A stretch of DNA of 64,000 nucleotides from the NCBI GenBank assembly GCA_045577455.1, contig JAZNIJ010000211.1:32706-96705 (forward strand). The letters run 5' to 3'. Made by a program: the position numbers and the translations under genes. Positions 1 through 64,000 of the stretch are shown piece after piece. The DNA is from Eubacteriales bacterium. GTDB lineage: Bacteria; Bacillota; Clostridia; Oscillospirales; CAG-382. Each line of letters opens with the position of its first letter. The stretch's first letter is position 1. The notes under the pieces are model-generated. The model saw only the letters and a program-made list of their open reading frames with translations. It searched no databases and was not told the DNA's origin.

Positions 1-714
1 ATCAATAATAAGGTCAACCCCTGCAAGGGTTTCTATTGTTCTGATGTTTCTTCCTTCTCTGCCTATAATTCTGCCTTTCATTTCATCATTTGGCAGGTCA
101 ACAACAGAAACGGTTTTTTCTGCAACGCTGTCAGAAGCAATTCTTTGCATTGCTGTTACGATAATTTCTTTTGCTCTTTCTTCAGCAGTTTCTTTAAGGT
201 CAGATTCAATTGCAACCAAGCGTTTGGCAGCGGCGATTTTTGCATCTTCTTCAACTTTGGAAATAATGAGGGCAATTGCTTCTTCTGTTGACATACCGGA
301 AATTCTCTGGAGTTCTTCGAGCTCTTTAGCTTTCAACTCGCTTATCTTTTCCATTTCTGCCTCGGTTGCCTTTGTTTTTTCTGCAAGAAGTTCTTCTTTC
401 TGAGCAACTGCTTCCATTTTCTTATCAAGAGTTTCTTCTTTCTGGATTGCACGCTTTTCAAGCTTTGCAATTTCTGCTCTGCGCTCTTTGTTTTCGCGCT
501 CGTGTTCGTTTTTAATTCTGAGAGCTTCTTCTTTTGCTTCAATCAAAAGCTCTTTCTTTTTGGACTCTCCGTCCTTTTTGGCCTGTTCAACTATTCTGAT
601 AGCTTCTTTTTCCGCTGTTCCAATTGCTTTTTCGGCAATGGATTTGCGGTATATAAAACCGGCAAGAAAGCCGAATATCAAGCCCGATACCGCACAAATA
701 ATGGGAATTACCAT
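1..714 (-). CDS. rny: Ribonuclease Y, N-terminal 238 codons (gene continues beyond left edge)
   Basis: Not in the ORF track because there is no stop in the window. The reverse strand from ATG 714-712 (GGAGG at 725-721) reads [32 protein letters not shown]...: a TM anchor, a long E/K coiled coil, then the KH motif [25 protein letters not shown] at the edge. Track ORFs 44-403, 342-542, 488-736 and 502-744 are shadows of it. Confidence 0.93.
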
Positions 715-896
715 TTTGTACCTCCTATATATATAATTGTCTGAATTATTGTAAAATTATTCCTTTGGTTCATCTGTTTAAGTTCAAACTTCACCTAATA
801 ATTCAAACTAACCCATTATACACCTTTTTGCGCAAAATGTAAATAGAAAATGCAAAAATAATTGTAATAATTTTGTGTAAAAACGACCTGCATAAA

Positions 897-925
897 TTGA
901 CTTTTTTTAAAAAATGTAGTATAAT
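897..925 (+). promoter_or_regulatory. Sigma-A type promoter for the cysteine desulfurase gene
   Basis: TTGACT (897-902), 17-nt spacer, TATAAT (920-925), 32 nt upstream of the ATG at 958. Confidence 0.55.
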
Positions 926-957
926 GTAAAGGCAAAAAAGTAAAAGGACTTGAAGAT

Positions 958-2097
958 ATGATATACCTTGACAATTCTGCAACAATGAAACCTTGCGACG
1001 AAGCTGTTAAGGCGGCAATTATGGGAATGCAAAAATTTGGAAACCCGTCTTCGCCCCACGGTTTTGGAACCGAGGCATCAATGCTTTTGAGAAACGCTCG
1101 CCGCGATTTATCATCCGTGATAAAATGCGACCCATCGGAGCTGTATTTCACTTCTGGCGGAAGTGAAAGCAACAACACCGCAATAATTGGGCTTGCAATG
1201 AAAAACTCTAAACACGCCAAAAGAATAATTTCAACAAATTCCGAACATCCATCGGTTGCAGAGCCGTTAGCTTTCCTTGAGAAAAAAGGTTTTGAGGTTG
1301 TTCGGCTTTCCACCAAAGGGGGAAAAATTGATATAGATGAGTTGCGCTTGGCTCTGTCTCAAAAAACTTCACTTGTAACAATTATGCAGGTGAACAACGA
1401 AACAGGTGCAGTTTATGACCTTGAGGCGGTGAGAAAAGAAATAGATAAAAGCGAAAGCGGAGCATATTTTCATTCCGATTGTGTCCAGAGTTTTATGAAG
1501 GTTTCTGCTAACTTTGTTAGATATTGTGATGCTGCTTCAATTTCTGCCCACAAAATCGGGGGAATAAAAGGTTGTGGCGGTCTTTATTTGAAAAAAAACA
1601 TAAAAATAGACCCACTTATTTTGGGCGGTGGTCAGGAAAACGGATTTCGGTCGGGGACGGAAAATATTCCGGGTATTCTTGCATTTGCAACAGCAGCAAA
1701 ATGCTGGAATGAAGAAAAAAAAGAGAGAAATCAATATATTCTGTCATTAAAACAGCATCTTTTAGCAAAGCTCAAGGAAACATTTGGTGATGGTGTTGTA
1801 ATAAATACTCCCGAAAATTCGGTTTGCTGTTTGCTAAATTTTTCAATTCCAAATGTAAAAAGTGAAACGGTTATCAATGCTCTTTCGGCAGATGGAATTT
1901 GCGTTTCCGCATCTTCTGCCTGTTCAACTCACGCAAAAGAAAATCCCGTTCTTTCTGCTTTTGGGTTAACAAAGGAGCTTTCAGAATCGGCTATCCGTGT
2001 GGGTATGTCTTATTTCAACACAACGGAAGAGTTAGATATTCTTTGCGGTAAATTAAAAGAAATTTCAGATAAATTGGTAAAAGTAAGGATTAAATAG
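958..2097 (+). CDS. Cysteine desulfurase (class V aminotransferase, NifS/IscS-like)
   Basis: 379 aa. Has the PLP-lysine motif SISAHKIGG and the C-terminal active-site loop SASSACSTH. The N-terminus IYLDNSAT is typical of the family. Confidence 0.9.
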   Translation: MIYLDNSATMKPCDEAVKAAIMGMQKFGNPSSPHGFGTEASMLLRNARRDLSSVIKCDPSELYFTSGGSESNNTAIIGLAMKNSKHAKRIISTNSEHPSVAEPLAFLEKKGFEVVRLSTKGGKIDIDELRLALSQKTSLVTIMQVNNETGAVYDLEAVRKEIDKSESGAYFHSDCVQSFMKVSANFVRYCDAASISAHKIGGIKGCGGLYLKKNIKIDPLILGGGQENGFRSGTENIPGILAFATAAKCWNEEKKERNQYILSLKQHLLAKLKETFGDGVVINTPENSVCCLLNFSIPNVKSETVINALSADGICVSASSACSTHAKENPVLSAFGLTKELSESAIRVGMSYFNTTEELDILCGKLKEISDKLVKVRIK

Positions 2098-2209
2098 GGA
2101 AAATCCGATTTTACTTTTGCTGTGCTGTAAAAGTGCGAAAATACAATTTAACTTTGGCTGTAAAGAAAATGTGAAAACACAATTTAAACAGTGAAAAAGG
2201 GGGGAGAGG

Positions 2210-3667
2210 ATGAAAAAAAGAATAAAGCAAGGCGTTGCATGGCTGATAGTCCTTGTAATATGGCAACTTTTGTCTATGGCAATTGACCAAAAATATGATG
2301 CTGATATAATTTTGCCACCCCCTATAAAGGTTTTTAAGCAACTTTTTGCAGTTGTTTCATCTAACGAATTTTTTAAAACACTGCTGTTTAGTCTCGGAAG
2401 AATCGTTTTAGGGTTTCTGGCAGGCGTTGCTTTTGGCACAGTTTTGGGAATTGTTTCGGGAAAATGGGAGAATATTGAAATACTCATTAAACCAATAATA
2501 ACGGTTATTAAAACTGTCCCTGTTGCTTCTTTTGTTATTTTAGTGCTTATTTGGGCTAATTCTGAAAAACTATCGATAATTATTGCTTTTCTTATGGTGT
2601 TACCTGTGATTTATACAAATGTGTTGCAGGGAGTGAAAAGCATAGATGTAAAAATGCTTCAAATGGCATCAGTTTACCAGATGACTTTTTGGGGACGGCT
2701 CAAATATTTGTGGCTTCCATCTGTAAAGCCGTTCTTTATGTCGGGAAGCACAGTTGCGGCAGGGCTTGCTTGGAAATCGGGAATTGCCGCCGAGCTTATT
2801 GGCGTGCCAGATGGTTCTATTGGCGGCATGCTATATGACTCTAAAACTTATTTTGATACAAGCACATTGCTTGCCTGGACAATAGTTATTGTTGCTGCAA
2901 GCGTTGCAACAGAAAAAATCTTTGTTTTGGTTATGAAACAGCTTTGGAAACTTGCGGAGCTTACTCCCTCTCCGAAGGGAAAGAGGGCGTTGAGTACAAA
3001 CGGCGAAAACTCAACTGTTAACCGTGATGAAAATACAACCATCAGAGAAGGCAAAATTCTCATATCGCTTCACGATGTTTCTAAAAGCTATGGGGAAGAA
3101 AATGTTATCAGTGGCTTTTCTCACGAATTTGATGGCGGTGTAACTGCAATATCGGGCAAATCGGGAGGGGGAAAGACAACCCTTCTTAATATGATTTTAG
3201 GTATTGAAAAAGCAGACAGAGGGTCGGTTTCTGTCGGTTCGTCAAAAATTTCCGTTGTTTTTCAGGAAGACCGACTTTCTGAGACATTTACCCCTGTTGC
3301 AAATGTTGCATCAGTTGTTGGAGAAATAGCAAGCAGAACAGAAATTGAAAATTTGCTTTGCCGTCTTGGGCTTAGAGATTCTCTTGATAAACAAGTTTCA
3401 AAGCTCTCGGGAGGGATGAAAAGGCGAACAGCCATAGCAAGAGCTTTGCTCTATAATGGAGATATTCTTATCATGGATGAACCTTTTAAGGGGCTTGATG
3501 AGGGAACGAAGGATGAAGTGATAAAAATCGTTAAGGAATACAGCGTTGGAAAAACTGTGATTTTTGTCACTCATGATGAAGAAGAAATTTCTGCTATGGG
3601 AGCTAAAAAGTTTTTGAAAATAGATGAATCTGGCTTTATGTACAGCGAAACGGATGGTGAAAAATAA
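2210..3667 (+). CDS. Fused ABC transporter: NitT/TauT-type permease domain plus ATP-binding domain
   Basis: 485 aa. The N-terminal ~250 aa are polytopic membrane sequence with a permease loop (AWKSGIAAELIG). The C-terminal part has Walker A GKSGGGKTT, Q-loop FQEDRL, signature LSGGMKRR, Walker B ILIMDEP and H-loop VTHD. RBS GGGGGGAGAGG lies before the ATG. Confidence 0.85.
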   Translation: MKKRIKQGVAWLIVLVIWQLLSMAIDQKYDADIILPPPIKVFKQLFAVVSSNEFFKTLLFSLGRIVLGFLAGVAFGTVLGIVSGKWENIEILIKPIITVIKTVPVASFVILVLIWANSEKLSIIIAFLMVLPVIYTNVLQGVKSIDVKMLQMASVYQMTFWGRLKYLWLPSVKPFFMSGSTVAAGLAWKSGIAAELIGVPDGSIGGMLYDSKTYFDTSTLLAWTIVIVAASVATEKIFVLVMKQLWKLAELTPSPKGKRALSTNGENSTVNRDENTTIREGKILISLHDVSKSYGEENVISGFSHEFDGGVTAISGKSGGGKTTLLNMILGIEKADRGSVSVGSSKISVVFQEDRLSETFTPVANVASVVGEIASRTEIENLLCRLGLRDSLDKQVSKLSGGMKRRTAIARALLYNGDILIMDEPFKGLDEGTKDEVIKIVKEYSVGKTVIFVTHDEEEISAMGAKKFLKIDESGFMYSETDGEK

Positions 3668-3769
3668 TTTTTAACAATGCGTTGAAAAGACAAGGAAAAA
3701 TGCTGGTGACAATATAAATCGAATGGCGGGCGAAAATGTTTATGCCGAGCAAAAATAAATTTTGCAAAG

Positions 3770-4543
3770 GTGAGTTCAGTTATCTTTGATGGTGGAAAAT
3801 ACTTTTTTCGGGGGTGTGGAAGATTGAAAAATATATGGAAAAAGGTTTCGGTTTTTTTGAGAAAAACAAAAGTTAAAAAAAACGTAAAGCGATGTCTGAT
3901 TGCAGGCGCTTGCCTTTTCGTTGTTTTGGTTGGGTTTATATTTTCAGTTAACCATTATGTTAAATCATCGGTGGATGGTAACATTATGTCTTGGGATGAA
4001 GCAGCAATGCTTGAGGATGTGGACTGTATAATAGTTCTCGGATGCGGTCTTAATGGTGATAAGCCAAGCGATATGCTGCGAGACCGTCTTAATTTTGCAA
4101 TTGATATATACAACAAAAACAAAAACGCAAAGTTGTTGATGAGTGGCGATCATGGCAGGGTGCATTATAACGAGGTCGGGGTTATGAAAAAGTATGCCAT
4201 AGAAAAAGGTGTACCTTCTGAGGATATTTTTATGGACCATGCAGGATTTTCCACATATGAAACTATGTATCGTGCAAAGGAAATCTTTTGTGCATCAAAG
4301 GTTATAATCGTAACTCAGAAATACCATCTTTACAGAGGGATGTATAACGCTTCACAAATGGGTATGGAAGCGTATGGAGTTGCTTCTGATGTGTATGGTT
4401 ATGAGAAAAAATTCTACCGTGAAACGCGAGAAATTGTTGCGAGGTGCAAGGATTTTCTTTGGTGTGCATTTGATGTTAAACCAACATATTTGGGGGAAGC
4501 TATCCCTGTTTCAGGCAATGGTGATGTAACAAACGATTATTAG
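3770..4543 (+). CDS. SanA / DUF218 (YdcF-like) membrane protein
   Basis: 257 aa. N-terminal TM helix (CLIAGACLFVVLVGFIFSV) followed by the DUF218 core IIVLGCGLNGDKPSDMLRDRL...LLMSGDHG...EVGVMKKY. The exact start (GTG 3770 or a downstream TTG) is uncertain. Confidence 0.8.
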   Translation: MSSVIFDGGKYFFRGCGRLKNIWKKVSVFLRKTKVKKNVKRCLIAGACLFVVLVGFIFSVNHYVKSSVDGNIMSWDEAAMLEDVDCIIVLGCGLNGDKPSDMLRDRLNFAIDIYNKNKNAKLLMSGDHGRVHYNEVGVMKKYAIEKGVPSEDIFMDHAGFSTYETMYRAKEIFCASKVIIVTQKYHLYRGMYNASQMGMEAYGVASDVYGYEKKFYRETREIVARCKDFLWCAFDVKPTYLGEAIPVSGNGDVTNDY

Positions 4544-4548
4544 CAAAT

Positions 4549-4576
4549 GGGGAGCTTTTAAAGCTCCCCGATTTTG
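4549..4576 (+). terminator. Rho-independent terminator
   Basis: GGGGAGCTT-tta-AAGCTCCCC (4549-4569) followed by gATTTTGTT. Confidence 0.8.
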
Positions 4577-4725
4577 TTGAATAGTTTTTTTCTCCGAAAA
4601 GATATTGTTTTAAAAACTGTTTTCTCAATAAAAAGACAAGCTGCAATGTGATAAAATTTTGTGAGTTATTTTTATCTTAAGGCATGGTGAAGCCCCCGTT
4701 TCGACTTTTTAAACAAAAAAAGGTG

Positions 4726-4754
4726 TTGACAAAAGAGAATTTTTGTGATACAAT
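4726..4754 (+). promoter_or_regulatory. Sigma-A type promoter with extended -10
   Basis: TTGACA (4726-4731), 17-nt spacer, TGaTACAAT (-10 at 4749-4754). This leaves a ~180-nt leader before the lipoprotein ATG at 4940. Confidence 0.6.
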
Positions 4755-4939
4755 TTTAAAGGCGAAAAAAGGGAAGGGGTATTTATGCCCTTTTTGGACT
4801 TAAAAAGGATATTAACCGCTTTTTTCAGAAACAGAAATTGTTTTATTGATATGAATTATTGGAGATGGCGGTTTTGTTTGAAATTAAAGGATTTCAAACA
4901 TATTTGATTTTCGCAAAAACAAAAATAAGGTACATATTT

Positions 4940-6247
4940 ATGACATTAAAATCAAAAGGAAAATTGAATAGCAAAGCGTTGGTAAAAAGCGCTTGCGGTC
5001 TTTTTCTTGGATCTGTGATGCTTCTTTCCAGCTCCTGCGGAAGCGAAAAAGTTGTTTTGTCGGAAAATTCAGGTTTGGAATATCCTCCTTTTATGATGCA
5101 TGGAGTTGCGGATTCAACGATAGAAATTGGATTTGAAAATGTTGGAGAAGGCAACGAAAATGTCGATTTTGGTGGAGAATACAAAGATGTTTTGTTTTAC
5201 ATACCATCGGAAGAAACAGCAGGAAGTGATAAGGTTTCAACAATAAAGCTCCAGCAAATCACAGCAAATTCTGTTGCAAATCAAGCATCTTACCAAACTT
5301 TTCTTGAGCTTAAAGAGCAAGCAACCAGTAAACCTTCAAAACCAAGTTCTGGTTCGGGTTCAAATTCCAATTCGGGGTCGGGCTTGCAGAATGGAAACTT
5401 GGTGGTTACAATTCCAAGCGGAAAGCTCAACAGTATCATCAAAAACGGAAATTACGGCAATAATAAAATCACAGTTATTCAATCGGGAAAAAATAAGCTC
5501 TCTGAGGATACAAGTGATTTGCTTGCAGCAATAAAGTCAAATTCCCGTTGCGATGCCAGCTTTCTTGCGATACGACTCAGCGACGGTGCAAGCATTGGTT
5601 ACAATGTTGATAAAGAGTGGAGATGTATGTCTACATTCAAAGCTCCAACAGCACTTTATGCATATAAATTGGCATCTGATGGCAAGTTGAATTTGTCCAA
5701 TAAAATGACATATACTAAATCAAAGTATTATTATACAGGAAGCGGGATTATAAAATCATCTGCTTCGGGAACAAAATATACTTTGAAAAACTTGATTTCA
5801 TATTCAATTCTTCATAGCGATAATTCTGCATACATTATGCTCAGAGATTATCTTAGCGCAGAGGGTATTTCTCAGATGTGCAAGGATATGGGCTGTGCAA
5901 ATTACGAAGATGCGCTTCAGAATTGGCCAAAGGTTTCAGCAAGAGATGCAGCACTTTGGTGGAATGAAATTTACAATTTCTGTTCTACAGACGAAAATTA
6001 TGGTGATGCTCTTTATACAACCTTTGTAAACGCAACAGGTAATATGATAGACAAAGCGTTGGGATATAAATACGATGTTGCACATAAGAGTGGCTCAGGA
6101 AGCGGATATCATCACGATTGCGCTATAGTTATGGCAGAAGAACCATATATTCTTGTTCTTTATACCCGTAATACAGCGGGCGGCTCAAGTAACTATAAAT
6201 ATATGTCCGGCATAATCCGTGAAATAAATGAAATAATGGTTGGATAA
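4940..6247 (+). CDS. Lipoprotein with a C-terminal class A beta-lactamase-like serine hydrolase domain
   Basis: The track ORF starts at 4859, but the internal Met at 4940 gives a classic lipoprotein signal MTLKSKGKLNSKALVKSACGLFLGSVMLLSSSC. Motifs: SxxK = STFK (5630-5641), SDN (LHSDNSAY), KSG (HKSGSG). About 200 aa of extra N-terminal sequence includes an S/G/N linker. Confidence 0.75.
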   Translation: MTLKSKGKLNSKALVKSACGLFLGSVMLLSSSCGSEKVVLSENSGLEYPPFMMHGVADSTIEIGFENVGEGNENVDFGGEYKDVLFYIPSEETAGSDKVSTIKLQQITANSVANQASYQTFLELKEQATSKPSKPSSGSGSNSNSGSGLQNGNLVVTIPSGKLNSIIKNGNYGNNKITVIQSGKNKLSEDTSDLLAAIKSNSRCDASFLAIRLSDGASIGYNVDKEWRCMSTFKAPTALYAYKLASDGKLNLSNKMTYTKSKYYYTGSGIIKSSASGTKYTLKNLISYSILHSDNSAYIMLRDYLSAEGISQMCKDMGCANYEDALQNWPKVSARDAALWWNEIYNFCSTDENYGDALYTTFVNATGNMIDKALGYKYDVAHKSGSGSGYHHDCAIVMAEEPYILVLYTRNTAGGSSNYKYMSGIIREINEIMVG

Positions 6248-6248
6248 T

Positions 6249-6599
6249 ATGGCTTTTTGGGAAAAATGGGGTTTCCGCAAGGATAAGCCCCCAAAAAACA
6301 CAAAAAGCGTGAAGTTCAAACGCTATATGGCGAATCGACTTCACGAAAAGCATATACGGTATCTTATAGAACGTGATTCCAAGGGCGAAGAAAAAATCAT
6401 TGCCAGAGAGGGCTTTATCCATGTTTCGGGAGATGAGCTTTGCATTTTATGTGGTGGCAAGGTTATGTTTCGTACATTGATAAATCAGATGGAAGCGTGG
6501 GAATTTTTAAGTCTCGAAGGTGCAACCATAACTGGTTTTGACCTTGATACAAATTCAGTGCGTACCGTTTTACCGTATTATAAATATTATAGAAAATAA
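6249..6599 (+). CDS. Hypothetical protein (116 aa), no family recognised
   Basis: Track ORF 6240-6599 starts at a TTG that overlaps the upstream stop. The first ATG is at 6249 (MAFWEKWGFRKDK...). It is basic at both ends and has no TM segment. Confidence 0.5.
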   Translation: MAFWEKWGFRKDKPPKNTKSVKFKRYMANRLHEKHIRYLIERDSKGEEKIIAREGFIHVSGDELCILCGGKVMFRTLINQMEAWEFLSLEGATITGFDLDTNSVRTVLPYYKYYRK

Positions 6600-6637
6600 A
6601 ATATGTAGTCTGCCACAATGTGGCAGTAGGGGCATTT

Positions 6638-6880
6638 TCAGCCGGAAAACTTTTGTAGCGTTTTGTCAATCTGCGTTTGTTCAGCGTTTTCCTTTGGATA
6701 CCAACCGTTGGCTTCCATTTTGGCGTAAATGTCCTTTTGCATTTTAAGCGTTTTATCAAGAGCTGTTGAAAAGACATTTCGAACCTGTTCGTTGGATGAT
6801 TCTATACAACCATGAAGGTATAAGTCGCAAGCTCCTTTTGTTGTGAGCAAAAGATTTTCCATCAATGCTTTATCGTCCAT
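6638..6880 (-). CDS. Spore coat protein, CotF-like (Coat_F family)
   Basis: MDDKALMENLLLTTKGACDLYLHGCIESSNEQVRNVFSTALDKTLKMQKDIYAKMEANGWY matches the Coat_F pattern. ATG at 6880 is preceded by GGGGGAG. Confidence 0.75.
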   Translation of the reverse strand: MDDKALMENLLLTTKGACDLYLHGCIESSNEQVRNVFSTALDKTLKMQKDIYAKMEANGWYPKENAEQTQIDKTLQKFSG

Positions 6881-6955
6881 ATTTTTCTCCCCCAATTTTG
6901 AAATGTTTTTCTGTTATCAATAAATAAAACCGAATAGATAACGAAAAAGGTTTGT

Positions 6956-7129
6956 TTAAAGCGTTGAAAACAATTTTCCGAAAATTGTCTGATGTTCAGA
7001 AGCAAGGCAAGTTACGAAGTTTCTCAAATCTTCGTTGTTAAGGCGTTGCGCTGTGTTTTCGCATTGGCATTTCAAAAACTGTTCGTGGGAAAGTGCGTCG
7101 TCAACATATTGTAATTCTTTTGGGCTCAT
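6956..7129 (-). CDS. Small protein (57 aa) upstream of the CotF-like gene, probable spore-coat partner
   Basis: Below the track's size cutoff. ATG at 7129-7127 with RBS GAGAGGTG 7 nt upstream. Reads MSPKELQYVDDALSHEQFLKCQCENTAQRLNNEDLRNFVTCLASEHQTIFGKLFSTL. Same strand and likely same operon as 6638-6880. Confidence 0.55.
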   Translation of the reverse strand: MSPKELQYVDDALSHEQFLKCQCENTAQRLNNEDLRNFVTCLASEHQTIFGKLFSTL

Positions 7130-7225
7130 TTATATACACCTCTCTTTCCTTTCTGTGTGTATTTTACCCTGTTTTTGTTGTTTTATTCTGTTTTTTTAGT
7201 TTGCATTTATTTTGAGGTGTTTTTC

Positions 7226-7867
7226 GTGTTTATTAAAGGATATGTTTTTAAAAAGTTGGTTGTTGGAATGGTTAATACCAACTGTTATATTTTTAGAAAA
7301 GAAGGAAAAGAGCGAGGCCCTGCGGTTGTTATCGACCCGGGTGACGATTTGAATCTGATAAAAAGCGCATTGTTTGAAATGAACGCGTATCCATCTCTTG
7401 TGCTTCTCACTCATGGGCATTTTGACCATATCCTTGCTGTTGGAGATTTACGAACAGTAAGAACAAAGGTAGCAATTCATAAGCGTGATGCACATTCGCT
7501 TACGGAACACGATACTTTTACTTCCGTTATTCCTTATGACCCCCGTCCGTTTGCACCTGCAGATTTTCTTTTTGAAAAAGAGGGACGTTATATCGTTAAC
7601 GGGTTTGAATTTACGGTTTTAAACACACCAGGTCATACCGAAGGGTCTGTTTGTTATATTTTTGGCGACAATATGTTCACGGGGGATACTCTTTTCAAGG
7701 GAAGTATGGGGAGAACAGACTTTTTCGGTGGCAGTAACTATGATATGGTTCAATCTTTGAGAAAGTTAAAGCGTTATCCGGGCGAATTCAAGGTTTATCC
7801 AGGTCATGGCGAAATGACACAGCTTTCTTATGAAAGGCAATTCAATCCTTATATGAGTAAACTTTAG
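7226..7867 (+). CDS. MBL-fold metallo-hydrolase (hydroxyacylglutathione hydrolase-like)
   Basis: Motifs HGHFDH (LLTHGHFDHILA), TPGHTEGS and a C-terminal PGHG. GTG 7226 is preceded by GAGGTG. The track start at 7157 adds an implausible hydrophobic leader. Confidence 0.85.
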   Translation: MFIKGYVFKKLVVGMVNTNCYIFRKEGKERGPAVVIDPGDDLNLIKSALFEMNAYPSLVLLTHGHFDHILAVGDLRTVRTKVAIHKRDAHSLTEHDTFTSVIPYDPRPFAPADFLFEKEGRYIVNGFEFTVLNTPGHTEGSVCYIFGDNMFTGDTLFKGSMGRTDFFGGSNYDMVQSLRKLKRYPGEFKVYPGHGEMTQLSYERQFNPYMSKL

Positions 7868-7917
7868 TGTTTGTTGTATCACGGTGGCGTGATAAATATA
7901 TATTTGGAGGAAAAATT

Positions 7918-8898
7918 ATGAAGAAAATTTTGTCAATGATAATGGTTCTTTTGGTTATCGTTTCAGCGTTTACTATCTCCGCTTCTGCTGAAGGAGAGAG
8001 GGTAAATTATGCACTCAACGCACAGTATACAATCGATTCAGGCGGAACAGGTGCAGGAAAGTTTCTTGCATCCACAGATGGAACAACATATTACGGAGAC
8101 GACCTTTGCAAGATTCTCAATGATGGTGTTAACCCATACTACAACGAGCTTGAGGGATATAACAATCAGGAAGTTCCCGGTTATGGTGTTGTTCTTGTTG
8201 GTTCGGGTACGGTTCATACAATAACATTTGACCTTGGCGCAATTTATGATGATATAGATTCAATTGTGTTCGGCAATGTTTGGGATTCATATAACTTTGG
8301 TTATGAATTTTCACAGGAAGCAGACAAAAAGGGCAACAGGGGCTTTACTGATAATAAAGCTATGATTCGCCTTTCAACAGACGGTGTTAACTTTGAAAGA
8401 ACAAAGGATTTTAATGTGGTGAAAGAAAACCATACACCCGACGGTTCTGAAAACGGTTTCTATAACTACAATTTCAAATTCAATGCTCCCGTTAAGGCAA
8501 GAGCACTCCAGCTTCTTATTTTCAGCCCTGCATACTGTCTCTCTCTCAGCGAAATCGAAATCTATGGTTACGGTCACGCTGTTGAGGGTTCTGAGATTCC
8601 CGTTGCTCCCGAAAGCTCAGAGGAAATTGTTGAAGAATCTTCCGAAACAACAGGCGAAGAAGCTTCCGAAGCAGTTTCCGATGAAGTAGCTTCCGAAGTA
8701 GTATCTGAAGTAGCATCCGAGGCAGTTTCCGATGAAGTAGCTTCTGAAAACGATAATGCGGAAAGTGCAGATACTGCAAACAGCTCCGAAGCAACAGGAA
8801 ACGAAGGCGGTCCTAACCTTGGCCTTATTATCGGTATCGTTGCCGCTGTGGTTGTTGTTGCCGCTGTTGTTATTTTCGTTATAAGTAAAAAGAAATAA
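7918..8898 (+). CDS. Secreted, C-terminally membrane-anchored protein with a discoidin (F5/8 type C)-like domain
   Basis: ATG 7918 follows GGAGG. Signal peptide MKKILSMIMVLLVIVSAFTISASA. The domain ends ...ARALQLLIFSPAYCLSLSEIEIYGY. An acidic S/E/V repeat region (SEAVSDEVASE twice) is followed by the TM helix LGLIIGIVAAVVVVAAVVIFVI and KKK. Confidence 0.7.
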   Translation: MKKILSMIMVLLVIVSAFTISASAEGERVNYALNAQYTIDSGGTGAGKFLASTDGTTYYGDDLCKILNDGVNPYYNELEGYNNQEVPGYGVVLVGSGTVHTITFDLGAIYDDIDSIVFGNVWDSYNFGYEFSQEADKKGNRGFTDNKAMIRLSTDGVNFERTKDFNVVKENHTPDGSENGFYNYNFKFNAPVKARALQLLIFSPAYCLSLSEIEIYGYGHAVEGSEIPVAPESSEEIVEESSETTGEEASEAVSDEVASEVVSEVASEAVSDEVASENDNAESADTANSSEATGNEGGPNLGLIIGIVAAVVVVAAVVIFVISKKK

Positions 8899-8929
8899 TT
8901 TTATTTAAATAAGAATCACTATATTCTTT

Positions 8930-8965
8930 CTCACCCGATGGAAAACTGTCGGGTGAGATTATTTT
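8930..8965 (+). terminator. Rho-independent terminator
   Basis: CTCACCCGA-tggaaaactg-TCGGGTGAG (8930-8957) followed by ATTATTTTT. Confidence 0.8.
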
Positions 8966-9091
8966 TAGTATAAAATATTAAAAAAGATGAAATTGTAATA
9001 GATGAAACAAAACAAAAAATACATAAACAGCTATGTAAAATGAAATAAAATTTTGTTTAAAGTAAAAAAAATTATTTTTTCAAAAAACGGG

Positions 9092-9120
9092 TTGACAAAA
9101 CAGGAAAAAAAGCGTATACT
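9092..9120 (+). promoter_or_regulatory. Sigma-A type promoter of the feo operon
   Basis: TTGACA (9092-9097), 17-nt spacer, TATACT (9115-9120). Confidence 0.6.
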
Positions 9121-9128
9121 TGCTGTGT

Positions 9129-9146
9129 AGTTAGCAGATGCTAACT
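9129..9146. promoter_or_regulatory. Operator-like inverted repeat AGTTAGC-N4-GCTAACT (feo box 1)
   Basis: 7-bp perfect arms, starting 9 nt after the -10 hexamer and so overlapping the predicted transcription start. Confidence 0.5.
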
Positions 9147-9219
9147 CATTGATGCGAAATCAACCGTATGTTTTTAAACGGTTTAACATAATGTATTTGC
9201 CGATTGTGAGGGTTATAAT

Positions 9220-9432
9220 ATGAATTTGCGCTTTGCCGACGAAGGAAAAGAATATATAATAAAGGCAATTGAAACAGAAGACGAGGAGCTGGATGCGTTC
9301 TTGCTTTCCTTGGGCTGTTATGTGGGTGAACCAATAACTGTTGTTTCTCACCTTAAATCTGCTTGTATTGTATCAATTAAAGATGGAAGATATACAATTG
9401 ATAACCTTATAGCGGAATCTATAATTGTTTGA
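9220..9432 (+). CDS. feoA: FeoA family iron transport protein
   Basis: 70 aa. SH3-like FeoA pattern (GKEYIIKAIE...LLSLGCYVGEPITVV...). Lies directly upstream of feoB. Confidence 0.85.
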   Translation: MNLRFADEGKEYIIKAIETEDEELDAFLLSLGCYVGEPITVVSHLKSACIVSIKDGRYTIDNLIAESIIV

Positions 9433-9480
9433 TCACTTTTTTAAATTAGAAAAATATGCAAATATTTTTTTTAGCCCTCG

Positions 9481-9496
9481 GTTAGCCGTTGCTAAC
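9481..9496. promoter_or_regulatory. Second copy of the GTTAGC-N4-GCTAAC inverted repeat (feo box 2)
   Basis: GTTAGCcgttGCTAAC in the 126-nt feoA-feoB spacer, nested in a larger imperfect hairpin (GCCCT...AGGGC). Confidence 0.45.
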
Positions 9497-9558
9497 TCCG
9501 GGAAGGGCAGTGAAAATATTGCTTTGATTAACGATTTTTATAAACAGGAGGAAATAAA

Positions 9559-11604
9559 ATGAGAATCGCGCTGGCAGGAAATCCCAATAGCGGTAAAACA
9601 ACTATGTATAACGCTTTAACGGGACGAAGCGAAAAGGTTGGAAACTGGGCAGGGGTTACCGTTGAGAAGAAAGAGCACCCTATAAAAAAGAATTATGCGT
9701 CGGGGGAGGATATTGTTGCTGTTGACCTTCCGGGGGCTTATTCTATGTCTCCGTTCACAAGTGAAGAAAGTATAACAAGTACATATGTTAAGAACGAAAA
9801 TCCCGATGCTATTATTAATATCGTTGATGCAACGAATCTCAGCAGGAGCTTGTTTTTCACAACTCAGCTTTTGGAATTGGGCGTTCCCGTTGTTGTAGCT
9901 CTCAACAAAGCTGATATAAACAAGAAAAAACAGACAACAATTGATACCGCCTTGCTTTCCGAAAAGCTTGGATGCCCTGTTGTTGATACAACTTCAACTA
10001 CGGGCGAAGGGCTGAAAGCTGTTGTTGATGCAGCAATTGCTTTAAAGGGTAAGGAACAAAAAGCACCATATGAACAGGGAAATGTTGACTTAACAGATAA
10101 AAGCTCTGTTGTTGAAGCCGATAAAAAGCGTTTTGCCTTTGTTAATAACATAGTTTCCGCAGTTGAAAAGAGGAGCGTTTTAACAAGAGAAAAAAATAAG
10201 CAGGATAAAATAGACGATATACTTTTAAATAAATGGGTTGGTATTCCTATTTTTGCAATTGTTATGTATCTTGTTTTCTGGGTATCTCAGGTAGGGCCAG
10301 GTGTTTGGCTTGCAGAAGGAGTTGAAGTTGGTGGGAAATCGATTCCGGGTCTTGTTTCTCTTATAGAAATGGTGGGCGACAAGGTTGCTGTATTGATGGA
10401 AAACTCATCTCCGATTCTTCAGGCGATAGTTGTTGACGGAATAATTGGGGGCGTTGGAGCAGTTGTTGGCTTCTTGCCATTGGTTATGGTTATGTATTTC
10501 CTTCTTGCCCTACTTGAAGACTGTGGATATATGGCAAGAGTTTCTGTTGTTCTTGACCCGATTTTCAAAAAAGTTGGTTTGTCGGGAAAATCTGTAATAC
10601 CTTTTGTTATCGGCACAGGATGTGCGATTCCCGGCGTTATGGCTTGCAGAACAATAAGAGACGAAAGAGAACGCAGAGCAACTGCAATGCTCACACCGTT
10701 CATTCCCTGCGGAGCTAAAATTCCTGTTATAGCACTTCTTACAGGTCTTTTCTTCCCAAAATCCTCCTGGATAGCTCCTGCAATGTATTTCCTTGGACTT
10801 GTAATTATATTTTTGGGCGCTTTACTTATTAAATGGATTTCGGGATATAAATATAGAAAGTCATTCTTTATAATTGAGCTTCCTGAATATAAAATTCCCT
10901 CTGTTTGGAACGCAGTAAAATCAATGTGTGCTCGCGGTTGGTCTTATATTGTAAAAGCGGGAACAATAATTCTCCTTTGTAACGCAGTTGTTACAATTAT
11001 GTTGAACTTCACATGGTCTTTTGAAATTGCAGAAAATGCTGAAGATTCCATACTTCACAGCGTTTCCAGCCCTCTTTCTGTGTTGCTCATACCCCTTGGT
11101 TTTGGAATGTGGCAATTAGCCGCCGCCGCAATCACGGGCTTTATAGCAAAAGAAGAAGTTGTTGGAACTTTAGGCGCAATTTTCTCTGCTCTTGCAGTTG
11201 GAGAAGAATTTGAGCTTTTGGAAGCAGGAAACGGAACAGGACCCGTAGTTATGGGAATCTCTGCTGTTGCAGGTCTTGCATATCTTGTGTTTAACCTTTT
11301 CACACCACCTTGCTTTGCCGCAATCGGTGCAATGAATTCGGAAATAAAGAATAAGAAATGGCTCTTTGCAGGAATCGGTTTACAGCTCACTGTTGGTTAT
11401 ACTCTCGCATATCTGGTGTATCAGATTGGTACATTGATTAACGATGGAAAAGTTGGAGACGGTTTCGTCGGTGGACTTGTTGCGATTGGTGTTGCTGTTG
11501 TCTTTATTGTTGCGCTTGGTATAAGGTCAAATGCTAAAATGAAGGCAGAATATGAGGCAAAGCGCGCCGCAATGAAGGCAAAGCGCAACAATGTGAATGT
11601 GTAA
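9559..11604 (+). CDS. feoB: Ferrous iron transporter FeoB
   Basis: 681 aa. N-terminal G-domain with G1 GNPNSGKTT, DLPG and NKAD motifs, followed by a polytopic membrane domain. Confidence 0.95.
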   Translation: MRIALAGNPNSGKTTMYNALTGRSEKVGNWAGVTVEKKEHPIKKNYASGEDIVAVDLPGAYSMSPFTSEESITSTYVKNENPDAIINIVDATNLSRSLFFTTQLLELGVPVVVALNKADINKKKQTTIDTALLSEKLGCPVVDTTSTTGEGLKAVVDAAIALKGKEQKAPYEQGNVDLTDKSSVVEADKKRFAFVNNIVSAVEKRSVLTREKNKQDKIDDILLNKWVGIPIFAIVMYLVFWVSQVGPGVWLAEGVEVGGKSIPGLVSLIEMVGDKVAVLMENSSPILQAIVVDGIIGGVGAVVGFLPLVMVMYFLLALLEDCGYMARVSVVLDPIFKKVGLSGKSVIPFVIGTGCAIPGVMACRTIRDERERRATAMLTPFIPCGAKIPVIALLTGLFFPKSSWIAPAMYFLGLVIIFLGALLIKWISGYKYRKSFFIIELPEYKIPSVWNAVKSMCARGWSYIVKAGTIILLCNAVVTIMLNFTWSFEIAENAEDSILHSVSSPLSVLLIPLGFGMWQLAAAAITGFIAKEEVVGTLGAIFSALAVGEEFELLEAGNGTGPVVMGISAVAGLAYLVFNLFTPPCFAAIGAMNSEIKNKKWLFAGIGLQLTVGYTLAYLVYQIGTLINDGKVGDGFVGGLVAIGVAVVFIVALGIRSNAKMKAEYEAKRAAMKAKRNNVNV

Positions 11605-11675
11605 TATTGAAGCCACATTTAATGAAAAGCGTAACGGTGTGAGCGTGTAATATCAAAGCAACATTTAATGAAAAG
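11599..11675 (+). repeat. Direct repeat (2 x 31 nt, 3 mismatches, 46-nt period) spanning the feoB stop
   Basis: 11599-11629 GTGTAATATTGAAGCCACATTTAATGAAAAG and 11645-11675 GTGTAATATCAAAGCAACATTTAATGAAAAG. Confidence 0.8.
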
Positions 11676-11721
11676 TAATTTGATTTTTTGAATTTTTATA
11701 CTTATTGTGGGGAGGGATACT

Positions 11722-11937
11722 ATGCTTACGGATATAATTGTTTCAATAATCTTGTGTTTTATCTTCGGCGGTGCTATATACTATATAGTTAAGTCGAAAA
11801 AAAGCGGCAAGCGTTGTATCGGTTGCCCTGATGCAAGCGTATGTGGAAAGAAAAAATGCGAATGTGAAAACATTGTGCCGAAGAAAGAATTCAAGGTTGA
11901 ACGAAACGAAACAACTTTTAACGGCTTTGAAAAGTAA
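11722..11937 (+). CDS. FeoB-associated Cys-rich membrane protein
   Basis: ATG 11722 follows GGGGAGGG. One TM helix (IIVSIILCFIFGGAIYYIV), then KSKKSGKRCIGCPDASVCGKKKCEC. The track start at 11707 is over-extended. Confidence 0.75.
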   Translation: MLTDIIVSIILCFIFGGAIYYIVKSKKSGKRCIGCPDASVCGKKKCECENIVPKKEFKVERNETTFNGFEK

Positions 11938-12034
11938 AAATATCTTTAAAGGCGTTTATTTCTTGTTTGGTTTATGATTTCTTTTGTAAGAATCCTTATT
12001 TTTATATAGTTGTCTTTTATCGTACATTTCAAAA

Positions 12035-12073
12035 AAAGGATACTCAATACCTTATCGGTAAAGAGTATCCTTT
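12035..12073. terminator. Bidirectional rho-independent terminator
   Basis: AAAGGATACTC-17 nt-GAGTATCCTTT, with an A-run before and a T-run after, between convergent genes. Confidence 0.8.
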
Positions 12074-12135
12074 TGCCGTATTTAAATAATGATAAATAGC
12101 AATGTTAAAGCACCTATTAAAACGGAAGTTTCTGT

Positions 12136-13650
12136 TTATTTTCTTTTGTTTTTTCTGTGTTTTAAAAAGAAAACAACACCACAGGCAGAGATAACAACGC
12201 AAGCTGAAAGTATTATGGGCAGGAGATAATTATTATCTTTTTCTTTGTCAGTTATTTTCATATTTATACTTTGAGTTGTTGGAATGTAATTTCCGTTATT
12301 ATCGTAAGCTGTAACAACCGCAAGATAGTCGCCTGCTTCTTTTGGTGGAGAGGTGAGGATGGTGTGGTTTGCGCCACCGTTCCATTTATAATACTCTGTT
12401 TTAAATAAAACATCTTCGGGAGAAACAGAAATTTGTATATGCTGTTCTTCACCGTTGTATTCGAATTCCGAGGTAATAACCTTAATTTCAGGTGTTGCAG
12501 GGGTTATTGTTAAATATCCATATGCGTAAGTTCGTTTATAATGCTTTGTATCTGTTGGATATGCAATAATTGAATATTTTCCTGCTTTTTTTATGGGAAT
12601 AGAGGTTTCTTCCATACTTGTATTTCCGTTTTCGTCAATGGCAAAAGCTGTGAAAGATATGTCCATCCCTGAAATTTCCGACTTTGCAGTTGGTGAAACA
12701 CCACCGAATATATATGGGGTTTCAACGCTGTTTACGGTTATCGTTGTTTGGATTTTATCAATGAATATCGACCCTTCACCAATGCAAGTGCTACCAAGGA
12801 AATAACCGCATACATATTCTCCCGGTTCAGTAGGGATGTCTTTTGTGTAAGGTGAATATGTTCCATCTCGGTATGTGGTTTTGTACATAATTTCCCCTTC
12901 TATCGCCACAGGAGACAGGGTGTATTTACATTCTATAGGTGTGCTTGGGTTGTAAACCGTTGTAATATTTTCAAATTTGCAAGTGAAAGAAGGTGGAACA
13001 GAAAGCCCTCGTTCTTCAGCCGATAGTTTCTTGCCCCTGTATGGTGCAATTTCGTATACAAGATATTTGTTTTCACATTCTATGCCTGGGTTTGAAGATG
13101 TAACATTGAAAACAGTGTAAAATAACCCTAAATCTTTAGGAGCTTCTATAGGGTTTTGAGGAACGGATGATATATCGTCAATGGGAAAATATTTAATGTC
13201 AATGTCAAGGAAATCCTTTGCCCACGATGGCTCAATAGAGTAGGAAACGGGGTTATCCATTTTTGAATATGCAACTGTATGGTAGTTGGTTATTATTTTC
13301 GCCTTAACGCTTTCAATTGTAACAACCGAAGTTGCTTTAGCGGATGAATATTTCTCATTTCCTTGAAAAGATGCTGTTATTTCATATTTCCCGGGCTTAT
13401 CAAGGGGCAGAGAGATAGTCTGGGATGTTGCAATATCAACTGCGGAATAAGTGATTTGAGACACAACGGAGCTGTGGGAAACCTTTGCTTTGGGATAGTA
13501 ACCTTTAAGGGAGTATTGTACGGTTTCATCTTCAAGAGTAATTGTAATTTCAGTTTTTGCGCTCGCTGAAATAAGGGCATAATTATACCCTGCAAAAGCT
13601 ATATATATAGATGTAAAAAGCAAAATAAATAAGAATGACCGTTTTTTCAT
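12136..13650 (-). CDS. Surface protein with repeated Ig-like/MBG-like modules and a C-terminal membrane anchor
   Basis: ATG 13650 gives the signal sequence MKKRSFLFILLFTSIYIAFAG. Modules with Y-x-G...P...G-x-Y patterns recur (e.g. KPGKYEITASF, KAGKYSIIAY, EAGDYLAVVTAY). C-terminal TM helix LLPIILSACVVISACGVVFFL plus KHRKNKRK. The domain name is tentative. Confidence 0.65.
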   Translation of the reverse strand: MKKRSFLFILLFTSIYIAFAGYNYALISASAKTEITITLEDETVQYSLKGYYPKAKVSHSSVVSQITYSAVDIATSQTISLPLDKPGKYEITASFQGNEKYSSAKATSVVTIESVKAKIITNYHTVAYSKMDNPVSYSIEPSWAKDFLDIDIKYFPIDDISSVPQNPIEAPKDLGLFYTVFNVTSSNPGIECENKYLVYEIAPYRGKKLSAEERGLSVPPSFTCKFENITTVYNPSTPIECKYTLSPVAIEGEIMYKTTYRDGTYSPYTKDIPTEPGEYVCGYFLGSTCIGEGSIFIDKIQTTITVNSVETPYIFGGVSPTAKSEISGMDISFTAFAIDENGNTSMEETSIPIKKAGKYSIIAYPTDTKHYKRTYAYGYLTITPATPEIKVITSEFEYNGEEQHIQISVSPEDVLFKTEYYKWNGGANHTILTSPPKEAGDYLAVVTAYDNNGNYIPTTQSINMKITDKEKDNNYLLPIILSACVVISACGVVFFLKHRKNKRK

Positions 13651-13945
13651 AATAACTCTTTTCAAGATTGATAAAGCCATTTTATCACATAGAAATGGGT
13701 TTTTCAATAGGTTTTACAAAAAACAAAAAAATATGACTTTTTATTTGTATATGTGAGCAAAAATAAGGAAAAATATGTTTAATTCAAAAGTGAATAAAAT
13801 ATGATATGCGGTGAATTTGCACTTTGATAGGGTGAAAATTTTGGCTTAAAGATAAAAATATTTCACTTAAGTATTGATTTTTTGAATACATTGTGGTAGT
13901 ATATAAAGATGGAAAATAAAGATAAAAAGCAAGGATTATTGCGCT

Positions 13946-14617
13946 ATGGTAAATTTAGGCAATTCTTGGGATGCTCTTTTAGGGGAAGAATTCAAAAAAG
14001 GGTATTATCTTCGTCTCAGACAATTTTTGAAAGAAGAATATTTAGGTAGCAAACATAAAATTTTTCCCGAAATGTCTAATATTTTCAATGCTTTAAGATA
14101 TACTGATTATAACGATGTTAAGGTTGTGATTTTGGGGCAAGACCCATATCATGGCGAAGGGCAAGCCCATGGACTTTGCTTTTCCGTTCAAAGGGGAACA
14201 AAGCCCCCACCTTCTCTTGTTAATATTTTCAAAGAGCTGAATTCAGATTTGGGAGTGGAAATTCCATCCCACGGTGAGCTGACAGCTTGGGCGAAAAACG
14301 GAGTTTTGTTGCTTAACACTGTTCTTACTGTAAGAGAAGGCGCACCGACAAGCCATAGAGGTATGGGCTGGGAGGTATTCACCGATAAGGTTATATCTTT
14401 GCTTGGAAAAAGGGAAAAACCAATGGTATTTATGCTTTGGGGCAGTTTTGCAAAAAGCAAGGTACAGCTTATAGATTCAAAAAAACATCTTGTTTTAACG
14501 GCAGCGCATCCGAGTCCCTTATCTGCATATAATGGGTTCTTTGGTTGCAGGCATTTTTCTTATGCAAACGCCTTTTTGAAAGCCAACGGAATTGAAGAAG
14601 TGGATTGGACTTTATAA
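13946..14617 (+). CDS. ung: Uracil-DNA glycosylase
   Basis: 223 aa. Motifs GQDPYHGEGQAHGLCFSV and AAHPSPLSA. Confidence 0.95.
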   Translation: MVNLGNSWDALLGEEFKKGYYLRLRQFLKEEYLGSKHKIFPEMSNIFNALRYTDYNDVKVVILGQDPYHGEGQAHGLCFSVQRGTKPPPSLVNIFKELNSDLGVEIPSHGELTAWAKNGVLLLNTVLTVREGAPTSHRGMGWEVFTDKVISLLGKREKPMVFMLWGSFAKSKVQLIDSKKHLVLTAAHPSPLSAYNGFFGCRHFSYANAFLKANGIEEVDWTL

Positions 14618-14619
14618 AT

Positions 14620-15186
14620 ATGATTCAAAGAAAAAAAGTTATACTTGCTTCTGCTTCTCCTCGTCGCAGAGAGCTTCTTGCCAATATTGGCATCGAATAC
14701 ATATGCAAAACCCCTGTTGTTGAAGAAAAAAGCAACGGTAACGGTGCAGAAATTGTGAAACGCAACGCACTTTCAAAGGCGAAATGTCTTGCGGAAACAG
14801 GGTATGCTGTAATTGGTGCAGATACGGTTGTTTGCCTTGATGGAAAAATATACGGAAAGCCAAAAGATGAAAAACAAGCAGTTGAGTTTTTGAAACAGCT
14901 TTCTGGAAATTCTCATAAAGTGTATACAGGTGTTGCTGTTGTTGCAGACGGATTTGAAAAAGTTTCCGTTGTTGAAACAACTGTTAAATTCCGAAACTTG
15001 TCTGATGATGAAATTTTAGATTATGTAAAAAGCGGTTCGCCCTTGGATAAGGCGGGGGCTTATGGAATACAGGATTTCGGAGGCGTTTTTGTTGAAAAAA
15101 TAGAGGGAGATTATTACAATGTTGTTGGACTCCCTATAACAGAAGTTTATTTGCTTCTTTTTGAATGCGGAGTAATAGGTTATTAA
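14620..15186 (+). CDS. maf: Maf-like nucleoside triphosphate pyrophosphatase
   Basis: ILASASPRRRELL, GADTVV and AGAYGIQ motifs. ATG 14620 lies 2 nt after the ung stop. Confidence 0.9.
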   Translation: MIQRKKVILASASPRRRELLANIGIEYICKTPVVEEKSNGNGAEIVKRNALSKAKCLAETGYAVIGADTVVCLDGKIYGKPKDEKQAVEFLKQLSGNSHKVYTGVAVVADGFEKVSVVETTVKFRNLSDDEILDYVKSGSPLDKAGAYGIQDFGGVFVEKIEGDYYNVVGLPITEVYLLLFECGVIGY

Positions 15187-15238
15187 AATTGGTTTTATGC
15201 AAAACCGAATGATTATTATATACATATAGGAGGGTATT

Positions 15239-16219
15239 TTGGTTTCTATTAAAGACAGAATTTTAACATTTGCCAAAGGGTTATTTGTTGGTGGCTCTCT
15301 TTCTGTACCCGGAGTTAGCGGTGGCTCAATGGCAATGATTTTGGGAATTTACGATAGATTGATTTTTTCCCTTAACTCTTTGTTTAAGCCAAATAAAGAT
15401 GGAAAAATAAATAAAAAGGAAAACTTTTTGTTTTTGCTCGAAGCGGGATTGGGTGGAATTATCGGACTTTTAACCCTATACAAGTTGATAAGTTACCTTA
15501 TGCTTGAGTTTGGAATGCAGATGAGCTGTTTCTTTGTAGGAGCGGTTGCAGGAGGAATACCCCTTATTTTTAAGGCGGCAAAGGTTGTGAAGGTTCGTTT
15601 TTCAGACTTTGTGTGGATAATTATAGGCATAGCAACTGTTGTAGGTCTTATGTTTATCCCTGAAGGTCTTTTTAAAGGCGGCAACTTTTTTGTTAATATT
15701 ATAGGCGGTATAATTGTTGCTGCGGCTTTAGTGCTTCCGGGCCTTAGCGTTTCTCATATGCTTGTTATTATGGGACTTTATGATTTTGTTCTTGGAAACG
15801 CATCGGATTTAAATATAGTTCCTCTTATTCCCTTTGGAATCGGGCTTGTTATAGGCGTTGTTGCTACATCGGGCGGTATGGAAGTTCTGATGAAAAAATT
15901 CAACCGTCAGACATATCTTGCGGTCTTGGGCTTTGTTATCGGCTCTGTTTTCGCACTTGGCAAAGATGTGCTTGAAAAAATAATTGTTAAAACCACAGAA
16001 GATGGCTATGTGAATATTTTTTCAAATCTTGCAAAGTTGGAAGAAGATGGCAAAAAAATAATTATAACAACCGAAGAACAGTTTAATGAAGCAGGGCTTA
16101 TTATGCAAAGTGAGCTTACGGCAGTAGTTTGGATTGTTTGCGCTGTGCTTGTTGCGGTTGGTTTTGCCGTAGTGTTTGCACTCAGTAAAATGGAAGATAA
16201 AAAAACTTCAGATAAATAA
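15239..16219 (+). CDS. DUF368 family membrane protein (family proposed as a polyprenyl-phosphate translocase)
   Basis: 326 aa. TTG start after AGGAGGG. Signature PGVSGGSMAMILGIYDRLI with a second half-repeat LPGLSVSHMLVIMGLYD. Polytopic. Confidence 0.8.
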   Translation: MVSIKDRILTFAKGLFVGGSLSVPGVSGGSMAMILGIYDRLIFSLNSLFKPNKDGKINKKENFLFLLEAGLGGIIGLLTLYKLISYLMLEFGMQMSCFFVGAVAGGIPLIFKAAKVVKVRFSDFVWIIIGIATVVGLMFIPEGLFKGGNFFVNIIGGIIVAAALVLPGLSVSHMLVIMGLYDFVLGNASDLNIVPLIPFGIGLVIGVVATSGGMEVLMKKFNRQTYLAVLGFVIGSVFALGKDVLEKIIVKTTEDGYVNIFSNLAKLEEDGKKIIITTEEQFNEAGLIMQSELTAVVWIVCAVLVAVGFAVVFALSKMEDKKTSDK

Positions 16220-16237
16220 TAATACAGGAGACGAAAA

Positions 16238-17524
16238 ATGATTGATATCAGACTTGTAAGAGAAAATCCGGATTTGGTTAGAGAAAATATCAGAAAGAAG
16301 TTTCAGGATTCAAAGCTCCCCTTGGTTGACGAGGTTATTGCTCTTGATAAAGAGTCCAGAGCTGTAAAAGGTGAAGCAGACTCCCTTCGTGCTGAAAGAA
16401 ACAAGATTTCTAAAGAAATCGGTGGTCTTATGGCAAAAGGAATGAAAGCGGAAGCAGAAGAGGCAAAGAAAAAGGTAACTGAAAAATCAGACCGTCTTGC
16501 AGAGCTTGAAGCAAAAGAAGCAGAGCTTGAAGAAAGAGTTAAAACTATAATGATGACAATTCCCAACATTATAGATGATAGCGTTCCCGTTGGAAAAGAT
16601 GACAGCGAAAATGTTGAAGTTCAGCGTTACGGCGAACCCATAGTTCCCGATTTTGATGTTCCTTATCATACAGAAATTATGGAGAGCTTCAACGGTATCG
16701 ACCTTGACAGCGCAGGCAGAGTTGCAGGAAACGGTTTTTATTACCTTATGGGCGATATAGCAAGACTTCATTCCGCAATGACAGCTTATGCAAGAGATTT
16801 TATGATAAACAAGGGATTCACCTATTGTATACCTCCGTTTATGATTCGTTCCAATGTTGTAACAGGCGTTATGAGCTTTGCTGAAATGGATTCTATGATG
16901 TATAAAATTGAAGGCGAAGACCTTTACCTTATTGGAACAAGCGAACATTCAATGATTGGTAAGTTTATTGATACAATAGTTCCCGAAGAAAAGCTCCCAC
17001 AAACATTAACCAGCTATTCTCCTTGCTTCCGTAAGGAAAAGGGTGCTCACGGTATCGAAGAAAGAGGTGTTTATCGTATTCACCAGTTCGAAAAACAGGA
17101 AATGATTGTTGTTTGTAAACCAGAAGACAGTATGGAATGGTTCAATAAAATGTGGAGCTACACAGTTGAGCTTTTCCGTTCTCTCGATATTCCTGTTCGC
17201 ACTCTTGAATGTTGCTCTGGCGACCTTGCTGACTTAAAGGTTAAATCAATCGATGTTGAGGCATGGTCTCCTCGTCAGAAGAAATATTTCGAGGTTGGAA
17301 GTTGCTCCAACTTGGGTGATGCTCAGGCAAGACGCCTTAAGATTCGTGTTGCAGGGGCAGATAAGAGCAAATATTTCGCTCATACACTTAACAACACCGT
17401 TGTTGCTCCTCCTCGTATGCTTATCGCATTTTTGGAAAACAACCTTAATGCAGATGGTAGCGTAAATATCCCTGTTGCTCTCCGTCCATATATGGGTGGA
17501 ATGGAAAAAATCTGTAAATCATAA
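16238..17524 (+). CDS. serS: Serine--tRNA ligase
   Basis: 428 aa. N-terminal coiled-coil arm (MIDIRLVRENPDLV...), then a class II core (TSEHSMIG, FRKEKGAHG, RIHQFEKQE, GSCSN). Confidence 0.95.
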   Translation: MIDIRLVRENPDLVRENIRKKFQDSKLPLVDEVIALDKESRAVKGEADSLRAERNKISKEIGGLMAKGMKAEAEEAKKKVTEKSDRLAELEAKEAELEERVKTIMMTIPNIIDDSVPVGKDDSENVEVQRYGEPIVPDFDVPYHTEIMESFNGIDLDSAGRVAGNGFYYLMGDIARLHSAMTAYARDFMINKGFTYCIPPFMIRSNVVTGVMSFAEMDSMMYKIEGEDLYLIGTSEHSMIGKFIDTIVPEEKLPQTLTSYSPCFRKEKGAHGIEERGVYRIHQFEKQEMIVVCKPEDSMEWFNKMWSYTVELFRSLDIPVRTLECCSGDLADLKVKSIDVEAWSPRQKKYFEVGSCSNLGDAQARRLKIRVAGADKSKYFAHTLNNTVVAPPRMLIAFLENNLNADGSVNIPVALRPYMGGMEKICKS

Positions 17525-17606
17525 GGGCGCAAAGGTATAATTTGCCCCAAATATTTGGTGATGGAAAAGTGTGTTTTCCATAGAGATGAAAAGTGTTGAA
17601 AAAAAT

Positions 17607-17632
17607 AACGCCCCGCGGTTAGGCGGGGCGTT
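17607..17632. terminator. GC-rich hairpin terminator
   Basis: AACGCCCCGC-ggttag-GCGGGGCGTT, located between convergent serS and the DUF2752 gene. Confidence 0.7.
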
Positions 17633-17674
17633 AGCTTATAATTGCGAAAGTAAAAACTAAAAACTGTTTAAAAA

Positions 17675-17706
17675 TTAAACGCCGACGGTTAAAAGTCGGC
17701 GTTTAA
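17675..17706. terminator. Hairpin terminator
   Basis: TTAAACGCCGAC-ggttaaaa-GTCGGCGTTTAA, abutting the stop of the minus-strand gene at 17708. Confidence 0.7.
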
Positions 17707-17707
17707 T

Positions 17708-18118
17708 TTATGGAATGAAACTAAAAATATTTCTTAAAGCAATATAGCCAAAGCTGATTCCTGTTACGGTGAGAACAAAGGAAGCGGAACACATTTTGCT
17801 GATAACCTTGCGAGACCAAGATAAACCAAAAATCCAACCGCTGTTTACAAGGAATAGATAAAAAATGAAAAACAGCAAAAAAATCGGAACATAGGAATTG
17901 TATGTAAATGCTTCAGAAATATTTCCTCTCAACAAGGCGTTCACACAGTGTGTGCCACCGCAGGTGAGACATTTTATTCCTAAAATTTTATAATACAAAC
18001 AATCGCTGAGATTATCCAGCATACATGTAGACAACCGTTCACCAAAAACAAGAAAAAACAAAAATAGAAAATCTAAAAGTAAAGCAACTATTAACTTTAC
18101 TCTTTTATATTCTCGCAT
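17708..18118 (-). CDS. DUF2752 domain membrane protein
   Basis: 136 aa. N-terminal TM helix, then CxxCGxT motif (CLTCGGTHCVNALLRG), then further TM helices. Confidence 0.7.
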   Translation of the reverse strand: MREYKRVKLIVALLLDFLFLFFLVFGERLSTCMLDNLSDCLYYKILGIKCLTCGGTHCVNALLRGNISEAFTYNSYVPIFLLFFIFYLFLVNSGWIFGLSWSRKVISKMCSASFVLTVTGISFGYIALRNIFSFIP

Positions 18119-18136
18119 AAGAAAATATTATGTTAG

Positions 18137-18496
18137 TTAAATGCGAATACCGTAATCCGCTAAGATGCTTGCGCCAACGAGAACAAGAATTAAACAAACA
18201 ATATAGAAAACGGTCATTATTATTGAAATAACAAGACCGGCAACACCTAAGCCGTTGCCCATGCCTACCTGTTTGCTTTTGCTCATACCTATGCCTGAAA
18301 GGATTATGCCAATGATGGATGTTGGCAAACCAACATAAACACCGCCGATGAAGCAACCGATAAAAGAAATTATGCTAAGAACAAAACCAGCGATTCCAAG
18401 ACTTTTGCCGGGGTTAACGGGTGGTTGTGGCTGGAAATTATTCTGATAAGGGGGTTGATACTGATTTTGCTGGTAGTTGTTATAGTTCTGATTCAT
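18137..18496 (-). CDS. DUF4190-like small membrane protein with a Q/N/P-rich N-terminus
   Basis: ATG 18496 lies 7 nt after GGAGG (18508-18504). MNQNYNNYQQNQYQPPYQNNFQPQPPVNPG, followed by glycine-rich TM helices. Confidence 0.7.
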   Translation of the reverse strand: MNQNYNNYQQNQYQPPYQNNFQPQPPVNPGKSLGIAGFVLSIISFIGCFIGGVYVGLPTSIIGIILSGIGMSKSKQVGMGNGLGVAGLVISIIMTVFYIVCLILVLVGASILADYGIRI

Positions 18497-18808
18497 ACAG
18501 ATACCTCCGTTTTTTGGGTAAAAACCCATATTGTACGAAAATTATAACATAATTATATTAAAAAATCAATACTTTTTTTAATATTATGTCGTTTTTTATT
18601 GCTTGTTGCTGTTTGATTTGTTTTGATGAAGAGTATATTTTCTGATATATTAAACATCGTAAAGGATTGTCTTGTAGAATGTGGAGATATAATCTTTGAG
18701 GGTATCAAAGTGTATTTATCAATTTTAGGAAACAAAACGCTATAACGGTCAATTTTTTCACCTTTTTTGAATATAATAATCATAAGCAATTCAATTTTGG
18801 AGGGTGAA

Positions 18809-19501
18809 ATGTTTGGTATTTTGTTGCGGTTTGTGTTTTTGTTTCTTCGTGTTAATGGAAACAATTCTTTTCTTGACCCACTCAGTGCAGAGGATGAGAG
18901 AAAATACTTTGAACTTGCTTCCAAAGGGGATGAGAAGGCGCGCGAGAAGTTGATTTTACATAATATGCGCCTTGTTGCCCACATTGTGAAAAAATATTAT
19001 TCCAACATAAAAGAACAGGATGATTTGATTTCAATAGGTACAATAGGTCTGATAAAGGGAATAGACTCTTTTAAAGGCGAAAAGGGTGCAAAGTTTGCAA
19101 CATATGCAGGAAAATGTATTCAAAATGAAATACTTATGTATTTTCGCTCTCAAAAAAAGCTGAATAACGAAACCTCAATCAATGACAGTATAGATGTTGA
19201 TAAAGACGGAAACCCACTTACATACATGGAAATACTTTCCGAGGAGGATAATATTGCCGAAACCATTGATAGAAGTATAAAGCTGTCGGTTATGATGAGG
19301 GCAATAGAAACTGTGCTTGATGAGAGGGAAAGAGAAATAATAGAAAAGCGGTACGGATTAAAAACATCATCTGAAGAACTTCCCCAACGAGAAGTTGCAA
19401 AACAGCTTGGAATTTCTCGCTCATATGTTTCACGAATTGAAAAAACAGCCCTTGGAAAAATAGAATCATATATGCGAAAAAAAGGATATGATGAGGAATA
19501 G
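18809..19501 (+). CDS. sigK: Sporulation sigma factor SigK (pro-sigma-K), uninterrupted
   Basis: ATG 18809 follows GGAGGG. A hydrophobic pro-sequence MFGILLRFVFLFLRV is followed by NNSFLDPLSAEDERKYFEL..GDEKAR..LILHNMRLVAHIVKK, DLISIGTIGLIK and region 4 LGISRSYVSRIEKTAL, which match SigK better than SigE. Confidence 0.85.
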   Translation: MFGILLRFVFLFLRVNGNNSFLDPLSAEDERKYFELASKGDEKAREKLILHNMRLVAHIVKKYYSNIKEQDDLISIGTIGLIKGIDSFKGEKGAKFATYAGKCIQNEILMYFRSQKKLNNETSINDSIDVDKDGNPLTYMEILSEEDNIAETIDRSIKLSVMMRAIETVLDEREREIIEKRYGLKTSSEELPQREVAKQLGISRSYVSRIEKTALGKIESYMRKKGYDEE

Positions 19502-19623
19502 GGACATATTGAAAGTTGCATCTGCAAGTATATTGATTGTGCCCTGGCAAACCACCGGGTTGGGTGTTGTGAAGTGTTGACGCGCTTGCCCAGTGTCTCA
19601 ATTATTTTGTGTTTAAGTTATAT

Positions 19624-19641
19624 AATTGCTTGCAAGCAATT
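19624..19641. promoter_or_regulatory. Perfect 18-bp palindrome AATTGCTTGCAAGCAATT
   Basis: Self-complementary over all 18 nt. Overlaps a TATAAT hexamer at 19621-19626, ~145 nt upstream of the integrase ATG. Confidence 0.5.
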
Positions 19642-19735
19642 GTTCTGAAAAAACGCTGCTTATTTTGTGGGCAATATATATTTTAAAAGAAATATTGGAT
19701 AGTCTTATGTGAAATGGAAAGGTGTTTCAAAAACA

Positions 19736-19768
19736 GTCATAACCACCGGCTTAGCCGGTGGTTATGAC
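19736..19768 (+). other. Perfect 15-bp-stem hairpin immediately upstream of the integrase RBS
   Basis: GTCATAACCACCGGC-tta-GCCGGTGGTTATGAC. No U-tract follows; the RBS GAAGGAG starts 4 nt later. Confidence 0.7.
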
Positions 19769-19786
19769 TACGAAGGAGTGATGCCA

Positions 19787-20845
19787 ATGAGCAACAAAAC
19801 AAAAGAACATGACATTGTAACCGCGATCTTGGATGGTGCTTTTGACAAGCCATGGGCGGTGTATTCCCCGGAGGAATACAAGCACCAGTTAGCGGAAACA
19901 CAAGCCGAGGTTAAAAAGCTGACACCCGATGAAGAAAAGACGAAGATGAATAAGCGTATGAGTCTTCGTGTACAGGCTACTGCGATTTACAGAAAGGATC
20001 AGCATGGAAGCAAGGCAACCAGAAAAAGGTACTATCAAGCCTTCTGTTGCGCCTGCGATTATCTTGCCGATACCTGTAATCTGCAAAAGGTCTCTAACAT
20101 TACACCTACGCATTTCCGCAAGGTGGTGGAGTATTGGAAGTCATACAAAGCACCGAGCACCATTCAAACGGAAGTTTCCGGTTTTCGTAAATACTGCGAA
20201 TATGCAAAATGTAAACACAAGATGCCTGAGAATAAGGAATTGACGCTCCCAAAGCGTGAACCGAAAAAGTACAACCGTGGATGGTTGCTCACTGAGTATC
20301 AGAAGGCAAGGGAGATTGCGGACTTTATGCGTAGATACGACGTGCGTGACGGATTAGATTTGGGATGGCACTTGGGACTTCGTATCATCGAGGCTTGTCA
20401 GCTCAAGTTGGGTGATGTGAAAACGGCACTTGGATGGGGAGGTCCTAACATTAAAGGCAAGGGCGGTCAGGTTCGTTTCGTTACAATCGAGACAGAGGAA
20501 CAGTTGGAGCTTCTTAAACGCTTGTACCGCGAAGTCAAGGCAAAGGGACTTACGGACAATGATTTTATTATCAGTAAGTCAATCTATAAAGGGCCGCTTA
20601 TGGAGAAGAAGTCAATCGAAAACTGGATCTACAATCACCGTAAGGAATTTACCGATCCGGATCGTCAGAAGAAGGTTACTCCCGGTAAAAAGCCCCGTGT
20701 TGATAAACTTGTTTTCCACGGACTTCGCCACTCCTACAATCAGAACCGTGAAAAGTGGTTGGCGGGCGATCCGAGAAAACTCCAGAAGCTCAGTCAGGAT
20801 CTGGGACACCGTCGCTAAGAGGTAAATGATATTTATAGAGAATAG
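19787..20845 (+). pseudogene. Tyrosine recombinase (phage integrase family) interrupted by an in-frame TAA before the catalytic Tyr
   Basis: Box residues are present: R (LGLRIIEA), K (IKGKGGQVRFV), HGLRH, LGH. TAA at 20816-20818 is followed in frame by EVNDIYRE and TAG (20843-20845). The Tyr codon at 20834-20836 sits 9 residues after the LGH His, the canonical spacing. Likely start is ATG 19787 (RBS GAAGGAG); the track start at 19709 runs through the hairpin. Confidence 0.75.
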
Positions 20846-20855
20846 GAGGAGATAA

Positions 20856-21017
20856 GTGGGAAAAGAGGTAAAAATCATTCTTAAATCCCACATACCTGAA
20901 GATGAAATTGAAGCATTGGCAAAATGCTTCCTGCCGGACATATTAGACTTTTTTGAATCCGAAGAAGGCAGACAAGAATTTGAACAGTGGACAAGAGAAT
21001 ATGATAAAAATAGCTGA
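20856..21017 (+). CDS. Small acidic hypothetical protein (53 aa)
   Basis: Below the track cutoff. GTG 20856 lies 5 nt after AGGAGGA. Reads MGKEVKIILKSHIPEDEIEALAKCFLPDILDFFESEEGRQEFEQWTREYDKNS. Confidence 0.55.
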   Translation: MGKEVKIILKSHIPEDEIEALAKCFLPDILDFFESEEGRQEFEQWTREYDKNS

Positions 21018-21072
21018 GGTTGGTATATTTAAAACACATCTAGGATATAATTGAATATATGGAGGTATTAAA

Positions 21073-21318
21073 ATGGATAATATTACATTGGAAACCTTTA
21101 TTAAAAAGATCAACGATCAGAGTTCTAAACCGATGACGTTAGAAATGCTGAAGACTACTTGTATTGTAAATTCCAAGCGATTGATTGGTGAAATTGAAAA
21201 GCTCGAAAATATGATTTTGACAGCAAGCGAAAAAGAGTTAAGCGGCATTTTACTCATCGGAGCAAAATTAGAAATTATTATTCATGATATGGTAAATCTT
21301 GAAAATTATTTGCTATAA
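21073..21318 (+). CDS. Hypothetical helical protein (81 aa)
   Basis: ATG follows GGAGG (21061-21065). Predicted all-helical, no recognised motif. Ends at the bidirectional terminator. Confidence 0.55.
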   Translation: MDNITLETFIKKINDQSSKPMTLEMLKTTCIVNSKRLIGEIEKLENMILTASEKELSGILLIGAKLEIIIHDMVNLENYLL

Positions 21319-21328
21319 TGACAAGATA

Positions 21329-21375
21329 AAAACCATCATTGCCACATGTGACGAAACTGCGGCAATGATGGTTTT
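21329..21375. terminator. Bidirectional terminator (15-bp stem)
   Basis: AAAACCATCATTGCC-17 nt-GGCAATGATGGTTTT between convergent ORFs 21073-21318 (+) and 21379-21795 (-). Confidence 0.85.
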
Positions 21376-21378
21376 GTT

Positions 21379-21795
21379 TTAAATATTTATGCGTTTTATA
21401 TTACCTAAAACTGTTTCGTATTCATTACCTATATCAGTATTAGTAAGAACAATAGCATTCTTAAGTCTTAACAAACTATTAATTGAAAACTCATTATTTA
21501 TCCAGATTTTTTTGGTGTTATAATTAAATTTGTCTAATCTATATTCCAATTCATTTATTTTTTTTGAAAGGATATACAAATGCGTATCTGTCAGCGAAAA
21601 ATAACTTTCTTTGCAATCAAATACAAATTTGTCTTTTCTCAAATGTTCTACATATAATTGAAAAATATTAATATCAGACAATGATTCACCGTTGCTTCGC
21701 AAATGAGTTTTCAAATAATCTAAGCTAATCCAGCTTATATCCTTTGTTTTTATTCTGTCGACCAAAGATTCAATTGTATCAATTGTTGCTGTCAT
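21379..21795 (-). CDS. Orphan protein B (138 aa), second gene of the island operon
   Basis: ATG at 21795-21793 overlaps the stop of gene A (ATGA). MTATIDTIESLVDRIKTKDISWISLDYLKTHLRS... is soluble with no recognised family. The track start at 21828 is an in-frame upstream alternative. Confidence 0.65.
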   Translation of the reverse strand: MTATIDTIESLVDRIKTKDISWISLDYLKTHLRSNGESLSDINIFQLYVEHLRKDKFVFDCKESYFSLTDTHLYILSKKINELEYRLDKFNYNTKKIWINNEFSINSLLRLKNAIVLTNTDIGNEYETVLGNIKRINI

Positions 21796-22238
21796 ATTAA
21801 CTTTTTCTCCTTTTCCATCCGGGTGCAAAGTGCGTGTAACTTTCTTTGAAAGTTATTGGCTGTGTTTTCGACATCACTTGAGTTTTTACTTTTTTCTGCC
21901 ATGGAAATAAGTTCTTTTATATCTGGCACAACATTTTTCTTTAAAAGGTTACCATAATTTATGAGTATATCATCAAGTTGCTCAATTACCCAATCGTATA
22001 CCGTATTTCCACATATTGTTGAATCTTTTTTTAAGGTTTCCTCATAGGACCTTAATATTTTAATTCGATCATCAATATCTTTTAAATACTCCGACTTTTC
22101 AACATATAGTAACAACGATCTCTTGATTCCTACCGTGGTTAATAATGTCCATATCGTTATAATTAGTCCTATCCACGATAAAATGTCGGTTACAGCCGAA
22201 AAATAATCCCAAAAGCCCCATTGAACTACATTCTCCAG
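21792..22238 (-). CDS. Orphan single-TM protein A, first gene of the island operon (start uncertain)
   Basis: The track ORF (TTG 22115) is preceded by 41 in-frame sense codons encoding a TM helix (DILSWIGLIITIWTLLTTVGIKRS). RBS AAGAGG (22253-22248) sits 6-9 nt before ATC 22241 / CTG 22238. No canonical start lies upstream of 22115. Confidence 0.6.
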   Translation of the reverse strand: MENVVQWGFWDYFSAVTDILSWIGLIITIWTLLTTVGIKRSLLLYVEKSEYLKDIDDRIKILRSYEETLKKDSTICGNTVYDWVIEQLDDILINYGNLLKKNVVPDIKELISMAEKSKNSSDVENTANNFQRKLHALCTRMEKEKKLI

Positions 22239-22281
22239 GATAACGCACCTCTTTTCTATATACAGACCTACCCTAATCTAG

Positions 22282-22310
22282 ATTTTAGCACAAACACTAC
22301 AAAATGTCAA
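22282..22310 (-). promoter_or_regulatory. Near-consensus sigma-A promoter of the A-B operon
   Basis: On the minus strand: TTGACA (22310-22305), 17-nt spacer, TGcTAAAAT (-10 at 22287-22282). Confidence 0.65.
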
Positions 22311-22330
22311 TATACTTAAATGTATACAAC

Positions 22331-22370
22331 AAACCCGAACGTTTCACCAATCGGTAAAAGGTTCGGGTTT
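22331..22370 (-). terminator. Hairpin just downstream of the tRNA-Leu 3' end
   Basis: AAACCCGAAC-20 nt-GTTCGGGTTT (10-bp stem), 9 nt from the tRNA CCA end. Confidence 0.5.
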
Positions 22371-22378
22371 GAATGCTT

Positions 22379-22461
22379 TGGTGCGGCCGATGGGACTTGA
22401 ACCCATACGGTTGCCCACACGCCCCTCAAACGTGCGCGTCTGCCAGTTCCGCCACGGCCGC
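22379..22461 (-). tRNA. tRNA-Leu (anticodon GAG), type II with encoded CCA
   Basis: 83 nt, folded by hand. Acceptor GCGGCCG/CGGCCGC; D arm GCG-GAACTGGCAGA-CGC; anticodon stem CACGT/GCGTG with loop TTGAGGG; long variable arm TGGGCAACCGT; T arm ATGGG-TTCAAGT-CCCAT; ACCA end. Confidence 0.9.
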
Positions 22462-22503
22462 ATACCATTTTAATTGAGGGTGTTTCCCTCAGAGAGCTTA
22501 TTC

Positions 22504-22531
22504 ATTATATCACAAATTTTGTATTTGTCAA
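22504..22531 (-). promoter_or_regulatory. Sigma-A promoter for tRNA-Leu
   Basis: On the minus strand: TTGACA (22531-22526), 16-nt spacer, TGaTATAAT (-10 at 22509-22504), ~40 nt upstream of the mature 5' end. Confidence 0.6.
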
Positions 22532-22699
22532 TACCTTTTTGAAAAAAACTTTCTTTTTTATCAAAAAATATTGTCAAGAAAATTTTCAAATTAAATTCTA
22601 CCCATATCCTAAAAGTAGAATTTACTTTGGGGAATAAAATATGGTAGAATTTGGTTTGAAAAAAGGCGGCGTTATACAAAATCGAAAATTACAAGAAAG

Positions 22700-22739
22700 A
22701 TAAAAATGCCCCTGCCGTAAAGTTTTTCGGTAAGGGCAT
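22700..22739 (-). terminator. Rho-independent terminator of the small membrane protein gene
   Basis: On the minus strand: ATGCCCTTACCG...CGGCAGGGGCAT (imperfect stem) followed by TTTTTATC. Confidence 0.6.
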
Positions 22740-22832
22740 TTGAAATGATGAAAGAATTGCCGAATTTTAAAACGGCAACAGCTAAATAACAAGCTGTTCA
22801 AAGAGGGAATCTGATTTTTTGTTCAGCACCAT

Positions 22833-23018
22833 TTATCGAGACCACATCAGATACAACGATACGGAAACGATAAACACTAATGCTGTTGCTCCAACCATAA
22901 GCGAAGGAATTGACAGCAAAGCATCGCAAGCTAAAAACATACCGGTGCTGAATGCACAAAGAATCCCTGAAAGGCAACCTATTATAGAAGCACATTTTAC
23001 TTTGAAGGACTTTTCCAT
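22833..23018 (-). CDS. Small two-TM hydrophobic protein (61 aa)
   Basis: ATG 23018 lies 6 nt after GAGGTG. MEKSFKVKCASIIGCLSGILCAFSTGMFLACDALLSIPSLMVGATALVFIVSVSLYLMWSR. Has its own terminator. Confidence 0.6.
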   Translation of the reverse strand: MEKSFKVKCASIIGCLSGILCAFSTGMFLACDALLSIPSLMVGATALVFIVSVSLYLMWSR

Positions 23019-23215
23019 ATTGCGCACCTCATTATTTTATCTACAATATCATTTTAATAGAAAGAGAAGTCTTTTTCAACCAATAAAATGAAAAACAAAA
23101 AAGAATAAATATGTGCAAAAAACCTCTAAAGGGGCAATATGTAAAGAATTATAGTTTTTTAAGTAAAACATTTATGTAACATCGCTATAAATAGTTAGAA
23201 TTCTTTTGTTCTTAC

Positions 23216-24736
23216 TTAAGGAATCAAAATAGATTTAACACCTTTTGCAACGATTCCATCCGATGTGAAAGAAGAAGCATTCTCTTTTTCCATTTTAACA
23301 GGGTCTATTCCATATTCTTTTGAAATATCCCAAAGAGTTTCCTTTTCGTTTGGGTAATAGATTGTGATGCGGCTTTTATCCCTTGTTTCTCTCGCAGAAG
23401 AAGGTGAAAAATCTGAAATCACCTCTTGGCTTCTTGCTTCGTAACGCCTTATAGTTGCATTTGCTGAAACTCTCACAGTAATTACATCACGCCCTGTAAT
23501 CATTGAAGAAGCTCCCGTTGGTATAACCGAACAGCGACAAAAGGCACTTCCCGACATTTCCGGAAACATTTCGGAAAAATTAACGGTAAAACTAACGCTG
23601 TCAATTCCACTTTCCGTCTTTCCTAAAACAGATATTCCACAAATTCCGTTAATTTTCTCTCCTTGTTCTGTTTTTTCAACGGATTCAACATCCATAACGA
23701 CATTTGTGTCATATATTTCAGATATCTCTGTGCCGGGAATTTCAAAAATTTTTTCAATAGTAAATGGGCGCGAAAAAACATCAACAAGCTCATTGAAATT
23801 AAGAGTTTCTGTTTTTGCCGAAAGAAGGTCTGAGGGCGAGAACACATCCCTTGGTAGTTCCTCGTTTTTTTCTTTGACTCTGAAAATCGTTAAAGTTGGA
23901 GAGTAAAAGAACCTTAAAACCCTGTCTTCACCATATTTATCAATATCTTTTTCTGCCATTTGGTTGTTAACCGCAAGATAATAGTAAATGATTGTGTTTT
24001 CGTCTATGGCTTCGTTCTCTATGGTTAACGAAATAGGAACGGAGCGTGAAAACAGATTGTATTTTCCGTCTCCCTCGTAAAACACCTTAAAAATCGCGGA
24101 GGTATTAAGGGTTACAGACTCGAAAGATTTAACAATATCTAAGGGGATAAGACGGACAGATGAAAAAATAATCTTATCAACGGAAGGATATGAGCTGTCA
24201 ACGGTAAATTCTTCTTCAAAAGAAAAAGACTGGGTTAAAGGCGGCAAAAACTCCTGAAACGGAAAGTTTATCGTATCATAAAATAAAATATTGTTTCCTG
24301 AATTGATATCGGGAATCTCTGTTGCAACATTCTCATTTGCTTCAAGATGAATTTTATTTTTACCCTTTATGTATAACTTTCTTGGAGAAATAACCTTACA
24401 GCTTATAAATGTGCAAAAAACTTTGGCAAAAGTTAAAAGATTTTCCGAATCTGTTTTCATATCAATGCTAACGTCAAAATCATCGGAGAAGTTTAACGGT
24501 TCAACGCTTCCGTCCTCAGCGGATTGATAAAGTATTCTGAAAGTGTTTTTTCCAAACACATCGGCAATGTTGCTTTTAGTTGTAACATCGGTTATTTCAG
24601 GCAATGATTCAATTTGAATGAGCTTTGATATCCCCGCCATAGTTTCGGGTAATTCGTATTCTTTCTCCCATTCTGTATATGTGTATCCGCTGTATGCGGT
24701 TTTTGGGAGGTAAACTGTTTTTTTAGGTGTATTCAT
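23216..24736 (-). CDS. DUF3794 (SPOCS)-like plus C-terminal LysM protein, SpoVID/SafA-like sporulation protein
   Basis: C-terminal LysM pattern ITIYYPNEKETLWDISKEYGIDPVKMEKEN...GVKSILIP. The long N-terminal region resembles the DUF3794 proteins of Clostridia. ATG 24736 (MNTPKKTVYLPK) is preferred over track start 24865, which would overlap pepV. Confidence 0.55.
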   Translation of the reverse strand: MNTPKKTVYLPKTAYSGYTYTEWEKEYELPETMAGISKLIQIESLPEITDVTTKSNIADVFGKNTFRILYQSAEDGSVEPLNFSDDFDVSIDMKTDSENLLTFAKVFCTFISCKVISPRKLYIKGKNKIHLEANENVATEIPDINSGNNILFYDTINFPFQEFLPPLTQSFSFEEEFTVDSSYPSVDKIIFSSVRLIPLDIVKSFESVTLNTSAIFKVFYEGDGKYNLFSRSVPISLTIENEAIDENTIIYYYLAVNNQMAEKDIDKYGEDRVLRFFYSPTLTIFRVKEKNEELPRDVFSPSDLLSAKTETLNFNELVDVFSRPFTIEKIFEIPGTEISEIYDTNVVMDVESVEKTEQGEKINGICGISVLGKTESGIDSVSFTVNFSEMFPEMSGSAFCRCSVIPTGASSMITGRDVITVRVSANATIRRYEARSQEVISDFSPSSARETRDKSRITIYYPNEKETLWDISKEYGIDPVKMEKENASSFTSDGIVAKGVKSILIP

Positions 24737-24813
24737 AAATAAACCGCCTTTCTTGCATATATCGTTTAGTAAGATATATGAGAAAGGCGATTGTTTTATG
24801 ATAGCAAAATAAT

Positions 24814-26223
24814 TTAATATTTTTCGGCAAGGGATATAAACAGTAATGTGAAGATTTTTATGCAATCCTCGAATTCTGCTTGTGAAATATACTCATCGTT
24901 TTCGTGCGCTCCACCTTTACCGTTGCCGAAAAGGGAAATATACTTTTCCTGTATAGCACCGTAAACATATGTGTTAGGAAAAATTTTTGCATAAGTTCCT
25001 CCACCAATTGTATATGGTGAGCTCATATCATTTGTAACTTCTCTGTAGCAATCCAAAAGGATTTCAATTTCCTTGCTGTCTGCGGGAATGTAATACGGAT
25101 TTGAACGGCCGCCCGTTTCGAGAATAAAATTGTTTTCTTGGCAAAAACTCTCTAATTTTTTTATAATGCTGTCCCATTCTTTAGTCACGGGAAGTCGAAT
25201 ATTGAAGGATTGAACAATGGAATCCCCAACGGTTTTTGCAACGCCTGCAACGCAGGTGAGATATCCCGACGGCTCATCTTCGCAGTTGATTCCCAAAACC
25301 TCGCCCTTATAATCAAAAGCTGAGTTTTTCAAAAATTCAAATGCTTCTTTTTCCTTTCCTGAAACAGGAACATTTTCAAGTATATATTCCGCCAAAAGTC
25401 CAATAGCATTTAAACCGCTCTGAGGTATTGCAGCGTGCGCGGTAATTCCCTCTGCGGAAAGTTCAATACCATTTGCTGTGATTCTCTCTTTTGAATCAAG
25501 GGGAAAGCATTGGGAAAGCTCTGCCTTTGCATTTCCTGCAACAGCGTTTTTAACTGTTCCACCCGAAAAGCTCTTAACTTTTGATAGGCAACCAGGAATT
25601 GTTATATAAACGGTTGTGATACCCTTTTCTCCAATACAAACAGGAAAATTGGCATCGGGAGTTATGGAAAAGAAGGGAGCTTTGTGTTTTTTAAGGTAGT
25701 AGGGAAGGTCGTTCATCCCTGTTTCTTCGTTGCATCCTGCAATTATTGATATATCAAAGGGCAACGCTTTCCCATATTCTTCTTTTATATATTTCATCGC
25801 ATACATAGCGGCAACGAGAGGGCCTTTATCGTCTTCTGTTCCTCTGCCCATATAAACGCCATCGCGGATGGTGAGCTCAAATGGGTTACAGCTCCATGTT
25901 GAGCTTTCTGCGGGAACAACATCAATATGACCAACAACGCCAACTTCGTTTTCAAATCCGTCTTTATATGGAGCTGTTCTTTTTGTGGATGTTTTCAGAG
26001 TAACTTTTCCACAGCGATAGTCTATGTTTTCACATTCAAAGCCGTGATTTTTTCCCATTTCAAGAAGGGTATCAAGTGCATCACCAACATTTTTTCCGAA
26101 AACCTTTTCGCCGTCTGCTGTGCCTTCAACGCTGGGGATGGAAATAATGCGTGATAAATCCTTTAAATAACTATCTCTGTTTCTTTCAATGAATTCTGAA
26201 ATCCTTTTAATTGTTTCTGTCAT
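24814..26223 (-). CDS. pepV: Dipeptidase PepV (M20 family)
   Basis: 469 aa. Motifs GHIDVVPA, W..NPFE, GRGTEDDKGP and CNEETG. Confidence 0.88.
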   Translation of the reverse strand: MTETIKRISEFIERNRDSYLKDLSRIISIPSVEGTADGEKVFGKNVGDALDTLLEMGKNHGFECENIDYRCGKVTLKTSTKRTAPYKDGFENEVGVVGHIDVVPAESSTWSCNPFELTIRDGVYMGRGTEDDKGPLVAAMYAMKYIKEEYGKALPFDISIIAGCNEETGMNDLPYYLKKHKAPFFSITPDANFPVCIGEKGITTVYITIPGCLSKVKSFSGGTVKNAVAGNAKAELSQCFPLDSKERITANGIELSAEGITAHAAIPQSGLNAIGLLAEYILENVPVSGKEKEAFEFLKNSAFDYKGEVLGINCEDEPSGYLTCVAGVAKTVGDSIVQSFNIRLPVTKEWDSIIKKLESFCQENNFILETGGRSNPYYIPADSKEIEILLDCYREVTNDMSSPYTIGGGTYAKIFPNTYVYGAIQEKYISLFGNGKGGAHENDEYISQAEFEDCIKIFTLLFISLAEKY

Positions 26224-26296
26224 GCTTTGCTCCCTATCTTTTGTTTTGGCTGTATACGCTCTTGATATTTATTACAACAATAAGTAAGAAACCGCG

Positions 26297-26812
26297 TTAT
26301 CCTTTATATATATTGGAAGAAATTCTCTCAAGAGCTTTCTTGAAAGTTTCTTCTGTTGTACTAAGTAAGGCAGAAATTTCTTTTCCCATAGCAGAATAAT
26401 CTGCTATTGCTTTTTTGATTCCCTCTGCACTTTTTTCTGCATCGTTTAAAATAGATACAATTTGGTCATTTGCTTTTATTCTTGCTTCAGCAATAATAAG
26501 TTCAGCTTTTTTGTTTGCATCGTCCACTATTTCAGATGCCTTAACCTCTGCAAGAAGGAGCTTTTCACCCATATCTGCACAAAGGCGTTCATATTTTTTC
26601 TTCATTTCGTTAAGGTCTTCGCTTTGCGATGCTTCAACGGTGGCCGGTGTGGTAGTGGCGTTTTGTGAGAGCTTCCTCACCTCATCCTCAAGCTCTTTTA
26701 TCCTTTTGTTTTTTTCAGCAAGTGTTGCTTCGTGAGCATCGTTTTGTTGTTTTATAAAATTGTTGACTTCGTCTCTGTCATAACCTTTTTTTGATTCAGT
26801 GAAAACAGGCAT
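26297..26812 (-). CDS. DivIVA domain-containing protein
   Basis: N-terminal DivIVA motif FTESKKGYDRDEVNNFI followed by coiled coil. Confidence 0.8.
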   Translation of the reverse strand: MPVFTESKKGYDRDEVNNFIKQQNDAHEATLAEKNKRIKELEDEVRKLSQNATTTPATVEASQSEDLNEMKKKYERLCADMGEKLLLAEVKASEIVDDANKKAELIIAEARIKANDQIVSILNDAEKSAEGIKKAIADYSAMGKEISALLSTTEETFKKALERISSNIYKG

Positions 26813-26940
26813 AATTTATCTCCTTTCAGTGTATACATCAACATAATATCACATTTTTCGCAGAATTAAAAGGGCTTTTGCAAAATTTTTATATATTTTT
26901 TCAAAAATACAAATATATTATTCCGAGAGGGGGAACAAAA

Positions 26941-28164
26941 ATGGGGAAAACAGAGGTTGCAATTACCTTTCCGTGCGTTATTCTTTTAACTTTATTTGGT
27001 ATATATTTCACTTTTAAATCAAGAGCGTTGCAAATAAGGGGGATAAAACAGCTTATTTCCAACAATAAAAACAAAGAAGCACTTTCTGCTTTCGCAACAG
27101 CCCTTGGAGGCACAGTTGGGGTTGGAAGTATAACGGGTATAGGTTATGCAATAGGCGAGGGTGGGCTTGGCAGTATTTTCTGGATGTGGCTATCATCTTT
27201 TTTGGGAATGGGAATAAAATATGCAGAAACATACATAGCTGTGAAGCACAGACGAGGACCAATTGGCGGTGCAATGGTGGTGTTGAGAGAAGCGGGGTAT
27301 GCAAGATTGGGTATTGCCTTTGCCATTCTTGCCCTCATTGCATCTCTCGGAGGCGGAAATTCAGCTCAAAGCGGAGCTATGTCAGAAGCGTTTTCTCGCA
27401 TTGGCGTATCGTCGGTATGGGTTGCAGTTCTTTCGGGTATATTGCTTGTTGCTGTTATTTTTGGTGGAAAAGAGAGAATTGCGAAAGTTAATTCATATTT
27501 AGTACCTCTTGCGACCGTTCTCTATGTTTTGGGAACGCTTTTTATACTTTTAAAAACGGGTGAAAAAATCCCCGAAACTTTTTCTATGATTTTTAAAGAA
27601 GCGTTTGGAATAAAACAGATGGGATGCGGAATTTCCGCATATATGCTAACAAGGGCTTTGCGTGTTGGAACTGTGAGAGGAGTGTTTTCTCACGAAGCAG
27701 GAATGGGCTCATCCCCCATTGCCCACGCAAGCGCAAATGGGGTAGACTCATTTAATCAAGGACTTCTTGGGATTGCAGAAATATATGTTGATACCTTTAT
27801 TGTTGGAACTCTCACAGCGTTGTGCTTGGTTTGTAATAATACAAATTCTGTGCCTTTGCTGTTTTTAAAGCATTTTGGCAAGGGCGGTGGGGTGTTATTT
27901 GCAATTTTTATGGGAGTGTTTGCCTTTGCTGCGGTTTTAAGCTGGTGTTTTTACAGCGAAAGCTGTATTGCTTTTTTGTTTGGAAGGAAAAGCTGCGTAT
28001 CAACAATGTATAAAATTCTTGCCGTTGCTGCTTTTTCTCTTGGTTGTGTTGCACCTATAAATCTTTCATGGAAAGCTGCGGATATACTCAATTGTCTTAT
28101 GGCTTATCCAAATTTATTTTTGTTATTTATAAAAAGGAAGGAGATTGTTTATGAAAGAGGATAA
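26941..28164 (+). CDS. Alanine/glycine:cation symporter (AGCS family)
   Basis: ATG 26941 follows GAGAGGGGGA. LGGTVGVGSITGIGYAIGEGGLGSIFWMWLSSFLGMGIKYAETYIAVKHR matches the AGCS signature region. Confidence 0.85.
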   Translation: MGKTEVAITFPCVILLTLFGIYFTFKSRALQIRGIKQLISNNKNKEALSAFATALGGTVGVGSITGIGYAIGEGGLGSIFWMWLSSFLGMGIKYAETYIAVKHRRGPIGGAMVVLREAGYARLGIAFAILALIASLGGGNSAQSGAMSEAFSRIGVSSVWVAVLSGILLVAVIFGGKERIAKVNSYLVPLATVLYVLGTLFILLKTGEKIPETFSMIFKEAFGIKQMGCGISAYMLTRALRVGTVRGVFSHEAGMGSSPIAHASANGVDSFNQGLLGIAEIYVDTFIVGTLTALCLVCNNTNSVPLLFLKHFGKGGGVLFAIFMGVFAFAAVLSWCFYSESCIAFLFGRKSCVSTMYKILAVAAFSLGCVAPINLSWKAADILNCLMAYPNLFLLFIKRKEIVYERG

Positions 28165-30640
28165 AAATGAAGCTATCTGCTTCTGGTCTATGAGCGGTGA
28201 GGAGGCGCTGAGAGAAACGGAAAGTAATATCAGTGGTTTAACATCGGAGGAGTCAGAAAAACGGCTTCTGGAAAATGGAAAAAACACATTTGAAACAGGA
28301 AAAAAGAAAGGATTTTTCAGAAAAATAATATCTCAACTTTCTGATAAAATGATAATAATATTGCTTTTGTCGGCATTTATATCTTTTGGAGCATCATATT
28401 ATAGCGGAGAAAAGGATTTTGATTGGGTAACAATTCTTATAATTGTTGGGGTGAATTCCATAATCGGTGCATTTCAGGAGAGCAAGGCAGAGCGTGCAAT
28501 GGAAGCGCTAAAAAAAATAACTGCACCTGAAGCATTGGTTTTGAGAAATAATGAAAAAATAAAAATTCATTCATCGGATATTGTTGTTGGAGATATTGTT
28601 ATTATAGAGAAAGGATGTGTTGTTCCTGCTGATATGCGTCTTATAAAGGGTGAATTTATCAGCGTTGACGAATCGTCCCTTACGGGAGAATCTGCAGAGG
28701 CGCAAAAAGACCCTTTTTGTGTTTGCGAAAATGATACTCATATATCTGATATGAAAAATATGCTTTGGTCGGGTTGCCCTGTGCTTTCGGGAAGCGGACA
28801 GGGCGTTGTTACTGCAACGGGTATAAATAGTCGTGTGGGAACAATCGCGTATTCTCTTTCAAATTCGGAAAAAGAGAAAACACCATTACAGAAGAAGCTG
28901 GCTTCTGTTTCAACGGTGCTTGGAAACGGAGCATTGATAATTTGCGCTTTAATTTTTGTTTTTTCCCTTATAAAAAAACTTCCTGCCGCAGAAATGTTTT
29001 TAACTTCAGTAAGTCTTGCGGTTGCGGCAATTCCCGAGGGGTTGCCTGCTATAGTAACTGTTGTGCTGAGTCTTGGTATGCAAAGAATGGCAAAAAAGAA
29101 AGCGGTTGTAAAATCCCTTCCTGCCGTCGAAACTCTGGGATGTGCAGAAATAATTTGTACTGATAAAACAGGAACGATAACTAAAAACAAAATGACGGTT
29201 GTTGAGGAGGTTGGAGATAGTGAAATGATACATAAAATATCAATTCTTTGCAATGACTTTTCTTCTCCAACGGAAAATGCACTTTTGGAAAGGGCAAAAA
29301 GCTGCGGAGTTTTCGAGACGTTGCTTTCTGAATATGAGAGGGTTTCCCAAATCCCTTTTGATTCAGCAAAAAAATATATGCTTACGGTACATAAGCATAA
29401 GGGGGGATATTTCGTTTCTGTTAAAGGCGCTCCCGAAGCTGTTGAGGGTTTTTGCAAGTTATCTTTCGGGGATTCGGAAAGAAAAATGGCGGAAAAAGCG
29501 TTGCGAGTTATGGCATTTGCTTATGGAGAAACTCGTACAGAGCCAAATTTGAAAAACTTGAAAAGCATAAAATTTTACCCTGCAGGACTTTCAGGAATAA
29601 AAGACCCACCAAAAGAGGGAGTTAAAGAGGCAGTTGCAAGGTGCAGAAGCGCAGGAATTAAAACCGTTATGATAACGGGAGACCATCCTGATACAGCACG
29701 CGCTGTTGCCGAGGAAGTGGGGTTCCCTGCGCCTGTTGTGTTAACAGAAAAACAGCTTTCCCATCTTTCGGAGGGGGAGCTTGAAAAGGAAATTTTAAAA
29801 GGAAATGTTTTCGCAAGGGTAACACCTGAATTTAAGGTTAAGGTAGTTAATGCATACAAAAAAGCAGGGTTTACCGTTGCGATGACGGGGGATGGGGTTA
29901 ATGATGCCCCCGCCTTAAAGGCAAGTGATATAGGATGTGCTATGGGAATAAGTGGGACAGAGGTTGCAAAGGAGGCGGCTGATATTGTTCTCACTGACGA
30001 TAATTTTGTAACTGTTGTTGATGCCGTTGAAGAAGGTCGTGGTATTTATGAGAATATACGCAAAAGTGTTCACTTCTTGCTTTCGTGTAATATTGGAGAA
30101 ATTTTGGTTGTGCTATGTGCAATTCTTGCATCATTACCTTCACCTCTTGCGGCAATACAGCTGCTTTGGGTTAATCTTGTAACAGATTCTCTGCCTGCAA
30201 TTGCTTTGGGAATGGAAAAAGCTCCCAAAAACATAATGAAAAAACGCCCCGTCAAACAGAAAGAAGGTATCTTTTCCGATGGAATGGGGGCAGAAATTGT
30301 GTTTGGGGGAGTGATTATTGGCATACTTTCGCTTGCTGCGTATATTATCGGTGCGAGAATCGGAGGGCATATTACGGGTAGAACGATGTCTTTCGCTGTT
30401 CTGTCTCTTTCTCAGCTTTTCCATTCCTTTAATATGAGAGAGGGTTCTGTTTTTTCAAATGTATACTTGCTCGGTGCGTTTTTTGTCTGTTCGGCTTTGC
30501 AGCTTTCGGTTATCCTTGTTCCAAATTTTCGCCCCGTGTTTAAAACTGTACCACTTGGAAAAAGTGAATGGTGGCTCGTTGGTATATTATCTGCATTGTC
30601 ATTGGTAATCGGTAAAATTTGCAAAGCATTGAGGAAGTAA
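28151..30640 (+). CDS. P2-type cation-transporting ATPase, Ca2+-type (SERCA/YloB-like)
   Basis: DKTGTIT, TGDGVNDAPALK, TM4 IPEGLP, TM5 NIGE and TM6 NLVTDSLP (Ca-site residues conserved). ATG 28151 follows AGGAAGGAG and overlaps the symporter end by 14 nt. Confidence 0.88.
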   Translation: MKEDKNEAICFWSMSGEEALRETESNISGLTSEESEKRLLENGKNTFETGKKKGFFRKIISQLSDKMIIILLLSAFISFGASYYSGEKDFDWVTILIIVGVNSIIGAFQESKAERAMEALKKITAPEALVLRNNEKIKIHSSDIVVGDIVIIEKGCVVPADMRLIKGEFISVDESSLTGESAEAQKDPFCVCENDTHISDMKNMLWSGCPVLSGSGQGVVTATGINSRVGTIAYSLSNSEKEKTPLQKKLASVSTVLGNGALIICALIFVFSLIKKLPAAEMFLTSVSLAVAAIPEGLPAIVTVVLSLGMQRMAKKKAVVKSLPAVETLGCAEIICTDKTGTITKNKMTVVEEVGDSEMIHKISILCNDFSSPTENALLERAKSCGVFETLLSEYERVSQIPFDSAKKYMLTVHKHKGGYFVSVKGAPEAVEGFCKLSFGDSERKMAEKALRVMAFAYGETRTEPNLKNLKSIKFYPAGLSGIKDPPKEGVKEAVARCRSAGIKTVMITGDHPDTARAVAEEVGFPAPVVLTEKQLSHLSEGELEKEILKGNVFARVTPEFKVKVVNAYKKAGFTVAMTGDGVNDAPALKASDIGCAMGISGTEVAKEAADIVLTDDNFVTVVDAVEEGRGIYENIRKSVHFLLSCNIGEILVVLCAILASLPSPLAAIQLLWVNLVTDSLPAIALGMEKAPKNIMKKRPVKQKEGIFSDGMGAEIVFGGVIIGILSLAAYIIGARIGGHITGRTMSFAVLSLSQLFHSFNMREGSVFSNVYLLGAFFVCSALQLSVILVPNFRPVFKTVPLGKSEWWLVGILSALSLVIGKICKALRK

Positions 30641-30766
30641 TTTGTGTAAATAAGTAAAATAAAAGTGGTTGAGCTGATGCATACTATTTGAAGGCGGGAT
30701 ATAGCCATTTTGAGCATACCTTGAATTTGACCCACATCAATTGCTATATAAAACAAAAACGAAAAT

Positions 30767-30792
30767 GGCTCTGACCAAAAACGGTCAGAGCC
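30767..30792. terminator. Bidirectional terminator
   Basis: GGCTCTGACC-aaaaac-GGTCAGAGCC, a perfect 10-bp stem between convergent genes. Confidence 0.8.
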
Positions 30793-30842
30793 TAATTTCA
30801 TGCTTTTGGGGGCATTTGGGATAAATCCCTTAAAAATGCCAA

Positions 30843-31043
30843 TTACTGAAGATTGTACTTCTTCTTGAATTTATCAACTCTACCACCGGCATCAACAAAC
30901 TTCTGTTTTCCGGTATAGAAAGGATGGCATTTTGAGCAGATATCCACTTTAAGGTTTTCTTTAGTGGAAAGAGTTTTGAACTCTTCGCCGCAAGCACAAC
31001 GAACCGTAACTTCTTTGAGAACGGGATGGATTCCTTCTTTCAT
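30843..31043 (-). CDS. rpmE: 50S ribosomal protein L31 (Zn-ribbon type)
   Basis: MKEGIHP...VRCACGEEF...[31 protein letters not shown] 31043 follows GAGGA. Confidence 0.95.
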
Positions 31044-31546
31044 CAACTTTTCCTCACTTTCAAGTTAAATCTTTTTTCAATGCAAGTGTTAGTATAACAT
31101 TGTTTTTTTAAAAAATCAATAGCTTTTAGAAAAAAATATTGAATTTATAGGAAAAATATCGTTAAAAAAGCGTTAATTGACCTTTTTAAAAAGAAAAAAT
31201 AGCGTTTTTGATGGATTTATATGTCTTCATCCTTAAGAAATTGCAACATTGTAATTTTAAAATACAGATAAATAAATATCGGTTTTGGAAATATTTTCAT
31301 ATAATAAATAGGGAAGAATGAATTGCAAAAATTAGTAATGAATGGCAATTACCACTTTATTTAAGCGGCCAAAAATGAAAAATAAAACCAAAGCAACAAA
31401 AAATTTGCAATTGAAGCGTTAATTTTTTGCATAAAGTATTGATTTTTTATCCAAGATGTGATATCATTTATTTTTAGTGGTGGTATTGTGTCCATCGAGT
31501 CGTTTTTTAACATTATGTATGTAATTTATATGGAGGATATTTAAAA

Positions 31547-33595
31547 ATGGCTAATTATTCCAAAAGTTTGAAAAAGAAATTTATTTTCTTAATGGTTCTT
31601 ATTTTAGTTGTGGTTTCAATGACCGCATTATTGGTTTTGAGAAGCATTTATATGGCGTCCGACCTCATCACCGATAAGGACTTTGCAAGAGGATTTGCAG
31701 AGGCACACGGCGATTTTGTTGACGAAAAGGTATATCCGAAGGATATCACCCAAGATATGCTTAATAAATACGAATTCCTTAACTATACAACAGAATACAA
31801 TTCTGAAGACGGTTGGGTTAATGTTGTATATTTGGGCAATGCAGACTATGCAAAGGAACAGCTCGAAAAATTAGAGTCTGATTATTCCGATGCGCTTGCA
31901 GACCCTTCTTCCAAAGAACCCATTGTTGATGAAAGCTCAAAGGAATCAAGCGATTCAAGCAATGCTTCAGAAGAACCAAGCAATGGTTCCGCAGATGCAT
32001 CAGCTGATACATCATCAAACGCATCAAGCGATGAATCCGCAACTTCTTCAAGCGAAGAATCTTCTGAAGAAGTTATCAACTACATCAAATTCAGATGTGA
32101 CGAGCTTAAACCCGAAGCAATCAAAAACTTCACAAACCTTAAGTTTGTTTCTGCTTCCGGTTCCAACTTGAGACAGAACTACTACACCTACTATATGTAC
32201 TACCAGTACGGTATTTACACAAGTCTTCCAGAATATACACAGGTAGACTGTGATAAGATTACTAACCTCGATTGCTTCAAGAATATGAAGAATCTTGTAT
32301 ACCTTTCCGTTGGATATTCTGCAGTTGATTCTCTCGACGGAATTGAAAACTTCAAGAACCTTAAATATCTCGATGTTGCTGGTACAAAGATTACTTCCCT
32401 TGATAAAATAACGGCGGATAACAACCCTGTTTTGTTCAATATTACAGCATCCGGATTAGGGCTTGAAAATCTTGAAAGTCTTAAGAATGCCCCAACATCT
32501 CTTGTGACTCTTGATATAAGCCAGAATGAGCTTACATCGATTGCGGGCGTTGAAAAATTCACAAACCTCAAGAGATTGTTCTTGTCTTATAATAAGATAA
32601 GCGACCTTAATCCTGTTAAAGACCTTACAGAACTTAGAATTCTCTATGCTTCCGATAACAGAATTGAAAGCATGGCAGCAACAGGAACACTTATCAATGC
32701 AAACAATATCGACCTTTCAAACAACTATATAACAAAAGTTGAAGGTCTTGGCGCACAGCATACAAAGCTTGAAACTCTCTCTCTCGGAGCAAACAAACTC
32801 TCTGATTTGGGCGACCTTGGTAAAGTATCGGGTCTTGTAACTCTTGACCTTTCAGATAACAAAGAAAAAGAAATCCCATCAGATGAAGAAGTTTCCGAAG
32901 ACGCTTCAAGTGAAGCTCCCGAAAACGAAAAGAAAGAAGAAACAGTAAGAACTCTTAAAGATGTTTCCTCTCTCGCAGGTCTCGAATATCTTGAAACTCT
33001 CACTCTTACAAGCAACGAAATTAAAGACATTTCCGGACTTACAGGTATGAAGAGTCTTAAAACTCTTTCTGCAGGAGAAAACAAAATCGAAACTTTGGGC
33101 AAGCTCGCTGAAAATATGCCTAAGTTGGAAACATTAACTCTTGCGAATAACGAAATTTCTGATATTTCTGCAATTGAAGGTCTTAAGAAGCTCTCAAATG
33201 TGGACTTCTCCGAAAACGAAAAGATAAGCGATATTGGTGTATTTGCAAAGATGGATCCATCCGTTCTTAAAACAATCAACATTTCTGTAACAGTTGATGA
33301 TAAAGCAGAACAGGTTAACACAAATATCAAAGACTTTACACCTCTTAAGAAATACGGCAGTGCAACTGTTAAGGGCGTGCCAACAGATTTCACTTATGAC
33401 AAAACAAGCTCTGGAGATTCTTCAAACTCCTCCAAGGATGAATCCAAAGATGAATCAGGTGATAAATCCGAAGAACCAACATCTGAATCATCTTCAGAAG
33501 CAAGCTCTGTAGAATCATCTTCTGAGGCAGCATCAGAATCAACTTCTGAAGAAGTAGCTTCTTCTGTAGAATCTTCTGAAAGTGTAGCTGCATAA
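31547..33595 (+). CDS. Leucine-rich repeat (internalin-like) surface protein with acidic Ser-rich regions
   Basis: N-terminal TM/signal anchor. More than 12 LRR units of ~22 aa (LxxLxLxxNxIxDIxxL), two S/E/D low-complexity tracts and an acidic C-terminus. Confidence 0.8.
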   Translation: MANYSKSLKKKFIFLMVLILVVVSMTALLVLRSIYMASDLITDKDFARGFAEAHGDFVDEKVYPKDITQDMLNKYEFLNYTTEYNSEDGWVNVVYLGNADYAKEQLEKLESDYSDALADPSSKEPIVDESSKESSDSSNASEEPSNGSADASADTSSNASSDESATSSSEESSEEVINYIKFRCDELKPEAIKNFTNLKFVSASGSNLRQNYYTYYMYYQYGIYTSLPEYTQVDCDKITNLDCFKNMKNLVYLSVGYSAVDSLDGIENFKNLKYLDVAGTKITSLDKITADNNPVLFNITASGLGLENLESLKNAPTSLVTLDISQNELTSIAGVEKFTNLKRLFLSYNKISDLNPVKDLTELRILYASDNRIESMAATGTLINANNIDLSNNYITKVEGLGAQHTKLETLSLGANKLSDLGDLGKVSGLVTLDLSDNKEKEIPSDEEVSEDASSEAPENEKKEETVRTLKDVSSLAGLEYLETLTLTSNEIKDISGLTGMKSLKTLSAGENKIETLGKLAENMPKLETLTLANNEISDISAIEGLKKLSNVDFSENEKISDIGVFAKMDPSVLKTINISVTVDDKAEQVNTNIKDFTPLKKYGSATVKGVPTDFTYDKTSSGDSSNSSKDESKDESGDKSEEPTSESSSEASSVESSSEAASESTSEEVASSVESSESVAA

Positions 33596-33662
33596 GCATT
33601 TGCTAAGGTAAGTTAATAAAATAGTTACCCATATTTGAAGATTAAGATTTATTTAATAAAAA

Positions 33663-33704
33663 ACTGTAGAATTACAAAAGGGAATACCCCTTTTGTAATC
33701 TGCA
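33663..33704 (+). terminator. Rho-independent terminator
   Basis: CTGTAGAATTACAAAAGGG-aata-CCCCTTTTGTAATCTGCAG (~18-bp stem with one mismatch and one bulge), followed by a T-rich tail. Confidence 0.8.
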
Positions 33705-33811
33705 GTATAGCATATTTTTTGATAACTCAAAAAATGTTTAATCACACCGTGTTATAAATAAAACAAGGCGAGGAAAGGAATACGCTAAATTAAGCGGCAG
33801 ATATATAGAAT

Positions 33812-34891
33812 ATGAAAAAATTAAAATGCGGAATAGTTGGCGCTACCGGTATGGTAGGTCAAAGATTTATTACTTTACTTTCAAACCATCCTTATTTTGA
33901 AATTGCATTACTTGTTGCAAGTTCAAGAAGCGCTGGAAAAACATATGAAGAAGCGTTGAATGGCAGATGGAGAATGGCAGTTCCAATGCCGGATTCCGTT
34001 AAAAATATGGTTATTGTTGACGCATCCGACATCAAAACAATTTCTCAGAATGTGGATTTTGTTTTCTGCGCTGTTGATATGCCTAAAAACGAAATAAAAT
34101 TGCTTGAAGAAGCATATGCAAAGGCAGAAATTCCTGTTATTTCCAACAACTCTGCAAACAGAATGACTTTGGATGTTCCTATGGTTATTCCTGAGTTGAA
34201 TCCTGAACATCTTGCTGTAATTGAGTTTCAGAAAAAGCGTTTGGGAACAACAAAGGGCTTCATAGCTGTTAAGCCAAACTGCTCTATTCAGAGTTATGTT
34301 CCGGCTCTTACTCCTCTTATGAAATATGAAATTTCCAAAGTTAATGTTGTAACATTCCAGGCAATATCAGGTGCCGGTAAAACTTTTGAAAGTTTCCCTG
34401 AAATTGTTGATAATGTTATTCCATATATTGGCGGCGAAGAAGAAAAGAGCGAAAAAGAACCTTTGAAAATCTGGGGTGCTTTAGAGGATGGATTTATAGT
34501 TCCTGCAAGCAATCCGATAATTTCTGCTCAGTGTGTTCGTGTTCCTTCTTCTGATGGACACCTTGCTGCTGTATCTGTTAGCTTTTCAAGAATTAAGCCA
34601 AGTGCAGACGAAATTATTGAAATCTGGAGAAATTTCCAGGGAAGACCTCAAGAACTCCAGTTGCCAAGCGCTCCAAAGCAGTTCTTGACATATTTTGAAG
34701 AATTTACCCGTCCTCAAACAAAGCTCGATAGAAATATCGAAAACGGAATGGGAATTTCTTTGGGACGCCTTAGATCGGATAGCGTTTTCGACTATAAATT
34801 CATAGGTCTTTCTCACAATACATTAAGAGGAGCTGCAGGCGGAGCTGTTCTTATTGCTGAACTTCTTTATAGAGAAGGATATTTATACTAA
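33812..34891 (+). CDS. asd: Aspartate-semialdehyde dehydrogenase
   Basis: 359 aa. NAD-binding motif GATGMVGQRF and active-site NCSI. The family signature near the C-terminus is SHNTLRGAAGGA. Confidence 0.92.
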   Translation: MKKLKCGIVGATGMVGQRFITLLSNHPYFEIALLVASSRSAGKTYEEALNGRWRMAVPMPDSVKNMVIVDASDIKTISQNVDFVFCAVDMPKNEIKLLEEAYAKAEIPVISNNSANRMTLDVPMVIPELNPEHLAVIEFQKKRLGTTKGFIAVKPNCSIQSYVPALTPLMKYEISKVNVVTFQAISGAGKTFESFPEIVDNVIPYIGGEEEKSEKEPLKIWGALEDGFIVPASNPIISAQCVRVPSSDGHLAAVSVSFSRIKPSADEIIEIWRNFQGRPQELQLPSAPKQFLTYFEEFTRPQTKLDRNIENGMGISLGRLRSDSVFDYKFIGLSHNTLRGAAGGAVLIAELLYREGYLY

Positions 34892-34917
34892 TTTAAAAAA
34901 TAAGGAGAGCTGAGATT

Positions 34918-35844
34918 ATGAAAAAAAGAGCGTTATGGTTACTTTTAACACTTTCGATTTTATCCACACTCTGCTTTGTATCATATGCTGATGGCAACGC
35001 TTTTGCAGTTGAAATGTTGTCAGACAAAAAAGCTGTATATAAGGGCGAAACTTTCACAGTAACAATTTCTGTAAATCAGATCAGCACTCCAAATGGAATT
35101 ATAGCCATTGATATACCGGTTGTATATGATGCAACAGCGTTAACTCTCACTACAAAAGAAGCTATATTGCCGTCCATCTGGGCATACGGAGCTGATTTTT
35201 CAACTCCAAACTCCGGAAACTACATTGTCAGACTATTGAATGATGGTTGGAGTGATGCAGATTTTCATGCGGGTGTTCATGAAGATGGAGTTCTTGGATA
35301 TAAGCTCACTTTTAAAGTTGAGACTGCGTCTGTGAAAAACACAGAGATTTATATTGACTCTGCAAGTCTTGCTTGTACAACAGCTAAGGACTATATGAAT
35401 CTTCCCGGAACCGCAACATCTCTAAAGATAGCTCTTAATTCTGATGGAGAAGACTCTACTACAGAAAGCAACGATAGTTCTTTCTATGCGTCGGCAGATG
35501 ATGAATCAAATGAAGTGAATGTTTCTCATGAAGAATCGGACTCTAAAGATGTTGATGAAAGCGCTGAAGACCCAACAGAGGAATCGACCGAACAGAGCGG
35601 TGATACACCATCTAACGGTGCTGAAGAGAACGAAAGTAAAATAGAGTCATCCAAAGAGAGCGATGAACCTATTGGCGGAGAAATCTCATCTTCGGATGAA
35701 AGTGAAGATGACGACGGCGGATTTGGCGGAATTCTTCTTTACATAATCATTGGTTCTGTTGTAATTGCTGCAAGTGCAGTTTTGTTCTTTGTTATTAAAA
35801 ACAAAAAAGAAGCAAACGATATGAATCCTGTAAATCCATCATAA
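34918..35844 (+). CDS. Cohesin-like domain surface protein with an acidic linker and C-terminal TM anchor
   Basis: Signal peptide, then FAVEMLSDKKAVYKGETFTVTISVNQISTPNGIIAIDIPVVYDATALTL (cohesin-like pattern), a D/E/S linker, and the TM helix ILLYIIIGSVVIAASAVLFFVI. The domain call is tentative. Confidence 0.55.
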   Translation: MKKRALWLLLTLSILSTLCFVSYADGNAFAVEMLSDKKAVYKGETFTVTISVNQISTPNGIIAIDIPVVYDATALTLTTKEAILPSIWAYGADFSTPNSGNYIVRLLNDGWSDADFHAGVHEDGVLGYKLTFKVETASVKNTEIYIDSASLACTTAKDYMNLPGTATSLKIALNSDGEDSTTESNDSSFYASADDESNEVNVSHEESDSKDVDESAEDPTEESTEQSGDTPSNGAEENESKIESSKESDEPIGGEISSSDESEDDDGGFGGILLYIIIGSVVIAASAVLFFVIKNKKEANDMNPVNPS

Positions 35845-35861
35845 ACTAATATGCAAAATTT

Positions 35862-35888
35862 CCCTGCAAGGAATTGCTCCTTGCAGGG
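35862..35888 (+). terminator. Rho-independent terminator
   Basis: CCCTGCAAGGA-attgc-TCCTTGCAGGG followed by TTTTAATTTT. Confidence 0.85.
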
Positions 35889-36013
35889 TTTTAATTTTGA
35901 TATTAAAAGATTTGCTTGATTGAACCAATTTAAAGTTAAATAATGGGATATAAGACTTGGTAAAATAATCGGGGATTAAACATAAAAACAGTTTAATCCC
36001 CCAAGTTTCTTAA

Positions 36014-36901
36014 TTATTCAACAACAACTAAGCCATTTTTAACATGGCATTTTTTAACATGAACGCTTCTTCCGTCCCAACCAGAGCCGGAAACAAGGTT
36101 TGCGTGATATACAATCCAGGTATTTCCTTCATCGTCATTAGTAAAAGAACAATGCCCTGGTCCATATGCACCCTCTTTTTTTGAAAGTATAGGTTCTTTT
36201 TCTTTAACCCAATTGGCGGGATTCATAATATCGCCACCTTTAAATGTGAGCTGTCCCAAGCAATATTCGTCGCACCAGCTTCCGCTTGCAGAGTAGATAA
36301 TCGCTGTAAGTTCATCACTATTGAACCCGACAGGACCTTCATTGATTTTTGGGTGACCACCGCGTCTTTCCCATTCAAGTTCGGGTTTGGAAAGCATAAC
36401 ACGGTTGCCTGTGAGCTTAACAGGAGATTCCATTTTCTGAATGTAAATATTCTGCTCTGAGTTTTCATCACCTTCCCAGCCCGACCAAACAAAGTAATTT
36501 TCTCCTTCGTGTGTCAAAACTGTTCCGTCTATTGCCCATTTGTCAGCAGAATCATTCATCTTTCCAACCATTTCAAATGGTTCTGTTGGGTCTTGAGATG
36601 TTCCTTTTAAAACATACATTCTGTGGTTGCGGTTGTCTCCGTCATCAGCAGCAACATATATATACCAATTGCCATCAATATAGTGAAGCTCAGGAGCCCA
36701 GTATTCGCAAGAATACATAGTTCCTTCGGGAGCGGTATAAACAATTTTTGAATGAACACTTTCTGCCTCATCAAACCATTTGAAAGCTCTTACGGCAACG
36801 CCGTTGCCGGTTGAATGACAGTAAAAATAGGTGTTATCCTTTTTGATTATCCAAGGGTCTGCTCCGGCTGAGATAATTGGATTTGTAAATTCTTTTTTCA
36901 T
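36014..36901 (-). CDS. Glycoside hydrolase family 43 (no signal peptide)
   Basis: 295 aa. Motifs NPIISAGADPWIIKK, WAPELHYIDGNWYIYVAADDG and EGPV. It is a paralogue of the gene at 62992. Confidence 0.85.
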   Translation of the reverse strand: MKKEFTNPIISAGADPWIIKKDNTYFYCHSTGNGVAVRAFKWFDEAESVHSKIVYTAPEGTMYSCEYWAPELHYIDGNWYIYVAADDGDNRNHRMYVLKGTSQDPTEPFEMVGKMNDSADKWAIDGTVLTHEGENYFVWSGWEGDENSEQNIYIQKMESPVKLTGNRVMLSKPELEWERRGGHPKINEGPVGFNSDELTAIIYSASGSWCDEYCLGQLTFKGGDIMNPANWVKEKEPILSKKEGAYGPGHCSFTNDDEGNTWIVYHANLVSGSGWDGRSVHVKKCHVKNGLVVVE

Positions 36902-37033
36902 AAAAGTATATACCTTTCTTTAAATATATATTTTTTATTGTTTATTTTTATTTTAATAGAGTTATTTTATCCATTAACTTGCAATTAGAGCATTCCCAAG
37001 GAAGAAACATTTTTAAATGCAGATTTTGAGTTT

Positions 37034-39007
37034 TTACCACCTGCCGGGTTTAGGAGGTCTTGTGCCGTTTCCGGGCTTCATTCCACCGCCTGGATTCATT
37101 CCTCCGCCCATATTTCCACCGCCTGTAACTATTGCTGTTTGGTTGATGGAAGCAATTGCGGAGCCACCATTATATGTGTTTGAATGGTATACCCCATTTT
37201 CGGGGCTTCCGCTTCCTGTTCCCCCTGTCCATATTTCGTAAGTTTCCCCTGTTTTAAGCTGTGGGGATGAGAAAACAAGGTGTCCAAATTGCTTTGTTGT
37301 TTTAAAAACAAAAATTACATTTCCGTTTGAATCTTTAATTGCTAAAGTTGTTCCTACAGAACCGTTGCAGTATGACCCAAATACACATTGAGTTGTTCCG
37401 TTTGTGTTTCCTAAAATTTCGCCTGCCATACCATTGCTACCAATTGAAAGAAGCGTACCGCCTGTTATGGAAATGTTTCCGTTGTGGTCAACGGAACTGT
37501 TACCGCCGTTTGTCGGCCCTTCGCAAAGCACTAAACCACCTGTGATGAATATGCTTCCATTAGAGTCGAGACCGTCTCCCGATGCATTTACATAGAGAGT
37601 TCCACCGCTTACATTGAATTTGCAGGCAGAGTTGTTTGCCATTCCTCCACCACCCATACCGCCCATGCCACCACCTGAGCCGTCGGATGCATTGATTCCA
37701 TCATCTGATGATTTCACAAGAGTTTTGCCGCCGGAAATGTTGATAACAGCCGATTCAATGCCTTCGTATGATTTTGTTATATTAACAGAGCCATTTTTTA
37801 TGTTAATTTCCGAATCAGCGTGTATACCGTCATCATTGGAGGACACTGTAACATTGCCACCGTTTATGTTTACTGTACCATTTGAATGAAGTCCGTCGTC
37901 ATTTGCGGTTATGGAAACCGTTCCTCCTGTTACGGAGACATCTTTTCCGCCCTTTATTCCTTTTTTGGAATCGGTTGATGAACCGTAGCCATTGCCGCTT
38001 TTTATGTTTACTGTTCCTCCGCTTATGCAAACTCCGCTTTCACCCTGAATTCCATCGAGAGAGGAGGTTATCATGATTTTTCCCTTTGAAATATTAACGA
38101 AACCGACTTCTGTGCTGTCTGCGTTGGAAGATTGAATGCCGTCTCCTTCTGCATTAACAGTTATATCTCCACCGCATATTCCAACGCAATCCTTGCCCTT
38201 TATGCCATCTCCTGCAGAGGTTATATTTATAGTACCACCGCAGATTTTCAATTTGTCCTTGCACTGTATTCCATTTTTGAAATTTGCGGTAACTGTAAGG
38301 GAACCGTTGCCGTTGAATGAAAGGTCATCCTTAGAAAAAATAGCCGCAGATGGTTCTTCATTTGTTGCATCGTCATATGAATATGTTTTGCAATCTGTAA
38401 AGCTGTTTTCAGTTCCATCTGCAAGAGTTAAAATAACCTTATCGGCAGAAGCAACATAAAACGGAGCTGATGTATCACAAGTTACGGAAACTCCCTTAAG
38501 AATAAGTCGCACAGGGGTGTTATCCGAGGAATTGACAACAATTCGCCCATTAAGTGTGCCTGTTAAGACATAGACACCACCGGCAGTTACGGTGATAACA
38601 CCATTGTTGTTTAAAACTCCATCGCCTTTTATCTCGGCTGATGTTCCGTTTAAAGAAATTGTAACCGCCGAATTTTCATCATATGTTGATGTTGTATCAT
38701 TTTCTTTGTATGAAATTTCATAGTTGAGGGTGGATGAATCCCCGTTTTGTGAGCCATCGTTGTTGCTATTTTGCGAATTGTTGTTGCTTGGGGAGTTGCT
38801 GTTGCCATCCTGAGAATTATCATTGTTTTGAGAATTGTCGGATGAGCTTTCGGAATCGCTTGAAACACCACTTTCACTTGTTGATGCTGTCTCGCTTGTT
38901 GCGACGGAAGAATTTTCCGAGGTTGAGCACGATGTTATCAGCAAAGATGTAATTGCTAATGTTAATAGAAATTTTGATATTGGATTTTTCATAAAAATAC
39001 CTTTCAT
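37034..39007 (-). CDS. Lipoprotein of the Cthe_2159-like carbohydrate-binding beta-helix family
   Basis: Lipobox LITSC. An S/N-rich linker, then iterated GDGI/DGL...GG.I.I beta-helix turns, and a G/M/P-rich C-terminal tail. The start is ATG 39007 or 38992. Confidence 0.7.
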   Translation of the reverse strand: MKGIFMKNPISKFLLTLAITSLLITSCSTSENSSVATSETASTSESGVSSDSESSSDNSQNNDNSQDGNSNSPSNNNSQNSNNDGSQNGDSSTLNYEISYKENDTTSTYDENSAVTISLNGTSAEIKGDGVLNNNGVITVTAGGVYVLTGTLNGRIVVNSSDNTPVRLILKGVSVTCDTSAPFYVASADKVILTLADGTENSFTDCKTYSYDDATNEEPSAAIFSKDDLSFNGNGSLTVTANFKNGIQCKDKLKICGGTINITSAGDGIKGKDCVGICGGDITVNAEGDGIQSSNADSTEVGFVNISKGKIMITSSLDGIQGESGVCISGGTVNIKSGNGYGSSTDSKKGIKGGKDVSVTGGTVSITANDDGLHSNGTVNINGGNVTVSSNDDGIHADSEINIKNGSVNITKSYEGIESAVINISGGKTLVKSSDDGINASDGSGGGMGGMGGGGMANNSACKFNVSGGTLYVNASGDGLDSNGSIFITGGLVLCEGPTNGGNSSVDHNGNISITGGTLLSIGSNGMAGEILGNTNGTTQCVFGSYCNGSVGTTLAIKDSNGNVIFVFKTTKQFGHLVFSSPQLKTGETYEIWTGGTGSGSPENGVYHSNTYNGGSAIASINQTAIVTGGGNMGGGMNPGGGMKPGNGTRPPKPGRW

Positions 39008-39134
39008 GTATAATCTTCATTATGAAATATTTATACAAAAAAGGGCTTAAAACCACCTTAAAGAAAAAGAGTTAATAAAAAATATTATTTTAAACAAATC
39101 TTAGCGAAAATTGATATAAAATGCATAAACACAA

Positions 39135-41222
39135 CTAAATCTTTTTGAACCTAAGTCGAGATGCATTTGCAACAACGCAAATTGAGCTTATACTCATGGC
39201 AATTGCGGCAAAAGGTGGGGACATCTGTATAAAGGGAATTGCTCCTGCAGCAATTGGGATGCAAAGCGAATTATATATAAGTGCCCAAAAAAGATTTTGT
39301 TTTATTATTGCGAGTGCATTTTTACCTAATTTTACAGCAGAAGAAACTTTTGAAAGATTTTCCGACATTGTAACAATATCTGCGGCTTCAACAGAAATAT
39401 CTGTGCCCGTACTTACAGCGATTCCAACATTCGCGCTGATAAGGGAAGGAGCATCGTTTGTTCCGTCACCAACCATAATAACCTTTTCGCCACTTTCTTT
39501 TAATTTGCGGATGTAGCTTTCTTTATCAGCAGGGAGCAGTGAACTTTGGTAATGTTCGATTCCCGTTTTCGTTGCAATTTCTTCAACGCTTGTTTCGTTG
39601 TCTCCGCTGAGCATAACAACTTTTATACCCATTTCCTTGAGATTTTTTACGCATTCTGATGCATCTTCTCTTGGAATGTCGGAAAGAGAGATATAACCGA
39701 TATATCTTCCGTCAACCGCAAAGTATAGGAGAGTTTTTCCCTTTGAAACAATATTTGGAACAGAAACACTGTTCTCTTCCATAAATTTAAGATTACCGCC
39801 AATAATACGTCTGCTATCAATAAATCCTTCAACACCTCTTCCGGGAATGGTTGAAAATCCTGTAACTTTTTCTTTTTTTATGTTTGAATAATAGTTGGTA
39901 ATAGCTGTTGCGGTGGGGTGAGAGCTGTTTGCTTCAATCGATGAGGCATATTTTTCCAATTCGCCTTCGTTAACAGAAACCGCCTCTGTAACTGTGAGCT
40001 TTCCTGTTGTAATAGTGCCGGTTTTATCAAAAATAACCGTTGTTGCTCTGCCCGTTTCTTCAAGAGAAGCGGCATTTTTTATAAGGATACCCTTACTTGC
40101 TCCTTTTCCAACCGCTGCCATAACAGCCGCAGGTGTTGCAAGTCCTAAGGCGCAGGGACATGAAACAACAAGAACCGCAACAGCGTGATTTATTGCCTGA
40201 CTTGGATTGCCGAAAATGATATGGCAGATTCCTGTTATTATTGCAACAGAAATAACGGAAGGAACAAAAATTTTACTAACTTTGTCGGCAAATCGTGCAA
40301 TGGGGGCTTTAGTTGCGGATGCTTCTTCCATAAGTGCGGCAATTTTATCAACAATTCTGTCGCCGCCAACGCTGAGCGCTTCAATTTTTACATACCCCGA
40401 AAGGTTAATTGATGAAGAAACGACCTCGTCGCCAAAAGAAAGGTCTTTCGGTAAGCTCTCTCCTGTTATGGCACTTGTGTCAAATGAAGCAGCACCTTCT
40501 ATAATAATTCCATCAACAGGAACTGTGCCACCTTCTTTTACAATTACAATATCTCCTTCTTTAATGTCTGAAACGGGAATTTCATAAACTCCGCTACCTC
40601 TTTCAACAAAAGCAACATCGGGAAGGAGCTTCATAAATTCGCCAATAGAGTCAAACGCCTTTTTCTTAACCCGGCTTTCTATATATTTTCCAAGGGAAAC
40701 AACGGTAAAGATCATAACTGCACCGTCGAAGTAATAATGGTTTCCGTTGAAAATTGAAAATGTGCTATATACAATCGATGCAATAACCCCTGTAATTACA
40801 AGGGATTCCATATTGGGAGAAAATGATATAAAACCTTTTATTCCTCTTGAAAAATACTGTCCGCAAACGAAACAAGTTGTCAGTGCCAATGCAAGCTGAA
40901 CCCACCCTGATATATAAGAATCTTTGATGAAATGAGCAGCAATGTGAGAAGCAACCATCAAAACTGTGCAGATAATAATTCTCAGTCCTGCATATTCCTT
41001 TTTTGCTTGTTTCGGTTCTTTCCCATTTTCATATATATCAAATCCAAGGGATTTAACAGTTTTAATTATCTGCGAATCATCACCTTCAAATTCAACATTG
41101 AGAATTCCAGATGCAAGAGATGCGGTTGCAGAGGTTACATTTTCAAGTAAAGAGAGCTTGCGTTCAATGGAATTAACGCATGAAGCACAACGCATGGTAA
41201 AAACCTTATATGTTTTTTTCAT
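39135..41222 (-). CDS. copA: Copper-translocating P1B-type ATPase
   Basis: N-terminal HMA domain with CASC; TM6 CPC; DKTGTIT; SSHP; GDGTNDAP; TM7 YNSLCIP (YNx4P) and TM8 MSISS (MxxSS), the Cu(I)-type signature. Confidence 0.85.
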   Translation of the reverse strand: MKKTYKVFTMRCASCVNSIERKLSLLENVTSATASLASGILNVEFEGDDSQIIKTVKSLGFDIYENGKEPKQAKKEYAGLRIIICTVLMVASHIAAHFIKDSYISGWVQLALALTTCFVCGQYFSRGIKGFISFSPNMESLVITGVIASIVYSTFSIFNGNHYYFDGAVMIFTVVSLGKYIESRVKKKAFDSIGEFMKLLPDVAFVERGSGVYEIPVSDIKEGDIVIVKEGGTVPVDGIIIEGAASFDTSAITGESLPKDLSFGDEVVSSSINLSGYVKIEALSVGGDRIVDKIAALMEEASATKAPIARFADKVSKIFVPSVISVAIITGICHIIFGNPSQAINHAVAVLVVSCPCALGLATPAAVMAAVGKGASKGILIKNAASLEETGRATTVIFDKTGTITTGKLTVTEAVSVNEGELEKYASSIEANSSHPTATAITNYYSNIKKEKVTGFSTIPGRGVEGFIDSRRIIGGNLKFMEENSVSVPNIVSKGKTLLYFAVDGRYIGYISLSDIPREDASECVKNLKEMGIKVVMLSGDNETSVEEIATKTGIEHYQSSLLPADKESYIRKLKESGEKVIMVGDGTNDAPSLISANVGIAVSTGTDISVEAADIVTMSENLSKVSSAVKLGKNALAIIKQNLFWALIYNSLCIPIAAGAIPFIQMSPPFAAIAMSISSICVVANASRLRFKKI

Positions 41223-41329
41223 TTTTCTCCTTTTGAGTTTGCTGTAATGTTGTCGTTTTTATTTAATAAATAATAGAAATTTTTTCATAGCCCTAAATAA
41301 TAAGACAATAAAAGCAAAAGGGCTTTGGA

Positions 41330-42280
41330 TCACTCCAAAAACCCTTCAATAATAACTGTTTCAGCTTCTTCGGTAGTGAGTCCCAAGGTCTGGAGCTTTA
41401 AAAGTTGTTCGCTATTTATCCTTCCAATTGCCGCTTCGTGAATCATTTCTGCTTCGGCACAGTTTGCAACAATTTCAGGAATTGAGGTCACTACTGCATT
41501 ATCCATAATTATGGAATCGCATTGAATATGAGCTGCACATAATGCGTTTCCTATGGCTCGTGGATGAAAAATCTGTTTTGATGAATCTCTTGCAACAGAA
41601 CGGGAAATAATCTGGAGCGACGCACCTTCGCCTTCAAGAGAAATGTCAACATCAGATTTTGCAATCTGATCATCGTGGGTAACAAGACGTTCTGTCATAT
41701 TGAGCTTCGCGTTTTTACCAACTTTGGCAAATGTCCTCCTGTCTGTTGAGGTAACACCCTCTATCTGTGTCGTGTCAAGGTCAAAAACAGAGTCTTCTTC
41801 CATATATATTTCTGTTATGGGGTTCATAATCCTGCTACCGCTTCCGCCGCCAAAATGCTTTTCGGTGTATCTTACTTTTGCACCCTTCCCTAAGTGAAAA
41901 GCATGAACACCATCGTGGCGGCTTGAGGTACAACTATCGTTGTTGTGAATTCCGCAGCCAGCAACTATTTCACAAACTGCGTTTTCACCAACATAAAAGT
42001 CGTTATAAACAAGTTCAGATACACCGCCCTCTGTGATTATAACAGGAATATGGACTTTTTCTCCAACGGAATTTGCTTTTATATATATGTCAATCCCACT
42101 TTTCCCTTCTTTAGGAACTATGGTAACATTTTCTGTGGATTGACGGAGAACGCCTTCACCGTTTTTCCTAACATTAACAGCTCCGTCGGGAATAACGGGC
42201 ATATCTGCGATTGTTTTTAAAAGAGAAAAATCATCTATTGATAAAAGTTTTTTTGAAAGATTTAAAAGGTCAGATGTCAT
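41330..42280 (-). CDS. SufB/SufD family Fe-S cluster assembly protein
   Basis: 316 aa. Beta-helix core and the C-terminal motif HEAAIGRINSEQLLKLQTLGLTTEEAETVIIEGF, typical of SufB/D. Confidence 0.8.
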   Translation of the reverse strand: MTSDLLNLSKKLLSIDDFSLLKTIADMPVIPDGAVNVRKNGEGVLRQSTENVTIVPKEGKSGIDIYIKANSVGEKVHIPVIITEGGVSELVYNDFYVGENAVCEIVAGCGIHNNDSCTSSRHDGVHAFHLGKGAKVRYTEKHFGGGSGSRIMNPITEIYMEEDSVFDLDTTQIEGVTSTDRRTFAKVGKNAKLNMTERLVTHDDQIAKSDVDISLEGEGASLQIISRSVARDSSKQIFHPRAIGNALCAAHIQCDSIIMDNAVVTSIPEIVANCAEAEMIHEAAIGRINSEQLLKLQTLGLTTEEAETVIIEGFLE

Positions 42281-42320
42281 TTTTAATCCGTCCGTTATTA
42301 TTTATTGGTTCTGAATATTT

Positions 42321-43022
42321 TTATTTCATCAATCCACAAGAACGGTTGAAATACCCTGATAACTTTGGAAGCATTTCACTGCCCGAAGCGATTTCTGAAA
42401 TTTTTCCTGCGGAAATAACCGCAATTCTGTCTGCGAGTTTCATAATTCTTTCTTGGTGAGAAATGATTATGGTTGCTCCTTTACCCCGTTGATTCCCGAA
42501 GGTTTCAACGAGCATATTGAAGCTCCAAAGGTCAATTCCTGCTTCAGGTTCGTCGTAAATTGCAACCTTGAGCTTTCTTGCCAAAACAGTTGCAACTTCA
42601 ATTCTTTTTAGCTCGCCCCCTGAAAGTGAGGCATCAAGCGTGCGACTCAGATACTCTTTCTGACAAAGGCCAACTTGTGAAAGTAACCCACAACAGCATT
42701 CATCACTGAAGTTTTCTCCGCAGGCAATAGATAGAAGTTTTTTTACGGTTAAACCTTTGAAACGAGGAGGTGCTTGGAAAGCATAACCAATTCCCTTGTT
42801 TGCTCGCTCTGTTATCGGAAGGTTGGTTATGTCCTCTCCGTTTAAAAGTATTTGCCCGGAGGTTGGGGTGATAATACCCATAATTATTTTTGCCAAGGTG
42901 CTTTTTCCACCGCCGTTAGGGCCAGTGAAAAGAAGTATCTCATCGTCTTTAACGGTAAGTGATACATCGTTAATGATGGTTTTATCATCAGATGTGAAGG
43001 TTATATTTTTTAATTCAAGCAT
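42321..43022 (-). CDS. sufC: SufC-like ABC ATPase
   Basis: 233 aa. Walker A GPNGGGKST, signature LSGGELKR, Walker B AIYDEPEAGID, H-loop ISHQ. Confidence 0.8.
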   Translation of the reverse strand: MLELKNITFTSDDKTIINDVSLTVKDDEILLFTGPNGGGKSTLAKIIMGIITPTSGQILLNGEDITNLPITERANKGIGYAFQAPPRFKGLTVKKLLSIACGENFSDECCCGLLSQVGLCQKEYLSRTLDASLSGGELKRIEVATVLARKLKVAIYDEPEAGIDLWSFNMLVETFGNQRGKGATIIISHQERIMKLADRIAVISAGKISEIASGSEMLPKLSGYFNRSCGLMK

Positions 43023-43026
43023 ATTG

Positions 43027-43764
43027 TTAATCGACGATTATGTCTATAGTGACAGAATCAGAGTCCTTTTTTACTGTTTTTAATATTCCTTTAGAAATCT
43101 CCGTTATATACTCCAAATCATCGTTGTTCATATAAGAAAGTCCGGATTTTATGTCGGGGATATAAGATTTGTTGTGAATATCCGATCCTATAACTCCAAT
43201 ATACCCTTTTTCAAGATATTTTATGAGTTTTTTTCTTGTGAAAAATTTTGTAAGAGCAGAGACATTTATTTGAGCTATGCATCCCATATTAAGGAGAGAA
43301 ACCAAAGTTTTCTCTTTTAAAAGGAAGGGGTATCTGTCTATGTGAGCCAAAATCGGAATAAGGTTGTATGAATAAACCAAATTGTTGAGCATAGATATGG
43401 TAGAGCTTGTAATTTCTTCGTTATAAGGTAGCTCAGTGAGTATGAACTTGCCGCCAAGGTCAATGGTGAGAGGCGTTAGGTCATCATAGTTGAAAACAAT
43501 TTGTTCAAGATAAACTTCGCTTCCCAAATGTAGCTTGGGAACATCTATTTGCTTTTTTCTCAGTTCTTCCGCAAGAAGTTTGCAAGCGGCATCTCTGCTT
43601 GCAACAAATGCGTTCATGCTTTTCTGACCCGGATAAAAGTGCGGAGTCAAAACGATGTGCGCTGCTCCGAGAGAGTGCATGGTATCAATGAGGAAAAGAG
43701 AATCTTCAACGGTTTTTGCTCCGTCATCTATGCCCGGCAATATATGTGAATGAAAATCTATCAT
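43027..43764 (-). CDS. PHP-family protein-tyrosine phosphatase (CpsB/Wzh type)
   Basis: MIDFHSHILPGIDDGAKTVEDS and later H-rich motifs (TPHF, AHIDRY, GSDIHN). The stop lies 4 nt before the sufC start. Confidence 0.88.
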   Translation of the reverse strand: MIDFHSHILPGIDDGAKTVEDSLFLIDTMHSLGAAHIVLTPHFYPGQKSMNAFVASRDAACKLLAEELRKKQIDVPKLHLGSEVYLEQIVFNYDDLTPLTIDLGGKFILTELPYNEEITSSTISMLNNLVYSYNLIPILAHIDRYPFLLKEKTLVSLLNMGCIAQINVSALTKFFTRKKLIKYLEKGYIGVIGSDIHNKSYIPDIKSGLSYMNNDDLEYITEISKGILKTVKKDSDSVTIDIIVD

Positions 43765-43779
43765 AAGCAGCACCCTGAT

Positions 43780-44715
43780 TTACTTCTTATATACCTCGGT
43801 GGAAATCTCATCTGAAGACTTCGGCTGGCTATCATTTTCCCCGTCACGTTTTTCAACAAGTATAACACCATTGTCTCCGGCTTCGCTTTCGGTTCTTTCT
43901 TTATCACCATATGTTGCGGCATAGCTGTATGAACTGTATGAACTGTATGAACCATATGAGCCGTATCTTCCGTATCTTCCGTATTTGCCATATTTTGATG
44001 ATTTTTTTGAATAGGATTTGCCTGTGATATTAGCATCGGCACCGTTGTATACAATGCCAATAACTTTGGCTGAAATGAAGTTGAGAGAGTTCAGCGCCGC
44101 CTGAAGCTCATCGTGGGTTGAATGTTCCTGTCTGATAACAAGAACAACACCGTCTGAAACTCTTGCTAAGTTCAAGCCGTCTGAAAGGATATTTATAGGC
44201 GGTGTGTCTATGAGAATATAATCATATTGTTCGGAAAGCGTCGCAAGAAGCTCCTTCATTCTGTCACTACCAAGCATTTCGGATGGGTTTGGAACGGCAA
44301 TACCTGCTGTAAGAAGGTGCAAGTCGCTGTATTCCTTCATTTTATTAACTGCTTGGTCATAGGTTGCAAGTTTACTCAAAACATTGCTCAATCCCGTTGT
44401 ATTGGAAACTTTAAATGTTCTGTGCAAACGCGGCTTTAAAAGGTCGCAATCTATAAGAAGAACCTTGTAAAACGCTTTTGAAAGTGAAACCGCAATGTTG
44501 GAAATCGTTGTGGATTTACCTTCTGCAGGAATTGGGCTTGTGAAGGTTATTATTTTACATCCGTCTTTGATGAGTGAAAGAACAATGTTGGTTCTTATGG
44601 TTTTATACGCTTCTTTTACGGAGAATGAGAGCAGCTTATCCTGTTCGCTCTCCGGACGATACCCGGATGTATATATTTTTCTTTCGTGAGGATTCTTTTT
44701 TTTGCCAAACATCAT
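43780..44715 (-). CDS. Bacterial tyrosine (BY) autokinase, CpsD/CapB type
   Basis: Walker A PAEGKST, A' LLIDCDL, B ILIDTPP. C-terminal Tyr cluster KYGKYGRYGRYGSYGSYSSYSSYSY, plus a ~45-aa acidic extension. Confidence 0.9.
   Translation of the reverse strand: MMFGKKKNPHERKIYTSGYRPESEQDKLLSFSVKEAYKTIRTNIVLSLIKDGCKIITFTSPIPAEGKSTTISNIAVSLSKAFYKVLLIDCDLLKPRLHRTFKVSNTTGLSNVLSKLATYDQAVNKMKEYSDLHLLTAGIAVPNPSEMLGSDRMKELLATLSEQYDYILIDTPPINILSDGLNLARVSDGVVLVIRQEHSTHDELQAALNSLNFISAKVIGIVYNGADANITGKSYSKKSSKYGKYGRYGRYGSYGSYSSYSSYSYAATYGDKERTESEAGDNGVILVEKRDGENDSQPKSSDEISTEVYKK
43925..43996. repeat. Eight tandem 9-nt units encoding the BY-kinase tyrosine cluster
   Basis: Plus strand: CTGTATGAA x3, CCATATGAG, CCGTATCTT x2, CCGTATTTG, CCATATTTT. 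Each unit is one x-Y-x triplet on the coding strand. Confidence 0.85.
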
Positions 44716-44724
44716 GCGCCCTCC

Positions 44725-45594
44725 TTACTTTTTATTTTTCTTTGCGGAGCTTTTGGAGCTTGGAACATCTTCTTGCGAGGAAGCGGCTCTTGAATATGAA
44801 TCATAACCGCTGTAGGAATATTTTCCTGCTCTCTTGCTTGGCTTACCGTCAAACGAAGGAACAACGCCGAGAATTGGTATTCCGCCAACATTCAAGTCGG
44901 AAACTGATCTTATTCTCGTATCCTTGGAATCTTTGATATAGCAAATGAGGAATGTAACAATTGCGCCAACCGCCGCAAGAATCAAGGAAAGATTCTTGGA
45001 CTGGGAAACAGATGCAGCGGCAGGTCTTGGGTCTTCAACAACCTCAACGTTCTTAACGCGGAATTTTTGGTATAGATATTCATCAATGTAGTCTCTGAGA
45101 ACTGTTGTTATATCTCTTGTGAGTGCTGCACTGTATGTGTAAACTGTAAATCTAACGATTGCAGATTCGGAGCGTTTGGAGGTGGAAACAGAACCTTTGA
45201 GATATCCTGCACTGGCTCTCGCTTTAAGCATTTCAAAATTATCAACCCCATATTTGGTTTTGATAACTTCATCTGAAAGCTCACCGTCTTCAACTCGTTT
45301 TTCCCAAACCTTAATAAGTTCCTGACTTAGTTCGGTATAGAATTTGTATGTGTTTATGGTGAGAAGATATGTGTCAACATATTTTGCTTCGGATTCAATA
45401 TACTTGCTGTAATCCTCAACACCCTCTGCAAGAGTGTGGATATAAAGCTCGGTATAAGAAAAGTATGAAACGCTCGTTGACCTTTTTGCAAGCTCGTATC
45501 CAACGGCATAAAAAGCAATGGCAACGATTATAATGAACAGAAAGAACCTTTTAACTACCTTAAGGGCTTTTTCAATGGAAAAAGAAAAATTCAT
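44725..45594 (-). CDS. Wzz/CpsC-type chain-length determinant (BY-kinase transmembrane activator)
   Basis: ATG 45594 follows GGAGGT. Two TM helices (FFLFIIIVAIAFYAVGY; LSLILAAVGAIVTFLICYI) flank a soluble domain. Lies directly upstream of the BY-kinase. Confidence 0.8.
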   Translation of the reverse strand: MNFSFSIEKALKVVKRFFLFIIIVAIAFYAVGYELAKRSTSVSYFSYTELYIHTLAEGVEDYSKYIESEAKYVDTYLLTINTYKFYTELSQELIKVWEKRVEDGELSDEVIKTKYGVDNFEMLKARASAGYLKGSVSTSKRSESAIVRFTVYTYSAALTRDITTVLRDYIDEYLYQKFRVKNVEVVEDPRPAAASVSQSKNLSLILAAVGAIVTFLICYIKDSKDTRIRSVSDLNVGGIPILGVVPSFDGKPSKRAGKYSYSGYDSYSRAASSQEDVPSSKSSAKKNKK

Positions 45595-45818
45595 TTGCCT
45601 ACCTCCGTGTTTTTTGTTTCGGTTGCTATAGGAGATATATCTTTCAACCGAAAATATTGGTAAAACGGTAAAGGAAATTTGCAACTTCAAAGCAAAAAAG
45701 GTTGAAAAACAACATATATCCTAAAATTGCCTGAATCCTATAACACAATTTAAAAAATTAACCTTATTAAATATAACAAAAAAAATTGCATTTGTCAATA
45801 GAAAAAACAAATATATTA

Positions 45819-45847
45819 TTGACAATTGAAAGAAACTGTAGTAAAAT
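45819..45847 (+). promoter_or_regulatory. Sigma-A promoter of serC-serA
   Basis: TTGACA (45819-45824), 17-nt spacer, TAAAAT (45842-45847), giving a ~90-nt leader. Confidence 0.6.
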
Positions 45848-45938
45848 AACCCTGTTAAGCGGATACTGTCCACCGAGGTTTTCGGTTGAAACGGATGATA
45901 TTCGTGGAAAATAATAAGAAGAACAGGATGAAAGTATT

Positions 45939-47024
45939 ATGTCAGACAGAGTTTTTAATTTTTCCGCGGGACCTTCCATGCTTCCATTAGATGTGCTTGA
46001 AAAAGCTTCTTCAGAGCTTTGTAACTATCACGGCTCGGGAATGAGCGTTATGGAAATGAGCCATCGTTCAGCAGTTTATGAAGAAATCATCAATTCCGCA
46101 GAAGCATCTTTAAGAAAGCTCATGAATATCCCCGATAACTATAAGGTTCTTTTTCTTCAGGGCGGTGCAACCGCACAGTTTGCGGCAATCGCAATGAATT
46201 TCATGACAAAGAACGGAAAAGCAGATTATATCGTTTCCGGTCAGTTCTCCAAAAAGGCAGCCGAAGAGGCAGCAAAGTACGGGGAAGTAAAAATCATAGC
46301 AAGCTCCAAGGATAAGAACTTTACATATGTTCCAAAGGTTGAAAGAAAAGATATATCTCCTGATGCGGACTATGTACACATTTGTTACAACAACACAATT
46401 TTCGGAACAGTTTATAACTATGTTCCTGATACAGGTGATATCCCCCTTATTGCAGATATGTCTTCCGGAATTCTTTCGCGCCCAATTGATGTAAGCAAGT
46501 ATGCTGTAATCTATGCCGGTGCTCAGAAGAACATTGGCCCTGCAGGTGTTACACTCGTTATCGTAAGAGAGGATATGCTTGGCCGTGCCGCCGCAAATAC
46601 ACCCGTTATTCTCAACTATACTGTTCAAGCAGAAAACGGTTCTATGTATAACACACCTCCTACATACGGAATTTACTTTGCAGGTCTTGTTTTTGACCGT
46701 CTCCTTGAAAATGGCGGACTTGAAGAAATGGAAAAGATAAATGTTGCAAAGGCAAACATCCTTTACGATTATCTTGATTCCTCCAAGATGTTCAAAGCAA
46801 CTGCTGAAAAAGAACATCGTTCTCTTATGAATGCTTGCTTTGTAACAGGTGATGCAGATTTGGATAAGAAATTCTGTTCAGCCGCTGCTGCTGCCGGATT
46901 TGTTAACCTTAAAGGACACAGGTCAGTTGGCGGTATGAGAGCTTCCATTTATAATGCAATGCCAACAGAGGGCGTTGAAAAGCTCGTTGAGTTTATGAAA
47001 GCGTTTGAAAAAGAAAACGCATAA
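45939..47024 (+). CDS. serC: Phosphoserine aminotransferase
   Basis: 361 aa. Motifs FNFSAGPSMLP, MSHRS and GAQKNIGPAG (PLP lysine). Confidence 0.93.
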   Translation: MSDRVFNFSAGPSMLPLDVLEKASSELCNYHGSGMSVMEMSHRSAVYEEIINSAEASLRKLMNIPDNYKVLFLQGGATAQFAAIAMNFMTKNGKADYIVSGQFSKKAAEEAAKYGEVKIIASSKDKNFTYVPKVERKDISPDADYVHICYNNTIFGTVYNYVPDTGDIPLIADMSSGILSRPIDVSKYAVIYAGAQKNIGPAGVTLVIVREDMLGRAAANTPVILNYTVQAENGSMYNTPPTYGIYFAGLVFDRLLENGGLEEMEKINVAKANILYDYLDSSKMFKATAEKEHRSLMNACFVTGDADLDKKFCSAAAAAGFVNLKGHRSVGGMRASIYNAMPTEGVEKLVEFMKAFEKENA

Positions 47025-47038
47025 CAGCGGAGGGAAAA

Positions 47039-48199
47039 ATGAAAAATATAAAGCTGCTCAATAAAATAAGCAAATTTGGAACAGATAAATTCTGCTCTGC
47101 AAAATATAATGTTTCGGAAACCATTGAAGCTCCTGATGCAATTATGGTTCGCTCGGCAGCGATGCACGATATGGAGTTTGGAAAAGAACTTCTTGCAATT
47201 GCCCGTTGTGGCGCAGGCGTTAACAACATTCCTTACGACAGATGTGCGGATGAAGGCATCGTTGTTTTTAATACTCCCGGAGCTAACGCAAACGGTGTTA
47301 AAGAGCTTGCAATTGCTTCATTACTTCTCGCTTCTCGTGATATCGTTGGCGGCATCGAATGGGCAAACAGTCTTGCAGGCACCGAAGATGTTGCGAAGGC
47401 AGTTGAAAAAGGAAAATCTGCTTTTGTAGGGCCTGAGCTTAAAGGCAAAACTTTGGGTGTTATCGGTTTGGGCGCAATTGGTGGAATGGTTGCAAATGCA
47501 GCTGCATCCCTCGGAATGAATGTTCTCGGATGCGACCCTTATATGACGGTTGATTCCGCATGGCGTCTTTCTTCCGATGTTAAAAAGGCAGAAACTTTTG
47601 AGGCGGTTTACGCTGAAAGTGATTATATTTCCATTCATGTTCCTGCAACTCCAAAAACAAAGGGAATGATAAATGCAGCTTCTATGGCAATTATGAAGGA
47701 TGGTGTGAGAATCATCAACCTTTCAAGAGCAGACCTCGTTAATATCAACGATATGAAAGCAGCTCTTGAATCAGGTAAGGTTGCAAGATATGTTACCGAT
47801 TTCCCCAATAACGAAACAATTGGCGTTAAAGGAATCGTTGCAACTCCTCATTTGGGTGCTTCCACTCCTGAATCTGAAGATAACTGTGCAATTATGGCTG
47901 CAGAGGAGCTTATCGATTTTATCGAAAATGGAAACATCAGACATAGCGTGAACTATCCCGATGCCGTACTTGCTAAAAGCGGTGAAAAGAGAATTATTGT
48001 TCTCCATGAAAATGTTCCCAATACCATAAACGGAATTACAGGAATAGTTGGTAAAGATGGAATCAACATCGAAGGCATGATAAATGCTTCTAAAAACACA
48101 AAAGCATGTACTTTGATTGATACGAATTCCGATATTACCGAACAAATAATTGCTGATATTTCTGCAATTGAAGGCGTTATAAGAGTAAGAGTTATTTAA
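47039..48199 (+). CDS. serA: D-3-phosphoglycerate dehydrogenase
   Basis: 386 aa. 2-hydroxyacid dehydrogenase fold (GVIGLGAIGGMVA, TPHLGAST) with a C-terminal ACT-like domain. Adjacent to serC. Confidence 0.85.
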   Translation: MKNIKLLNKISKFGTDKFCSAKYNVSETIEAPDAIMVRSAAMHDMEFGKELLAIARCGAGVNNIPYDRCADEGIVVFNTPGANANGVKELAIASLLLASRDIVGGIEWANSLAGTEDVAKAVEKGKSAFVGPELKGKTLGVIGLGAIGGMVANAAASLGMNVLGCDPYMTVDSAWRLSSDVKKAETFEAVYAESDYISIHVPATPKTKGMINAASMAIMKDGVRIINLSRADLVNINDMKAALESGKVARYVTDFPNNETIGVKGIVATPHLGASTPESEDNCAIMAAEELIDFIENGNIRHSVNYPDAVLAKSGEKRIIVLHENVPNTINGITGIVGKDGINIEGMINASKNTKACTLIDTNSDITEQIIADISAIEGVIRVRVI

Positions 48200-48206
48200 T
48201 AAAATT

Positions 48207-48238
48207 GGCGGTGAGTTCTTTTTTCACCGCCTTTTTAT
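48207..48238 (+). terminator. Rho-independent terminator
   Basis: GGCGGTGA-9 nt-TCACCGCC followed by TTTTTAT. Confidence 0.8.
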
Positions 48239-48296
48239 AAAAATGATTTTAATAAAAAAATAACATTAAAATCGAAAAATATATAACCTGATAATT

Positions 48297-49136
48297 ATGA
48301 AGATAAATAAAATGAAAATTTCGGTTTCGTCATATAGCTTCAGCCAGCTTTTGAAAAGCGGAGAATATAACCAGCTTACGGTTATTCCTCTTGCCGCAGA
48401 GCTTGGGTTTGAAGGTATTGAGTTTACAGATCTTGAGCCGCCACAGGGAATTTCAGAAAACGAATTTGCTGTTTTGATAAAAGAAGAAGCGAAGCGAGTT
48501 GGTATTGAAATTGTTTCATATACTGTTGGTGCAAATCTTCTTGCGGAAGACAGTGAGGCGGAAATCAAGCGTCTTTTCGGTAAGGTTGATACGGCGGAGA
48601 TTCTTGGTGCAAAGCTCTTGCGCCATGATGCGTATTTTGGTTTTCCCCAAAATGCTCCCAAAGGTGCAGACTTTGAATATTACCTTAAAAAAACAGCGGA
48701 TGGTTTCAGGAGAGTAACTGAATACGCCGAGAAAAAGGAGATAAAGACTTGCACGGAGAATCATGGACTTATTTGCCAAGCGCCTGAGAGGGTGAAAGCA
48801 ATCATTGAGGCGGTTAATCATAAAAACTTTGGCTGGCTTCTTGATATCGGAAATTTTCTTTGCGTTGATTATGACCCATTGAAAGCGGTTAAAATCGGAG
48901 CAGAATACGCTTTCCATGTTCATGCAAAGGATTTTAATCTCAGAGAGGGTAAAAGAGGAATTGAGGCAATAATGGGGGCAAGAATAGGAAAAGGCGTTGT
49001 TCCTGTGAAAGATTGCCTTGAGGTTATTTTCAAAAGTGGCTATAATGGTTTTGTTTGTGTTGAATATGAAGGAAGCGAACCTACCGTTAGTGCCTTAAAG
49101 GAAAGTATAGAATTCCTGAAAGAAATGAAATTTTAA
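48297..49136 (+). CDS. Sugar phosphate isomerase/epimerase (xylose isomerase-like TIM barrel)
   Basis: 279 aa. General family pattern (GFEGIEF..., ENH, HVHAKD, VEYEG). Confidence 0.75.
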   Translation: MKINKMKISVSSYSFSQLLKSGEYNQLTVIPLAAELGFEGIEFTDLEPPQGISENEFAVLIKEEAKRVGIEIVSYTVGANLLAEDSEAEIKRLFGKVDTAEILGAKLLRHDAYFGFPQNAPKGADFEYYLKKTADGFRRVTEYAEKKEIKTCTENHGLICQAPERVKAIIEAVNHKNFGWLLDIGNFLCVDYDPLKAVKIGAEYAFHVHAKDFNLREGKRGIEAIMGARIGKGVVPVKDCLEVIFKSGYNGFVCVEYEGSEPTVSALKESIEFLKEMKF

Positions 49137-49162
49137 AATTAAAAAATATTTGAGGTATTGTT

Positions 49163-50221
49163 ATGGAAAAAATTAAGGTTGGTGTAATTGGCGTTGGTGG
49201 TATCTCCGGTGTTCATATTGATGCGTACAAGAAGAACCCCAATGTTGAGCTTTGCGCATTTTGTGATATTGATGAAGACAGAGTAAAAAGAAAAGCAGAG
49301 CACCATGGCGTTAAAGGCGTATATACAGATGTAAACGAAATGCTGGCAAAGGAAGAGCTTGATGCAGTTAGCGTTTGCACATGGAACAGTGCCCACGCTG
49401 AATGTGCTATTGCAGCTCTTAAAGCGGGAAAACACGTTCTTTGCGAAAAGCCAATGGCGATGAATGTTGAACAGGCACTTGAAATGGAAAAAGCTGCTAA
49501 AGAAAGCGGAAAGCTCTTGATGGTTGGCTTTGTTCGCCGTTACGGAAATGATATGAGAATTCTTAAGGATTATATAGATAACGACTATTTCGGTGAGCTT
49601 TACTATGCAAAGGCAACATATCTCCGCAGAAACGGAAACCCAGGCGGTTGGTTTGGTGATTCTTCCCGTTCAGGTGGCGGACCTCTTATCGACTTGGGAG
49701 TTCATGTTATTGACTTTGTAAGATATGCTTTTGGAAATCCTAAGCCCGTATCTGTTTACGGCGTTACTTTCAAAAAGCTGGGCAACCGCCCCGATGTAAA
49801 GGGATTCAGCGGATATGCCTCCGAAAGCAAGGGAGAAAATGATATCTGTGATGTTGAAGATATGGCTTCTGTTTTAATTCGTTTTGACAACGGAGCGGCA
49901 CTTAATATAGAAACGAGCTTCACCCTTAACTTGAAAGACGATGAAGGCAAAATTCAGCTTTTCGGAACAAAAGCAGGTGCTTGCATCAATCCTGAACTTG
50001 AACTTTACACTAATATCAATGGCTATATGACAGATGTTAAATTTAAAACACAAACTGCACTTTCATTTGGCGGATTGTTTGAAGGTGAAATAAACCATTT
50101 TGTTGATTGTATTCTTGGCAAAGCAGAATGTATAAGCCCTGCAGAAGATGGCGTTGAGCTTATGAGAATTCTTTCTGCCGCATATGAATCTGCAAGAACA
50201 GGACACGAAGTGATTTTATAA
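49163..50221 (+). CDS. Gfo/Idh/MocA family oxidoreductase
   Basis: 352 aa. N-terminal Rossmann motif KVGVIGVGGISGVH and the EKP motif (VLCEKPMA). Confidence 0.85.
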   Translation: MEKIKVGVIGVGGISGVHIDAYKKNPNVELCAFCDIDEDRVKRKAEHHGVKGVYTDVNEMLAKEELDAVSVCTWNSAHAECAIAALKAGKHVLCEKPMAMNVEQALEMEKAAKESGKLLMVGFVRRYGNDMRILKDYIDNDYFGELYYAKATYLRRNGNPGGWFGDSSRSGGGPLIDLGVHVIDFVRYAFGNPKPVSVYGVTFKKLGNRPDVKGFSGYASESKGENDICDVEDMASVLIRFDNGAALNIETSFTLNLKDDEGKIQLFGTKAGACINPELELYTNINGYMTDVKFKTQTALSFGGLFEGEINHFVDCILGKAECISPAEDGVELMRILSAAYESARTGHEVIL

Positions 50222-50257
50222 TAAATGAATATAAACTTCGTAAGATGAGTTTTTATG

Positions 50258-50290
50258 GCGTGGCGGTTTAATAACTGCCACGCTGTTTTG
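50258..50290 (+). terminator. Rho-independent terminator
   Basis: GCGTGGC...GCCACGC stem followed by TGTTTTG. Confidence 0.65.
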
Positions 50291-50364
50291 CATTAAAGGG
50301 AGGCAAAACAACGAAACTTAATAAAACGTTTACAAAATATACCTTATTTTTACCTTGTTTGGTA

Positions 50365-50393
50365 TTGACAAACTCGGAAAAGTATGGTAACAT
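50365..50393 (+). promoter_or_regulatory. Candidate promoter for rpoB-rpoC
   Basis: TTGACA (50365-50370), 17-nt spacer, TGgTAACAT (-10 at 50388-50393), giving a ~270-nt leader. Confidence 0.5.
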
Positions 50394-50668
50394 ATCATGC
50401 TGAGCTTGCCATCGAGTTTGATGGGCAAAAAAACGGGTAAAAGCAAGGAAAAACATGCAAAAAAGAGCCGATTTTAAGGATTAACAGCTGTAAAACGGCA
50501 ACAACTATGTTTTTAAAATTATTTTCTAAAAATTTTAATATTTTAAAAGCCAATGGGTTGAAATTTTTGCTGTTTTGCGTGCGTAGAAAAAACTTGTCTT
50601 TTGCAAGAAAGAAAGAAGTTCCGTTTGGGCGAGAGCTTTGTGACAATAACGAAGGAGTGATTGTGTAA

Positions 50669-53600
50669 ATGGTTAAAAGCTGTAAGTTGGGCAGAAATGA
50701 AAGAATGTCATTTTCAAAGCATGAAGAAGTGCTTGAAATGCCGGATCTTATAGAGATTCAAAAAAAGTCCTTCAAAGAGTTTATCGAAAAGGGAATAAGA
50801 GAGGTTCTTGAAGATGTTTCTCCGATGACGGATTATTCGGGGAATCTTATCATTGAATTCTATGATTATTCTTTGAGCGATACTCCCAGATTTTCCGTTG
50901 AAGAATGTAAGGAAAGAGATGTAGACTATTCTGTGCGTTTCACAGTTAAAGCGCGTCTCATCAATAAGGCAACAGGTCATATTATTAACCAAAATGAAAT
51001 CTTCATGGGTAATTTCCCAATGATGACGGATGGCGGTACATTTATTATCAACGGTGCAGAAAGAGTTATCGTTTCTCAGATAGTTCGTTCACCCGGTGCA
51101 TATTATGAAAGCACCAGCGACAAAAACGGTAAAGAGCTGTTCTCTGCAACCATCATTCCTTACAGAGGAGCATGGCTTGAATATGAAACTGATGCATCCG
51201 ATGTATTTTATGTAAGAATAGATAAAAACAGAAAGCTCCCTGTAACTGTTCTTCTCAGGGCTTTTGGCCTTGGCGAGGACGAGCAGATTTACGAGCTTTT
51301 CGGAAAAGAAGAAAAGCTGGTCAGAACAGCTGAAAAAGATGTTTCGGTTTCCGAATCCTTGAAATACAGAACTTCACCCTCTGACGAGGCGTTGAAGGAA
51401 ATATATAAAAAGCTCCGTCCGGGAGACCCTCCAATAGTTGAGAGCGCCCAGGTACTTTTGAATAACCTTTTCTTTGATACGAAGCGCTATGAAATATCTT
51501 CTGTAGGTAGATATAAGTTCAATAAGAAGTTGGGTCTTGCAAAGCGTATTGTTGGACTTACTCTTTCAGAACCTGCAGTTTCACCAATAACAGGTGAAGT
51601 TGTTGCTATGCCTGGCAGCAAGCTCACAAGAGAAGAAGCGGAGCTTATTGAAGATAGCGGCATTTGGAGAGTTGTTGTAGATACAGAAGACGAAGAAGGT
51701 ATCGTTGTTTTCTCTAACAAAACTGTTGATGCTGAAAAAATTTGTGGAATATCCAATGAAGAATTGGGCATTTCCGAAAAAGTTAGCTTAGACCCATTTA
51801 TGGAAATCCTTTCAACGGTTGGAACATCCAATGTTGAAGAATTAAGAAGTGCTATCAGAGAAAGATATGATGACCTCGTTGCAAAGCATATCACTCTTGA
51901 TGATATTTTTGCTTCTATTAACTATATGCTTAACTTAAGCCATGGTGTTGGAAACTGTGATGATATAGACCACCTTGGCAATAGAAGACTCCGTTCTGTT
52001 GGCGAGTTATTGCTCAACCAGCTCAGAATCGGTTTCTCAAGAATGGACAGAAATGTTAAGGATAAAATGAATGTTCAGAACATGGAATCCGTAACAGTTC
52101 AGTCTCTTATCAATACAAGACCAATTTCTGCCGCAATAAGAAATTTCTTTGGTTCGTCTCCTCTTTCTCAGTTTATGGATCAGACAAACCCATTGGCAGA
52201 GTTAACTCATAAGCGTCGTTTGTCTGCATTGGGTCCCGGTGGCTTGAGCAGAGACAGAGCATCCTTTGAGGTTCGAGACGTTCACTACACCCATTACGGC
52301 CGTATGTGTCCTATCGAAACCCCTGAAGGTCCTAACATTGGTCTTATTTCCTACCTTTCAACATATGCAAAGGTAAACAAGTTCGGATTTATCGAAGCTC
52401 CTTACAGAGTTGTTAAAGACGGAATTGTTACAAAAGAGATAAAATATCTCACAGCAGACGAAGAAGACGATTGCGTTGTTGCAACAGCGGACGAAATGAT
52501 CGATGAAAACGGCAACTTCATCAATAAGAGAGTTGTTTGCCGTCATAGAGACTTCATTGGCGAATTTGAGCCACAAGAAGTTGATATGATGGACGTTTCT
52601 GCAAAGATGGTTGTTTCCGTTGCAACTGCAATGATTCCATTCCTTGAAAATGACGATAACTCCAGAGCACTTATGGGTTCTAACATGCAGAAGCAGGCAG
52701 TTCCGCTTATGATAACAGAATCCCCTATAGTTGCAACTGGTATGGAATATAAAGCTGCAAAGGATTCTTGGGTAATGATTCACGCTGTTAAAGATGGTGT
52801 AGTTGAATCCGTTACCGCAGACAGAGTTATCACTCGTGCTGAAGATGGCACAAAGAATGTTTATAAACTCACAAAGTTCAAGCGTTCAAATCAGGGTACT
52901 TGTGTGAACCAGAGACCTGTTGTTAAGAAGGGTGAAATGGTTAAGGTTGGTGACCTTATCGCAGACGGACCTTCAACCTCCAACGGTGAAGTTTCTCTCG
53001 GTAAAAACGTTCTCATTGGCTTTATGACATGGGAAGGTTATAACTATGAAGACGCTGTTCTTCTTAATGAACGCCTTGTTAGAGATGATGTATATACCTC
53101 AATACATATTGAGGAGTATATGTGTGAATCAAGAGACACCAAATTAGGACCCGAAGAAATCACAAGAGATATTCCTAATGTTGGTGATGCAGTTCTTGAA
53201 AACTTGGATGAAAACGGAATTATCCGTATAGGCGCAGAGGTTCGTTCAGGCGATATCCTTGTTGGTAAGGTAACTCCAAAGGGAGAAACAGAGCTTACTC
53301 CCGATGAAAGACTCCTCAGAGCTATTTTTGGTGAAAAGGCAAGAGATGTAAGAGATACATCCCTTAAACTTCCTCATGGTGAACAGGGTATCGTTCTTGA
53401 TGTTAAAGAATTCTCAAGAGACGATTGCGATGTACTTCAACCTGGTGTTATCAAGGTTGTAAGAGTATATATTGCTCAGAAGCGTAAGATTTCCGTTGGA
53501 GACAAAATGGCTGGTCGTCACGGAAATAAGGGTGTTATTTCAAGAATACTTCCGTCTGAAGATATGCCTTTCCTTCCTGACGGAACACCTCTCGATATCG

Positions 53601-54385
53601 TTCTTAACCCACTTGGCGTTCCTTCCCGTATGAACATCGGACAGGTTCTCGAAGTTCATCTTGGTATAGCCGCAAAGAAATTGGGCTGGAAAGTTATGAC
53701 ACCTGTATTTGACGGTGCAAACGAGAGAGATATTGCAGAATGTCTCAGAATGGCGGGTCTCCGTGATGACGGTAAAACAATCCTTTATGACGGTAGAACG
53801 GGTGAGCCATTTGATAACCCTGTAACAGTTGGTTATGTTTACTTCCTTAAGCTCCATCACTTGGTTGATGATAAGATTCACGCAAGATCAACGGGTCCAT
53901 ATTCACTTGTAACACAGCAGCCATTGGGCGGTAAAGCACAGTTTGGTGGTCAGCGTTTCGGTGAAATGGAAGTTTGGGCATTGGAAGCATACGGTGCTGC
54001 ATATACATTGCAGGAAATTCTTACAGTTAAATCCGATGATATCAAAGGCCGTCTTAAGGCATTCCAGGCAATCGTTGAGGGCAGAAACATTCCTAAACCA
54101 GGTGTTCCTGCATCCTTCAAGGTTCTTGTTAAGGAATTGCAGTCTCTTGGTCTTGATATCAGGGTATTTGATAAAGACGATGTTGAAATAGATCTTAAAG
54201 ACTATTCCGACGAAAATGAGAGTCCTATCAACAAGAGCGAAGAATTTGATGACGCTTTGTTGGGCGAGGGCGTTATGGATGGCGATTTTGACGGAATGCA
54301 GGATGTTGACCAAGACAGCGATCTTTCCGACGAAAGCGAAAGCTATTCCGCAGAAGATGAATCATTCGATTCTGATAATTATTGA
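50669..54385 (+). CDS. rpoB: DNA-directed RNA polymerase subunit beta
   Basis: 1238 aa, unmistakable ([37 protein letters not shown]). Ends in an acidic D/E/S tail. Confidence 0.98.
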
Positions 54386-54404
54386 TATAAGGAGGTAGTG
54401 ACAC

Positions 54405-57400
54405 ATGGAAAATCAAGCCGTAGAATTTGAGTCGATTCAAATAGGTCTTGCCTCTCCTGAAAAAATACTTAGCTGGTCATACGGTGAAGTAAAAAAACCT
54501 GAAACCATAAACTACAGGAGCTTGAAGCCCGAAAAAGATGGTCTTTTCTGTGAGAGAATCTTTGGGCCTCAGAAGGATTGGGAATGTAGCTGTGGTAAGT
54601 ATAAGAGAGTCCACGAAAAGGGACAGGTTTGCGAAAAATGTGGTGTTGAAATCACAACGAATAAAGTAAGACGCGAAAGAATGGGCCATGTGGTGCTTGC
54701 GGCTCCCGTATCCCACTTCTGGTACTTCAGAGCAATCCCTTCAAGATTGGGTTTAATGCTCGATTTATCGCCAAAGAATCTTGAAAAAGTTCTTTATTTC
54801 GCAAGCTATATAGTGCTTGATCCGGGTCCTGTTGAATCTTTAAAGAAGAAACAGATTTTGACCGAAGCACAGTATAAAGAGTATCTTGAAAGATACGAAG
54901 ACGATTTCAGGGTAGGTATCGGTGCAGAAGCAATTAAAGAGCTTTTGCAGGAAATTGACCTTGAAGAATTGGCAACATTCCTTAAAAATGAGCTTGTAAC
55001 AGCTCAGGGTCAGAAAAAGGCAAAGTATGTAAAGCGCCTTGAGGTTGTTGAGGCATTCCGTGTTTCGGGAAATAAGCCCGAATGGATGATTCTGGATGTG
55101 CTTCCAGTTATTCCTCCTGAAATCAGACCAATGGTTCAGCTCGATGGTGGCCGTTTTGCAACAAGCGACCTTAACGACCTTTATAGACGAGTTATCAACA
55201 GAAATAACCGTTTAAAGAAACTTATGGAGCTTCGCGCACCTGATATAATTATCAGAAACGAAAAGCGTATGCTTCAGGAAGCTGTAGACTCCCTTATCGA
55301 TAACGGTAAGCGTAGCCGTGCAGTTATTGGTGCTAATACAAGACCCCTTAAATCTCTGTCAGAAATGCTCAGGGGTAAGCAGGGACGATTCAGACAGAAC
55401 CTTTTGGGTAAGCGTGTTGACTATTCCGGCCGTTCAGTTATCGTTGTTGGCCCAGAGCTTAAAATATATCAGTGCGGACTTCCCAAAGAAATGGCTTTGG
55501 AGCTTTTCAAGCCATTCGTAATGAAAACTCTCGTTGCATCGGGTGTTGCTAAAAACATAAAGGATGCCAAAAAGAGAGTAGAGCGTGCAACCGATGAGGT
55601 TTGGGACGCACTCGACGGAGTAATCAAAGAGCATCCCGTTCTTTTGAACAGAGCTCCAACGCTCCATAGACTTTCGATTCAGGCATTCGAGCCCGTTTTG
55701 GTTGAAGGTAGAGCAATTAAGCTCCATCCACTGGTATGTACTGCATTTAACGCCGACTTTGATGGTGACCAGATGCCTGTACACGTTCCCCTTTCTGTTG
55801 AAGCACAAGCAGAAGCAAGATTCCTTATGCTTTCTGCAAACAACCTTCTTAAGCCCGTAAACGGAAAAGCTGTAACAATTCCTTCTCAGGATATGGTTCT
55901 CGGTTCATTCTATCTCACAATGGAAAAACCGGGTGAAATTGGCGAAGGAAGTATCTTCAGAAACTTTGAAGAAGCTCAAATGGCATATCAGAACGGTGAT
56001 TTGGGACTCCACGCTCCAATAACCGTAAGAATGACCAGAGAAGTAAGGGGCGAACAGAAAGAAGGCCTTGTTAAATCCACATTGGGAAGACTTATCTTCA
56101 ATAGCTATATCCCTCAGGATATCGGATTTGTAGATAGAAACGACCCTGAAAATGATTTTGTTCCTGAAATAGATTTCGTAACAACAAGCTCAGAGCTTGG
56201 ACAGATAATAGACCGCTGTATAAGAGTTCACGGAACCGCAAAGACTTGCGAAGTTCTCGATATGATGAAGTCCATGGGCTTCAAATACTCAACAAGAGCA
56301 GCTATTACAATTTCTATTTACGATATGACCATTCCTCCCGAAAAGCAAGCTCTTATTGCTGAATCCGAGGAAAAGGTTGAAAAGATTAACCAATTCTTCC
56401 GCAAGGGCTTGCTTTCAGATGATGAAAGAAGCAAGCGTGTTGTTGATGAATGGAGCGCTTGTACAAACAGAGTAACAGATGCTCTTAAGCGCAATCTTGA
56501 TAAATACAATCCTCTTAACCTCATGTCAACATCAGGCGCCAGAGGTAGTATAAAACAGATAAGACAGCTTGCCGGTATGCGTGGACTTATGTTTGCAGCA
56601 ACAGGTAAGACAATCGAAATGCCAATTAAGGCAAACTTCCGTGAGGGTATGAAAGTTCTTGAATACTTTATCGCAGCCCGTGGTGCTCGTAAGGGTCTCG
56701 CCGATACCGCTTTGAGAACTGCTGACTCAGGATACCTTACAAGGAGACTTGTTGATGTATCTCAGGAAGTTATCATCAGAGAATGCGACTGTGGAGACGA
56801 TAGAGGTCTCGTAGTTCGTAAGATTGTAGACGTTGTTGGTGAGGGTAAAGAGGCAGTAATCGAGCCATTCATCAACAGACTTATTGGACGATACACTGTT
56901 GGCAATGTTTGTAATCCTACAACAGGCGAAGTTATCGTTCCTCATAACTCTCTTATTAAAGAATCCGATGCAATGGCAATTATCGCTGCAGGCATTGAAG
57001 AAGTTAGAATCCGTTCAGTTATTAACTGTAGAGCACAACGCGGAATTTGTGTACATTGCTATGGTGCTGACCTTGCAACAGGTCTCCCTGTAAGTATTGG
57101 CGAATCGGTAGGTATCATTGCAGCACAGTCCATCGGTGAACCTGGTACACAGCTCACCATGAGAACATTCCATACCGGTGGTGTTGCAGGAAGCGATATT
57201 ACACAGGGTCTCCCCCGTGTTGAAGAAATTTTTGAAGCTCGCAGACCCAAGAAGGCGGCAGAGCTTGCTGAAATTAACGGCATCGTAAGAATTGAAGAAG
57301 GCAAGAGAAGCAAACAAATCACAATAATTAACGATGAAGATGGAACAGCGGCAACTGTTGCAATTCCCGGCGCCGCAAGAATTCTTGTTAAAGATGGTGA

Positions 57401-57998
57401 TAAAGTTGTTAAGTGTCAGAAACTTACTGAAGGCACAGAAACTCCTGCAGATATTCTTCGTATAAGCGGACTTGATGCAGTTTACGAGTATATTATCAAA
57501 GAAATTCAAAGCGTGTACGGTTTACAGGGCGTTGAAATCAATGATAAGCATATCGAAGTTATTGCTCGTCAGATGACAAAGAGAGTCAAAATTGAAAGCG
57601 CAGGCGACACAGAGCTCCTTGTTGGTGCATCTGTTGATTGTGCTGAGGTTCTTGCAGCAAACGAAGAAATTAAGAAAAAGAATGAAAGCGGTGAATACGA
57701 AGTTCCACTTCAGTATGCAACATATTCACCAATGCTCCTTGGTATAACTAAGGCATCACTTTCAACTGAAAGCTTCCTTTCTGCTGCATCCTTCCAGGAA
57801 ACAACAAAGGTTCTCACAGAAGCTGCTATTAAAGGTAAGCGTGATCCCCTTGTTGGCTTGAAAGAAAATGTTATTATCGGTAAGTTGATTCCTGCAGGTA
57901 CAGGTATGAAACATTATAACCGTGTTGACATTGTGAACAACGAAACAGAAGAAATCAGCGCGTATGACCTTCATTATGACCAGGTGTCCGAAGGTTAA
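54405..57998 (+). CDS. rpoC: DNA-directed RNA polymerase subunit beta'
   Basis: 1197 aa. Zn-finger CSCGKY...CEKCGVE and the catalytic NADFDGDQM motif. Confidence 0.98.
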
Positions 57999-58053
57999 GA
58001 AAAAGTTATAATAAAAGATAAAGTTATTATAACATTAACTGTGTTATCGAGCT

Positions 58054-58080
58054 TGAAACAGGGCTAAATCCCCTGTTTCA
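58054..58080 (+). other. 10-bp-stem hairpin between rpoC and rpsL
   Basis: TGAAACAGGG-ctaaatc-CCCTGTTTCA. No U-tract follows, so it may be a partial terminator or a processing site. Confidence 0.5.
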
Positions 58081-58118
58081 GGCGGGATATAAAAAATAAT
58101 AAAGAAAGGAGAGATATT

Positions 58119-58532
58119 GTGCCTACATTTAACCAGCTCGTAAGACAAGGAAGAAAGCAGTCGGTGTGGAAATCCAAGTCCCCTGTTCTTCAAAAGACTT
58201 ACAACTCACTTCAAAAGGTTTTGGTTGATCTTCCATCACCTCAGAAGAGAGGCGTTTGTACAAAGGTTGCTATTAAGACACCTAAAAAGCCAAACTCTGC
58301 ACAGCGTAAAATCGCAAGAGTAAGACTTACAAACGGTCTTGAAGTTACAGCTTATATCCCTGGAATCGGTCACAACCTTCAGGAACACTCTGTTGTACTC
58401 ATCAGAGGCGGAAGAGTTAAGGACCTCCCTGGTGTTCGTTACCACATCATCCGCGGCACTCTTGACACCAACGGTGTTGCCAAGAGAAATCAGTCACGTT
58501 CCAAATACGGTGCCAAGAGACCAAAGGCATAA
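58119..58532 (+). CDS. rpsL: 30S ribosomal protein S12
   Basis: [12 protein letters not shown]...KKPNSAQRK...[21 protein letters not shown] start after GGAGAG. Confidence 0.97.
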
Positions 58533-58680
58533 GATTTGGACAAAACCGAAATGGTATTTTTGTTCGTGCTAAGTAGGCAGATATCCTCATGAAATATAAG
58601 GATATATCCCGAAGCACTGACGGAAAGAAATTTTCGAGTACCTGAGAATTCATTTAAAATTTGTGAAGGAGGGAAGTAAA

Positions 58681-59151
58681 GTGCCAAGAAGAGTGCATAA
58701 CTTCAAAAGAGACGTTTTGCCAGACCCTATGTATAATTCTGTATTGGTAACAAAGCTCATTAACAACATTATGTACGACGGTAAAAAAGGCGTTGCACAG
58801 AAAATCGTTTATGATGCATTTGCTATGGTAGAAGAAAAGTCAGGCGAAAACGCATTGGAACAGTTCCAAAAAGCTCTCGATAACATTATGCCTGATCTTG
58901 AAGTAAAATCTGTTCGTAGAGGCGGTTCTAACTATCAGGTTCCTATGGAAGTTAAACCCAACAGAAAACAAACACTTGGACTTCGTTGGCTCGTGAACTA
59001 TTCAAGAGCTAGAAGCGACAAGCGTATGTCCGACCGTCTTGCTAACGAAATTCTTGATGCTATCAACAATACTGGTGCAGCAGTTAAGAAGAAAGACGAT
59101 ACTCATAGAATGGCTGAAGCAAACAAGGCGTTTGCACACTACAAGTGGTAA
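58681..59151 (+). CDS. rpsG: 30S ribosomal protein S7
   Basis: GTG 58681 follows [28 protein letters not shown]...; the track start at 58663 is over-extended. Confidence 0.96.
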
Positions 59152-59216
59152 TTATTTTGCCATGGTTAAAGTAGGTGTCTCGTAGAGACATCGAAACGGT
59201 TATTACCGAAGTTTTT

Positions 59217-59248
59217 CGTCCGACTCCGAAAAATAAAGGAGTCGGGCG
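59217..59248 (+). other. 11-bp-stem hairpin in the rpsG-fusA spacer
   Basis: CGTCCGACTCC-gaaaaataaa-GGAGTCGGGCG (one G-U pair). Confidence 0.5.
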
Positions 59249-59297
59249 AAATTTAGAAAAGAAACAAAAGAAGTAGAATAGAAGGTAGGAGATAAAT

Positions 59298-61376
59298 ATG
59301 CCCGAATATCCACTTGAGCGCGTGAGAAATATAGGAATAATGGCTCACATTGATGCCGGTAAAACAACAACCACTGAAAGAATTTTGTTTTATACTAAGA
59401 AAACTCACAAATTAGGTGAAACCCACGAAGGCGCAGCAACAATGGACTATATGAAACAGGAGCAGGAGCGTGGTATAACAATAACATCCGCTGCAACAAC
59501 TTGCTTCTGGAAAAATCACAGAATCAATATAATTGATACCCCTGGTCACGTTGACTTCACTGTTGAAGTTGAACGTTCTTTGAGAGTTCTTGATGGTGCT
59601 GTTGCTGTATTTTGTGCCAAAGGCGGCGTAGAACCCCAATCAGAAACAGTTTGGCATCAGGCAGAAAAATATAAAGTTCCCAGAATGGCTTACGTTAACA
59701 AAATGGATATTAACGGTGCCAATTTCTTCCGAGTTGTAGAAATGATGAAGGAACGACTCAAGGCAAACGCTGTTCCTTTGCAGTTGCCAATAGGTGCTTC
59801 TGAAACATATCAGGGTCTTGTTGACCTTGTTGAAATGAAAGCATACTATTATAGCGGCGCACAGGATGCAGACGCACCTGTTGAGGTTAAAGAAGTTCCT
59901 GCAGATATGGTTGATCTTTGCGAAGAATACAGAACAAAGCTCATTGAAGCTGCTGCTGATGCAGACGAAGACCTTATGATGAAATTCCTTGAAGGAGAAG
60001 AAATCTCCCAGGAGGAAATAAAGGCAGCTATAAGAAAAGCAACAATAGAAATTAAGATGATACCCGTTGTTTGCGGAACATCGTTTAAAAACAAGGGCGT
60101 TAGAAAACTCCTTGATGCTGTTGTTGAATATTTGCCTTCCCCAATAGATGTAAATAGTGTTACAGGTGTAAACCCAGACACAAGAGAAGAAGAAGTAAGA
60201 GAATCTTCATTAAATGCTCCATTTGCAGCTCTTATTTTCAAAATTGTATCAGACCCATATGGAAAGCTTTGCTTCTTCAGAGTGTATTCCGGTTCTGTTA
60301 AAGCGGGAGATACAGTTTATAACTCAAACAACGGAAAGCGTGAGCGTTTGGGTAGAATAGTGCTTATGCACGCAAACCACAGAGAAGATGTTGATGAAAT
60401 AAGTGCAGGCGAAATCGGTGCAATAGTTGGTCTTAAGAACACAACAACCGGTGATACACTTTGCGATGAAAGCAATCCAATTGTTTTGGGATCAATTGAT
60501 TTTCCAGAACCAGTTATCAGAATTGCAATTGAGCCCAAAACAAAAGCAGGTCAGGAAAAAATGGGCTTAGCTCTTGCAAAACTTGCAGAAGAAGACCCAT
60601 CCTTCCGCACATATACTGATGAAGAAACAGGCCAAACTATCATTGCAGGTATGGGTGAGCTTCACCTTGAAATTATTGTAGACAGACTTCTTCGCGAATT
60701 CAGAGTTGAAGCAAATGTTGGTAAGCCACGTGTTTCATACAGAGAAACAATCACAACCAAGGCATTGGCAGACGAAAAATTCGTTCGTCAGAGCGGTGGT
60801 CACGGTCAGTACGGTCACTGTAAGATCGAAATTGAACCTAACGAACCCGGTGCCGGCTTTACCTTTGAAAGCAAGGTTGTTGGCGGTAATATTCCCAAAG
60901 AATATATCCCTGCGATTGAAGCGGGTATCAAGGGTGCAATGCAGAGCGGTACATTGGCAGGATATCCCGTTGTTGATGTTAAGGTTACATTGCTTGACGG
61001 TTCATACCACGAAGTAGACTCCTCTGAAATGGCGTTCAAAATTGCCGGTTCAATGGCATTTAAAGCAGCCATGAAGAAGGCAAACCCTGTTCTTACAGAG
61101 CCAATTATGAAAACATCCGTTATCTGTCCCGATGAATACCTCGGATCAGTTATCGGTGATATCAGTGTGCGTAGAGGACAGATTTCAAGCACAGAGCCAA
61201 TGGGTGGTGTACAGCAGATTATGGCAGCGGTTCCACTTTCTGAAATGTTCGGATATTCAAATACCATTCGTTCAATGACTCAGGGCAGAGGACAATACAC
61301 AATGGAACCAAGCCACTTTGCAGAAGTTCCAAAATCTATTCTTGAAAAAATCATTTCAGGTAAAATGGAAAATTAG
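59298..61376 (+). CDS. fusA: Elongation factor G
   Basis: 692 aa. [20 protein letters not shown] and NKMD motifs. Confidence 0.98.
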
Positions 61377-61480
61377 TTATAACTGTAGTTTCGCTCATGT
61401 CAAAAATATAGCATTTACTGTAAAAATCGGCTTTTACAGCAAAAAAACTGCATTTTTTAAGAGTTTTTTTAAAAAAAGAC

Positions 61481-61508
61481 TTGACAGAAAAAGAAATTGT
61501 GATATAAT
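61481..61508 (+). promoter_or_regulatory. Internal sigma-A promoter for tuf
   Basis: TTGACA (61481-61486), 16-nt spacer, TGaTATAAT (-10 at 61503-61508). Confidence 0.6.
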
Positions 61509-61612
61509 ACAATTTGATAGCACAAGGTTTTGGAATTTGTTCCAAATTTGTGTTTGTGCAAGAAAAATAAAAAAATAAAAAATACAAGATATCCATTTAG
61601 GAGGATAATTTA

Positions 61613-62815
61613 ATGGCAAAGGCAAAATTTGAAAGAAGCAAGCCTCACGTTAATATCGGTACTATTGGTCACGTTGACCACGGTAAGACAACTCTTACAG
61701 CCGCTATTACAAAGACTCTCGCTCTTAAAGACAACTCAATCGAATTCCTCGCATACGATCAGATCGACAATGCTCCAGAAGAAAAAGCAAGAGGTATTAC
61801 AATCAATACCCGTCACGTAGAATACACCACAGATCAACGTCACTATGCACACGTTGACTGTCCTGGCCACGCTGACTATGTTAAAAACATGATCACTGGT
61901 GCTGCTCAGATGGACGGTGCTATCCTCGTTGTTGCTGCTTCCGACGGACCTATGCAGCAGACTCGTGAACACATTCTTCTTGCTCGTCAGGTTGGCGTTC
62001 CAGCAATGGTTGTTTTCATGAACAAATGCGACCTCGTTGACGACGAAGAACTTCTCGACCTCGTTGAAATGGAAATCAGAGAACTTCTCAGCCAGTACGA
62101 CTTCCCAGGTGATGATATTCCCATCATCCGTGGTTCTGCAAGAACTGCTCTTGATTCCACATCTACAGATACAAGCTCTGCTGAATACAAAGCAATCATG
62201 GAACTCATGGATGCAGTAGACAGCTACATTCCTACACCAGACCGTAAGTCTGACTTGCCATTCCTTATGCCTGTTGAAGACGTTTTCTCTATCACAGGTC
62301 GTGGTACTGTTTCCACAGGTCGTGTTGAAAGAGGTACAGTAAACCTTAACGATAAAGTTGAAATCGTTGGTCTTAGCAACGAAAAAACAGAAACAACTGT
62401 TACAGGTATCGAAATGTTCCGTAAGCTCCTCGATTCCGCAGAAGCTGGCGATAACATTGGATGCTTGCTCAGAGGCGTACAGAAGAACGAAATCGAAAGA
62501 GGACAGGTTCTCTGTAAACCAGGTTCCATCAATCCTTACACCAAGTTCGTTGGTCAGGTTTACGTTCTTACAGAAAAAGAAGGTGGCCGTCATAAGCCAT
62601 TCTTCACCAACTATCGTCCTCAGTTCTACTTCAGAACAACAGACGTTACAGGTTCCATCACACTTCCAGAAGGCGTACAGATGTGCCGTCCTGGCGATAA
62701 CGTAGATATGAACGTTGAGCTCATTACACCTATCGCTATCGAAAAAGGTCTCCGTTTCGCTATCCGTGAAGGCGGTAGAACAGTTGGTTCTGGTGTTGTT
62801 ATCGATATCAAATAA
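61613..62815 (+). CDS. tuf: Elongation factor Tu
   Basis: 400 aa. [18 protein letters not shown] and NKCD motifs. Confidence 0.98.
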
Positions 62816-62850
62816 GATAAGCAGCATATAAAAAATTATTTTGGTAAATT

Positions 62851-62886
62851 CAAGCTGTCGCTGTATAACAACGACAGCTTGTTTTC
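62851..62886 (+). terminator. Rho-independent terminator
   Basis: CAAGCTGTCG-11 nt-CGACAGCTTG followed by TTTTC. Confidence 0.85.
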
Positions 62887-62991
62887 ATTAAATTTAAATA
62901 CATTATAATAAAAACTTTTTATCGTAAACGATACCGTGATAATAAAAAATAGTTTGTGGAAAATGATATCAATTTATTTTGAGGAAGCTAT

Positions 62992-64000
62992 ATGAAAAGA
63001 TTATTATTGCCATTTATAACGATGATTATTATGGTTTCTATTCTGTTGAATTCCTGTGGAAGCGAGGAAACTAATAAAACCTCTCTTGATGATGTAAACA
63101 GTGATAATGTTGCAAGTGAGATGGTTTCCGTTGAGCCATCGGAAGAAATATCCGAAGATGTATCCGAAGAAGTTTCTACTGAGTGGTTTAAAAACCCCGA
63201 TATTGTTGGTTATACACAGTATAATAACCCGGTGTTGCGGACTGGTGCCGACCCGTATGTTTTAAAACACGGAGATAAATATTACTATTGTTTCAGTGCG
63301 GGCGAGAGGATATGGATTAAAGAATTCGACTCTTTAGGAAATATATCAAATGATGGGGCAACTGCGGTTTTTGCTCCTCCTGCTGGTACTGAATATTCAT
63401 GCAATATGTGGGCGCCCGAGCTTCATTATATTGATGGTGTATGGTATATATACTTTGCTGCTGATGATGGCAACAATGATAACCATAGAATGTTTGTTCT
63501 TAAATGTGAAGAAGAAAGTCCTCTTAATACATTTGTTATGTGTGGTAAAATTACCGATAAAACGGATAAGTGGGCAATAGATGGCACTGTGTTTAATTAT
63601 AAGGGCGAATATTATTATGTATGGTCAGGTTGGGATGGCACAGCAAATATTCAGCAGAATTTATATATTGCAAAAATGATTTCTCCAACAGAGTTGGAAG
63701 AAAAGCGTGTTAAGATTTCAAAACCTGAATATGCTTGGGAAAAACAAGGTGGAGGTTGTCTTGTTAACGAAGGTCCATATGTAATTGTTAAAGGGGACTA
63801 CATCGCTATTCTTTATTCTGCGAGCGGAAGCTGGTGCGACGATTACTGTATCGGTCAGCTTACATTTAAGGGTGGAGAAGTAACAAGCGCAAAGAGCTGG
63901 GAAAAACATTCAGAACCAATTATGCATACGAATAATGGAATCTATGGTCCTGGCCATTGCTCCGTTACAGAAGATGAAAATGGCGTCATGTGGATGGTTT
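62992..64000 (+). CDS. Glycoside hydrolase family 43 lipoprotein (runs off right edge)
   Basis: Not in the track because there is no stop in the window. ATG 62992 follows GAGGAAG. Lipobox LLNSC and an acidic linker, then TGADPYVLKHGDKYYY and WAPELHYIDGVWYIYFAADDG. It is a paralogue of 36014-36901. Confidence 0.85.
   Translation, partial: MKRLLLPFITMIIMVSILLNSCGSEETNKTSLDDVNSDNVASEMVSVEPSEEISEDVSEEVSTEWFKNPDIVGYTQYNNPVLRTGADPYVLKHGDKYYYCFSAGERIWIKEFDSLGNISNDGATAVFAPPAGTEYSCNMWAPELHYIDGVWYIYFAADDGNNDNHRMFVLKCEEESPLNTFVMCGKITDKTDKWAIDGTVFNYKGEYYYVWSGWDGTANIQQNLYIAKMISPTELEEKRVKISKPEYAWEKQGGGCLVNEGPYVIVKGDYIAILYSASGSWCDDYCIGQLTFKGGEVTSAKSWEKHSEPIMHTNNGIYGPGHCSVTEDENGVMWMV

What the first reader, a model, noticed from the sequence alone, without database searches (positions are those of the whole stretch)
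19502..22378. Small decayed integrative island wedged between sigK and the 3' end of tRNA-Leu(GAG)
This 2.9-kb segment lies between two core loci. It contains a tyrosine integrase (inactivated, see separate finding) and four ORFs with no recognisable family, and it ends flush with the 3' end of a tRNA, the usual integration target. Hand GC counts on 60-nt samples were as follows.
- Cargo: 14/60 (21381-21440) and 15/60 (21901-21960).
- Integrase: 29/60 (20401-20460).
- sigK: 20/60 (19021-19080).
- A core gene: 26/60 (15301-15360).
The island is therefore itself a mosaic. I could not find a direct repeat of the tRNA 3' end in 19502-19790, so the distal att site has decayed or the true boundary differs.
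Basis: partly seen in the sequence, partly recalled or inferred. Interest (0 to 1): 0.55.

Follow-up and report, generated by a model that had tools for sequence, protein, structure and literature searches.

The report
Decayed integrase island at tRNA-Leu
A 2.85-kb strain-specific insert between the sporulation sigma factor gene sigK and a leucine tRNA gene is the disabled leftover of a small mobile element whose integrase has lost its catalytic tyrosine and its upstream control region; it carries a few genes of unknown function and is an ordinary genomic fossil.

Summary
tRNA-Leu(GAG) lies at 22379-22461 (-) and sigK at 18809-19501 (+). All five hand GC counts are exact, and no att direct repeat exists.

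- **Boundaries:** Conspecific contigs (95% identity) match the window only to 19527. A related genome matches from the other side exactly to the tRNA 3' end (22377). The variable segment is therefore 19528-22378.
- **Integrase:** The integrase (19787-20818) is 83-90% identical to 352-aa integrases. A single TTA>TAA change removes the last 9 residues, including the catalytic Tyr (homologs end ...LGHRRLEVNDIYRE).
- **Same module elsewhere:** The module of integrase, 53-aa ORF and terminal hairpin (22326-22378) sits at the 3' end of tRNA-Leu(GAG) in L081 and of tRNA-Leu(CAG) in L097. Cargo differs (L081) or is absent (L097). Integrase plus a divergent small ORF sits about 3.7 kb from a tmRNA 3' end in L091.
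- **What is missing:** Six other copies whose upstream DNA was examined keep a conserved iteron-rich noncoding region upstream of the integrase, about 1.2 kb where the contig reaches that far. The window lacks it; homology starts at 19770.
- **Cargo:** The cargo (20999-22325, 30% GC) has its own promoter and four small ORFs with no known family.

Verdict: an immobilised remnant of a tRNA-targeting integrative element. It is a new member of a known kind and of low interest.

The parts
19528..19769 (.). Orphan left segment of 242 nt (38% GC). It is absent from conspecific contigs and from all other copies of the element, and its origin is unresolved. It may be the far-left end of the island or displaced tRNA-downstream host DNA.
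   Evidence: Homology with L101-L103 ends at 19527. Homology with other integrase loci starts at 19770. No match was found in any fetched locus. There is no significant similarity to the L093 tRNA-downstream tail.
19735..19769 (-). Perfect 17+17-nt palindrome followed on the minus strand by GTTTTTG. It looks like an intrinsic terminator for a leftward transcript and abuts the point where element homology begins.
   Evidence: Inverted repeat I9. It is unique in the window. RNA fold is -30.5 kcal/mol, z = -8.1.
19787..20845 (+). Tyrosine integrase pseudogene. The ORF runs 19787-20818 (343 codons). The residual 8 codons plus the original stop (20819-20845) still encode EVNDIYRE*.
   Evidence: 89% identical over 352 aligned positions to P0002. 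Matches PF00589, XerC/D and PHROG integrase models. Full-length homologs are 352 aa.
20816..20818 (+). Premature TAA stop codon. Homologs have Leu here, encoded by TTA in L081. It removes the C-terminal 9 residues, including the catalytic Tyr.
   Evidence: Translation; homolog C-termini LGHRRLEVNDIYRE; L081 DNA cgccgtTTAgaggtaaatgat.
20856..21017 (+). Conserved 53-aa acidic small ORF of the integrase module (possible directionality factor; function inferred only). Its last ~6 codons have been replaced by cargo DNA.
   Evidence: It belongs to a 25-member cluster at 90% identity; one member is seen on 132 contigs. DNA is 93-96% identical among the window, L081, L097 and L099, while the integrase genes are 70-85% identical.
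20999..22325 (.). Cargo block, 30% GC. It sits between the small ORF and the terminal hairpin, a slot that is empty in L097 and L099 and filled by other genes in L081.
   Evidence: No match in any fetched locus.
21073..21318 (+). ORF81, unknown function, with a good GGAGG ribosome-binding site.
   Evidence: No family hit. Only one other cluster member among about 15 billion proteins.
21329..21375 (.). Bidirectional terminator hairpin between the convergent ORF81 and ORF138.
   Evidence: Inverted repeat I12. RNA fold is -27.6 kcal/mol, z = -7.7.
21379..21795 (-). ORF138, member of a small uncharacterised family of ~140-aa proteins (invariant W22, D88, W98). Its start overlaps the ORF107 stop (ATGA).
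   Evidence: 28 representative clusters at E<=1e-3. Alignment A3. No Pfam hit for any member. AlphaFold model pLDDT 89. No PDB fold match. Two uncharacterised gut Siphoviridae proteins match in BFVD at E 1.5e-4.
21792..22115 (-). ORF107, unknown function, translationally coupled to ORF138.
   Evidence: No family hit. Singleton cluster. No tblastn match in plasmids or phages.
22099..22221 (-). ORF40, a hypothetical small peptide with a hydrophobic N-terminus and the first gene of the cargo operon. This is a weak gene call.
22282..22310 (-). Sigma-70-type promoter of the cargo operon (TTGACA, 17-nt spacer, TGcTAAAAT).
   Evidence: 11 of 12 consensus positions, with an extended -10.
22326..22378 (-). 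Terminal segment of the element with a 19-bp hairpin (22330-22371). It now serves as the terminator of tRNA-Leu.
   Evidence: 94-100% identical in all pairwise comparisons among the window, L081, L097 and L099. It is absent from L093, which has a different terminator after the same tRNA. RNA fold is -27.8 kcal/mol, z = -6.5.
22379..22461 (-). Host tRNA-Leu(GAG), the integration target. The junction lies at its CCA end, within TTTGG|TGC.
   Evidence: ARAGORN and Rfam. An identical tRNA with the same 5' flank occurs in L093. Its perfect TTGACA-16-TATAAT promoter is at 22504-22531.

Best explanation
The segment 19528-22378 is the immobilised, tRNA-proximal remnant of a small site-specific integrative element. 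The family is common in uncultured gut Clostridia (Oscillospiraceae/Eubacteriales MAGs).

Intact relatives have this layout:
- variable genes on the far side, such as restriction-modification or Abi systems;
- a conserved noncoding region upstream of the integrase, about 1.2 kb where the contig reaches that far, with 9-11 mostly same-strand copies of a TTTCGGAATGA-like motif in full-length copies, plus several hairpins;
- a 352-aa tyrosine integrase;
- a small acidic ORF of ~54-60 aa;
- a terminal hairpin that abuts the CCA end of a tRNA-Leu gene.

The element joined the chromosome by integrase-mediated recombination at the extreme 3' end of tRNA-Leu(GAG). The inferred crossover lies within TTTGGTG. 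The element's hairpin took over as the tRNA terminator.

Three later changes fixed it in place:
1. A TTA>TAA mutation removed the catalytic tyrosine of the integrase.
2. Everything upstream of the integrase ribosome-binding site was lost, including the iteron region and whatever lay beyond it up to the distal att site.
3. A 1.3-kb AT-rich cargo block replaced the 3' end of the small ORF and its terminator.

The cargo keeps a strong promoter, translational coupling and a terminator, so it may still be expressed. Its function is unknown.

Shown: the boundaries, the family relationship, the nonsense codon, the missing upstream region and the recurrent tRNA-end location. Inferred: the crossover core, the order of events, the role of the small ORF and expression of the cargo.
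For: - **Junctions:** L101-L103 match the window to 19527 and no further. L093 matches from 24792 to 22377, exactly the tRNA 3' end, then has its own terminator.
- **Integrase family:** 81 homologs were found. The top ones are 352 aa and 83-90% identical, and end ...LGHRRLEVNDIYRE. The window reads LGHRR*EVNDIYRE*. P0002 aligns to the XerC model through residue 350, whereas the window protein stops at model position 228.
- **Recurrent tRNA-end location:** L081 has an intact integrase, the small ORF, a 192-aa gene and a Peptidase_U49-like gene, the same hairpin and tRNA-Leu(GAG) (97% identity over 22326-22463), in different host flanks. L097 has the integrase, small ORF and hairpin directly on tRNA-Leu(CAG) with no cargo. 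L091 has the integrase, a divergent small ORF and cargo about 3.7 kb from a tmRNA 3' end, without the hairpin.
- **Missing upstream region:** L081, L082, L090, L091, L094 and L097 share the iteron-rich noncoding region at 74-88% identity. The window has none of it anywhere, and homology begins at 19770.
- **Composition:** Both blocks are compositional extremes of the window.
- **Not core synteny:** No integrase and no tRNA-Leu(GAG) lies near sigK in 80 GTDB sigK loci.
- **Cargo signals:** Promoter, terminator hairpin and overlapping ATGA stop/start.
Against: - No contiguous empty site was recovered. The conspecific contigs end 230-300 nt after sigK in a 57-nt tandem repeat, and L093 ends 200 nt past the tRNA.
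- No displaced tRNA fragment or att repeat exists, so integration at the tRNA is inferred from the junction comparisons only.
- The distal end of an intact family member was never seen. Whether the far-side restriction-modification genes belong to the same element is therefore uncertain.
- Integrases about 88% identical sit near two different Leu tRNAs and a tmRNA. That is unusual for a strictly site-specific enzyme and could mean the module rides in other islands.
- The TAA could be a sequencing or assembly error in a MAG-like contig.
- The nearest annotated relatives of the integrase (25-30% identity) are on small non-mobilizable Firmicutes plasmids, not in known islands or phages.
Confidence: 0.8

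Rival explanations
1. The element is complete and still mobile. On this view the TAA is a sequencing or assembly error. The true left end is at 19770, next to the displaced original tRNA terminator (the 19735-19769 palindrome), and the integrase is read from an outside promoter.
For: The palindrome is a strong minus-strand terminator in the position and orientation expected for the original tRNA-Leu terminator, and element homology starts on the very next base. A single-base difference creates the stop.
Against: Six other copies examined upstream keep the iteron-rich noncoding region, so its absence here is a derived loss. There is no att repeat. The left segment shows no significant similarity to the tRNA-downstream DNA of the relative L093 (26 of 300 shuffles score as high). 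The small ORF has also lost its 3' end and terminator.
Confidence: 0.07
2. The integrase is not a tRNA-targeting integrase. On this view it is a plasmid-type resolution or maintenance module (iterons plus recombinase) that travels inside other islands. Its position near tRNA genes reflects those islands' own, now lost, integration machinery or a general hotspot.
For: The only annotated relatives are tyrosine recombinases of small non-mobilizable Firmicutes plasmids. The upstream region looks iteron-like. In L082 and L090 the module sits next to a large serine recombinase and defence genes, not a tRNA. Near-identical integrases sit near three different RNA genes.
Against: In L097 the integrase, small ORF and hairpin abut the tRNA with nothing between them and no other recombinase on the contig. 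The hairpin at the junction travels with the integrase module across four contexts and is absent from the island-free junction in L093. No replication gene accompanies the module.
Confidence: 0.12
3. The region is ordinary, vertically inherited core DNA. The apparent boundaries would then reflect only fast-evolving intergenic sequence.
For: No contiguous empty site was found.
Against: Flanks are 84-95% identical up to sharp breakpoints, with no residual similarity beyond them. The integrase is 85-86% identical at DNA level to copies in unrelated genomic contexts. Composition is at both extremes of the window. ORF107 and ORF138 are singletons among about 15 billion proteins.
Confidence: 0.02
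4. It is a skin-like, sporulation-linked intervening element associated with sigK.
For: It lies 26 nt downstream of sigK.
Against: The sigK gene is uninterrupted and full length. The recombinase is a tyrosine type and is broken, not a SpoIVCA-type large serine recombinase. The same module occurs far from any sigK gene.
Confidence: 0.01

Closest known systems
tRNA/tmRNA-integrated genomic islands driven by tyrosine integrases (the class catalogued by Islander/TIGER; PMC4383910, PMC12424338)
   Same: It has a tyrosine integrase gene and sits against the 3' end of an intact tRNA gene. Element DNA supplies the sequence directly downstream of the tRNA. Composition is atypical, the segment is strain-specific, and cargo varies. 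Relatives also occur near tmRNA.
   Different: No displaced tRNA fragment marks the far end. The junction is at the very CCA end, so any shared core is only ~5-7 bp. The integrase is a pseudogene and its upstream region is deleted, so this copy is a fossil and not a mappable island.
Integrative mobilizable elements and small defence islands of Firmicutes
   Same: Relatives are small and carry an integrase plus a few accessory genes. These include restriction-modification systems, AbiE, and a Lit/CapP-like peptidase in L081, L082, L090 and L097.
   Different: No relaxase or oriT was recognised. The window's own cargo matches no known defence family (PADLOC). The long iteron-rich noncoding region upstream of the integrase is not, to my knowledge, a described feature of these elements.
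Tyrosine recombinases of small cryptic Firmicutes plasmids (proteins annotated 'phage integrase N-terminal domain-containing', PF12834/PF12835 types)
   Same: They are the closest annotated sequence relatives (25-30% identity over >80% of the length). They share the SAM-like N-domain families seen in distant homologs.
   Different: Identity is very low. Those recombinases are plasmid-borne and presumably resolve multimers, whereas this one is chromosomal and sits at tRNA ends.
skin element of Bacillus subtilis and Clostridioides difficile (sigK intervening element)
   Same: It is a mobile-element remnant physically associated with sigK in a spore former.
   Different: The skin element interrupts the sigK reading frame and is excised by the large serine recombinase SpoIVCA during sporulation (established knowledge). 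Here sigK is intact, the element lies downstream of it, and the recombinase is a broken tyrosine type.

Membership tests
Tyrosine recombinase / phage integrase superfamily (PF00589) | Sequence similarity to the catalytic domain | tested here: met
   PF00589 E 2.1e-5, 24.8 bits; this is just below the 27.1 gathering score because the C-terminus is missing. Also XerC/XerD/XerA NCBIfam models and PHROG_1 integrase at 9e-16. Full-length homologs carry precomputed PF00589.
Tyrosine recombinase / phage integrase superfamily (PF00589) | C-terminal catalytic tyrosine after the LGH motif | tested here: not met
   The window reads LGHRR*; the Tyr codon lies 6 codons after the TAA, within EVNDIYRE. Homologs read LGHRRLEVNDIYRE. 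The gene is a family member by descent but a pseudogene.
tDNA-integrated genomic island (Islander definition, PMC4383910) | Integrase gene within the island | tested here: met
   Present at 19787-20818, but inactivated.
tDNA-integrated genomic island (Islander definition, PMC4383910) | Intact tRNA or tmRNA gene at one end, regenerated by island sequence | tested here: met
   tRNA-Leu(GAG) is intact. Homology with the island-free relative L093 stops at its last base. The adjoining hairpin is shared with other copies of the element.
tDNA-integrated genomic island (Islander definition, PMC4383910) | Displaced tRNA 3' fragment as a direct repeat at the other end | tested here: not met
   No repeat was found by seed search or local alignment. 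The only other TTTGGTG heptamer in the segment lies inside the cargo, on the strand opposite ORF138.
tDNA-integrated genomic island (Islander definition, PMC4383910) | Absence from the same site in related genomes (empty site) | tested here: inconclusive
   Each junction was shown separately. The relatives' contigs end within 200-300 nt, so no contiguous empty site was seen.
skin (sigK intervening) element | Interrupts the sigK coding sequence and encodes a SpoIVCA-type large serine recombinase | tested here: not met
   The sigK gene is full length and scores 279 bits on the SigK model. There is no resolvase or recombinase domain in the segment.
Known anti-phage defence systems (PADLOC-DB) | Cargo proteins match a defence-system model | tested here: not met
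   No hit at E<=1 for any of the five small window ORFs. Only the L081 cargo peptidase hits CapP weakly, at 6e-4.

The most novel reading that the evidence does not exclude
The integrase, small ORF and hairpin module may define an undescribed family of minimal integrative elements (~2.6 kb core) in gut Clostridia. Four features would set it apart:
- They recombine at the CCA end of tRNA-Leu genes, and perhaps tmRNA, through a very short core.
- They depend on an unusually long iteron-rich noncoding region (about 1.2 kb where fully seen).
- They keep a hyper-conserved end (93-100% DNA identity, against 70-85% for the integrase gene).
- That end works as a fixed slot where accessory genes are swapped.

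On this reading the window's ORF40-ORF107-ORF138 operon would be a new phage-related exclusion or toxin-antitoxin module. ORF138 has fold relatives only in gut siphoviruses.
Probability: 0.15. Interest if true: 0.5.

Novelty: new member of a known kind. Interest (0 to 1): 0.2.

Why it matters
For this genome it matters little. It marks a strain-specific, horizontally acquired patch that annotation should flag as an integrase pseudogene plus orphan genes. It has no bearing on sigK function.

More broadly, it points to an abundant but unnamed integrase family in gut and rumen Clostridia. One 90%-identity cluster has 140 member sequences, and another was seen on 85 contigs. In other genomes the family carries defence genes to tRNA-Leu sites, and possibly tmRNA sites. 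Its att architecture is uncharacterised.

Tried and rejected
- **Exact-protein look-ups:** Look-ups of the window's sigK (two start choices), serS and the 100%-identical hit P0097 found nothing. Same-strain contigs could not be fetched, and conspecific contigs had to be reached through 99% homologs.
- **GTDB scan with sigK:** The closest species (82% SigK) have tRNA-Gly(CCC) and tRNA-Ala(CGC) after sigK and no useful synteny.
- **att repeats:** None were found in the window or in L081. The heptamer TTTGGTG gave no informative second copy in any locus.
- **Displaced terminator idea:** I tested whether 19528-19769 is the displaced tRNA-downstream DNA by aligning it to the L093 tail. The result was not significant.
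- **Noncoding RNA:** Rfam found nothing beyond tRNA, tmRNA and SRP RNA in the window region or in the upstream noncoding regions.
- **Coding potential of the upstream region:** Similarity appears in all frames on both strands, so it is noncoding.
- **Integrase in other collections:** No close relatives in IMG/VR, INPHARED phages or PDB sequences.
- **Cargo proteins:** No tblastn hit in plasmids or phages and none in IMG/VR.
- **Other copies in the window:** There is no second integrase or iteron region.
- **skin-like reading:** Rejected because sigK is intact.


Full report
**1. What is in the window**

The region has this gene order:
- serS, 16238-17524 (+)
- two small membrane-protein genes, DUF2752 and DUF4190 (-)
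- sigK, 18809-19501 (+), which scores 279 bits against a 252-bit cut-off on the NCBIfam SigK model
- the segment in question
- tRNA-Leu(GAG), 22379-22461 (-)
- a SipL-domain sporulation gene, 23216-24736 (-)

The tRNA has a perfect TTGACA-16-TATAAT promoter at 22504-22531.

All five hand GC counts are exact. The integrase block (19770-20998) is 45.1% GC and the cargo block (20999-22325) is 30.0%. Each sits at the extreme of all 1.2-kb windows in the 64 kb (mean 38.8%, sd 2.7). The compositional mosaic is therefore real.

**2. The integrase is a pseudogene**

The ORF 19787-20818 matches PF00589, XerC/D/A models and PHROG integrases. A search of 5.8 billion protein clusters returned 81 homologs. 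The closest are 83-90% identical and 352 aa long.

These homologs end ...LGHRRLEVNDIYRE, whereas the window reads ...LGHRR*EVNDIYRE*. In L081 the corresponding codon is TTA, so one T>A change created the stop.

The intact homolog P0002 aligns to the XerC model through residue 350. The window protein stops at model position 228 of 295. The lost nonapeptide contains the tyrosine that follows the LGH motif. By established knowledge of tyrosine recombinases, that residue is the catalytic nucleophile. I cannot exclude a sequencing error.

**3. Boundaries from relatives**

- **No same-strain contigs.** Exact look-ups of the window's own proteins found nothing usable.
- **sigK side.** SigK homologs at 99% identity led to three conspecific contigs, L101-L103. 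These are about 95% identical to the window across serS and sigK, and homology stops at 19527, 26 nt after the sigK stop. Beyond that they carry a 57-nt tandem repeat and the contigs end.
- **tRNA side.** SipL homologs led to L092 (89% DNA identity; the contig ends inside the tRNA) and L093 (GCA_045593425.1; 84%). L093 is colinear from 24792 down to 22377, the last base of the tRNA. It then continues with its own terminator (AAAAAGACAGGTTTTAACCTGTTTTTTTTT) and unrelated DNA.

The strain-specific segment is therefore 19528-22378. No contiguous empty site was recovered. The L093 tail and the L101 tail do not overlap each other and match nothing in the window.

Among 80 GTDB sigK loci, none has this integrase or a tRNA-Leu(GAG) near sigK. 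The nearest species (82% SigK) have tRNA-Gly(CCC) and tRNA-Ala(CGC) after sigK.

**4. The same module elsewhere**

Contexts of integrase homologs were fetched.

| Locus | Arrangement |
|---|---|
| L081 (a different organism) | intact integrase, small ORF (frameshifted), 192-aa gene plus Peptidase_U49/CapP-like gene, then a hairpin and tRNA-Leu(GAG) that are 97% identical to window 22326-22463; host flanks differ |
| L097 (human gut) | integrase, small ORF, a terminator, the same hairpin, then tRNA-Leu(CAG); no cargo at all; followed by host genes resembling yerC and hisZ (read from the sequence, not tested) |
| L099 | integrase 3' end, small ORF, the hairpin, TTTGG, then non-tRNA DNA from another mobile element |
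| L091 | integrase, a divergent small ORF, then a 3.4-kb cargo (methyltransferase, HhH-GPD, guanylate-kinase-like, HTH) flanked by a 45-nt direct-repeat hairpin, next to a tmRNA 3' end; no counterpart of the hairpin |
| L082-L089 and L090 | integrase followed at once by a small ORF that I read as TnpW-like (from memory, not tested) plus a large serine recombinase, i.e. another mobile element |

The hairpin 22326-22378 travels with the integrase module. It is absent from the island-free junction of L093, so it is element DNA that now terminates the tRNA.

The window, L081, L097 and L093 all share TTTGGTGC across the junction; L099 shares TTTGG only, and the L091 tmRNA end reads TTTGGTGG. The crossover therefore lies at the CCA end, with at most ~5-7 bp of shared core. 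This would explain why no long att repeat can be found, but it remains an inference.

**5. What the window copy has lost**

Six other copies whose upstream DNA was examined (L081, L082, L090, L091, L094, L097) share a conserved noncoding region upstream of the integrase, at 74-88% identity; it spans about 1.2 kb where the contig reaches that far. Its features:
- 9-11 mostly same-strand copies of a TTTCGGAATGA-like motif in three clusters in full-length copies, and 5 in truncated contigs, well above the density in the surrounding locus DNA
- several conserved hairpins
- no consistent reading frame
- no Rfam match

To its left, three loci carry different defence genes: a type IIG restriction-modification system (L082), AbiE plus a type III system (L090), and an XRE regulator plus an N6-methyltransferase (L097).

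The window has none of this. Homology starts at 19770, only 17 nt before the start codon.

The 242 nt between 19528 and 19769 match nothing fetched. They end in a perfect 17+17 palindrome followed on the minus strand by GTTTTTG, a strong leftward terminator (-30.5 kcal/mol, z = -8.1). This could be the terminator of a deleted leftward cargo gene or the displaced original tRNA terminator. An alignment to the L093 tail was not significant, so the origin is unresolved.

**6. Cargo**

The cargo lies between the small ORF and the hairpin. That slot is empty in L097 and L099 and filled differently in L081. In the window, 20999-22325 replaces the last ~6 codons of the small ORF and its terminator. 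It contains:
- ORF81 (+), with a GGAGG ribosome-binding site
- a bidirectional terminator at 21329-21375 (z = -7.7)
- a minus-strand operon driven by a TTGACA-17-TGcTAAAAT promoter at 22282-22310: a 40-aa hydrophobic peptide, ORF107 and ORF138, the last two overlapping in ATGA

None of these ORFs hits Pfam, NCBIfam, PHROGs or PADLOC, or plasmid and phage records. ORF107 and ORF138 are singletons at 90% identity among about 15 billion proteins.

ORF138 has 28 remote cluster relatives of ~140 aa, with invariant W22, D88 and W98, and none has a Pfam domain. An alignment-based AlphaFold model is confident (pLDDT 89) but has no PDB fold match. Its only matches are two uncharacterised proteins of gut siphoviruses (E 1.5e-4, TM about 0.55). 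Function is unknown. A phage-related accessory role is a guess.

**7. Interpretation**

The simplest reading is that an integrative element of this family entered at the CCA end of tRNA-Leu(GAG). This copy was later immobilised by loss of the catalytic tyrosine and deletion of the upstream att/regulatory region, along with everything distal to it. A separate AT-rich cargo block was also swapped into the small ORF/hairpin slot.

The small ORF and hairpin DNA is 93-100% identical among copies whose integrase genes are only 70-85% identical. This fits protein-binding att-arm DNA, or recent exchange by homologous recombination at conserved ends. Such exchange would also explain the cargo swapping.

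Rivals considered:
- The copy is still active and the TAA is an error.
- The module is a plasmid-type resolution unit riding in other islands; its nearest annotated relatives are on small Firmicutes plasmids.
- The region is core DNA.
- It is a skin-like sigK element.

These are weighed in the rival explanations. The last two are effectively excluded.

**8. Comparison with known systems and verdict**

This is the classical tRNA-associated genomic island of the Islander/TIGER kind (PMC4383910, PMC12424338) in a degraded state.
- It meets the integrase, intact-tRNA and atypical-composition criteria.
- It fails the displaced-fragment criterion.
- The empty-site criterion is only half shown.

It is unrelated to the skin element despite lying next to sigK. 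The finding is correct and ordinary, a new member of a known kind. The only modestly unusual material lies in the intact relatives outside the window: the long iteron-rich region, the hyper-conserved CCA-end module, and the use of two Leu tRNAs and possibly tmRNA.

Noticed in passing
window 17648-18730: A second strain-specific indel. The 1.08 kb between serS and sigK, carrying the DUF2752 and DUF4190 membrane-protein genes (minus strand, 33.7% GC), is absent from the conspecific contigs L101 and L103. There serS and sigK are only about 220 nt apart.
   Followed up: partly
L101 2804-2997 (also L103; start of L102 tail): In conspecific strains the DNA after sigK is a 57-nt tandem repeat (2.9 copies, 89% matches) made of paired hairpin-like units. 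All three contigs end in or just before it. Its nature is unknown.
   Followed up: partly
L082 8570-9984; L090 8395-9738; L097 1383-2634; L091 1-753; L081 1-588; L094 1-703: A conserved noncoding region upstream of the integrase in other copies, about 1.2-1.4 kb where complete. It has clusters of TTTCGGAATGA-like direct repeats, three conserved hairpins and a 24-bp near-palindrome (TACGCCTGCAATATTGTAGGCGTA) at its left edge. It has no ORF and no Rfam match. It could be arm-type integrase sites, an origin, or an RNA. There were too few sequences for a covariation test.
   Followed up: partly
window 20845-20998 and 22326-22378, against L081, L097, L099: The small ORF and terminal hairpin DNA is 93-100% identical among copies whose integrase genes are only 70-85% identical. 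This suggests constraint at the DNA level or recent recombination at the element end.
   Followed up: partly
L091 2040-2085 and 5460-5505: A 45-nt terminator-like hairpin is present as a direct repeat on both sides of the 3.4-kb cargo (methyltransferase, HhH-GPD, guanylate-kinase-like, HTH_26). The cargo lies between the integrase module and a tmRNA gene, which suggests cassette-like insertion or tandem accretion.
   Followed up: no
L081 1998-3654: The cargo at the same slot in another organism is a 192-aa Cys-rich protein plus a 310-aa protein. The latter matches Peptidase_U49 (a weak precomputed Pfam hit) and weakly matches PADLOC CapP (6e-4). This is a candidate abortive-infection pair.
   Followed up: partly
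L031, L038, L040, L054, L056, L070, L073, L079: In 8 of 80 GTDB sigK loci a SipL-like gene (about 20% identity to the window's) lies 70-330 nt downstream of sigK on the same strand. In the window the SipL gene is convergent with sigK, with the tRNA and the island between them. This points to a loose ancestral sigK-sipL neighbourhood with an inversion here.
   Followed up: partly
L100 10001-10228: Another fossil of the same integrase. Only the last ~76 codons remain, in a 116-kb contig next to what look like core genes; one ORF at 11002-11259 looks like an alpha/beta-type SASP by eye, not tested. Decay of this integrase is therefore recurrent.
   Followed up: partly
L082 938-4264: To the left of the restriction-modification genes that flank the integrase module there is a run of genes resembling a Tn916-type regulatory and recombination end. 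It comprises an ECF-like sigma factor, an HTH_17 protein and a split integrase (251 + 174 aa). The module sits in a pile-up of mobile elements there.
   Followed up: no
window 22833-23027 (-): A 64-aa hydrophobic ORF (MEKSFKVKCASIIGCLSG...) between tRNA-Leu and the SipL gene is conserved in L092 and L093. It is probably a real, unannotated small membrane-protein gene.
   Followed up: no
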